Source of the DNA: a virus
Direction: 5' to 3' (one strand)
DNA length: 10,938 bases
Virus genome (UHGV): UHGV-1796162
Shown here: positions 1 through 10,938 of the stretch, one piece after another
Layout of the letters: each line of letters begins with the position of its first letter
Position numbering within the stretch: position 1 is the first letter of the stretch
Notes under the pieces: model-generated
Seen by the model: only the letters and a program-made list of their open reading frames with translations
What the model was told of the DNA's origin: nothing
The model's database searches: none
Made by a program: the position numbers and the translations under genes

Positions 1-18
1 TTTAGTTTTAGTAGTCAT
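1..18 (-). CDS. 5' end of a CDS running off the left edge (ATG at 16..18, reads MTTKTK...); possibly rIIB by T4 synteny
   Basis: ATG on the minus strand at 16..18 preceded by CAAGAGAGAGTAATAAG (purine-rich RBS-like). It lies directly downstream of rIIA, the position rIIB occupies in T4. Only 6 codons are visible, so identity is synteny only. Confidence 0.3.
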
Positions 19-67
19 CTTATTACTCTCTCTTGTTAGTTAATAAATCATTTTGTAAGGCTATTCT

Positions 68-87
68 AAGGGGCTTTGAAGCCCCTT
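68..87 (-). other. GC-rich stem-loop (AAGGGGCT-TTGA-AGCCCCTT) between the rIIA stop and the next gene start
   Basis: Perfect 8-bp inverted repeat with a 4-nt loop, read directly. No clear U-tract follows on the minus strand, so it may be a weak terminator, attenuator or RNA-stability hairpin. Confidence 0.4.
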
Positions 88-97
88 GTCAAACACT

Positions 98-2464
98 TTA
101 ATCGTAAATTGTAGTCCCTTCTGGAACACACTTCACATCAAAGCCTAAGAACTTACTCACTTCGATGGGTGACACTTTATTCCAATCTAAATGAGAAAGC
201 AAGAAGTTTTCTTGTTTTCTTTTTGAGAAGTAGTTTGTCACCTTAATAAACATACGGTCACCAGCTTTCTTAATTTTCTTGTAAAGCTTTGTATCATTAT
301 CAAGACACCTTTTCAAATCTTGCAACACACTAATAGTGTAAGTGTATGCAAATTGTGCAGCAACGTATTGGATTTTACCGAACATTGCCTCAACAGCATC
401 TTCATTACCTTCTAGGAAGATAGTTTTGTTTGTGTCCTGTGAATAGCAATAACCATCAGAAATCTTCCTGTTATTGAACGTAAAGTTTCTGGTAATAATC
501 CAACAGCTTGTAAGGTTAAGGACACCACGCATACAGATGCGTGTCATATACCTGTTATGATTAATCCAATGAACATCAGTTAAGCTGTCGTTCAAGAGCT
601 TCTCATCTACTTCAATCCAGTCTTCTGGTATCTTTTTCCAATTTGCTTTTCGGAAAACATAGACTGTCTTCCCTATAACATTAGCAACTGACTTAGCTAC
701 ATCTTCTGGAGATGAGCAAAAACATTCGCCATCAACTGTGTCACCAACTGCCTTGATGTAAAGCTGAGGTTCTTCAATTGTGTCTAAGTCTTCTGACACC
801 TCTGTGTATGAGGCTACACCTTCTGCTGGAACAGCTTTCCAGAGTTTTACAACACCTCTTACAGCTTCTTTACGCTGATAGTGATGTTCCTTATCAGACA
901 TTTTCACAATCTTTAACAAGCTTTTATCAAGTTTGTGTAGATTGATTAAGTCATCTAGCTCTTTTTCAGTCGAGAATACAAAGACAATACCATTGTATCT
1001 GTGAAACAGACTAGACTCACTGGCATAGTCTCGACATGCACCACGCAAGATTTGATTGCGTCCTACAGTCTTCTCAGTACCGTTTTTATTACGACGGTCA
1101 TTTATAACAAACAAAAACTGTTCAATTTGGCTTTTACGCATTGCACCAAAGATATTGAACATACTTGCCTCTTGAGTGTAGGAAAGCGATGTTGCACGAA
1201 TCTTACTCTCTAAAGAGTTGAACTTGACATAAGCAACTGGGTCATAAAGATAATCTACTTTAGGGATATTGTTCCCGTTCCTATCAACCTTAATATTACC
1301 TTTGCCGTCACGTTCATAAATGACTGAGCCGTCTTCTGCGTAGATAATTCCACGACGAATGTTTAGTAATTCTTCTTCCAGAGATTCAAGCTTAACACCA
1401 CCCCACTCTAGCTTTGGACACACAACATTAAACATCTCTCGTGAGTTCAAGCGTAACTCAGCATAAGCCTGTGCAGCATCCATGAGTGTAGGTTGACTAT
1501 TAACTTTCTTGATAACATCCTTTGTAATTGCTTCAGTTATCTTTTTAGTAGCCTCGATGATAACATTTTTTGTCGTGTCATTCATCTGCAATGCTTCACG
1601 AGAAGCTGCAATAGCAACTGAACCAATAGGCATGTAGATGTTTACAAGGTCTATGCTCCTGCGGAAAAATTCTGGTAATACTTTGAAGAAATCATCACCA
1701 AGTAATGCCTCCATATTAACTGGGTAGGCAATATTACCCATAACCACGTTAAACTCTGTTCTATTGCTGCTTGAACGCCAGCTATGCTTATGAGTCATGG
1801 CATCATAGACACCTTCTTCACGAGCAATCACATCCATATCTGCTAATATATCATTATACTCCACATTGCTCTCTGGTTTTACAGCAAAGTATGAGTATAC
1901 ATTACCAGCCTCTTCAAAGAACTTTGAAATACGGTGGTCAGCAACTGCCACACGTACAGCTAAACCATTAGGTTCTTTTGTTGGGTTAGTGGTCAGTTTA
2001 GTTACTTGAGGTATACCATTCTCAAGATAAACAGAGTACTTATTAACAACACCGTCAACATAGCTAGACACTGTGAATGACTGAGCAATTGCAAATGGTG
2101 ATTTTGAGCCGATACCCATTGCGCCAATGTAGTCATTAGAGTCATTCTTCGTAGAAGCCCCATAGTTTAGGTACAAACTCATAACTTTATCATGAGTCAA
2201 CCCAGTTCCAAAATCACGAACTTCAAAGTAAGGTTCAAAACGAGTAGGTAAATGCACATGGAATGGAATATTCTCTTTTCCAGCTTCTTTCTGAGCATCT
2301 ACTGCGTTACATGACAGTTCACGAATCACTGCCCTTTCTTTAAAGGTATATACACCAGAACTCAAAAGGCTGAACATTTCAGGTGTCATTGTAATCTGTG
2401 CTTGAGACGTCTCTAAAGAAGTTGAACTCTTAATCACTTCTGCGTGGTCGTTTACCATGCGCAT
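98..2464 (-). CDS. rIIA: rIIA-like protein (membrane-integrity / rII exclusion protein with N-terminal GHKL/HATPase-like domain), 788 aa
   Basis: ORF track 98..2464. N-terminal region FKERAVIRELSCNAVDA resembles the conserved Bergerat-fold motif of T4 rIIA (recalled as ...KIRAVVRELITNMIDA...), and the ~790-aa size is similar to T4 rIIA (725 aa). ATG at 2462..2464 preceded by AAGAGGAAAGTATT. Match is from memory of the T4 sequence. Confidence 0.75.
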   Translation of the reverse strand: MRMVNDHAEVIKSSTSLETSQAQITMTPEMFSLLSSGVYTFKERAVIRELSCNAVDAQKEAGKENIPFHVHLPTRFEPYFEVRDFGTGLTHDKVMSLYLNYGASTKNDSNDYIGAMGIGSKSPFAIAQSFTVSSYVDGVVNKYSVYLENGIPQVTKLTTNPTKEPNGLAVRVAVADHRISKFFEEAGNVYSYFAVKPESNVEYNDILADMDVIAREEGVYDAMTHKHSWRSSSNRTEFNVVMGNIAYPVNMEALLGDDFFKVLPEFFRRSIDLVNIYMPIGSVAIAASREALQMNDTTKNVIIEATKKITEAITKDVIKKVNSQPTLMDAAQAYAELRLNSREMFNVVCPKLEWGGVKLESLEEELLNIRRGIIYAEDGSVIYERDGKGNIKVDRNGNNIPKVDYLYDPVAYVKFNSLESKIRATSLSYTQEASMFNIFGAMRKSQIEQFLFVINDRRNKNGTEKTVGRNQILRGACRDYASESSLFHRYNGIVFVFSTEKELDDLINLHKLDKSLLKIVKMSDKEHHYQRKEAVRGVVKLWKAVPAEGVASYTEVSEDLDTIEEPQLYIKAVGDTVDGECFCSSPEDVAKSVANVIGKTVYVFRKANWKKIPEDWIEVDEKLLNDSLTDVHWINHNRYMTRICMRGVLNLTSCWIITRNFTFNNRKISDGYCYSQDTNKTIFLEGNEDAVEAMFGKIQYVAAQFAYTYTISVLQDLKRCLDNDTKLYKKIKKAGDRMFIKVTNYFSKRKQENFLLSHLDWNKVSPIEVSKFLGFDVKCVPEGTTIYD

Positions 2465-2492
2465 AATACTTTCCTCTTAGTTTACTGTTAAA

Positions 2493-2669
2493 TTACTTAT
2501 TAAACATTTTACCAGAACCACCACACATAGGGCAGCAACCTGCTCTTGTATAACCTTCCCCATTACAGAAGTCACATTTTTTGTGTTCTGCAAAGTACTT
2601 ACAAAGAAGGTAAACAAATACTGCTACACTACCAAGTGACAGTAAAATTTCTATCCAATATGCTTGCAT
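2493..2669 (-). CDS. Small (58 aa) protein with an N-terminal transmembrane helix and two CxxCxGxG (DnaJ-type zinc-finger) motifs; not in the supplied ORF track
   Basis: Manual translation of the minus strand: MQAYWIEILLSLGSVAVFVYLLCKYFAEHKKCDFCNGEGYTRAGCCPMCGGSGKMFNK. ATG at 2667..2669 preceded by GAGAGGTGAGTC (good RBS); stop TAA at 2493..2495. It fills the otherwise unexplained gap between ORF111 and rIIA and sits where T4 has the small gene rIIA.1. Confidence 0.5.
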   Translation of the reverse strand: MQAYWIEILLSLGSVAVFVYLLCKYFAEHKKCDFCNGEGYTRAGCCPMCGGSGKMFNK

Positions 2670-2986
2670 GACTCACCTCTCATATTCTTGTAAAGGATAA
2701 AGCTTCTGTCATGGACGATACTTGTAGACACTGCAAAGTTACTTTCAAGCATCTGTTTGTTTGGATTGTAGAAGCTTTCTTTAAACTCGTCAAGTGCAAA
2801 TTGGTGATGTTGTGGAAGACCTTTTACACAGACTTTTATTGTGATTGCTGCTGCAATCTTGCCAGTCAGTTCTTCTTTAGCTGCTACTAGAATTTTGCTA
2901 AGGAACTTTTTACCATCTTCAGGTTTCTTAATGTTCTCCCAACGTTCTTCTAAGACAATGTTGATATTCATCTCTTTGATTTTCAT
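2651..2986 (-). CDS. Hypothetical protein, 111 aa
   Basis: ORF track 2651..2986. ATG at 2984..2986 preceded by GGAGAAAACT (RBS, ~7-nt spacing), immediately after a terminator hairpin. No recognisable motif. Confidence 0.6.
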   Translation of the reverse strand: MKIKEMNINIVLEERWENIKKPEDGKKFLSKILVAAKEELTGKIAAAITIKVCVKGLPQHHQFALDEFKESFYNPNKQMLESNFAVSTSIVHDRSFILYKNMRGESCKHIG

Positions 2987-3000
2987 AGTTTTCTCCAGAA

Positions 3001-3025
3001 ATTAAAAAGGCTCCCGTAGGAGCCT
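3001..3025 (-). terminator. Rho-independent terminator downstream of the Nampt-like gene
   Basis: On the minus strand: stem GGCTCC-TACG-GGAGCC (plus 3009..3024) followed by TTTTTAATTT. Lies between the Nampt stop (3040) and the ORF111 start (2986). Confidence 0.6.
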
Positions 3026-3039
3026 CTTATCATATACTT

Positions 3040-4821
3040 TTAAAGCTGCTTGTCAATATTATTTCGAATATCACCAAGAGATGTGTAACCGTACTGCTCA
3101 GAGTCACTAAAGACTAAACGTAAAGCACAAGCTGGGTGGTCAAGTGCATCTGCAAAGCTCTGGAATCCATAGCCATCTACAGCTTTCAACTTATCACCAT
3201 CCCACATAGGTGCTACACCACCAAAAGCAGACTTCTTAACACCACTATCTGTTTTAGGGTCTTTTGCAAGCATAATCTCTTTACCACCAATGCTTGCAAG
3301 AGTTGCTTTAACAGCAAATGCAAAGGTGTCACGAGTCATGTACTGGTAAGTGTAAGAGCCTACGCCAAACACTACGTTAGAGCTTGCAAAACCCATTTCA
3401 TACAGACGCTTCAGGATTTCGTTTGCACGTTCCAGCGTGATAGAGTCACCATAGATAAGGCCGATATGCTCATCCAGTACCTTAAACCCTTTAGAGTTAA
3501 TAGTTCCCCCAAAGATGTTATACAGTGTCTTGATAGCTCCATCAATCTCCGCTACAGGACGTGTTACAACGTTTGCAGAACCAACCATATAAGCATTTTT
3601 CAACAGCACTGTATCAGCAACTTCAAAGTCTTCTCTGTCAACAACCATTTCGTAGCCTTCTGACAGTAGCCATCCAGCAATACCATAATTGATGTTTTCA
3701 AGCTTCATGTTCAGGACAGAGTTCAGCATTGTGTCACTTGCCTCTAGCTTGCTTAGGTGCTCGTAATAAGCCTTCTTAGCACACTCTAAGTGAATTGCTT
3801 TATAACCTGTGACAATATGTACAGGGTCTCCAGAGTCAGGGCGAATTACCAGTTTGCCATCACGTTCCATAATTTCTTTACGGAGTGCTGGTAAGATTTC
3901 TGACACAGTTCTCCAGAAGTTGTAAGTATCTGAAACAATACTTGCAATACCAGTTGGGTAAGTTTCTGTTAAGAAACGACGGAAGGTTTGTAACTCACCT
4001 TTAAAGCGTCTTTCTTCTTCAATCAGTTCATTACCACCTTCCCAAGCAATGTTTGCACACATTACAGAGTGTTCAGTGGCTGGTACAGAGCTACCAATAT
4101 CAGAAATTGGGTAAGACTGTCCATAGATGCGTTTAGCCGTGTATACAGCAGGAAAACTGTCAGTTCCTTTAAAGCTGGTTAAGTGACCTACAGCGTTAAA
4201 TGCGTCATCAGTAAAGCCGGACATACCACGCATAGCAAAGTCATGACACTGATAAGGTAAATGTAAGTCGTTGTCACAAGTAAGGTCAGCCCACTTCTTA
4301 CAGATGCGTTTATAGTGCAATGCAATAGTTGCAATGGTACAAGCTTTCCAAATCTCAGCAGAGAAAGCATCTTCCAGATACCCTGCTACCCAATGGAAAC
4401 CTGAAACAGTGTTCTGGAAGACAATCATTGGGACACGCATTGGAACAACTGTGCCTTCTTCTACAGCGTATACTTCGACTGGCAGATAACCTAAGTCGTG
4501 AAGTGCTTCCCAATGCTCTCGACCAATAGCATCTTTGCCCAGAACACCGTTCATGACTTCTAAGATTTCGTCAATTGCTTCTTTTTTGTCACGTTCAAAG
4601 AAAGTGGCGTTCCAATGGTCTATCAAGTAATCTTTAACAAAACGTTGAATACCAAAAGCCACTACACCGTCAATTGCCAAAGGGCTGTTAAACCATTTGT
4701 CACTACGTGGTGTCAGGTTCAACATAAGATATTGCGTAGCATCTGGATACTGATATATATGTGATGCCTTGTAAGCATCTGCGTTTAAACCTGCTGGCAC
4801 TGCATAAAGTGATTTAGTCAT
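3040..4821 (-). CDS. nadV: Nicotinamide phosphoribosyltransferase family protein (Nampt/NadV-like; alternatively a nicotinamide ADP-ribose transferase of the phage NAD+ reconstitution pathway), 593 aa from the ATG
   Basis: The track ORF starts at TTG (4839); I place the start at ATG 4819..4821 (MTKSLYAVPAGL...) preceded by TGAGAGAGATTAAAAAG. Family motifs recalled from human NAMPT: NADAYKASHIYQYP (vs ATDSYKVTHYKQYP), LVIRPDSGDP (vs LIIRPDSGNP), INSKGFKVLDEHIGLIYGDS (vs [20 protein letters not shown]). It is ~100 aa longer than canonical Nampt. Confidence 0.85.
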   Translation of the reverse strand: MTKSLYAVPAGLNADAYKASHIYQYPDATQYLMLNLTPRSDKWFNSPLAIDGVVAFGIQRFVKDYLIDHWNATFFERDKKEAIDEILEVMNGVLGKDAIGREHWEALHDLGYLPVEVYAVEEGTVVPMRVPMIVFQNTVSGFHWVAGYLEDAFSAEIWKACTIATIALHYKRICKKWADLTCDNDLHLPYQCHDFAMRGMSGFTDDAFNAVGHLTSFKGTDSFPAVYTAKRIYGQSYPISDIGSSVPATEHSVMCANIAWEGGNELIEEERRFKGELQTFRRFLTETYPTGIASIVSDTYNFWRTVSEILPALRKEIMERDGKLVIRPDSGDPVHIVTGYKAIHLECAKKAYYEHLSKLEASDTMLNSVLNMKLENINYGIAGWLLSEGYEMVVDREDFEVADTVLLKNAYMVGSANVVTRPVAEIDGAIKTLYNIFGGTINSKGFKVLDEHIGLIYGDSITLERANEILKRLYEMGFASSNVVFGVGSYTYQYMTRDTFAFAVKATLASIGGKEIMLAKDPKTDSGVKKSAFGGVAPMWDGDKLKAVDGYGFQSFADALDHPACALRLVFSDSEQYGYTSLGDIRNNIDKQL

Positions 4822-4842
4822 CTTTTTAATCTCTCTCAAAAT

Positions 4843-4858
4843 GGGGCTTAAAAGCCCC
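4843..4858 (-). other. GC-rich stem-loop (GGGGCT-TAAA-AGCCCC) between the Prs-like and Nampt-like genes
   Basis: 6-7-bp perfect stem read directly. On the minus strand it is followed by ATTTTGAGAGAG, i.e. only a short U-run, so it is a possible partial terminator or processing/stability hairpin. The stem sequence is nearly identical to the hairpin at 68..87. Confidence 0.45.
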
Positions 4859-4868
4859 CTATAAAGTT

Positions 4869-5750
4869 TTAATCAAGGTTTGCTACAGTAACTTGACCAT
4901 AATGTGTTAAGCCACGGTCTTTAGCTTCCCCTAAAGAGTTTGTAGTGTAAATGTGGTCAATACCATTGTCAAGTAAGTTTTCAACACCTTTAGAGAAAAT
5001 ACCATGAGTTACATAAAGTTCCACACGTTTTGCACCTGCTTCACGAAGATGTTTTGCTGCTTCTACGAAGGTTCGACCACCATCACAGATATCATCAAGA
5101 ATCATGACGGTTTTATCGGTCAAATCAACATCATCAAGGATTCGCATACCAGTAATTTCACCAGTCTTAAGGTTACGCACTTTAGACATTATGATATATG
5201 GTTTATCCACCTCTTTAGCGGCATCTTTAGTCTTCTTAGCTGCACCTGCATCTGGGGCTACTAAGAAATCAATGCGCGGGTCACTTGCAAAGTGTACTGC
5301 AATTTCCTTTTGAGGAATACTCTGGAAGCAGTTAAATAGGTTATCTGGTACATAACTGTGAGGGTCAACTGCACAGACTGCACCAAATCCCATTGCATTC
5401 ACCTGCTTAGCAAAAACCTTTAAAGCTGCTGCATCACCTTTAAACATGTGACGGTCATATCGTGCATTTGGTAAGTAGTAAAAAATGACAGTCTTTAAGG
5501 CATATTCATGAGGAACTAAATCATCAATTGCTTCTTTAGCAAGTGCCACAGCAAACAATGTGTCTTTATCATAACCTTTTACAATCATAATCACATTGTT
5601 GATGGATGATGCTGCGTGAGCAGTAAAGTCAACAAGCTCTTGTGAAAAGTGTCCACCAATCTCACCAGAAGGGAACTGGATGAGGTTAAACTCTTCTTCA
5701 TGAGACCCTTTTGTCGGTGAATGAATTATAACACGGATAGATGTTTTCAT
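4869..5750 (-). CDS. prs: Ribose-phosphate pyrophosphokinase (PRPP synthetase, Prs) family protein; alternatively an ADP-ribose pyrophosphokinase, 293 aa from the ATG
   Basis: The track ORF starts at TTG; I place the start at ATG 5748..5750 (MKTSIRVIIHSP...) preceded by TGAGAGTAAAACT. Type I PRTase ribose-phosphate binding loop VMILDDICDGGRTF (cf. Prs ...DD.IDTGGT) and a DPHS segment resembling the Prs DLHA region. Size matches Prs (~300 aa). Confidence 0.8.
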   Translation of the reverse strand: MKTSIRVIIHSPTKGSHEEEFNLIQFPSGEIGGHFSQELVDFTAHAASSINNVIMIVKGYDKDTLFAVALAKEAIDDLVPHEYALKTVIFYYLPNARYDRHMFKGDAAALKVFAKQVNAMGFGAVCAVDPHSYVPDNLFNCFQSIPQKEIAVHFASDPRIDFLVAPDAGAAKKTKDAAKEVDKPYIIMSKVRNLKTGEITGMRILDDVDLTDKTVMILDDICDGGRTFVEAAKHLREAGAKRVELYVTHGIFSKGVENLLDNGIDHIYTTNSLGEAKDRGLTHYGQVTVANLD

Positions 5751-5760
5751 AGTTTTACTC

Positions 5761-6039
5761 TCAATCAAAAGTTACGAATGTCACAGCCATAGCTGTTTTG
5801 CATTTTTGTGGATTCACAATGTGATAGATTACTGAACAGTTACCTGTGCTATCTGGTACTGGTTTTGTCCAAGTGCGTTCAACATTTGGTTCACCTAGTT
5901 CTTTGTAGAATCCGTTTGTGTGACGGTCAATCATCTCAAGAGCTAATGGGTCTGGTATATGGCCACGAATCATATACATCTCACAACCATTTCCAGCATC
6001 ACTTATTAGGTCTTTTATTTCCCAATCTGCTTTAGCCAT
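5761..6039 (-). CDS. Hypothetical protein, 92 aa
   Basis: ORF track 5761..6039. Its ATG (6037..6039) overlaps the stop of ORF171, and its TGA stop is embedded in the RBS-like TGAGAGT of the Prs-like gene, so it looks translationally coupled within the operon. No motif recognised. Confidence 0.55.
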   Translation of the reverse strand: MAKADWEIKDLISDAGNGCEMYMIRGHIPDPLALEMIDRHTNGFYKELGEPNVERTWTKPVPDSTGNCSVIYHIVNPQKCKTAMAVTFVTFD

Positions 6040-6547
6040 TGTAAGTTGCCCTATAAACTGTCTCGAACTTCAACAGGAGAGATATTGCCAAATCTGTATA
6101 GCTGTTGTCAAGCACATCTGGCATATTGTTTTTGATATATTTCTCTTGCTCTTCATAGGTCATCTTAGAGGTGCTTAAAAGTCTATCTCCTTGCTTCTGA
6201 TTATCAGCTTTAGTCTGGATAAACCAGTTTGCACAGTGATGTTCACCACCTTTTGTAACAGGCTTGTGGTGGCCTAATGTGAAGGACTGGTTACCTGTGT
6301 ATCTGCAAAGCTTATTGAGTACTGTAATGGTGTTCTTCACAACAAAACATTCATACAGGTTATCTATGGTGTAATGTGGGTAATAGTGGAATAGTGCTCT
6401 TTCACGAGTACTATCACGATTCCAGAGAATCATGTGATTAGAGTTAGAAGGGTCATATTGGTGGGAGTCAATGAACTCTTGACGTTCCTCAAAGCTGAGC
6501 CTTAACACTGACATTGCAGCCGAACGTTTCAGGTTTGACAGGTACAT
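6032..6547 (-). CDS. Hypothetical protein, 171 aa (His-rich segment LGHHKPVTKGGEHHCANWF)
   Basis: ORF track 6032..6547. ATG at 6545..6547 preceded by GGAGATAAT, directly after the terminator hairpin at 6566..6586. It is the first gene of the apparent operon ending with the Nampt-like gene. Confidence 0.6.
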   Translation of the reverse strand: MYLSNLKRSAAMSVLRLSFEERQEFIDSHQYDPSNSNHMILWNRDSTRERALFHYYPHYTIDNLYECFVVKNTITVLNKLCRYTGNQSFTLGHHKPVTKGGEHHCANWFIQTKADNQKQGDRLLSTSKMTYEEQEKYIKNNMPDVLDNSYTDLAISLLLKFETVYRATYNG

Positions 6548-6554
6548 ATTATCT

Positions 6555-6586
6555 CCAAAATAAAAAGGGAACCTTTACAGTTCCCT
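6555..6586 (-). terminator. Rho-independent terminator
   Basis: On the minus strand: GGGAAC-TGTAAAG-GTTCCC followed by TTTTTATTTTGG. Lies between the ORF103 stop and the ORF171 start. Confidence 0.6.
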
Positions 6587-6598
6587 AATCATAGACTC

Positions 6599-6910
6599 TT
6601 ACTGAACTAATTTCAATACTTTGAAGAAACCTTCTTCACCAATTGCATCATAGACCTTTTCAGTTGGCTTGATAAGGTTGTTCAAGCAGATTATTTTCTT
6701 ACGTTTCTTATCATAAGAAAGTTTAAGCTGCTTCAGCTCTTTATCATCTTCAGGGTGCTCATTGTACATCTTTACAGCCTCTTTGAAGCTAATGTAACCG
6801 CCGCCAAGAGTAAGGAAACCTGTGCCACAATAATGTGAATTGTGCTTATCAGCCATAAACTGACACAGAATAGAAATCTGAATTTTACGGGTGTTATAAA
6901 TCTTTTCCAT
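6599..6910 (-). CDS. Hypothetical protein, 103 aa
   Basis: ORF track 6599..6910. ATG at 6908..6910 preceded by GTAAGGATAACCAAA (RBS AAGGA). No motif recognised. Confidence 0.6.
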   Translation of the reverse strand: MEKIYNTRKIQISILCQFMADKHNSHYCGTGFLTLGGGYISFKEAVKMYNEHPEDDKELKQLKLSYDKKRKKIICLNNLIKPTEKVYDAIGEEGFFKVLKLVQ

Positions 6911-6921
6911 TTTGGTTATCC

Positions 6922-7179
6922 TTACTTGTTGCGTTTACGGTTACGAGCTTTCTTAGCTGCTCGTTTAATAGCTGCTGCACCAGACGGACGGTGGGCTTGC
7001 TTCTTACCACCTTTACCACGTCCAACATGAATGTAAGGCTGCTGTTCAATCTGGCTTGCAAGAACCTGTGCAACTGCTGAAGCATCGACACCAACCTGCT
7101 TTCCAGTCATAGCAATGATTGCTGCTGCTTTTGCCAGTGCAGCTAAGAAACCAGCTTTCATATTACCTAAAATTCCCAT
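6922..7179 (-). CDS. Small protein (85 aa) with a hydrophobic/amphipathic N-terminus and a polybasic C-terminal tail
   Basis: ORF track 6922..7179. ATG at 7177..7179 preceded by TGAGAGAGACTAAAA. N-terminus GFLAALAKAAAIIAMTG; C-terminus RAAKKARNRKRNK. Confidence 0.55.
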   Translation of the reverse strand: MGILGNMKAGFLAALAKAAAIIAMTGKQVGVDASAVAQVLASQIEQQPYIHVGRGKGGKKQAHRPSGAAAIKRAAKKARNRKRNK

Positions 7180-7194
7180 TTTTAGTCTCTCTCA

Positions 7195-7473
7195 TTAAAG
7201 TTTAATACAGAACTGGTCTAGTTCTTCTTTTTCAATACCAACTTGAACATCTCCGTATGCTACGTCAGTGAAAAATGTCTGTCCATCATTAAATGCGCTT
7301 TCTGAATCAACGTGGAAAGTAACACGTTTAACAATCTCTGCTAGAGCTACTAACCCACTTTTCCCAAACTTCTCATGGGTCTTTACCATCCACTCATCAA
7401 GTGAGTTAATATTATAAGTCCACTTACCGGAGTAGCTACTCTGCTCTCCACTGACAGTCGCCTTGCCACCCAT
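7195..7473 (-). CDS. Hypothetical protein (about 92 aa if it starts at ATG 7471..7473; 64 aa if at ATG 7387..7389)
   Basis: Track ORF is 7195..7554. The internal ATG at 7471..7473 has a GGAGAAAAGAAT RBS but overlaps the nrdG 3' end by 38 nt in another frame. The ATG at 7387..7389 avoids the overlap but has a poorer RBS. Start is uncertain. Confidence 0.45.
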   Translation of the reverse strand: MGGKATVSGEQSSYSGKWTYNINSLDEWMVKTHEKFGKSGLVALAEIVKRVTFHVDSESAFNDGQTFFTDVAYGDVQVGIEKEELDQFCIKL

Positions 7474-7921
7474 ATTCTTTTCTCCACAAGTTTTGGTTGT
7501 CTGAACCACGATACGGTTTAACTGTTGGTTTAGATGAATCATACTTACCATCAATCACCACGTCAACATATTTCATCACATCTAAGTGAATCTTTTCGTG
7601 TAGTTGAAAACCTGTCCAGAGCCAGATAGACTTCTCTGGATAAACAGTTTTAATACGTTTGCATATGTTGGTAACCTCTTGAATATTTCTATCATCCAGA
7701 GGCTCTCCACCAAGTATCGACAACCCACTGATGGCCTCATCAGCCATTAACTTAATGATGCCGTAGAGGTTTGCATAAGTAAATACTTTACCAGCATTAA
7801 ACTTCCAAGACTCCCTGTTAAAGCATCCTTCACAGTGATGCTTACAACCAGCTACGAAGAGGCTTACACGAACCCCTTCACCATTAGCTGTGTCAAATGG
7901 TCGAATCTCCATGTAATTCAT
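7436..7921 (-). CDS. nrdG: Anaerobic ribonucleoside-triphosphate reductase activating protein (radical-SAM activase NrdG), 161 aa
   Basis: ORF track 7436..7921. Radical-SAM cluster motif CKHHCEGC (Cx3Cx2C) near the N-terminus. Overall resemblance to T4 NrdG as recalled (VSGC.H.C.GC..., ...VDGK...RGSSNQ...). ATG preceded by GGTGAGGTAACTAG. Confidence 0.85.
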   Translation of the reverse strand: MNYMEIRPFDTANGEGVRVSLFVAGCKHHCEGCFNRESWKFNAGKVFTYANLYGIIKLMADEAISGLSILGGEPLDDRNIQEVTNICKRIKTVYPEKSIWLWTGFQLHEKIHLDVMKYVDVVIDGKYDSSKPTVKPYRGSDNQNLWRKEYGWQGDCQWRAE

Positions 7922-7980
7922 CTAGTTACCTCACCAATAAATATAAATGTTCTTTAAACCTTTTCTTCGAATTGTTTTAC

Positions 7981-8376
7981 TCACTCAAACACCACCTGAC
8001 AAGGAACCTGTTTAGTGATAAACTCTTCACAGTGCTCTTTAATAAAGTTTTGTAATGGTACACAATCTTGTGCGCAAGTCATTAGCATAACGTACTCTGG
8101 GTTCATGATGTTTTCAATGGTGTAGAAGACAACATCATCAGATAGTTCGTGACCATCCTCTCCAGACCAAGTTCCAGAGACTACAGCCAGTTTATCAAGT
8201 AATTCATTAGGTAATGCTACACCATCTTCTACAGAATCACTTAGAACGTTGTCGCTGATGTACAATGTGAAGACCGTGTGGAATGTTGAGTACCTTACGT
8301 GATTCTTTTCACAAGAGCCACACTCTGAGGCATAGTCTTTAATCCACTCTAACTGTTTTTGGTTCAACTTAATCAT
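7981..8376 (-). CDS. Hypothetical acidic, Cys-containing protein, 131 aa
   Basis: ORF track 7981..8376. The ATG at 8374..8376 overlaps the TGA of the upstream small ORF (ATGA overlap), suggesting translational coupling. Confidence 0.55.
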   Translation of the reverse strand: MIKLNQKQLEWIKDYASECGSCEKNHVRYSTFHTVFTLYISDNVLSDSVEDGVALPNELLDKLAVVSGTWSGEDGHELSDDVVFYTIENIMNPEYVMLMTCAQDCVPLQNFIKEHCEEFITKQVPCQVVFE

Positions 8377-8573
8377 AATTTCACCTTAGTTGGTAATGCA
8401 CTGAATGCTATAGCTAACCCTAAAAATGGTTTGAAGCATGACCATAAATCCATCTGACCATGATATGATAAACTCCATTGTGGGTCTGAAAAACCCCATA
8501 CCATAACACTAACCCCAAAGAAGAAGATTAGAATGTGGAGTATGTATATCATCGTTTTTGATATCTTAAACAT
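8373..8573 (-). CDS. Small predicted membrane protein, 66 aa
   Basis: ORF track 8373..8573. Hydrophobic stretches MIYILHILIFFFGVSVMVWGF and FLGLAIAFSAL. ATG preceded by TTGAGAGATAAGTTAAA. Confidence 0.5.
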   Translation of the reverse strand: MFKISKTMIYILHILIFFFGVSVMVWGFSDPQWSLSYHGQMDLWSCFKPFLGLAIAFSALPTKVKL

Positions 8574-8675
8574 TTTAACTTATCTCTCAATTCACAATAA
8601 GAGAGTCCTAAAAAGAACCCTAGTAAGGCAGAACCTATGAGCAACCCGATAATACTTGCTGCCATATCTAACATC

Positions 8676-8717
8676 CAATAAAAAGGTGATGTAAGCCTAT
8701 CAAGACCCACATCACCT
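8676..8717 (-). terminator. Probable intrinsic terminator downstream of nrdD
   Basis: On the minus strand: 10-bp stem AAGGTGATGT / ACATCACCTT (plus 8683..8692 and 8708..8717) followed by TTTTATT. The loop is long (15 nt), so confidence is moderate. Confidence 0.5.
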
Positions 8718-8726
8718 TGTCAAGTT

Positions 8727-9674
8727 TTACATAGAAATCCTATCCTTAATTTCTGCCATCTTAGCGTCATTCATTCGAGACTGGCCTTTAATTTTCGTGA
8801 ATGACAAGTACCCACACACCCTGTTAATCACAGAGATATCATGTGAATGGCAAACCTCACATTCTTCAACATCAGCCTTTGGTCTGTTACCACAATGTTC
8901 ACAGATTGCTAAGTCAAAGTTAAGTCCCTGATAGAAACCTTTCAACATACCTCTCGTAATACAACTTTTAAGTGCTGGCAAGTTTTCTGGGTTAGCTACC
9001 CTTACATACTGGATTCTACCACCTCTACAGATATGGAAGAAGGGTTCTTCTAAGTCCTGCTTCTCAAATGGTGTAATGTCTGCTGCAACATTCATATGGA
9101 AACTGTTTGTAAAGTATTCCTTATCAGAAACACCTTTGATAACACCAAACATGTCTCTGAACTGTTTTAACTGAGTTCCACAAAGTGATTCTGCTGGAGT
9201 ACCATAGACAGCATATAAGAATCCATCTTCATTTTTAAACTCTTCAGTTTTCATGTTAATGTATGCCAGAACATCGTATGTAAAACTACAGCTTCCAACT
9301 TCATGAAGCCGTTTACCTTCAGCAAGAACAGATAGCTCATCAAGCGCAGTAACCCCAAAAGAAGCTGTGAAGGACTTCACAATATCCCAACCAACCCTGT
9401 CAGTAGGATTCTTAGTTCCTTTATACAGACCACCTTGTGTAAATGCAAGAGGGTTAGAACTTGCTGGCATATTAGCAATCATTTCGTAGCGTTTCTTGTG
9501 GAAGCTGCGAATTATTTCTAGGTACTTATCAAGCTCTTTCCAGAAATCTAAACCATTCTCTTTAGAATACTGGTAAATCATTGGTAAGTTCAAAGATACA
9601 GCACCAATGTTAGCACGACCTACATAAAACTCTTCACCATATTCGTTATGGTATGGTGATAAAAATGCTCTACA
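8727..9674 (-). CDS. nrdD: Anaerobic ribonucleoside-triphosphate reductase NrdD, exon 2 (C-terminal ~315 aa including the glycyl-radical and zinc-ribbon region)
   Basis: C-terminus carries CEHCGNRP...CEVCHSHD (Zn ribbon) and RVCGYLSF (glycyl-radical motif). The reading frame is open upstream of the track start (9593) to an in-frame TAG at 9696..9698 and contains CRAFLSPY. The exon 2 start at 9674 is inferred from the intron 3' end (...CCTGAACAACAAG|TGT) and from the conserved junction SPMG|CRAFL. Confidence 0.8.
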   Translation of the reverse strand, partial: CRAFLSPYHNEYGEEFYVGRANIGAVSLNLPMIYQYSKENGLDFWKELDKYLEIIRSFHKKRYEMIANMPASSNPLAFTQGGLYKGTKNPTDRVGWDIVKSFTASFGVTALDELSVLAEGKRLHEVGSCSFTYDVLAYINMKTEEFKNEDGFLYAVYGTPAESLCGTQLKQFRDMFGVIKGVSDKEYFTNSFHMNVAADITPFEKQDLEEPFFHICRGGRIQYVRVANPENLPALKSCITRGMLKGFYQGLNFDLAICEHCGNRPKADVEECEVCHSHDISVINRVCGYLSFTKIKGQSRMNDAKMAEIKDRISM

Positions 9675-10416
9675 CTTGTTGTTCAGGTAAGTTCGCTAAG
9701 CTTACCCCGCTTTATTCAAGCTGCTTACTGTCGCCAGTAAGTCCAGACTATATCTTCTACTTATTTCTAAGTAGCGTACCATTTCGAGTCGCTTGACCCT
9801 ACACCGCTACATTCATCACGGTTAGTCGTTCGGCATTTAGATGTATTCAAACTCATATTCGAAGTTATTATGCTCTTTTACACCCTTCAATATTGAAGAG
9901 ATGGTCTTGCGATTGTGTCCAAGTATATTGGATAACTCTCGTATTGACTTAGTAACAATAACTTCCTTTGTCACTTTGTGTGTGGCTTTCACGGCATATG
10001 AACGCTTGTGGAACTTGTAACATCCGTTCTCATAACCCTCTTTAGCATTCTCAGAATGAGTACCCCATTCTAAGTTAGATGCGTGGTTATTTAGTTTGTT
10101 ATCGTCCTTATGTTTTACAATTGGAAGATTATTCGGGTTAGGTACATATTTCTCAGCAACTAACCTGTGGACATACATGTCACGATTCTTCTTACCGTAA
10201 AACCTCACTTTCATATACCCAGTGTTGGATTTCCACTGCGTAAGCTCTACACCATTTTCCCTAAAGACTTTTCCATCTTCAGTGACGTGATAGTTTGGCA
10301 TGTAAGACTCCTATGTTGTATAGTTTCTTACATCGTACATCATTTAGCACAGGATTGTCTACATCTGTAGAGTTTCCCTGTTTAGGCACGTTTTAGATGA
10401 GCTATAGAGCTTGTTA
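9675..10416 (-). mobile_element. Group I self-splicing intron (T4 td/nrdD-like, ~742 nt) interrupting nrdD and carrying a homing-endonuclease ORF
   Basis: Exon 1 ends ...ATGGGT followed by an immediate in-frame TAA (cf. T4 td 5' splice site ...GGGU|UAAUUGAGG). Conserved core-like elements on the minus strand: CCTAAACAGGGAAACTCTACAGATGTAGACAATCCTGTGCTAAAT at the 5' side; GGGTCAAGCGACTCGAAA, AGAAGATATAGTCTGG and GGGGTAAGCTTAGCGAACTTACCTGAACAACAAG at the 3' side. These closely resemble the T4 td intron as I recall it. Exact boundaries are +/- a few nt. Confidence 0.75.
9837..10301 (-). CDS. HNH family homing endonuclease (intron-encoded), 154 aa
   Basis: ORF track 9837..10301. HNH-type motif YVHRLVAEKYVPNPNNLPIVKHKDDNKLNNHASNLEWGTHSEN and a C-terminal helix-turn-helix-like IRELSNILGHNRKTISSILKG. 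ATG preceded by ATAGGAGTCTTAC. It lies wholly inside the intron. Confidence 0.8.
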   Translation of the reverse strand: MPNYHVTEDGKVFRENGVELTQWKSNTGYMKVRFYGKKNRDMYVHRLVAEKYVPNPNNLPIVKHKDDNKLNNHASNLEWGTHSENAKEGYENGCYKFHKRSYAVKATHKVTKEVIVTKSIRELSNILGHNRKTISSILKGVKEHNNFEYEFEYI

Positions 10417-10938
10417 ACCCATCGGTGAAATTACCTTGCCAGAACGCTCAAAAGCTTCTGCTACAGCACCATGACCAGATACACTTAAGAAATCTGGATA
10501 CATTGCTTTAGAGCAGCACTCAATAGCTTTACTGTACAGGTGGCCTTGACAGATATTCTCATTATGTCTCTTCTGGTCATAAATATAAACCAGTTTAGGG
10601 AATACAACAGGCTTCTTGCTCTTACCTTGTCCATTCATACGAACATCTAGGAGAGTACTTGCAATTATATATTGCAGTCGGTTATCTTCATTGGACATAT
10701 CTGAGTCAAGTAACCCGAATGTCAAAGTTGTGAATGCAAAATCCCCACGACTACAAGGTACAGTATTTAGTTTCATTTCAAGTGACTGGAAACCTTGAGT
10801 TAGCTCAATCTGTAGCTGCTCCATGACATAATTGTGGTAATGCTCTTTAGGAATACCATAAGATGCTGCTTTCTCAGCATGATAGCGTAGAGACTTCTTA
10901 GCATACGGTACAAGTACCTTATCAATCTCTGCTAAAGT
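10417..10938 (-). CDS. nrdD: Anaerobic ribonucleoside-triphosphate reductase NrdD, exon 1 (partial; the 5' end lies beyond the right edge of the window)
   Basis: The frame of track ORF 10414..10824 stays open, with no stop, up to position 10938 (TLAEIDKVLVPYAKKSLRYHAEKAASYGIPKEHYHNYVMEQ...). It ends ...KVISPMG immediately before the intron 5' splice site. Joining to exon 2 gives ...SPMGCRAFLSPY..., matching the conserved class III RNR active-site Cys region as I recall it. Confidence 0.8.

Follow-up and report, generated by a model that had tools for sequence, protein, structure and literature searches.

The DNA analysed here, referred to as the window, is the whole of a 10,938-nucleotide stretch of the virus genome UHGV-1796162; the region is 93–98% identical to many Felixounavirus genomes, and by this measure the window is Felixounavirus. 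The ORF listing of the window contains, on the minus strand at 2669..2493, a 58-codon ORF that begins with ATG and ends with a stop codon at 2493-2495 (minus strand). Its translation, MQAYWIEILLSLGSVAVFVYLLCKYFAEHKKCDFCNGEGYTRAGCCPMCGGSGKMFNK, matches the text quoted in the preliminary description, and the coding sequence (2493..2669, minus strand) is predicted to specify a membrane-anchored zinc-finger protein of 58 aa. Upstream of the small ORF lies ORF111 (2651..2986, minus strand; PHROG 4262), and downstream of it lies rIIA (98..2464, minus strand; 788 aa). The claim that the interval between ORF111 and rIIA is not empty holds to the extent that a gene is present, but this gene is not a simple gap filler: it is read from the minus strand and its start overlaps the last 19 nt of ORF111 (2651-2669), and its stop is separated by 28 nt from the rIIA start at 2464. 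Felixounavirus, Mooglevirus and Suspvirus all retain the 19-nt overlap between ORF111 and the small ORF, and ORF111 itself gave no Pfam or NCBIfam match.

A Shine-Dalgarno region, GAGAGGTGAGTC, abuts the ATG at 2670..2681 (minus strand), inside the 3' end of ORF111. Within it, GAGGTGA provides seven consecutive bases complementary to the 3' end of 16S rRNA, with its GAGG core at a normal distance, ending 6 nt ahead of the ATG. The strong ribosome-binding site claimed for the 58-aa protein, with GAGAGGTGAGTC followed directly by ATG, was thus found as quoted. The Shine-Dalgarno sequence is nearly invariant in the Felixounavirus copies, with single-base variants in locus L029 and Bas63, and a purine-rich GGAG/GAGG-type sequence precedes the start in every other lineage too.

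Further upstream, between NAMPT and ORF111, a consensus scan only gave a promoter-like TTGACA-16-TATGAT (3056..3029, minus strand), which is sigma-70-like and near consensus with 11/12 matches. It is abutted by a terminator-like hairpin with a 10-bp GC-rich stem just after the NAMPT stop (3028..3005, minus strand). The segment 3005..3056 is the probable 5' boundary of a transcription unit comprising ORF111, the small ORF and rIIA, as judged from these two elements. A transcript start predicted from the promoter-like site would fall inside the adjoining hairpin. A terminator scan of 1-5200 found no hairpin besides that at 3028..3005, and hence none that separates ORF111, the small ORF and rIIA, and the promoter-like matches within and around these three genes were all weaker.

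The small ORF is the Felix O1 gene ORF131 (Felix01p243, NP_945023.1, ‘hypothetical membrane protein’), with orthologues in Bas63 gp83 (bas63_0083) and SUSP1 gp080 (AVU07_agp080). The Felix O1 ORF131 and Bas63 gp83 proteins are mutually identical and differ from the window protein at F26Y and F34Y. The match to PHROG 3931 is full length (E=2.1e-33, covering residues 1-58 and positions 1-59 of the 59 in the profile), and the genomic position is that of the PHROG 3931/Felix O1 ORF131 group, after NAMPT and ORF130/ORF111 and before rIIA. Felix O1 ORF131, Bas63 gp83, SUSP1 gp080 and PHROG 3931 are all the same gene as the small ORF, with nothing material different between them. The gene had been described as unannotated, which is correct for the supplied track, from which it is absent because of the 60-aa cutoff, but Felix O1 and most related GenBank records do annotate it. 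The usual labels there are ‘hypothetical protein’, ‘membrane protein’ or ‘putative membrane protein’, a few records give ‘heat shock protein’, and some, such as that of phage allfine, omit the ORF. This is a catalogued gene, not a new one, and it has already been covered by two genome-wide phage fitness screens. Neither ‘heat shock protein’ nor holin candidate is a founded label, and the former is wrong because the protein has no J domain. Records under other names also carry this DNA: GU169904 (‘Staphylococcus phage SA1’) and MG065664 and MG065668 (‘Campylobacter phage A132/A126’) contain ∼96% identical Felixounavirus DNA including the small ORF, and PV390658 (vB_EcoM_P54) is an 88-kb Felixounavirus-like phage filed under Tequatrovirus. 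These four records are probably contaminated, chimeric or mislabelled.

Loss of the frame in close relatives would speak against a gene, and the preliminary description had proposed a check of conservation and dN/dS. All 26 of 26 Felixounavirus copies, representing 23 distinct DNA sequences, have the small ORF intact. Variable sites among these 26 copies are distributed over codon positions 1/2/3 as 8/5/30, and the pooled pairwise pN/pS is 0.092. The frame is likewise intact in all fetched Ounavirinae loci with a homologue, and the intact protein cluster, P0001, has 262 member sequences. Homologues from Mooglevirus, Suspvirus and the T4-like Krischvirus, at 40–57% identity, keep the frame, the hydrophobic N-terminus and the Cys and Gly residues of the motifs, and alignment A2 shows no variation at these Cys and Gly positions; SUSP1 gp080 has Asp in place of Gly39 in the first motif (CEGSD). 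SUSP1 gp080 is closer to the Mooglevirus copies than to those of SUSP2 and EcSzw_1, a resemblance that hints at exchange between genera. Frameshifted copies also exist but are rare. In phiWec172, phiWec174 and phiWec177 one G is missing from a GGGG run at codons 37-38 (window ∼2557-2560), and the frame shifts downstream of the first motif, with a 63-aa product as the result; three further variants, each a singleton, are shifted at other points. These copies may represent tolerated loss or homopolymer sequencing errors, and they do not outweigh the 262-member intact cluster.

On these comparisons the small ORF is almost certainly a real gene under purifying selection. The opposite reading, that the frame is open merely by chance and the stretch is intergenic or regulatory, could appeal to its shortness at 58 codons, to its omission from records such as that of phage allfine and to the few frameshifted copies known. 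It is already refuted by the pattern of conservation, and we give it hardly any chance: pN/pS is 0.09 with the variation concentrated at third codon positions, every fetched Ounavirinae locus with a homologue retains the frame, the motif Cys and Gly residues are kept across genera at 40–55% identity, and the Shine-Dalgarno sequence is conserved.

The family of full-length relatives is itself small. A word-indexed protein search with the small ORF returned only close relatives and the frameshifted variants, and a full hmmsearch of 1.84 billion representatives gave 1257 matches, nearly all of them multi-repeat CxxCxGxG proteins, with small full-length homologues making up about ten 50%-identity clusters among those representatives. 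Three single-protein scans for the IMG/VR context of the metagenomic small homologues P0065, P0153 and P0060 yielded nothing useful.

The C-terminal part of the protein contains two CxxCxGxG motifs, CDFCNGEG at residues 32-39 (2553..2576, minus strand) and CPMCGGSG at residues 46-53 (2511..2534, minus strand). These are the only two matches to CxxCxGxG across all six frames of the window; in 300 shuffles of the window the mean was 0.03 matches and two or more were never reached. An extra cysteine, Cys45, stands directly before the second motif, and most homologues have an extra cysteine beside one motif; it is absent in P0011 and P778. Searches of Pfam and NCBIfam with the small-ORF protein gave sub-threshold matches only (DUF5351, DnaJ_CXXCXGXG, Lar, RtpA and the NrdD zinc ribbon). 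The single-sequence score for DnaJ_CXXCXGXG (PF00684) was 15.6 bits against a gathering cutoff of 32.7, over profile positions 34-65 of 65, which is half of the four-motif model; DUF5351 (PF17302) reached 18.5 bits against 27, RtpA (NF058604) was far below its cutoff at 10.5 bits against 65, and the DnaJ equivalog models gave ∼16 bits against a cutoff of 377.

The domain assignment comes instead from a profile search against the PDB, for which the query was A2, an alignment of eleven family members. The best match was the E. coli DnaJ cysteine-rich domain 1exk (E=2.1e-10), followed by human DnaJA3 2ctt (E=1.8e-6) and by anti-TRAP 3lcz (E=0.0019) and 2bx9 (E=0.044). Both DnaJ-type motifs named in the preliminary description were thus found, and the DnaJ cysteine-rich domain and anti-TRAP profile matches agree with them. 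Residues 31-55 align without gaps to residues 11-35 of anti-TRAP 3lcz, and so the spacer between the motifs is of the same length, six residues. We consider it near certain, from these profile comparisons, that the domain is a cysteine knuckle of the DnaJ/anti-TRAP type. With only two motifs, one Zn(Cys)4 centre is the sole possible arrangement, and we infer that the knuckle would bind one zinc through four cysteines.

The N-terminal hydrophobic helix was equally evident. The most hydrophobic 19-residue segment spans residues 5-23, where the mean Kyte-Doolittle value is 2.11, and codons 5-23 (2601..2657, minus strand) are predicted, from hydropathy, AlphaFold2 and the alignments, to encode a single transmembrane helix, WIEILLSLGSVAVFVYLLC. 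The AlphaFold2 model of the small-ORF protein, with a mean pLDDT of 76, has a helix at 3-27 followed by short hairpins. Two polar residues one helical turn apart, E7 and S11, are invariant among the main homologue groups, and are not kept in the most distant homologues. Lysine and arginine are absent from the N-terminal tail in all 15 homologues (0/15), whilst the C-terminal side carries between one and six in every case. Under the positive-inside rule, this distribution predicts a C-terminal domain in the cytoplasm, with the N-terminus outside, in the periplasm. Since the C-terminal domains of Mooglevirus and Suspvirus are neutral or net acidic, the topology call is based on K/R counts and not on net charge, and it is weaker for these two genera. 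Zinc-thiolate sites are stable in the cytoplasm. The missing basic N-region also argues against a Sec-type signal. The topology prediction that had been proposed as a check therefore gives one N-terminal helix and, from the K/R distribution, a predicted cytoplasmic knuckle.

The place of the small gene was then compared among lineages, in which the gene order is NAMPT, variable small genes, the small gene, rIIA and rIIB. In Felixounavirus, Mooglevirus, Suspvirus and Kolesnikvirus a small gene encoding a helix and two CxxCxGxG motifs stands directly upstream of rIIA; in Kolesnikvirus phiEa21-4, gp117 is the last gene of the record and rIIA is at record position 1. The unclassified Yersinia phage P778 also has the small gene upstream of rIIA, with an rIIA that is only 39% identical and without ORF111. 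The position upstream of rIIA reported for the window is therefore kept in the four Ounavirinae genera sampled and in P778. On the NAMPT side, ORF111, Bas63 g81 and phiEa21-4 gp115/116 come and go, so that the small gene keeps rIIA beside it as the genes on its other side vary. The two share a strand and are separated by spacers of 28–60 nt. Moogleviruses and SUSP1 have a sigma-70-like TTGACA-17-TATAGT in a ∼60-nt spacer before rIIA, and the Felixounavirus spacer is 28 nt. A subset of Felixounavirus has an extra gene of ∼350 bp between NAMPT and ORF111 (Bas63 g81, 10509-10853), which is absent from the window.

Adjacency to rIIA was found in all Ounavirinae-type phages examined, and the Krischvirus homologue is instead beside nrdH. 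In phage Whisky (region 2736-3153) this homologue is 52 aa long and its gene shares 11 nt with the 3' end of the nrdH glutaredoxin gene, and in Krischvirus (RB49-like) it is followed by a DUF7570 gene and then a DEAD-box helicase gene; 62 Krischvirus-type records carry the T4-like homologue. T4 rIIA.1, considered as a counterpart upstream of rIIA, is unrelated to the small-ORF protein.

Published data bear on both the expression and the dispensability of the gene. By RT-PCR the flanks of Felix O1 ORF131, namely ORFs 129, 130 and 1, peak at 25 min, and the late genes peak at 60 min (PMC3185647). For Bas63, PhageMaP knockout fitness was taken, with three replicates per sheet, from two laboratory-host sheets and four of the ten defence sheets (10.1101/2024.10.10.617714). 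The g83 values were +0.25, +0.11 and +0.48 on the S17 laboratory host and +1.27, -0.07 and -0.17 in the second laboratory-host sheet (file 3), and on laboratory hosts 7/9 replicate values were positive and two near zero (10.1101/2024.10.10.617714). The g83 values were positive throughout the four defence sheets: +0.10, +0.51 and +1.16 with TerY-P; +0.39, +0.66 and +0.88 in a second defence sheet; +1.37, +1.16 and +0.51 in a sheet where g79 and g80 were strongly negative; and +0.77, +0.66 and +0.81 with QatABCD (10.1101/2024.10.10.617714). The genes g79 and g80 are Prs and NAMPT, of NAD salvage, and are assigned to Sir2-HerA (10.1101/2024.10.10.617714). The rIIA and rIIB genes of Bas63 counter QatABCD, and with this system the values were -1.26, -1.30 and -1.61 for g84 (rIIA) and -1.05, -2.46 and -2.45 for g85 (rIIB) (10.1101/2024.10.10.617714). 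In addition, CRISPRi-ART scores SUSP1 gp080 as ‘Not Fit’ (PMC11879866).

Both the Bas63 knockout and the SUSP1 knockdown indicate that the small gene is dispensable on laboratory hosts, and it does not share the QatABCD phenotype, the one rII-dependent phenotype measured. The functions that the preliminary description had put forward fared less well than its reading of the sequence. An anti-defence role finds no backing, and Bas63 gp83 was needed neither against QatABCD nor in the three other defence sheets; a role in lysis timing is disfavoured by the dispensability of the gene and by neighbours on both sides that peak at the middle stage; and for membrane-associated regulation there was no positive evidence.

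Taken together, these results lead us to a picture, to which we assign a probability of roughly 0.55, of a non-essential bitopic membrane protein that presents a tethered, protein-binding zinc knuckle and has a conditional role. Translation would start from the strong Shine-Dalgarno sequence, probably coupled to that of ORF111, and the gene probably shares a middle-stage transcript with rIIA and rIIB. The product would span the inner membrane once, with a tail of four residues without basic residues predicted to be periplasmic, a transmembrane helix at about residues 5-23 and a C-terminal domain of 35 residues predicted to be cytoplasmic. There the two motifs, six residues apart, would form one Zn(Cys)4 knuckle; knuckles of this type also occur in the cysteine-rich domain of DnaJ, and Bacillus anti-TRAP has one that stands by itself. 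By analogy with the zinc centres of anti-TRAP and DnaJ, the knuckle may form a small protein-binding surface which, tethered on the cytoplasmic side of the membrane, would bind a putative partner protein or sequester it. Because the gene is dispensable on laboratory hosts, its role would be conditional and host-dependent and would lie outside core replication. The uncertainty of this picture lies in its mechanism; coding status and domain type are near certain.

Other functions have to be weighed against this picture, and gene order alone suggests one of them, in which the protein would serve the rIIA/rIIB membrane-integrity module as its dedicated partner or regulator in the membrane, for example by recruiting or tuning the rII proteins at the inner membrane. 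The constancy of its place upstream of rIIA in four Ounavirinae genera and P778, down to 39% rIIA identity, the turnover of ORF111, Bas63 g81 and phiEa21-4 gp115/116 around it, and the short same-strand spacers of 28–60 nt would all fit such a role. However, gene order can persist by shared ancestry alone, the Krischvirus homologue adjoins nrdH and not rII, T4 rIIA.1 is unrelated, a sigma-70-like promoter separates the small gene from rIIA in Moogleviruses, and QatABCD depletes the g84 and g85 knockouts (-1.0 to -2.5) but not that of g83 (+0.66 to +0.81), so that we regard this function as rather unlikely. Equally tentative is the proposal that the membrane-tethered knuckle acts as a specific protein inhibitor or adaptor at the inner membrane, either as a third rIIA/rIIB component or as a blocker of a membrane-associated defence or of a superinfecting phage. 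If true, this proposal would explain, in either form, why adjacency to rIIA extends across the subfamily despite dispensability on laboratory strains, and in its first form the protein would tune the rIIA/rIIB membrane-integrity module in particular hosts, as a component not recognised before.

Still less probable is a thiol-redox factor, in which the knuckle and the extra cysteine would make a membrane-bound oxidoreductase or a redox-sensitive switch, functions of a kind reported for the zinc centre of DnaJ and for DnaJ-like proteins of thylakoids. The Krischvirus homologue does overlap the end of the nrdH glutaredoxin gene, most homologues have the extra cysteine beside one motif, and two papers describe DnaJ-type zinc fingers with oxidoreductase activity (PMC8262869, PMC7865324). 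Against this, the nrdH adjacency occurs in a single lineage, the extra cysteine is missing in P0011 and P778, the Ounavirinae copy is without any link to redox genes, and in the cytoplasm, where the knuckle is predicted to lie, a structural role for the zinc is more likely than disulfide chemistry. A holin, antiholin or lysis-timing protein is more improbable again, even though the product is small, is a membrane protein rich in lysine at its C-terminus, adjoins genes that databases call ‘lysis inhibitors’, and, as Felix O1 gp131, was placed among five possible holins by Whichard et al. (2010) (PMC3185647). One transmembrane helix with a folded zinc knuckle, as predicted here, is not what such a role would lead us to expect, the Bas63 knockout and the SUSP1 knockdown carry no fitness cost, the PhageMaP annotation of Bas63 names other holins (g29 and g153), and the flanking genes peak at the middle stage (25 min) and not with the late genes at 60 min.

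The gene call itself adds nothing new, given Felix01p243 in RefSeq, a PHROG family and two screens. What is added is a precise description of the product as an anti-TRAP-like knuckle, with a single inferred zinc centre, on a membrane anchor, together with the strong purifying selection on the gene and its positional tie to rIIA across the Ounavirinae genera sampled. As the mechanism of rII is poorly understood, a small membrane protein that is conserved next to rIIA makes an inexpensive candidate for testing, with expectations kept modest by the finding that QatABCD, the one rII-dependent phenotype measured, does not need the small gene.

The tethered knuckle that we favour can be set beside three kinds of known protein. 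The cysteine-rich domain of DnaJ/Hsp40 (PF00684, 1exk) shares the repeat signature and is the best profile match, but DnaJ has four motifs and two zinc centres, located between a J domain and substrate-binding domains, whereas the small-ORF protein lacks a J domain and joins just two motifs to a membrane anchor. It was rejected as a DnaJ/Hsp40 co-chaperone on the same grounds, being without J and substrate-binding domains and having, within 58 residues, a transmembrane helix as its only other element. Architecture, in the sense of membrane attachment combined with a DnaJ-type finger that lacks a J domain, is what it shares with certain chloroplast proteins. Membrane attachment together with a DnaJ-type zinc finger and no J domain is described for the chloroplast protein ZnJ6 (PMC7865324). 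LQY1 and OR are further membrane-associated chloroplast DnaJ-like zinc-finger proteins without a J domain. The likeness to ZnJ6, LQY1 and OR is one of architecture only, as these eukaryotic proteins are far larger, carry four motifs and two zinc centres, and differ in origin and compartment.

In the organisation of the knuckle itself, the counterpart is anti-TRAP (RtpA) of Bacillus (2bx9, 3lcz). Membership of the RtpA family was considered and rejected, given the score of 10.5 against 65 bits and an N-terminal transmembrane helix in place of the C-terminal helix, and the profile and NCBIfam comparisons gave no sign of common descent with anti-TRAP beyond the motif. Anti-TRAP oligomerises via its C-terminal helix and is soluble, whereas the small-ORF protein carries an N-terminal membrane helix. 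Phages commonly encode small zinc-finger proteins that are DnaJ-like or anti-TRAP-like, and the window protein resembles anti-TRAP, at ∼53 aa, in its two motifs, its six-residue spacer and what is here one predicted zinc site.

Follow-up and report, generated by a model that had tools for sequence, protein, structure and literature searches.

The window analysed here, a stretch of 10,938 nucleotides from virus genome UHGV-1796162, comes from a Felixounavirus genome and has 96–97% nucleotide identity to Escherichia phage allfine. Over its whole length it gave no matches in Rfam at the gathering threshold, and a tRNA scan of the window found none. It carries two adjacent genes separated by a 47-nt spacer, which encode a Prs-like and a Nampt-like protein and are referred to below as adps and namat (Table 1). 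The ORF listing gives minus-strand ORFs of 4869..5768 and 3040..4839, in which in-frame ATGs at 5750 and 4821, respectively, each follow a GAGAG Shine-Dalgarno-like motif. Because these ATGs match the annotated starts in Escherichia phages Bas63 (JohannRWettstein) and allfine, the gene boundaries proposed in the initial annotation, with products of 293 and 593 residues, are right. The strand, which had been left out, is minus for all of the genes here. The same gene pair occurs in at least 233 phage records.

Table 1. Coordinates of the adps-namat locus and of features within the two genes and their transcription unit
Feature	Position	Strand	Basis
adps, putative ADP-ribose pyrophosphokinase (Prs-like), 293 aa	4869..5750	-	Pfam, Bas63_0079 orthology, ICP1 Adps similarity, conserved residues
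namat, putative nicotinamide ADP-ribose transferase (Nampt-like), 593 aa	3040..4821	-	Pfam, Bas63_0080 orthology, Namat structures, ligand contacts
Adps PP-loop region VMILDDICDGGRTF, aa 215-228	5067..5108	-	DDICDG common to ICP1 Adps
Namat selectivity-clamp helix motif (SCH, adenine clamp) GSYTYQYMTRD, aa 488-498	3328..3360	-	mapping onto SpβL1 Namat
Namat selectivity-clamp loop (SCL) PRSDKWFNSPLAI, aa 38-50, including K42-W43	4672..4710	-	identical to Bas63
Namat inserted alpha/beta domain of ~85 aa, aa ~340-427, Ounavirinae-specific	3541..3804	-	comparison with SpβL1 Namat
Intrinsic terminator closing the unit, directly after the namat stop	3005..3028	-	10-bp stem and T-run; -16.6 kcal/mol, z -4.8
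Upstream terminator (6586..6566) and abutting sigma-70-like promoter TTGAAA-17-TATGAT (6616..6588)	6566..6616	-	terminator scan, folding, consensus match
Intercistronic hairpin GGGGCU-UUUA-AGCCCC, then AUUUUG, in the adps-namat spacer	4843..4858	-	-11.4 kcal/mol, z -1.7 only
171-aa ORF with HNH-like motif in the terminator-bounded unit	6032..6547	-	phrog_3500; weak HNH PHROG match, E 1e-4
92-aa ORF directly upstream of adps	5761..6039	-	phrog_4726

The pair had been described as a terminator-bounded operon. Hairpin and T-run terminators do lie at 3028..3005 and at 6586..6566, but the unit between them contains four ORFs rather than two, namely adps, namat and the 171-aa and 92-aa ORFs upstream of them. 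The downstream terminator is identical in Bas63 and allfine, and the region that holds the upstream terminator and the sigma-70-like promoter is kept in allfine and partly in Bas63. This region is the probable start of the transcription unit, with the promoter recognised by its consensus match alone. The hairpin between adps and namat, the stem of which is kept in Bas63 with a different loop, was not called by the terminator scan and may act in RNA stability or as a partial terminator. The 171-aa ORF has no Pfam match and is paralleled in Erwinia phage Kolesnikvirus by a syntenic homologue, 44% identical, that likewise precedes adps; comparison by Pfam, PHROGs and synteny gave nothing that ties this ORF to an NAD+ pathway. 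The 92-aa ORF also has no Pfam match and shows no detectable similarity to the Kolesnikvirus ORF in the same position, and for that reason it is not claimed as part of a conserved module.

The product of adps matches Pfam families PF00156 (2e-12) and PF14572 (2e-9), and that of namat matches PF04095 (7e-35) and PF18127 (9e-6), all above the curated cut-offs. Both proteins align over their full length and without gaps with those of Bas63, the prototype of NAD+ reconstitution pathway 1 (NARP1): 235 of the 293 residues of Adps are identical to Bas63_0079 (80%), and 578 of the 593 residues of Namat are identical to Bas63_0080 (97%).

Adps is nearer to ICP1 Adps (40% identical over 188 aa, E 7e-35), which has been characterised structurally and biochemically (PMC13586617), than to E. 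coli Prs (E 2e-12). The catalytic K185 of ICP1 Adps corresponds to K190 here, and its acceptor residues R87, H121, D161, D212, D213 and D216 correspond to R97, H131, D167, D219, D220 and D223. The PRTase loop and the DPHS motif (aa 129-132) quoted in the initial annotation are both present. The loop contains the conserved run D219-D220-I221-C222-D223-G224 and reads DDICDGGRT in the window Adps and DDICDGAAS in ICP1 Adps, whereas the Prs versions are DDMIDTGGT in E. coli and DDIISTGGT in archaea; the remodelled loop is taken as an Adps trait on the basis of these two Adps sequences and a statement in the ICP1 Adps paper. The window Adps thus departs from class I Prs in its loop, which has DDICDGGRT instead of DD[MI]IDT[GA]GT, and in its short C-terminus. 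In a sequence alignment its residue 286 pairs with residue 286 of human PRPS1, after which 7 residues remain as against 32 in PRPS1, and the alpha11-alpha12 C-terminal module of class I PRPS is predicted to be lost, the canonical module being absent from ICP1 Adps as well. Short archaeal Prs also do without the alpha11-alpha12 module, and the trait is therefore not exclusive to Adps.

The identity of Adps to Bas63_0079 is uneven, at 53% in aa 1-60 and 96% in aa 181-293, with the N-terminal ~90 residues the most diverged, and the N-terminal domain of ICP1 Adps can barely be aligned with that of the window protein. In this unreliable N-terminal alignment (31% overall identity), the adenine-stacking F18 of ICP1 Adps, which comes from the neighbouring protomer, is paired with S16 here and with F16 in Bas63. 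The other adenine-stacking residue, F92, falls on M102 in both the window Adps and Bas63, again in a region of unreliable alignment.

For Namat, the best PDB matches by both sequence (E 1e-128) and fold are the crystal structures of SpβL1 Namat, 9w5w/9w5x. The AF2 model (pLDDT 93.6) fits 9w5x best, with a Foldseek E of 1e-53 and a TM of 0.95 normalised to the target. At ~38% identity, the SpβL1 and window proteins share the same fold, the SCH clamp motif and all NAM/NAD+ contacts, which are conserved or conservatively substituted and comprise D15, Y17, F195, R198, D221, A248, R327, D329, G458-D459, G488-S489, Y490, Y494 and T496-R497-D498 of the window Namat. Among these, F195, R198, D221, R327 and D329 correspond to the catalytic core residues F189, R192, D215, R306 and D308 of SpβL1 Namat, and the catalytic His is H251, within PATEHSVM. 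The two proteins differ in the SCL, where SpβL1 Namat has R40 and the window Namat K42-W43. The SCL of Bas63 Namat is of the type in which Lys is followed by a stacking residue, the alternatives being Arg, or Tyr with a stacking residue (PMC12774641), and K42-W43 is predicted to supply the adenine-stacking residue as in Bas63 Namat. ICP1 Namat is 47% identical to the window protein.

Two insertions, of ~14 aa at 259-272 and ~85 aa at 340-427, further distinguish the window Namat from SpβL1 Namat. The larger one folds confidently in the model and is present across Ounavirinae; a search for structural relatives of this domain found none, and the structural paper (PMC12774641) does not mention it.

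Gene integrity, orthology, motifs, fold and operon signals, as read from the sequence and the model, together with the chemistry and anti-defence phenotype published for orthologues and homologues, make it very probable that the gene pair is the Felixounavirus copy of NARP1. NARP1, which consists of Adps and Namat, was discovered by deleting genes 79-80 of Bas63, which rendered the phage sensitive to SIR2-HerA with deeper NAD+ depletion, and ADPR-pyrophosphate (ADPR-PP) was found only with wild-type Bas63 together with the defence system (Osterman et al., bioRxiv 10.1101/2024.02.11.579819). The Bas63 protein purified poorly (10.1101/2024.02.11.579819), and the biochemistry comes from SpβL1, ICP1 and other homologues outside Felixounavirus. 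Bas63 and the window agree in genus, gene order, protein lengths, terminator and intercistronic hairpin stem. Bas63 differs in having one further small ORF (0081) downstream of namat, which is absent from the window and from allfine. Orthology to Bas63 genes 79-80 and the published Adps and Namat signatures support the preference of the initial annotation for an Adps/Namat-type NAD+ module over classical Prs/Nampt salvage.

In the proposed mechanism, the pair is probably transcribed from the host-type promoter together with the two small upstream ORFs, with transcription stopping at the strong terminator. A host defence of the SIR2, TIR or SEFIR type would split NAD+ into ADP-ribose and nicotinamide. 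Adps would then move the beta,gamma-pyrophosphate of ATP onto the terminal ribose of ADP-ribose to form ADPR-PP, which Namat would join directly to nicotinamide, giving NAD+ with no need for NMN as an intermediate or for an NMN adenylyltransferase (NMNAT). Because Namat enzymes also form NMN from PRPP in vitro (PMC12774641), a minor NMN route is possible alongside.

The extended forms of NARP1 share the core Adps and Namat with the window, both in NARP1-AP of Vibrio phage Gary, with the order Adps-Adpp-Namat (bioRxiv 10.64898/2026.01.28.702374), and in RyDEP-containing loci (10.64898/2026.05.28.727677). Both forms were rejected for the window operon, which is without a gene for a Macro-domain Adpp or a RyR-domain glycosidase; Pfam and PHROGs revealed no accessory genes of the Macro/Adpp or RyR/RyDEP kind among the ORFs flanking the pair. 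NARP3 (PnuC and NadR) was rejected on gene content. NARP2 (KVP40 Nampt/NadV and the NMNAT-Nudix protein NatV) and bacterial NadV (HdNadV, PDB 9ke8) have the Nampt fold and nicotinamide chemistry in common with the window protein, but membership in NARP2 is ruled out by the adjacent Adps, the Namat-type clamp motif and the lack of an NMNAT partner in the window and among 20 Bas63 proteins scanned for one.

The Pfam and GenBank annotations, which read Prs and Nampt, would fit a classical salvage of the NARP2-like or NadV type, in which the Prs-like enzyme converts ribose-5-phosphate to PRPP, the Nampt-like enzyme forms NMN from PRPP and nicotinamide, and NAD+ synthesis is completed by NadR or PncC/NadD of the host or by a phage NMNAT that has escaped notice. 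Such a route is highly improbable, because the rescue by Bas63 was independent of host pncC and nadR, the phage overcoming SIR2-HerA even in a ΔpncC ΔnadR host (10.1101/2024.02.11.579819). Moreover, the SpβL1 homologue of gene 79, which was tried with ribose-5-phosphate or ADPR plus ATP and concluded not to be a Prs, converted ADPR to ADPR-PP with no Prs-type product reported (10.1101/2024.02.11.579819). The Namat-type adenine clamp and the Adps loop with DDICDG in place of the DTGGT of Prs also argue against classical salvage, as does a published survey in which NARP2-clade phage Nampts occur in genomes without Adps. The initial annotation had reasoned that the missing NMNAT favours the ADP-ribose route; its conclusion stands, but the argument is weak from a 10.9-kb window, in which Pfam and PHROGs detected no NMNAT or nucleotidyltransferase among the ORFs. 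It gains from the related complete genome of Bas63, where a scan covering 20 uncharacterised proteins from outside the structural module, very small ORFs excepted, found no NMNAT and no nucleotidyltransferase.

Less probable still is a module for nucleotide supply, in which the Prs-like enzyme would raise PRPP for phage nucleotide synthesis and effects on NAD+ would be incidental. The pair adjoins the ribonucleotide reductase genes nrdD and nrdG, and this role would also fit the neighbouring nrdAB, thymidylate synthase and dNMP kinase genes; however, the nrd synteny is the conserved early-gene order of Ounavirinae, and 97% of Adps-clade genes adjoin a Namat gene in the published survey. The deletion phenotype of the orthologues needs a defence system (10.1101/2024.02.11.579819), and no growth defect was reported for the Bas63 deletion on defence-free hosts. 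NAD+ reconstitution by Adps and Namat is therefore the preferred reading, and we infer that this allele pair acts as its orthologues do.

In related Felixounavirus genomes, a Macro-domain gene (Bas63_0095, allfine_75) lies ~8 kb from the pair, outside the window. Its product shares 27% identity with Adpp, the ADPR-1''-phosphate phosphatase of Vibrio phage Gary (bioRxiv 10.64898/2026.01.28.702374). This unlinked Adpp-like gene, the ~85-residue insertion of Namat and the strongly diverged N-terminus of Adps appear to be undescribed details. It is conceivable, though rather unlikely, that through the Namat insertion and the unlinked Macro protein the NARP1 of Ounavirinae exceeds the characterised two-enzyme systems in complexity. 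The inserted domain could serve in regulation, in binding a partner or in changing the oligomeric state, and the Macro protein might act in trans to widen the pathway to RES-type defences.

As a NARP1 locus, the gene pair is an already published system in the phage genus in which NARP1 was discovered, and it adds nothing biologically new on the pathway. It illustrates that a recently described anti-defence pathway can be correctly recognised from a reading of raw sequence. GenBank still labels the pair as 'ribose-phosphate pyrophosphokinase / nicotinamide phosphoribosyltransferase', a mis-annotation that extends to hundreds of Felix O1-like phages, including many used in therapy or typing. The inserted domain of Namat, the diverged N-terminus of Adps and the possible unlinked Adpp are leads on how this lineage may tune the pathway.

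The Prs-like/Nampt-like module of the window is a member of NAD+ reconstitution pathway 1 (NARP1), a system that has already been described, in the genus that defined it. NARP1, which combines an ADP-ribose pyrophosphokinase (Adps) with a nicotinamide ADP-ribose transferase (Namat), was first found in the BASEL phage Bas63 (JohannRWettstein), a Felixounavirus, and has been reported in 859 phage genomes, or 4.3% of the survey. Deletion of Bas63 genes 79-80 causes ~20-fold more sensitivity to SIR2-HerA and deeper NAD+ depletion, ADP-ribose (ADPR)-pyrophosphate is seen only with wild-type Bas63 in defence-carrying cells, and the rescue is independent of host pncC/nadR (bioRxiv 10.1101/2024.02.11.579819). 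When compared with the Bas63 reference record (MZ501086), the Prs-like protein is identical to Bas63_0079 at 235 of 293 positions and the Nampt-like protein to Bas63_0080 at 578 of 593, both gap-free; they are orthologous to the prototype enzymes, Adps and Namat. The proposal in the initial annotation that the two genes reconstitute NAD+ is supported by this orthology together with motif conservation, from which the mechanism of the window's own allele pair is likewise predicted.

Of the 260 phage records that megablast retrieved for the region, 233 span 80% or more of the query. Felix O1-like phages of Escherichia, Salmonella, Shigella and Citrobacter make up nearly all of them, with Escherichia phage allfine as the top match (96-97% identity). 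Every sizeable window ORF is encoded on the minus strand, and the remaining genes fit the Felix O1-like genome type. The sequence splitting nrdD has a sub-threshold Rfam match to group I introns (RF00028, 33 bits, E 2e-6), and nrdD of Bas63 is likewise annotated as a two-piece join.

The first possible starts in the ORF listing are TTG codons (Prs-like ORF 4869..5768, Nampt-like ORF 3040..4839). In-frame ATGs at 5750 (adps) and 4821 (namat) each have GAGAG 8-10 nt upstream and are the annotated start positions of the JohannRWettstein and allfine orthologues; therefore, the coordinates originally given for the 293-aa and 593-aa proteins are correct. The family assignments made at the same time are borne out by Pfam matches over the curated thresholds, PF00156 and PF14572 (phosphoribosyl-pyrophosphate synthetase type) in the Prs-like protein and PF04095 and PF18127 (Nampt type) in the Nampt-like protein, and the motifs quoted for the former are present (VMILDDICDGGRTF at aa 215-228, DPHS at aa 129-132).

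The Adps family is defined by structures and mutants of ICP1 Adps (PMC13586617). In an alignment with the ICP1 protein, the catalytic K190 (ICP1 K185), R97, H131, D167, F228 and the stretch D219-D220-I221-C222-D223-G224 are conserved in window Adps, and its loop, DDICDGGRT, resembles DDICDGAAS of ICP1 Adps, in contrast to DDMIDTGGT of E. coli Prs and DDIISTGGT of archaeal Prs. Window Adps has only ~7 residues beyond the position that aligns to residue 286 of the 318-aa human PRPS1, which would fit a loss of the alpha11-alpha12 module, a family signature (PMC13586617). In pairwise comparisons, it is more similar to ICP1 Adps (40% over 188 aa, E 7e-35) than it is to E. coli Prs (phmmer E 2e-12). 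It differs from Bas63 Adps chiefly in the N-terminal domain, with 53% identity over aa 1-60 and 96% over aa 181-293. This distribution of identity suggests allelic or mosaic variation. The window-type allele is nevertheless the commoner among sequenced relatives (136 records at 90-95% identity). In ICP1 Adps, the N-terminal domain of the neighbouring protomer provides a Phe that stacks on adenine (PMC13586617); the positions aligned with ICP1 F18 and F92 are S16 and M102 in the window and F16 and M102 in Bas63, in an N-terminal alignment that is untrustworthy at such divergence.

The best PDB sequence matches of window Namat are 9w5w and 9w5x (E 1e-128), which are titled 'Crystal structure of Namat' in Foldseek and whose numbering matches all the residues that the paper on SpβL1 Namat names (PMC12774641). 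The mapped residues (D15, Y17, F195, R198, D221, A248, R327, D329, G458-D459-S460, G488-S489, Y490, Y494 and T496-R497-D498) are all conserved or conservatively substituted in the window protein, the substitutions being S190 to A196, A362 to S460 and F392 to Y490. The diagnostic clamp consensus GSXΦXΦXΦTRD (PMC12774641) is matched by GSYTYQYMTRD, and K42-W43 in the variable clamp loop has the same arrangement, a Lys followed by a stacking residue, as that described for Bas63 Namat (PMC12774641). A confident AlphaFold2 model (47 homologues; pLDDT 93.6, pTM 0.91) superposes best on SpβL1 Namat (Foldseek TM 0.95 on target, E 1e-53), with Haemophilus ducreyi NadV and mammalian NAMPT ranked lower. 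Chromosomal 496-aa homologues with ~47% identity, annotated as nicotinate phosphoribosyltransferase, are found in Klebsiella, Cronobacter, Phytobacter, Kosakonia and other Enterobacterales (P0066-P0120), and may be the bacterial NARP1-like genes of PMC12774641.

Window Namat has 593 aa, compared with 488-496 aa in SpβL1, ICP1 and bacterial homologues, and the extra length consists of insertions of ~14 aa (aa 259-272) and ~85 aa. The latter is found throughout, and only in, Ounavirinae Namat proteins, with identities of >88% within Felixounavirus, 50-56% in Suspvirus/Mooglevirus and ~30% in Erwinia Kolesnikvirus. Whether modelled within Namat or by itself, it folds with confidence into a small alpha/beta domain; no fold relative was found in PDB or BFVD, and the insertion goes unmentioned in the text of the structural paper (PMC12774641).

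The pair had been placed in a terminator-bounded operon, and terminators indeed flank it. A sigma-70-like promoter lies directly before each of them, its -10 element (TATGAT) abutting the hairpin. The unit between the terminators contains four ORFs, adps and namat being accompanied by a 171-aa and a 92-aa ORF. The composite signal at 3005..3056 and 6566..6616 (minus strand), consisting of promoter, hairpin with T-run, and then GGAGA and ATG, is kept in Bas63 and allfine, where the terminator behind namat is identical, and looks like a recurring terminator/promoter cassette between early transcription units. The 171-aa ORF, for which Pfam gave no match, sits upstream of adps in three Ounavirinae genera, including Mooglevirus and Kolesnikvirus (44% identity in the Erwinia phage homologue), but because synteny extends over the entire neighbourhood in this subfamily, the position is no evidence of a functional link. 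Conservation of the 92-aa ORF was not detectable in Kolesnikvirus. The hairpin between adps and namat, whose stem is conserved and whose loop differs in Bas63, could be an attenuator or RNA-stability element.

Features of the window and two related genes outside it
Feature	Coordinates	Strand	Remarks
rIIA	98..2464	-	
Intrinsic terminator	3028..3005	-	strong; 3' of namat stop; -16.6 kcal/mol, z -4.8
Inserted Namat alpha/beta domain	3541..3804	-	~85 aa, aa ~340-427, directly after RPDSGDP strand
Spacer hairpin	4843..4858	-	6-bp G+C stem then AUUUUG; in 47-nt adps-namat spacer
Strongly diverged Adps N-terminal part	5481..5750	-	aa 1-90
92-aa ORF	5761..6039	-	
171-aa ORF	6032..6547	-	HNH-like, motif GHHKPVTKGGEHHCANWFIQTKADNQKQGD; weak PHROG HNH match
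Next terminator upstream	6586..6566	-	
nrdG	7436..7921	-	
nrdD C-terminal exon	8727..9593	-	
Intervening sequence splitting nrdD	9594..10413	-	intron
HNH_3 homing endonuclease ORF	9837..10301	-	inside nrdD intron
nrdD N-terminal exon	from 10414 upward	-	
Bas63_0095	L006:17279-18064		outside window
allfine_75	L010:1474-2259		outside window

The initial annotation had seen no NMN adenylyltransferase in the window, and a domain search likewise found none there. Nor did any such domain turn up among 20 uncharacterised proteins from the complete genome of Bas63, which agrees with the published Bas63 genetics. Reported NARP1 extensions are the Macro-domain phosphatase Adpp and the RyR-domain glycosidase RyDEP, and neither an Adpp-type Macro nor a RyDEP-type RyR match was found among the window ORFs. 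Bas63_0095 ('putative phosphatase'; allfine_75 in allfine) is a 261-aa Macro-domain protein (PF01661, E 1e-7) that shares 27% identity (pairwise E 1e-13) with Adpp of Vibrio phage Gary, a characterised ADPR-1''-phosphate phosphatase. At ~8 kb from NARP1, its gene would escape an operon-neighbourhood survey; the protein may be a NARP1-AP component that acts in trans. Modest leads are this possible unlinked Adpp and the inserted Namat domain.

Follow-up and report, generated by a model that had tools for sequence, protein, structure and literature searches.

Known enzymes and the locus

The NARP1 pathway, with which phages widely counter host defences, was discovered in Bas63, an E. coli phage (bioRxiv 10.1101/2024.02.11.579819), and is present in about 4.3% of sequenced phages, a figure cited in PMC13586617. 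In vivo, the Bas63 operon counters the NAD+ depletion caused by SIR2-HerA and generates ADPR-PP, which was detected in these experiments; this protection did not depend on pncC and nadR, the host genes for NMN-to-NAD+ salvage, and deletion of the operon sensitised the phage to SIR2-HerA (bioRxiv 10.1101/2024.02.11.579819). The Bas63 Adps purified poorly (bioRxiv 10.1101/2024.02.11.579819), and the published in-vitro work was done with SpβL1 enzymes throughout (bioRxiv 10.1101/2024.02.11.579819; PMC12774641). The SpβL1 Namat makes NAD+ from ADPR-PP (bioRxiv 10.1101/2024.02.11.579819; PMC12774641). Its crystal structures (9w5w, 9w5x) attribute donor preference to a clamp formed by the β1-β2 loop (the selectivity-clamp loop, SCL) and helix α18 (the selectivity-clamp helix, SCH) (PMC12774641). 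More distant relatives are human NAMPT (2gvg) and the bacterial NadV/Nampt enzymes of Haemophilus ducreyi (9ke8) and Xanthomonas (7yqo). They share with Namat the type II phosphoribosyltransferase fold, the RPDSG and GD(G/S) motifs and the catalytic His, and form head-to-tail dimers in the solved structures; unlike Namat, they convert PRPP to NMN, and the aromatic SCH signature is missing from them.

The stretch of DNA analysed here (the window) comprises 10,938 nucleotides of the virus genome UHGV-1796162. A coding sequence on its minus strand (3040..4821, ATG at 4821) specifies a nicotinamide ADP-ribose transferase (Namat) of the Nampt family, 593 aa in length. An alternative TTG start at 4839 would yield 599 aa; MTKSL is the start in all homologues. 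Directly upstream on the same strand lies the gene for Adps (4869..5750, minus strand, 293 aa), the Prs-like ADP-ribose pyrophosphokinase that is the partner of Namat in the NARP1 operon. A terminator-like hairpin (3005..3028, minus strand), found by consensus scan alone directly past the Namat stop codon, likely marks the end of an Adps-Namat transcription unit. The predicted protein shares 97% identity with the Namat of Bas63 (JohannRWettstein; P0011), the product of gene 80 in the NARP1 operon, which is also 593 aa long and has the same partner Adps. The 593-aa ORF is a Felixounavirus Namat, an orthologue of that of Bas63. Elsewhere in the window, nrdD is split by an HNH endonuclease ORF.

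Extent of the insert

The window Namat carries a large insert immediately after its catalytic strand. When compared by phmmer with PDB sequences, the match to every relative was broken into two stretches: query residues 5-350 and 428-555 aligned with residues 8-334 and 335-462 of the SpβL1 chain (9w5w), and residues 7-350 and 425-589 with 13-334 and 332-488 of H. ducreyi NadV (9ke8). Alignment by MAFFT with human NAMPT (the sequence of PDB 2gvg_A, identical over 1-491) yielded four runs found in the query only, of 89 aa (residues 340-428), 14 aa (260-273), 7 aa (69-75) and 6 aa (558-563). The initial annotation had proposed an insertion of about 90 aa relative to canonical Nampt, accounting for most of some 100 aa of extra length. 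Both proposals held, in that 89 of the 102 extra residues relative to human NAMPT sit in one block (3538..3804, minus strand) rather than in many small loops. The spacing that it gave between the two flanking conserved motifs, 18 aa in NAMPT and about 106 aa here, was likewise right for the human enzyme, with a count of 107 aa in the window Namat. The possibility that ordinary NadV enzymes share the extra residues was also checked; by phmmer, MAFFT and structure matches, both NadV and NAMPT lack the insert.

The size of the insert depends on the relative chosen. Against the SpβL1 Namat it amounts to 77 aa (residues 340-416; 3574-3804, minus strand), with gap placement arbitrary by a few residues; in place of this 77-aa-longer mini-domain the SpβL1 enzyme has a loop of 11 residues, DPEAKDELVRK. 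The block is 72 aa when the nearest short homologue, from a bacterium (P0066), serves as reference. The segment originally delimited, 3517-3789 (residues 345-435), was correctly located but displaced by about 5-7 residues at its boundaries: the first inserted residue is near Y340 rather than L345, and the last part of that segment, IDGAIKTLYNIFGG (residues 426-439; 3505..3546, minus strand), is not insert but a conserved barrel helix common to all relatives, at which the chain rejoins the core. Another insertion, WEGGNELIEEERRF (residues 260-273; 4003..4044, minus strand), is smaller, also specific to the clade, and lies in the loop and helix after the strand of catalytic His251; the SpβL1 Namat lacks this insertion of 14-15 aa (260-274) as well.

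Catalytic core and substrate specificity

The remainder of the protein is a conventional Namat. Matches to PF04095 (NAPRTase, E 6.9e-35) and PF18127 (NAMPT_N, E 9.3e-06) both passed the curated cut-offs. Foldseek searches with the predicted model returned NAMPT and Namat structures with E-values down to 3e-53 and target-normalised TM scores of 0.89-0.95, the SpβL1 Namat crystal structure scoring 0.95 (normalised to target) at about 37-39% sequence identity. The catalytic motif RPDSGDP (3823..3843, minus strand), on the barrel strand that leads into the insert, contains R327 and D329, the equivalents of R306/D308 in SpβL1 and R311/D313 in the human enzyme. Residues Y17, F195, R198, D221, H251, R327, D329, G458 and D459 were invariant in an alignment of 44 sequences and align with their SpβL1 and human counterparts; they cover the Tyr/Phe pair that stacks on nicotinamide, the catalytic His, the RPDSG Arg and Asp and the GD(G/S) strand. 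Taking the list of NAD-contacting residues from PMC12774641, we found counterparts kept at D15, Y17, F195, R198, D221, A248, H251, R327, D329, G458, D459, G488, S489, T496, R497 and D498, with conservative differences at A196 (for Ser190) and S460 (for Ala362). In the adenine-stacking clamp, Y490 and Y494 replace Phe392 and Tyr396, and K42-W43 replaces Arg40.

Both clamp elements are present in the window Namat, and both lie outside the insert. The SCH, GSYTYQYMTRD (residues 488-498; 3328..3360, minus strand), fits the Namat consensus GSXΦXΦXΦTRD, in which X is an aromatic residue that stacks on adenine (PMC12774641). The SCL, S40-D41-K42-W43 (4693..4704, minus strand), has Lys in third and an aromatic residue in fourth position, as given for the Bas63 Namat; the consensus calls for Arg, Lys or Tyr in third position together with a stacking residue (PMC12774641). 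The window Namat has catalytic residues, SCH signature and pathway in common with the SpβL1 enzyme.

It had been suggested from the initial inspection that the insert might accommodate a donor derived from ADP-ribose. This suggestion is unsupported on two counts: the SpβL1 Namat (491 aa), which lacks the insert, prefers ADPR-PP over PRPP in vitro (bioRxiv 10.1101/2024.02.11.579819), and the clamp is kept outside the insert. The chemistry of the Namat family does not need the insert, since the SpβL1 enzyme forms NAD+ from ADPR-PP in its absence. The insert is compatible with function in vivo, as judged from the effect of the Bas63 operon, whose Namat has the same insert bar about four substitutions.

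Predicted fold and relatives of the insert

AlphaFold2 placed the folded core of a mini-domain at residues 342-422 (3556..3798, minus strand), with pLDDT of 94-97 across this region in the full-length Namat model. Strands were predicted at 342-344, 392-395, 401-406 and 418-422, and helices at 345-358, 363-370, 379-387 and 407-413. Modelled by itself, the insert returned the same secondary-structure elements (pLDDT 85.7, pTM 0.75); the subdomain first proposed from the letters is therefore predicted to fold on its own. The pTM of the whole model (0.91) suggests that the mini-domain packs rigidly against the core. Using only the barrel topology and the strand order in PMC12774641, we infer that it sits on the catalytic-face rim of the barrel, beside the second small insertion (260-273). 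The best-conserved motif among insert-bearing sequences, GYE(M/L)VVDxEDFxxADTxxL, spans residues 390-407. The insert is translated protein, as indicated by the absence of stop codons, dN/dS well below 1 and a confidently predicted structure.

Compared with known domain families, the insert resembled no described domain in sequence or structure. With the insert alone as query, phmmer returned two matches among 1.84 billion representative proteins, a C-terminal Namat fragment (P0121) and a tandem-repeat protein of 2223 aa whose score added up 16 identical weak matches; the search missed divergent insert-bearing Namats and had limited power. A profile built from the insert alignment and run against a set of 5.8 billion proteins, with 220 candidates scored, returned one 54-aa fragment and missed known positives. 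Among phages, the insert was present in 254 records, including Felix O1, and always within a gene annotated as nadV or Nampt. No description of it was found in PMC12774641 and its supplement, PMC13586617 or the NARP1 preprint (bioRxiv 10.1101/2024.02.11.579819), and a wider literature search on the insert returned nothing relevant. We regard the insert as a previously undescribed accessory domain carried by a known enzyme.

Evolution of the insert

Neighbour-joining analysis restricted to core columns recovered the insert-bearing Namats as a single bipartition in every one of 100 bootstraps. The insert arose once, since its carriers form one clade, and it was kept across the whole of that clade without loss. 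Estimates of dN/dS, 0.03-0.13 for the insert and 0.03-0.10 for the core, point to purifying selection on the insert, which nonetheless drifts much faster than the core. In P0029, P0030 and P0033, identity was 40-46% in the insert as compared to 86-90% in the core; in more distant pairs it was 14-34% as compared to 48-70%. The secondary-structure pattern was predicted confidently and conserved down to about 20% identity. Purifying selection speaks for the importance of the fold of the insert, not for any particular role.

The same loop carries unrelated insertions of 51-110 aa in other phage Namats. Those of P0094 and P0096 (110-aa loop), P0112 (78 aa) and P0087 (63 aa) occupy the same site as in the window Namat, between RPDSGDP-VxIxCG and the KGxIExLWxIFGG helix, and their carriers fall outside the insert-bearing clade. 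Comparison of the P0094 insertion with the profile of the Felix-O1-type insert gave an hhalign probability of 2% and no detectable homology. P0094 and P0112 lie on phage-like contigs with Prs-like genes nearby, P0094 directly after one. Because unrelated insertions occupy it in other phage Namats, this loop is one that tolerates insertions.

Role of the insert

The insert is probably a lineage-specific, self-folding accessory subdomain of about 80 residues, to which we would assign a peripheral and not a catalytic role. The proposed arrangement is as follows: the Nampt-type core would join nicotinamide to ADPR-PP supplied by the neighbouring Adps, as in the characterised Namat, and the SCL/SCH clamp, all of whose residues lie elsewhere in the protein, would select the adenine-bearing donor. 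Grafted into the loop between the RPDSGDP barrel strand and the next barrel helix, the subdomain arose by a single gain at this insertion-tolerant position, probably in the lineage ancestral to the Felix-O1-like (Ounavirinae-type) Namats. Afterwards it probably persisted as a folded module at the surface, with purifying selection acting on it while its sequence drifted rapidly. Its most likely role would be as a protein-protein contact surface, through which Namat self-associates or transiently docks the Adps hexamer, or as a stabilising buttress on the barrel rim.

An accessory domain on a known enzyme is of modest interest overall, and if this one is only structural decoration it amounts to a minor annotation detail. 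The phage in which NARP1 was discovered nevertheless carries an insert-bearing Namat, whereas the biochemistry and crystal structures come from an insert-less enzyme of a Bacillus phage. An extra ordered domain beside the catalytic strand bears on how structural conclusions from SpβL1 are transferred to phages of E. coli and Salmonella. It also bears on construct design, in view of the move of in-vitro work to SpβL1 enzymes, and raises the question of physical cooperation between the two NARP1 enzymes in therapeutic-phage lineages. A loop that accepts large insertions is also useful for protein engineering.

Among other explanations, the one that survives best, though we consider it unlikely, is that the insert serves to bind the Adps hexamer, allowing labile ADPR-PP to pass straight to Namat. 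Such substrate channelling could be useful because an ADPR-cyclic-phosphate has been reported, possibly formed from ADPR-PP (bioRxiv 10.1101/2024.02.11.579819). The adjacency of the Adps and Namat genes, apparently in one transcription unit, is consistent with docking, as is the match of a single PHROG profile (phrog_12872) to both proteins, which hints at fused forms. On the other hand, the SpβL1 pair, without the insert, performs well in vitro and formed no stable complex in a pull-down (PMC12774641), a result that concerns the insert-less pair and is silent on the insert-bearing form, and most NARP1 operons encode short Namats. Between Felixounavirus and Mooglevirus, identity is about 46% in the insert and 78.5% in Adps, and Adps has no matching hypervariable patch, its N-terminal half being somewhat more variable with nothing that mirrors the divergence of the insert. 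The insert is always acidic (net charge -2 to -13), which would favour docking, but the whole protein is acidic too, so this charge is not specific to the insert. Core residues specific to the insert-bearing clade, considered as a surface on which the insert itself might dock, numbered only eight (nine with S4, in an N-terminal extension) and showed no obvious clustering.

A broader proposal, to which we give the same low credence, is that the mini-domain is a previously unseen fold that confers on Felix-O1-type Namats a function which SpβL1-type enzymes lack. This function might be channelling from the Adps hexamer, or binding of a host or immune-signal molecule so as to switch on or protect NAD+ rebuilding while defences are active, and the repeated, independent inserts at this loop in other phage Namats would be parallel solutions to one need.

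Slightly less probable again is an active-site lid or regulatory element, with the insert covering or gating the pocket and thereby tuning kinetics or donor selectivity, or sensing a ligand. This reading follows from the position of the insert, which occupies the strand-to-helix loop directly beyond R327/D329. The barrel topology puts the insertion point on the catalytic face, one strand from that of G458-D459-S460; in the SpβL1 structure, where the order is β6-β12-β11-β8-β7, the equivalent strand contacts the AMP phosphate (PMC12774641).

Lower still we would place a neutral passenger: a segment, foreign or de novo in origin, that entered a tolerant loop, has no function of its own and persists only because its loss would now destabilise the protein. 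The several unrelated insertions accepted by this loop, the evolution of the insert at a rate far above that of the core, and the failure to find relatives of known function would all be expected of a passenger. Against it stand a dN/dS of about 0.1, secondary structure conserved and confidently predicted to about 20% identity, and clade-wide retention; these point to constraint, although constraint on folding only would look alike.

The accessory-subdomain reading is also preferred to that of an intein, intron or other mobile element within the gene, which we regard as extremely improbable: a relative (P0064) does have an intein-like element ten residues upstream, within RPD|SG (C...GN|S), and an HNH endonuclease ORF does interrupt nrdD in the window, but the insert neither starts with Cys, Ser or Thr nor ends with HN plus a nucleophile, gave no HINT-fold structural match, is too small at about 80 aa, and is in frame, under purifying selection at the protein level and modelled by AlphaFold2 as integral to the mature fold.

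Identity of the Nampt-family protein

The Nampt-family protein of the window (ORF 3040-4821, minus strand; 593 aa counted from the ATG) is encoded by a gene that is already known, since it is 97% identical to protein P0011 of phage JohannRWettstein (Bas63), whose two-gene operon is the prototype of the NAD+ reconstitution pathway NARP1. According to the NARP1 preprint (bioRxiv 10.1101/2024.02.11.579819), the pathway was discovered in that operon; Adps first forms ADPR-PP from ADP-ribose and ATP, and Namat then converts nicotinamide and ADPR-PP to NAD+. The same preprint reports that Bas63 Adps purified poorly and that all in-vitro work was done on the enzymes of SpβL1. The window protein agreed with Namat in every sequence-level feature that was tested and is an orthologue of the Bas63 enzyme. 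One PHROG family, phrog_12872 (nicotinamide phosphoribosyl transferase by name, with a profile of 547 positions), matched both Adps and Namat of window 3040-5750, Adps residues 66-232 aligning to profile positions 53-224 and Namat residues 243-587 to positions 236-534; this double match suggests that fused Adps-Namat proteins occur in some phages.

Extent and predicted fold of the insert

When the protein was aligned with human NAMPT by MAFFT (the human sequence used was identical to PDB 2gvg_A across 1-491), residues found only in the query fell into runs of 89 aa (340-428), 14 aa (260-273), 7 aa, and 6 aa. Of the 102 residues by which the protein exceeds human NAMPT, 89 thus belong to one block, in line with the initial annotation, and the length difference is not scattered over many loops. 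Every match to PDB sequences by phmmer was likewise broken into two stretches: query residues 5-350 and 428-555 aligned to 8-334 and 335-462 of SpβL1 Namat (9w5w), and residues 7-350 and 425-589 aligned to 13-334 and 332-488 of Haemophilus ducreyi NadV (9ke8). Ordinary NadV enzymes lack the extra residues. The block adds 77 aa relative to SpβL1 Namat and 72 aa relative to the closest short homologues. The initial annotation had placed it at window 3517-3789 (residues 345-435 in translation), and a slight shift was needed: the insert starts near Y340, and the end of the segment originally assigned to it (IDGAIKTLYNIFGG) is a conserved barrel helix common to all relatives.

A second clade-specific insertion (WEGGNELIEEERRF; Namat residues 260-273, window 4003-4044) is located in the loop and helix that follow the strand bearing the catalytic His. 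It differs from one long form to another, has no equivalent in SpβL1 Namat, the short bacterial homologues, or human NAMPT, and in the folded protein is probably adjacent to the large insert.

An AlphaFold2 model of the full protein, built from a 44-sequence alignment, had a mean pLDDT of 92.8 and a pTM of 0.91, with pLDDT of 94-97 in the insert, where residues 342-422 were predicted to run from a strand through three helices and a β-hairpin to a further helix and a closing strand. Modelled by itself from 26 aligned inserts, the segment gave the same elements (pLDDT 85.7, pTM 0.75); on this prediction, the "inserted subdomain" suggested earlier is a mini-domain that folds autonomously rather than a disordered loop. 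Superposition of the full model on the SpβL1 Namat crystal structure gave TM scores of 0.95 (crystal-normalised) and 0.78 (query-normalised), as expected for a conserved core with about 100 extra residues.

The mini-domain is without recognisable relatives. A Pfam search of the insert returned only a sub-threshold match, Foldseek against predicted viral structures gave a best E of 0.36, and an insert-only search of 1.84 billion representative sequences recovered just one Namat fragment and one spurious repeat protein. By tblastn, the insert was found in 254 phage records, Felix O1 included, always within a gene annotated as nicotinamide phosphoribosyltransferase. The four-way alignment published as Fig. 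4A of PMC12774641 must show it; no description of it appears in the main text or supplement of that paper, nor in the Adps paper (PMC13586617). A wider literature search returned nothing relevant on the insert, and in the NARP1 preprint the word 'insertion' occurs once. The enzyme kind itself is known; the insert is an undescribed structural variant of it.

Possible roles of the insert

The initial annotation had raised the possibility that the insert accommodates an ADP-ribose-derived donor. Preference for ADPR-PP was shown in vitro for the SpβL1 enzyme, which is without the insert (bioRxiv 10.1101/2024.02.11.579819); the insert therefore cannot be the source of the family's new donor specificity, and the suggestion is not supported. 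For each NAD+-contacting residue listed for SpβL1 Namat (PMC12774641) the window protein has an equivalent, none within the insert; the differences are conservative (A196 for Ser190, S460 for Ala362) or are aromatic/basic swaps at the clamp positions, the SCL loop and SCH helix that select the adenine-bearing donor, and the rest are conserved.

From barrel topology, with the strand order of PMC12774641, the insertion point would lie on the catalytic-face rim of the barrel. The insert would emerge after the R327/D329 strand, which would adjoin both the catalytic His251 strand and the G458-D459-S460 strand, the latter contacting the AMP phosphate in the SpβL1 structure. We think it probable that the insert is an accessory surface module kept for a non-catalytic role, either to provide a contact surface or to act as a stabilising buttress. 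That it docks Adps and so channels the labile ADPR-PP, a partner interaction of the kind first suggested, seems unlikely; in a pull-down with the insert-less SpβL1 pair, a stable Adps-Namat complex was not observed (PMC12774641). Equally unlikely is the broader proposal that the module brings Adps and Namat together in a complex or provides some regulatory input, which, if true, would make the finding more interesting. An active-site lid or regulatory element, for which the catalytic rim would be a fitting place, is slightly less likely again.

Distribution and evolution of the insert

Of the 120 best homologues, all with at least about 46% identity were long (582-610 aa) except for two partial sequences. 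These long forms, which include Yersinia, Pectobacterium, and Salmonella phage proteins, had a loop of 87-113 aa from the RPDSGDP to the INSKG motif, with a conserved core motif, GYE(M/L)VVDxEDFxxADTxxL. The next-best matches, from Klebsiella, Cronobacter, and other enterobacteria, were about 495 aa long with a 35-aa loop. In a neighbour-joining tree of core columns only, the insert-bearing sequences formed one bipartition in 100/100 bootstraps, which indicates a single origin.

The insert has diverged far more rapidly than the core: it was 40-46% identical in Mooglevirus-type proteins, where the core was 86-90% identical, and 14-34% identical where the core was 48-70%. Within Felixounavirus, dN/dS was 0.03-0.13 in the insert and 0.03-0.10 in the core, which marks the insert as translated and constrained. 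That it is a neutral passenger which the loop tolerates is rated slightly less likely than an active-site lid. Between some Felixounavirus lineages (the window compared with L003 and L004), dS reached 0.64-0.89 in insert codons versus 0.2-0.3 elsewhere in the gene. The locally divergent block (approximately Namat codons 341-460, window 3440-3800) suggests a recombination tract, or mosaicism, centred on the insert.

The loop itself is permissive to insertions. Namats outside the insert-bearing clade had same-loop lengths of 110 aa (P0094 and P0096), 78 aa (P0112, with Prs-like genes nearby), 63 aa (P0087), and 51 aa (P0086). The insert of P0094, a protein encoded directly after a Prs-like gene on a phage-like contig (L006 4001-5752), showed no homology when compared by hhalign with the insert of the Felix-O1 type (probability 2%). 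The 110-aa inserts of P0094 and P0096 are homologous, yet the two proteins were not paired in the core-only neighbour-joining tree, through either tree noise or recombinational transfer of the insert. In the Namat homologue P0064 (843 aa; L008 1512-4043, after a Prs-like gene), an intein-like element roughly 321 aa long sits exactly within the catalytic RPD|SG, ten residues upstream of the loop; it starts with CYDDKTEILTEKGW, ends at VVISGN|SGTP, and contains a LAGLIDADG-like 'LNIAIQADG'. Pfam detected no intein domain in this protein.

Genomic context

The phage source of the 10.9-kb window is Felix-O1-like. Positions 2500-6100 shared 96% DNA identity with Escherichia phage allfine and matched 260 phage records, nearly all of Escherichia, Salmonella, Shigella, and Citrobacter phages; the matching records whose taxonomy was checked (Mushroom, wV8, BPS17L1, ESh20) belong to Ounavirinae. 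Every long ORF is on the minus strand: by window coordinate, rIIA (98-2464), a 111-aa ORF, Namat, the Prs-like Adps (4869-5750), several small ORFs followed by nrdG, and nrdD interrupted by an HNH endonuclease ORF (8727-10824). A GC-rich hairpin (GGGGCTTTTAAGCCCC; 4844-4859, minus strand) lies inside the 47-nt spacer from the Adps stop codon to the Namat ATG, and a terminator-like hairpin with a T-run (3005-3028, minus strand) lies directly 3' of the Namat stop codon.

Small minus-strand ORFs beside the NARP1 operon (2651-2986, 5761-6039, and 6032-6547) belong to PHROG families phrog_4262, phrog_4726, and phrog_3500, function unassigned, and share 59-79% identity with their Mooglevirus counterparts. 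Because other NARP1 loci are reported to contain accessory genes (RyDEP, bioRxiv 10.64898/2026.05.28.727677), these ORFs may merit attention. The two parts of nrdD cover NRDD profile positions 133-251 (ORF 10414-10824) and 284-560 (ORF 8727-9593), and with an HNH_3 endonuclease ORF (9837-10301) between them, the split resembles an interruption of the homing-endonuclease or intron type.

Follow-up and report, generated by a model that had tools for sequence, protein, structure and literature searches.

The genes ORF171 and ORF92, which lie directly upstream of Adps and Namat (together NARP1) in a Felixounavirus genome, are genuine, conserved phage genes, and profile and motif evidence places ORF171 as a divergent, stand-alone member of the HNH (beta-beta-alpha-metal) superfamily. 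Taken together, the data make it probable that these are dispensable genes which open the NARP1 unit, that their adjacency to NARP1 is inherited synteny, and that their role lies outside NAD+ reconstitution. The window, i.e. the whole stretch of 10,938 nucleotides that was analyzed (UHGV-1796162), is 97.8% identical to Escherichia phage allfine, and every gene in it is carried on the minus strand. The features discussed are collected in Table 1.

Table 1. Positions of genes and signals around ORF171 and ORF92 in the window
Feature	Position	Strand	Description
Sigma-70-like promoter	6588..6616	(-)	TTGAAA, 17 nt, TATGAT; scan score 10/12; putative function
Intrinsic terminator	6556..6586	(-)	Hairpin + T-run; predicted to end upstream nrdG-ORF103 transcripts; scan, folding, conservation
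ORF171	6032-6547	(-)	phrog_3500 = bas63_0077 = Felix O1 ORF125 = SUSP1 agp073
HNH core of ORF171	6188..6292	(-)	Residues 86-120; family alignment, AlphaFold2 model, PHROG HNH profiles
ORF171 stop/ORF92 start overlap	6032..6039	(-)	ATGGCTAA; 8 nt; translational coupling
ORF92	5761-6039	(-)	phrog_4726 = bas63_0078 = Felix O1 ORF126 = SUSP1 agp074
Adps	4869..5750	(-)	Prs-like enzyme, first of NARP1; annotation of relatives
Hairpin	4843..4858	(-)	GGGGCT-TTTA-AGCCCC, between Adps and Namat; only four U follow; weak terminator or stabiliser
Namat	3040..4821	(-)	Nampt-like enzyme, second of NARP1; ATG 4821 is the annotated start
Second promoter-terminator composite	3005..3056	(-)	TTGACA, 16 nt, TATGAT, 1 nt, 10-bp hairpin, T-run, GGAG, ATG 2986

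NARP1 was defined in phage Bas63 as genes 79-80, whose immediate upstream neighbours, 77-78, are ORF171 and ORF92. In purified form the NARP1 enzymes produce NAD+ out of ADPR, nicotinamide and ATP, and the cassette of another phage (Adps and Namat), when placed in phage SBSphiJ, overcomes type I Thoeris; Bas63 deprived of genes 79-80 but retaining 77-78 is sensitised (10.1101/2024.02.11.579819). Two accessories of NARP1 are known: Adpp, a Macro-domain ADPR-1''-phosphate phosphatase found in 15% of NARP1 operons, and RyDEP, a RyR-domain cADPR glycosidase. Such extra genes can extend the counter-defence, hence the interest of 77-78.

Both reading frames, proposed as genes from the DNA alone in the preliminary description, were borne out. 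Their dN/dS (0.10-0.17) compares with 0.13-0.21 for Adps, and of 257 phage records that match the 2.15-kb block, 221 cover at least 80% of it. ORF171 is 95% identical to its counterpart in Bas63 and 73-75% identical to those in Maleficent and SUSP1, while the values for ORF92 are 68% and 80%, respectively. Alleles of one gene are shuffled independently of those of the other. A search of the literature for the locus tags and for Felixounavirus transcriptomes gave no functional data for either gene.

The unit starts with a compact set of signals. The terminator ahead of ORF171, 5'-AGGGAACT-GTAAA-GGTTCCCT followed by the T-run, folds at −15.5 kcal/mol in its context, is invariant over three genera, and corresponds to the independently predicted Felix O1 terminator t124 (PMC3185647). 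Since terminator-like sites as a class were not enriched in the window (5 found, against 3.6 ± 2.0 in shuffled sequences), it is the conservation, and not the count, that speaks for this terminator. The −10 hexamer of the putative sigma-70-like promoter ends 1-2 nt ahead of the hairpin, and an RNA started at about 6581 cannot form that hairpin (−1.8 kcal/mol). Seven phages of three genera share an invariant −35 hexamer at this promoter, with TATGAT or TACTAT as the −10; in Roscha1 and Wc4-1 the position is taken by promoter-like elements of different sequence. Downstream, a scan of the minus strand from 6566 to 3028 detected no other terminator-like site except the short-tailed hairpin at 4858-4843, as the preliminary description had stated, and the second composite closes the four genes. 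No Rfam family matched at gathering scores. By RT-PCR, Felix O1 ORFs 124-128 all fall into the middle class, with a maximum at 25 min (PMC3185647).

The conserved upstream terminator with its abutting promoter, the lack of a strong terminator before the end of Namat, the conserved overlap described below and the Felix O1 RT-PCR data thus support the earlier proposal that ORF171, ORF92, Adps and Namat form one transcription unit with coupled translation. ORF171 and ORF92 would be its first and second cistrons, and the unit would be flanked by two composites, in each of which a putative sigma-70-like promoter abuts a terminator hairpin. If confirmed, this layout would answer how Felix O1 transcription passes its many terminators, a question left open in the genome paper.

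Translation of ORF171 and ORF92 is coupled. The TAA stop of ORF171 (6034-6032) and the ATG start of ORF92 (6039-6037) both lie within the octamer given in Table 1, and the identical overlap is annotated in allfine, wV8, Maleficent, phiSUSP1, Felix O1 and Bas63. ORF171 itself is preceded by a Shine-Dalgarno sequence, GGAG, at 6553-6556. At the other junction, the TGA of ORF92 (5763-5761) is embedded in a Shine-Dalgarno-like GAGAG stretch 7-8 nt upstream of ATG 5750, which is the Adps start as annotated in relatives and lies 10 nt past the ORF92 stop; the preliminary description had placed this stop codon in the ribosome-binding site of the Prs-like gene, correctly. The TTG at 5768, with which a longer, mechanically listed frame begins, is probably not the real Adps start.

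Neither protein had been thought to show an assignable motif. This held for ORF92 in Pfam, while ORF171 does carry one. Its His-rich segment, guessed before to be metal- or nucleotide-binding, is the HNH catalytic core, so that the metal-binding guess came near the mark: LGHHKPVTKGGEHHC forms the first strand and loop of the motif. In the core, strand 1 (89-93) ends in H93, a GG loop contains H103, N107 stands just ahead of strand 2 (108-112), and N116 lies in helix 113-119. An AlphaFold2 model (pLDDT 92.4, pTM 0.88) shows a beta-beta-alpha arrangement with H93, N107 and N116 in canonical positions, and the spacing between them (14 and 9 residues) is canonical as well. Across 17 family members of 22-95% identity, H93 and N107 never vary, and at least 90% retain N116.

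PHROG profiles pointed in the same direction. For the same number of diverse members, phrog_3500 matched 17/17, the HNH families phrog_9645 and phrog_2214 matched seven (best E 4.9e-6) and six (best E 8.2e-5), respectively, and the endonuclease VII family phrog_1035 matched three (4.1e-5); the HNH matches span residues 58-140 of ORF171. The phi92 homologue gp200 was already annotated as 'predicted HNH endonuclease-like fold'. Curated and structural databases (Pfam, Foldseek PDB) gave no significant HNH match for the family. Pfam HNH matched 3/17 members at E of 0.0085 or more, below the gathering score, and HNH_5 too gave no E lower than 0.0085 and stayed below that score; the only NCBIfam match was a weak one to the IscB HNH region (E 0.06); and 17 of the 23 top Foldseek PDB hits were HNH domains, all sub-threshold, yet the only structures to recur among these weak hits. 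ORF171 and ORF92 themselves matched no Pfam family at E ≤ 1, and a PADLOC search returned no matches. An hhalign comparison of the family with a two-sequence endonuclease VII alignment found no match, that alignment being too shallow for a fair test. Other hits were discarded. PDB sequence searches with family and motif-only profiles returned only Staphylococcus protein A repeats, an artefact of scores summed over repeats (single-repeat E > 10), and the representative-library matches P0044 and P0051 are repeat proteins (PDZ-like and WD40), not relatives. The assignment also corrects the annotation of the locus: GenBank records give the label 'HNH endonuclease' to the neighbouring ORF103.

The residue preceding the catalytic His is Gly (G92) in 16 of the 17 members, with Asp in P0050 only, in place of the usual Asp, Glu or His. 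Because of this replacement, the nuclease activity that we infer is uncertain. ORF171 would consist of an HNH core wrapped in family-specific helices and may perform metal-dependent phosphodiester cleavage in nucleic acid, His93 acting as general base, Asn116 as metal ligand and Asn107 bracing the hairpin. It might instead be a fold without nuclease activity that binds nucleic acid or protein, for example a regulator or a helicase cofactor. The substituted acidic residue is what such a protein could show, and in Stephanstirmvirinae the family gene stands immediately upstream of a UvrD-type helicase gene; the absence of host DNA degradation in SUSP-type infections agrees with it too. However, (near-)invariance of H93, N107 and N116 over so wide a range of identity is unexpected for a dead fold, and beta-beta-alpha-metal nucleases of the DRGH type do cleave with Gly ahead of His. 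A fold without nuclease activity is considered unlikely.

An active ORF171 would hardly be a broad DNase, because host plasmid DNA survives infection by SUSP1, SUSP2 and Felix O1-type phages (PMC5241400). As SUSP1 and SUSP2 release intact plasmids, a host-DNA-degrading role was set aside as unlikely. A terminase-associated function of the HK97 gp74 type was rejected: a long distance separates ORF171 from the large terminase gene, and its knockdown in SUSP1 was scored 'Not Fit'.

With its HNH motif, ORF171 could also be a homing endonuclease, free-standing or domesticated, and so a selfish element that came to lie upstream of NARP1 by chance. The locus is mosaic, and HNH homing endonucleases abound in Felixounaviruses: a genuine one occupies 9837-10301 inside nrdD in the window (HNH_3 match, 1.3e-10), and Felix O1 and SUSP1 carry such a gene in the gap between Adps and Namat. 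ORF171 does not behave in this manner. At 60% identity or above it is present in 247 of about 253 Felixounavirus-type records, the matching Adps being found in 253, and so is not sporadic; it is inherited at one and the same locus across genera, its divergence tracking the lineages down to 30-45% identity; its dN/dS is 0.10-0.15; and no DNA-binding module, whether NUMOD, IENR or another, accompanies it, nor does it match HNH_3, GIY-YIG or LAGLIDADG in Pfam. A homing endonuclease is thus highly improbable.

The preliminary description had considered the two proteins as possible accessory components of the NAD+ module. ORF171 and/or ORF92 could in that case be a phosphodiesterase that supplies Adps with ADPR from an immune nucleotide, or an inhibitor of a host NADase. 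Co-transcription and translational coupling with Adps, and the precedent of Adpp and RyDEP, would agree with such a role. NARP1 adjacency also survives two rearrangements, with the orders Adps-Namat-ORF171 homologue in L013 and NrdG-ORF171 homologue-ORF103 homologue-Adps in L012; T4-like relatives are separated by about 2 kb from a NadV-type Nampt gene; and all lineages examined except Phapecoctavirus carry NARP1 or Nampt somewhere in the genome. The kept adjacency and the proximity to NadV could reflect a shared anti-defence island.

The distribution of the families argues against the accessory role. Phage records number 429 for the ORF171 family, 231 for ORF92 and about 1,088 for Adps/NARP1, and the ORF171 family is missing from most of the Adps-carrying records, including Pseudomonas, Vibrio and Mycobacterium phages; relatives of ORF92 were detected only in Felixounavirus, Mooglevirus and Suspvirus. 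Conversely, the ORF171 family is unlinked to NARP1 in 133 Stephanstirmvirinae records. Phage alia has the family gene at 66.5 kb, some 70 kb away from its NARP1 (136.8 kb); in phi92-like phages it adjoins a UvrD helicase gene; and the complete genome of anhysbys (Phapecoctavirus) has the family gene, directly followed by a UvrD helicase gene, while neither Adps nor Namat was detected in it at E ≤ 1e-3. A DNA methylase gene replaces both ORF171 and ORF92 in five Felixounaviruses (S19cd, GEP101, SP4, SEP1 and SP2), with NARP1 retained. In Pr103Blw two extra genes lie between ORF92 and Adps. Searches for related loci found nothing in viral contigs with two distant members, and no relatives in genome contigs with a six-sequence alignment; the latter result, which covers two peptide patterns, is consistent with a family restricted to virulent phages. 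Moreover, no nucleotide-handling domain was detected by Pfam in either protein, and HNH enzymes, to our knowledge, act on nucleic acids. An accessory function in NARP1 is accordingly judged quite unlikely, and no result points to a part of ORF171 or ORF92 in NAD+ chemistry. Their link to NARP1 is one of position and is not obligate; the adjacency would be inherited synteny in the nucleotide-metabolism (nrd) region of Ounavirinae rather than a functional requirement, and the two genes presumably function independently of NARP1. They are not general NARP1 companions, which removes a tempting candidate for an NAD+ accessory.

ORF92 is a small, acidic alpha/beta protein (pI 5.2), lineage-restricted and translationally coupled to ORF171. 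It could restrain or direct ORF171 as its inhibitor or partner, the two forming an anti-defence or host-takeover nuclease. This would be in line with the conserved 8-nt overlap, with the near-neutral pI of ORF171 (7.8), with the joint loss of both genes in the methylase variants and with a small, often overlapping gene after the ORF171-family gene in most lineages. However, the downstream genes of different lineages are not homologous (phrog_4726, the zinc-ribbon-like phrog_2993, phrog_20923 or an ORF103 homologue): they are unrelated in Roscha1, Wc4-1, L012, L013 and phi92, and anhysbys has no small partner at all. The 98-residue protein that Erwinia phage Roscha1 encodes at the corresponding place was tried as a counterpart of ORF92 and rejected (no similarity by BLASTP or hhalign); it is zinc-ribbon-like, and a search for its homologues gave just one cluster. 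ORF171 and ORF92 alleles also recombine independently, and knockdown of agp074 only is not lethal to SUSP1. A nuclease-partner pair is thus unlikely.

Both genes are dispensable as measured in a laboratory strain without the relevant defences: in SUSP1 CRISPRi-ART, fitness was −0.29 for agp073 and −1.50 for agp074, both 'Not Fit', as was NARP1 itself (PMC11879866 supplement). They would be dispensable middle genes whose role is most likely conditional, depends on the host and lies outside NAD+ reconstitution. A more specific proposal is that they form an unrecognised counter-defence module in the Ounavirinae NARP1 unit, with ORF171 as an HNH-fold phosphodiesterase that would destroy some part of a host immune system made of nucleic acid or derived from nucleotides, and ORF92 as its partner or as a direct inhibitor of a host effector. 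This is very unlikely; if true, it would complement NAD+ reconstitution, as the additions of Adpp and RyDEP do elsewhere.

The genes may finally be compared with known systems. Like Adpp and RyDEP, ORF171 and ORF92 are extra genes inside a NARP1 operon, co-expressed with Adps and Namat; unlike them, they have no Macro or RyR (PF02026) domain (Pfam, E ≤ 1) and no predicted small-molecule chemistry, and the ORF171 family also occurs outside NARP1 operons. With phi92 gp200 and its Stephanstirmvirinae orthologues (VOG1451, phrog_3500), ORF171 shares the family (40-42% identity) but not the location, described above for alia and anhysbys.

With phage HNH endonucleases (PHROG families 9645 and 2214, T4 endonuclease VII) and the HNH domains of Cas9, IscB and Gme, ORF171 shares the beta-beta-alpha-metal core and the placement and 14/9 spacing of His, Asn and Asn. 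In contrast to them it lacks CxxC zinc-finger pairs, has Gly ahead of the catalytic His, scores below the Pfam gathering threshold and is not mobile. Serratia nuclease and EndoG, of the DRGH type, are much larger secreted or mitochondrial enzymes in which Gly comes immediately ahead of the catalytic His and one Asn is the only metal ligand that the protein contributes. ORF171 resembles them in both features, and no sequence or profile match to them was found. Colicin E9 DNase/Im9 and Anabaena NucA/NuiA are pairs of a nuclease and its immunity (inhibitor) protein; here too the gene of a predicted beta-beta-alpha-metal nuclease is followed by a coupled gene for a small acidic protein, but, unlike in such pairs, the partner gene is not conserved along with the nuclease gene from one lineage to another, and their alleles recombine separately.

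The window is a Felixounavirus sequence. Its region 4800-6950 shares 97.8% identity with Escherichia phage allfine and is matched by 257 phage records, at least 80% of its length being covered in 221 of them. Felixounavirus or phi92-like sequence (91-99% identity) also occurs in records whose names give Campylobacter or Staphylococcus as host (MG065664/MG065668, Campylobacter phages A132/A126; GU169904, Staphylococcus phage SA1; MG065639 and similar), which are probably mislabelled or contaminated assemblies. The gene order was taken from annotation in relatives and from domain scans. The Prs-like/Nampt-like pair is NARP1, i.e. Adps and Namat, defined experimentally in genes 79-80 of phage Bas63 (JohannRWettstein) (10.1101/2024.02.11.579819). 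Orthologues of ORF171 and ORF92 are bas63_0077/bas63_0078, Felix O1 ORF125/126 and SUSP1 agp073/074. An Rfam scan of the split nrdD region (8727-10824) gave no intron family at the gathering score.

Features of the window in order of transcription; every gene lies on the minus strand
Feature	Position	Strand	Remark
nrdD, N-terminal part	10414-10824 + upstream	-	split by HNH_3 homing endonuclease
HNH_3 homing-endonuclease gene	9837-10301	-	interrupts nrdD
nrdD, C-terminal part	8727-9593	-	
Small ORFs		-	between nrdD and nrdG
nrdG	7436-7921	-	
ORF119, ORF85		-	between nrdG and ORF103
ORF103	6599-6910	-	DUF7390, phrog_4462
Sigma-70-like promoter, TTGAAA-17 nt-TATGAT	6616-6588	-	scan; ends 1-2 nt before 6586-6556 hairpin
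ORF171	6032-6547	-	
ORF92	5761-6039	-	
Adps	4869-5750	-	
Namat	3040-4821	-	
Closing composite, TTGACA-16 nt-TATGAT-1 nt-10-bp hairpin-T-run	3056-3005	-	scan
Strong terminator 3' of Namat	3028-3005	-	scan
ORF111		-	between Namat and rIIA
rIIA	98-2464	-	

The preliminary description had placed ORF171 and ORF92 in one translationally coupled operon with the NAD+ genes, and all its structural statements were upheld. First, the ORF171 stop and ORF92 start overlap in the common sequence ATGGCTAA (6032-6039), annotated identically in six relatives of three genera. Secondly, the ORF92 stop is embedded in the Adps ribosome-binding site, with TGA 5763-5761 forming part of a GAGAG stretch, 7-8 nt before ATG 5750. 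This ATG is the Adps start in relatives; TTG 5768, which gives a longer Adps in a mechanical ORF list, is probably not the true start. Thirdly, the terminator ahead of ORF171 was recovered by our scan as a stable hairpin plus T-run at 6586-6556, invariant in seven phages and published as Felix O1 terminator t124 (PMC3185647). Finally, the scan found no terminator on the minus strand from this hairpin to the strong one at 3028-3005; the sole hairpin between Adps and Namat is GGGGCT/AGCCCC (4858-4843), followed by four U. Both ORFs are under purifying selection (dN/dS 0.10-0.15 for ORF171, 0.12-0.17 for ORF92 and 0.13-0.21 for Adps).

The four-gene unit is bordered on either side by a composite of sigma-70-like promoter and terminator: the -10 ends 1-2 nt before a hairpin, followed by T-run, GGAG and ATG. 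At the upstream copy the -35 hexamer is invariant and the -10 is TATGAT or TACTAT across Felixounavirus, Mooglevirus and Suspvirus. Erwinia phage Roscha1 has an equal order of elements in unrelated, non-coding DNA (TTGCAA-17 nt-TAGTAT-2 nt-GGACTC...GAGTCC-T-run-GGAG-ATG), and Pectobacterium phage Wc4-1 carries a weaker version. The composites of these Erwinia and Pectobacterium Ounavirinae, unrelated in sequence to those of the window, lie at L003 3917-3985 and L006 about 3910-3997. A hairpin-promoter overlap of another type lies between rIIA and rIIB (63-92, minus strand), where the spacer of a promoter-like site, TTGACA-18 nt-TAGAAT (score 11/12), is itself a hairpin (AGGGGCTTCAAAGCCCCT).

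Transcription starting about 7 nt past the -10 would begin within the 5' arm of the 6586-6556 hairpin, and RNA from 6581 is without the hairpin fold (-1.8 versus -15.5 kcal/mol). Upstream transcripts would thus end at the hairpin, and fresh transcripts from the putative promoter would start inside it and escape the terminator. ORF171-ORF92-Adps-Namat would then be one transcription unit. The earlier claim of a single operon agrees with the terminator layout, and it fits the RT-PCR timing in Felix O1, where ORFs 124-128 all peak at 25 min (PMC3185647); the unit itself is one that we infer. How transcription gets past the many terminators was left open in that paper (PMC3185647), and the layout with a start inside the hairpin may be an answer.

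A Pfam scan of the window's ORF171 protein gave no significant match; in PHROGs it belongs to phrog_3500 (function unknown), with secondary matches to HNH endonuclease families. HMMER, run exhaustively against 1.84 billion representatives, yielded only about 14 true relatives. In a 17-member family alignment (22-95% identity), R22, D62, E66, N78, H93, G100, G101, N107 and Q134 are invariant, and P96, H103, W108, Q111 and N116, among others, nearly so, within the consensus fTLGHxxPxxKGGxHxxxNWfIQxxxxNxxxGD. H93, N107 and N116, set 14 and 9 residues apart, form the HNH pattern, here H-N-N. When members were scanned singly, seven of the 17 matched HNH phrog_9645 (best E 4.9e-6), six phrog_2214 (best E 8.2e-5) and three the endonuclease VII phrog (E 4.1e-5); five more HNH families matched one to three members apiece, and in NCBIfam the HNH region of IscB was matched weakly.

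Structure prediction with a structural-neighbour search, the check proposed in the preliminary description, gave a confident AlphaFold2 model (pLDDT 92.4, pTM 0.88), in which strand 89-93 ends at H93, strand 108-112 follows N107, and N116 lies in helix 113-119. Foldseek against PDB returned no significant match (best E 0.35); HNH domains (Cas9 HNH, Gme HNH, ScoMcrA) made up 17 of the top 23 sub-threshold matches. The 'His-rich segment' described earlier corresponds to the first strand of the HNH motif together with its GG loop. Two findings count against an HNH assignment: Pfam HNH was reached by only 3 of the 17 members, below threshold, and Gly, not an acidic residue, precedes the catalytic His. 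On balance, ORF171 is most likely a divergent member of the HNH superfamily. From its conserved catalytic residues we would expect, with some reserve, an active enzyme; a non-catalytic HNH fold appears unlikely.

Existing catalogues list both ORF171 and ORF92 as hypothetical proteins, and the phi92 orthologue gp200 has already been noted as HNH-like (authors' annotation, HNH endonuclease-like fold). Many GenBank records call ORF103 'HNH endonuclease' (allfine, wV8 and, by way of a note, Felix O1). No HNH match or motif was found in ORF103, and the label looks like a propagated mis-annotation, the motif being in its unannotated neighbour ORF171.

ORF92 (92 residues, pI 5.2) belongs to phrog_4726 (function unknown) and carries the conserved blocks MYMIRGH and KPVPDxTGNCxVxYH. 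It had no match in Pfam, NCBIfam or PADLOC; its structure prediction was marginal, with generic fold matches. Tblastn (E <= 0.01) found it in 231 phage records. Almost all of these bear the name of an Escherichia, Salmonella, Shigella or Citrobacter phage or of Felixounavirus; those checked for taxonomy were Felixounavirus, Mooglevirus or Suspvirus. That the coupled genes encode a nuclease and its inhibitor is improbable.

The idea that the two genes are NAD+ accessories has two main reasons in its favour. One is that adjacency to NARP1 is kept though rearranged: the order is NrdG-ORF171 homologue-ORF103 homologue-Adps-two genes-Namat in an 84.7-kb metagenome contig (L012) and Adps-Namat-ORF171 homologue in a 4.3-kb contig (L013). 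The other is that in T4-like phages (L008, LPCS28) a canonical NadV-type Nampt, which shares 25-28% identity with Namat and has no Adps beside it, is followed about 2 kb downstream by an ORF171 homologue. ORF171 homologues also precede NARP1 in Roscha1 (Kolesnikvirus), followed by an unrelated 98-aa gene, and in Wc4-1 (Ounavirinae), between an ORF103 homologue and two tiny ORFs. The T4-like Straboviridae relatives (L008 2661-6501; L015 1751-5462) are 29-34% identical and lie upstream of SprT, endonuclease VII and nrdD, another NAD-gene neighbourhood.

Against the idea, the family occurs without NARP1. In the complete anhysbys genome (Phapecoctavirus, 149,335 bp), local tblastn (E <= 1e-3) with queries from the window and from phage alia found the ORF171-family gene, immediately upstream of a UvrD-type helicase, and no Adps or Namat. 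In phi92 (Justusliebigvirus; orthologue matched by 133 records) one 158-aa gene (gp199) separates the homologue from such a helicase. In alia the family gene (66.5 kb) is about 70 kb from NARP1, which stands alone there behind an upstream gap of its own (136.8-139.5 kb), and in Serratia phage KKP_3264 the distance is about 78 kb. Homologues of Adps are present in 1,088 phage records, with Pseudomonas, Vibrio and Mycobacterium phages among them; for the ORF171 family the number is 429, and for ORF92 it is 231. It is the nrd (ribonucleotide reductase) region, and not NARP1, that adjoins the ORF171 family most constantly, and in Ounavirinae-like contigs a recurrent neighbour of the family is an ORF103 (DUF7390) homologue (Wc4-1, L009/L010; order reversed in L012). 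A role as a true NARP1 accessory is unlikely for either gene. The family appears to be confined to virulent phages, and two peptide patterns found no relatives in one genome for each of 185,579 bacterial and archaeal species. Its distribution also rules against a homing endonuclease, the least probable alternative.

Published experiments bear on both genes. CRISPRi-ART fitness in SUSP1 was -0.29 for agp073, -1.50 for agp074, -0.59 for Adps and 0.10 for Namat (PMC11879866, supplement 16), and all four are 'Not Fit', i.e. dispensable on the laboratory host (PMC11879866). Deletion of genes 79-80 from Bas63, with 77-78 kept, still sensitised it to SIR2-HerA, and an Adps-Namat cassette of different phage origin is sufficient both in vitro and after knock-in to phage SBSphiJ (10.1101/2024.02.11.579819). 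SUSP1 and SUSP2, described as without hydrolytic endonucleases, release intact plasmid DNA (PMC5241400), which argues against ORF171 as a broad DNase.

Among natural variants, Salmonella phage S19cd and GEP101 carry an N6/N4 DNA methylase gene behind the common composite, in place of ORF171 from codon 39 to 171 and of ORF92 from codon 1 to 57, with Adps and Namat retained; SP4, SEP1 and SP2 have methylase genes adjoining Adps at this locus (partial match plus annotation). In S19cd (L007, gene region 3001-4091) the ORF171 start codon is deleted. A query spanning the methylase segment also matched 39 Klebsiella phage records, and Klebsiella phages may be its source. Escherichia phage Pr103Blw has two added genes of unassigned function (154 and 150 aa, no Pfam match; L020 1285-2235) between ORF92 and Adps, breaking the coupling seen in the window. 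Felix O1 and SUSP1 carry an HNH homing-endonuclease gene between Adps and Namat (L017 3188-3513; L018 3189-3513), so that a mobile gene splits NARP1 in these relatives; the window hairpin 4843-4858 marks this gap. Alleles are shuffled gene by gene across 5761-6910 (compared with L002 and L016-L019). Identity to SUSP1/Maleficent versus Felix O1 types is 91-92% versus 49-51% for ORF103, 73-75% versus 95% (Bas63) for ORF171, and 80% versus 68% for ORF92. A Felix-type ORF171 thus lies between ORF103 and ORF92 of Mooglevirus/Suspvirus type (80-92%, versus 49-69% to Felix O1 types), which indicates recombination breakpoints at gene boundaries.

Taken together, we lean towards an independent HNH-fold ORF171 with a coupled ORF92, both riding in the NARP1 unit. 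ORF171 would be a dispensable, middle-expressed, stand-alone enzyme acting on a specific nucleic-acid substrate by cutting or nicking it, His93 serving as general base and Asn116 as metal holder. ORF92 would be a small lineage-specific protein translated in coupling to ORF171, and inherited nrd-region gene order would account for the place of both in the NARP1 transcription unit. A plausible NAD+-accessory candidate is thereby pruned and an annotation corrected. ORF171 is unlike the known NARP1 accessories Adpp (Macro domain) and RyDEP (RyR domain) by domain and by distribution, and unlike homing endonucleases by distribution. It would resemble the HNH superfamily in mode of action and most likely belongs to it, as a distinct clade set apart by the lack of zinc-finger cysteines, a Gly before the His and a unique helical wrapping.

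Follow-up and report, generated by a model that had tools for sequence, protein, structure and literature searches.

A probable mobile group I intron of the T4 type, carrying an I-HmuI-like HNH ORF, interrupts nrdD directly before the active-site cysteine codon in Felixounavirus

The window analysed in this study is a 10,938-nt stretch of viral DNA in which all genes lie on the minus strand. It carries nrdD in two separated parts, with an endonuclease ORF located between them. The features assigned to this region, and the evidence used for each, are the following.

10417..10938, minus strand: nrdD exon 1, clipped by the window end (translation; Pfam NRDD 109-251)
9675..10416, minus strand: probable group I intron of the T4-type subgroup IA2, 742 nt (intronless-allele alignment; Rfam on ORF-less alleles; covariation)
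10396..10410, minus strand: internal guide sequence, 15 contiguous nt (P1 and P10 pairing)
10336..10390, minus strand: 5′ half of the catalytic core (RNAalifold with no input structure; Rfam partial match 10298-10381)
10300..10333, minus strand: hairpin AUGUAAGA...UCUUACAU (-9.8 kcal/mol, z = -2.2)
9837..10301, minus strand: HNH homing endonuclease ORF, 154 aa, I-HmuI-like (Pfam HNH_3, PDB 1U3E, PHROG 59)
9675..9845, minus strand: 3′ half of the ribozyme (Rfam partial match 9724-9904, 33.1 bits, E 2e-6; fold and covariation)
8727..9674, minus strand: nrdD exon 2 (Pfam NRDD 264-560 and Gly_radical; alignment to T4 NrdD, PDB 1H78)

The exon 1 frame enters at the window end (10938) and reads ...AEAFERSGKVISPMG (ending ...GKVISPMG) down to 10417, where T10417, the final base of the exon, corresponds to the U of the 5′ splice site. 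Its final codon, GGT (10419-10417), is followed immediately by an in-frame TAA (10416-10414); in phage allfine, the complete exon 1 has 399 codons. Exon 2 opens at 9674 with TGT AGA GCA TTT (CRAFLSPYHNEYGEEFYVGR..., read as CRAFLSPY...) and runs to a stop at 8727. The TGT encodes the catalytic Cys, equivalent to T4 Cys290, and the glycyl-radical domain also resides in exon 2. On the NRDD Pfam model (562 positions), the two halves fell on consecutive parts, 109-251 and then 264-560, and the spliced NrdD aligned continuously with T4 NrdD (PDB 1H78) through ...VSPMGCRSFLS.... The break is positioned between the equivalents of T4 Gly289 and Cys290, directly 5′ of the active-site Cys codon.

Both exons are open and 93-98% identical to uninterrupted alleles, none of the conserved NrdD motifs has been lost from them, the Cys and the glycyl-radical domain being in place, and nrdG still follows downstream (7436-7921). 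A start-codon scan of the exon 2 frame found the earliest start codon to be a TTG at codon 28 (9593), and neither a start codon nor a ribosome-binding site for exon 2 was present at the junction; the second 'nrdD' CDS in GenBank begins at this TTG or four codons downstream. Because exon 2 has no start before codon 28, an unspliced product would miss the catalytic Cys together with another 26 conserved residues. Therefore, given that exon 1 runs at once into a TAA, that exon 2 lacks an early start and that both exons are intact, splicing is needed for the expression of NrdD from this locus.

The insert begins TAACAAGCTC (U10416, TAACAAG...) and ends ...AACAACAAG, with the terminal G at 9675. 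A 600-nt junction spliced in silico was searched against 50,697 phage records, of which 244 matched, and an evenly spaced sample of 60 rows was classified. The junction gave a single unbroken alignment to intronless Felixounavirus nrdD, for example in Felix O1 and KhF1, and because intronless alleles align unbroken across it, the intron boundaries are exact to the base. The initial annotation had placed the nrdD break between ...KVISPMG/TAA and CRAFLSPY, and the alignment to intronless alleles fixed it precisely there, at 10416..9675 (742 nt).

Three allele states were distinguished in the sample. About 37 of the 60 rows matched the 600 nt in one piece and have no insert (Felix O1, KhF1), 16 carry the 742-nt insert, that is, the intron with the ORF (allfine, Mushroom), and 6 carry a 316-nt insert, the intron without the ORF (REP6, EC6). 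The remaining row (JN01, H128), a partial match at the record start, falls outside the three-state count. The full 742 nt is held by 61 records. The 316-nt form is the same intron (about 99% identical) minus an in-frame 426-nt deletion of the ORF, which left the remnant ATG CCA AAT AAC ... TAA; by the 60-row sample, about 10% of genomes have the endonuclease ORF deleted.

To the insert a group I fold could be assigned, whose strands in the window, all on the minus strand, are listed below in the order of transcription.

10390-10385, minus strand: P3, 5′ strand
10381-10376 with 10354-10349, minus strand: P4
10371-10367 with 10362-10358, minus strand: P5
10348-10347, minus strand: P6, 5′ strand
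10341-10336, minus strand: P6a, 5′ strand
9845-9840, minus strand: P6a, 3′ strand
9834-9833, minus strand: P6, 3′ strand
9827-9823, minus strand: P7, 5′ strand
9822-9803, minus strand: P7.1 (predicted, covaries)
9799-9786, minus strand: P7.2 (predicted, covaries)
9780-9775, minus strand: P3, 3′ strand
9774-9757, minus strand: P8
9750-9746, minus strand: P7, 3′ strand
9741-9724, minus strand: P9
9706-9686, minus strand: P9.2

The presence of P7.1 and P7.2 between P7 and the P3 3′ strand is a hallmark of subgroup IA. The insert further shows the traits of IA2, with P2 absent and P7.1/P7.2 and P9.2 present.

Covariation was evaluated on eight cores, namely two Felixounavirus variants, two from Vequintavirus, two from Vibrio phage, T4 td and T4 nrdD; two of the eight are near-duplicates of others, and two are the T4 introns of known structure. 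Unguided, RNAalifold predicted P1, P3, P4, P5, P6, P6a, P7.1, P7.2, P8, P9 and P9.2 on these cores, with compensatory double changes in 34 of the 65 pairs. When P7 was added (69 pairs), 95.8% of the alignment cells were paired, compared with 34-41% when the 3′ partners were slid by 1-3 columns, and both-side changes were found in 34 of the 69 pairs vs. 4-6 in the slid controls; none of 500 shuffles reached the observed values. P7 itself is invariant across the eight cores, and hence uninformative on covariation. In the window copy every core helix is intact, the P3/P7 pseudoknot included, and the GAAGAUAUAGUCU of the window aligns to the model consensus for J8/7-P7 (AAGAUAUAGUC). The P6a 3′ strand coincides with the end of the endonuclease coding sequence, and the 5′ strand changes to match it in each lineage. 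In total, the conserved and covarying ribozyme around the ORF amounts to about 277 nt, which persist in the alleles that lack the ORF.

The covariance-model search named in the initial annotation as a check gave a divided outcome. At the gathering threshold, Rfam returned no match for the window copy, which scored 33.1 and 15.6 bits against RF00028 (gathering 50 bits) in two collinear partial matches flanking the ORF. Taken literally, this would amount to the refuting result named in the initial annotation. The ORF-less Felixounavirus alleles REP6, L019 and EC6/L020, however, passed with 52.0, 55.1 and 53.6 bits, respectively, and an ORF-less Vequintavirus homologue with 70.5 bits. Among the T4 controls, td and nrdB, whose ORFs lie in P6, also fell short at 40.3 and 35.7 bits, while nrdD, whose ORF lies outside the modelled core, scored 105.3 bits. 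The T4 td and nrdB introns are proven self-splicing. A below-threshold score was accordingly rejected as a refutation, and the low score of the window copy is attributed to the 490-nt insertion in its P6a loop, not to a defective ribozyme.

Further, the intron contains a guide sequence that pairs with both exons. In P1, intron nt 15-21 (GCUCAUC, 10402-10396) pair over 7 bp with the end of exon 1 (GAUGGGU, 10423-10417), and the splice-site pair is U10417·G (intron nt 15), a U·G that is present in all 11 introns compared. In P10, intron nt 7-14 (GCUCUAUA, 10410-10403) pair over 8 bp with the first 8 nt of exon 2 (UGUAGAGC). Among 200,000 shuffles, 70 gave a guide pairing of 15 bp or more, although its position was allowed to vary generously. 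In Vibrio phage F101, P10 covaries with the exon, where GAUUGGCA and UGCCGAUC pair. P1, P10, the U·G pair and the terminal G are kept in all Felixounavirus copies examined. Thus the fold, the covariation, the guide pairing and the ORF-less alleles above the Rfam threshold all bear out the earlier proposal of a group I intron in nrdD.

The ORF within the insert was assigned to the HNH family by several comparisons. It matched Pfam HNH_3 with 41.2 bits (cut-off 24.8, E 1.3e-10) and PHROG 59 (HNH endonuclease) at 1.3e-42, and the closest solved structure was I-HmuI (PDB 1U3E; E 3.7e-9, residues 3-152). Its catalytic motif KHKDDNKLNNHASNLEWGTHSEN aligns to DHKDGNKDNNLSTNLRWVTQKIN of I-HmuI, with the catalytic His and Asn conserved. 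An AGGAG (10312-10308) precedes its ATG by 6 nt. The HNH_3 match and this AGGAG substantiate the original description of the ORF as HNH, not GIY-YIG, with a ribosome-binding site of its own. The ORF is placed in the P6a loop, and its last codons form the P6a 3′ strand. The hairpin at 10333-10300 encloses the AGGAG Shine-Dalgarno, and within it the AU of the endonuclease ATG is base-paired; on this predicted structure, the hairpin may limit translation of the ORF. The ORF ends four codons sooner than its Vequintavirus and Vibrio homologues, and the endonuclease could be inactive. An HNH match in Proteus phage vB_PMG_YP1 was rejected as a relevant relative, being a free-standing gene outside nrdD.

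The distribution of the intron was then compared with that of its flanks. Between the window and Escherichia phage allfine (Felixounavirus), the intron does not differ at a single position (100% identity), while the whole window is only 96.3% identical to that phage; because of the latter value and of the differences in exon 2, the window derives from a related, mosaic Felix O1-like phage and not from allfine. Between the two, 9 of the first 60 positions of exon 2 differ, all of them from +9 onward. In every copy examined, the intron is followed by the same first 8 nt of exon 2, TGTAGAGC, with which P10 is formed, whereas the empty sites have TGCAGAGC (Felix O1) or TGCCGAGC (KhF1) in their place. 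The population signature of homing is therefore present, that is, presence or absence at one fixed site in one genus, with variable co-converted flanks. Homing with variable co-conversion tracts would produce such a pattern, and the synonymous differences in the empty sites might also affect cleavage.

Computation established the boundaries, the fold with its covariation, the guide pairings, the HNH motif and the polymorphism with variable flanks. From these we infer, with a probability of roughly 0.92, that the 742 nt constitute a mobile group I intron which self-splices, belongs with T4 td, nrdB and nrdD (IA2) and carries an HNH homing ORF, splicing and endonuclease activity both being presumed. 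In the proposed mechanism, the guide sequence would bind both exons after transcription, forming P1 with the final 7 nt of exon 1 and P10 with the opening 8 nt of exon 2. An external guanosine bound in P7 would attack after U10417, and the freed 3′-OH of exon 1 would then attack after the terminal G at 9675. The predicted exon junction joins ...CCGATGGGT to TGTAGAGC..., or, in extended form, ...CCGATGGGT to TGTAGAGCATTT..., and the ligated mRNA would encode an uninterrupted NrdD of 714 aa (the length being taken from the allfine homologue), in which ...SPMG is joined to the catalytic CRAFL. Translation of the 154-aa HNH endonuclease would start at the separate ribosome-binding site within the P6a loop. 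In a mixed infection, it would nick or cut intronless nrdD near the insertion site, and recombinational repair would copy the intron, together with a short flanking stretch of exon, into the recipient.

Other explanations of the split gene were weighed. An intein or other protein-level insertion is refuted by the sequence, as the in-frame TAA right after the final codon of exon 1 excludes it; in addition, the HNH ORF is equipped with a separate ribosome-binding site and start codon, and 316 nt of non-coding RNA remain in the ORF-less alleles, although inteins are described as common in phage RNR genes (PMC3653736). Alternatively, a free-standing HNH gene could have split nrdD into halves that are translated apart and reassemble with no splicing. 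This is how the GenBank records read, with two nrdD CDSs and an HNH gene annotated, as does the wording 'split gene interrupted by a homing endonuclease' in PMC4837284, and a precedent is found in nrdA of Aeromonas phage Aeh1, reported to be split by mobE (cited in PMC3653736). Such a gene arrangement is nevertheless extremely unlikely here, considering that the covarying ribozyme of about 277 nt surrounds the ORF and is still there in ORF-less alleles, that both exon ends are paired by the guide sequence, and that with the first possible start of exon 2 lying 27 codons in, the essential Cys and 26 conserved residues would stay untranslated.

A decayed intron was also considered, which splices too poorly or not at all, so that nrdD is effectively a pseudogene and the phages rely on the aerobic NrdAB encoded upstream. 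nrdD is dispensable under some conditions, and in the corresponding regions of allfine and Mushroom a class Ia nrdB lies directly upstream of nrdD; the deletion of the ORF in about 10% of genomes shows decay under way, and the window copy scores under the Rfam gathering value. Yet the core helices are all intact in this copy with 95.8% of the alignment cells paired, the P1, P10, U·G and terminal G are kept in all Felixounavirus copies examined, and the exons are open with all NrdD motifs kept and nrdG kept downstream, which makes loss of splicing very unlikely.

A mobile, self-splicing intron thus remains the preferred reading, and it bears on how these genomes have been described. According to its genome paper, Felix O1 has no introns (PMC3185647); its nrdD is intronless, so this statement holds for Felix O1 itself, but it is untrue for roughly a third of Felixounavirus. 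Felixounavirus nrdD has been described as split by a homing endonuclease (PMC4837284, PMC3728262). In the searchable non-subscription literature, the Felixounavirus element is not named as a group I intron, and that literature contained no spliced transcript, GTP labelling or cleavage assay for any Felixounavirus. Dozens of Felixounavirus records, and also records of Vequintavirus and Vibrio phages, show two truncated nrdD pieces and a stray HNH gene, while the correct annotation would be one nrdD gene with a group I intron. The difference affects gene counts, core-gene phylogenies, and the safety dossiers of biocontrol phages against Salmonella and E. coli.

The element is a typical T4-family intron with an I-HmuI-like HNH ORF, with splicing and endonuclease activity presumed; it is largely unannotated and will not surprise a specialist, nor does it change the understanding of how group I introns or HNH enzymes work. 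One genus displays at one site all three stages of homing, the empty site, the intron with its ORF, and the intron with the ORF deleted, and Felixounavirus nrdD would conveniently allow homing and co-conversion to be studied in a natural setting beyond the T-even phages.

Among known systems, the T4 nrdD (sunY) intron shares the host gene and the IA2 family. With the ORF removed, the core of the window intron is 72% identical to that of T4 nrdD and 67% to that of T4 td, which is at the level of td vs. T4 nrdD (72%), so the blocks that had been noticed as resembling the T4 td/nrdD cores are indeed of that type. The window and T4 nrdD introns both lack P2 and have in common the P7.1 loop UGAUGAAUGUA and the P9.2...UGAACA tail, and the P1 guide part of the T4 intron, GCUCAU, is nearly the same as that of the window. 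However, the T4 nrdD intron lies after CDS nt 538 (codon 180, AYE/YEV; boundary mapped with the PDB T4 NrdD sequence), 110 codons upstream of the window site, and a location of the window intron at the T4 site was accordingly rejected. The ORFs also differ, I-TevII of T4 being a GIY-YIG enzyme in the P9.1 loop and that of the window an HNH enzyme in P6a. Because the sites differ, the window element represents a separate lineage and is not simply the T4 nrdD intron in which the ORF has been exchanged. Invasion of the T4 nrdD intron by the HNH ORF is contradicted by this separate IA2 lineage, by the different ORF loops and by same-site orthologues elsewhere, and the similar site mentioned in the initial annotation is not upheld.

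A tentative and rather doubtful reading is that the intron at the Cys site is a sunY-like nrdD intron that moved within the gene to a new position, by reverse splicing for instance, and was later joined by a different endonuclease in a different loop. Under this supposition, the resemblance of the 5′ flank AUGGGU to AUGAGU, the P1 target at the original site, may have determined the choice of the new site. In its favour, the T4 nrdD intron has the same P1 guide part, GCUCAU(G), as the introns that JEP1 and F101 carry at the Cys site. With an identity of 72%, the cores stand no further from sunY than the T4 introns do from one another. If transposition did occur, nrdD would provide a natural, datable case in which a group I intron moved to an ectopic site and subsequently gained another endonuclease in another loop.

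Whatever its origin, the presumed self-splicing intron of the window resembles T4 td and nrdB in the position of its ORF, which in all three lies in the P6/P6a loop with its 3′ end overlapping the P6a/P6 3′ strand. T4 td differs in having a P2 hairpin, which is absent from the window intron, in its GIY-YIG enzyme I-TevI, and in host gene and site. The T4 nrdB intron, like that of the window, encodes an HNH enzyme (I-TevIII; the active form is in RB3), and its host gene and site are different. I-TevIII is described as a zinc-finger HNH enzyme cutting as a dimer (PMC1865063), whereas the window ORF resembles the monomeric nicking I-HmuI.

The closest counterparts in position were found in Vequintavirus (JEP1, phita32) and in Vibrio phages (1.084.O, F101), whose introns occupy the same ...MG/CR... 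site of nrdD with the same architecture and carry HNH ORFs in the same loop with 40-48% identity to that of the window; an ORF-less same-site Vequintavirus intron was found on IMG/VR contig L013. In JEP1 and phita32, nrdD contains a further intron, upstream of this one. The cores of the same-site introns are only 66-73% identical to that of the window, and their ORFs run four codons further, to a TAA inside the P7 strand. Their annotations do not mention an intron, the one exception being the remark 'Phage intron' on the HNH gene of JEP1. These introns are true orthologues of the window intron, and their occurrence in Vequintavirus and Vibrio phages indicates that the intron-ORF unit is older than its presence in Felixounavirus.

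For the endonuclease, the nearest known system is I-HmuI of the DNA polymerase intron of Bacillus phage SPO1, which also resides in a phage group I intron and gives a full-length match to the ORF. The H-K-D-x-N-K...N-N...N-L-x-W motif and the C-terminal DNA-binding region of the two align, whereas the host gene and target differ, and the nicking activity known for I-HmuI is predicted for the enzyme of the window.

One 29-nt block proved invariant among the nrdD introns compared: it is 100% identical in those of Felixounavirus, Vequintavirus, Vibrio phages and Mosigvirus, while the remaining helices of these introns all covary freely.

Window 9827-9799, minus strand, with loci L009-L014 and L025-L034: 29-nt block GACTAACCGTGATGAATGTAGCGGTGTAG, P7 5′ strand plus P7.1

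The block was also present on uncultivated phage contigs (L025-L034), on which intron-like blocks are kept downstream and the flanking gene is not nrdD. For most of the ORF-containing loci among these block-carrying contigs, the Rfam group I model gave no match at the gathering threshold, and just three matches to the block were found in bacteria when 185,579 bacterial genomes were searched.

The HNH ORFs of the homologues from Vequintavirus and Vibrio terminate at a TAA within the P7 strand (GAC TAA). In the window (9837-9826), the HNH ORF stops four codons sooner at an in-frame TAA (ATC TAA ATG CCG AAC GAC TAA), and the last four residues have therefore been lost from the Felixounavirus enzyme. 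ORF-less introns were also found in Felixounavirus, and all those examined, in REP6 (L004), L019 and EC6 (L020), share an identical in-frame 426-nt deletion that leaves a remnant ORF of 12 codons, MPNNFEYEFEYI*.

L004, 2001-2316: ORF-less intron of REP6

Since the deletion is one and the same in these introns, it points to a single event that later spread.

Two introns were identified in the nrdD of the Vequintavirus Escherichia phage JEP1 (L010, MT740314), and likewise in that of phita32 (L035).

L010, about 812-1692: JEP1 intron 1, after ...TSVNG in nrdD
L010, about 1906-2667: JEP1 intron 2, at the PMG|CR site of nrdD

The intron 1 site lies ~10 codons downstream of the site of sunY, the T4 nrdD intron, and JEP1 intron 1 contains an HNH ORF of its own (L010 1033-1566). 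The two-intron Vequintavirus nrdD is annotated as three nrdD fragments. Four records named 'Campylobacter phage' in a phage collection, A132, A126, A147 and A140 (MG065664, MG065668, MG065644 and MG065674, respectively), contain nrdD and intron sequence of Felixounavirus or rV5-like type at 97-99% identity; these are probably mislabelled records or contaminated assemblies.

Between the window and phage allfine (L001), the intron is identical, and exon 2 has mismatches at 9 of 60 nt (window 9615-9674), the first at +9; this change marks the limit of a recombination or co-conversion event, just a few bases away from the splice site. The endonuclease gene content of the nrd cluster also differs among close relatives. 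Salmonella phage Mushroom (L002) has an extra homing endonuclease gene of the NUMOD3 type (4255-4755) between nrdD and nrdG, and the counterpart interval of the window, 8376-8727, is without it. The other window genes were as follows.

98-2464: rIIA, by homology to allfine
3040-4839: nicotinamide phosphoribosyltransferase
4869-5768: ribose-phosphate pyrophosphokinase-like protein
6599-6910, minus strand: 103-aa ORF, with Pfam DUF7390 as its sole match
7436-7921: nrdG

The equivalent region of allfine contains an ORF of equal length, allfine_92 (103 aa, 312 nt), which is annotated as 'HNH endonuclease'.

At the start of the HNH ORF, a hairpin was predicted (-9.8 kcal/mol, z = -2.2), which would enclose the Shine-Dalgarno sequence and occlude the AU of the start codon.

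Window 10300-10333: predicted hairpin, AUGUAAGA pairing with UCUUACAU

Control of translation by such a structure has been reported for T4 intron ORFs, and by analogy the hairpin may control translation of the HNH ORF as in T4.
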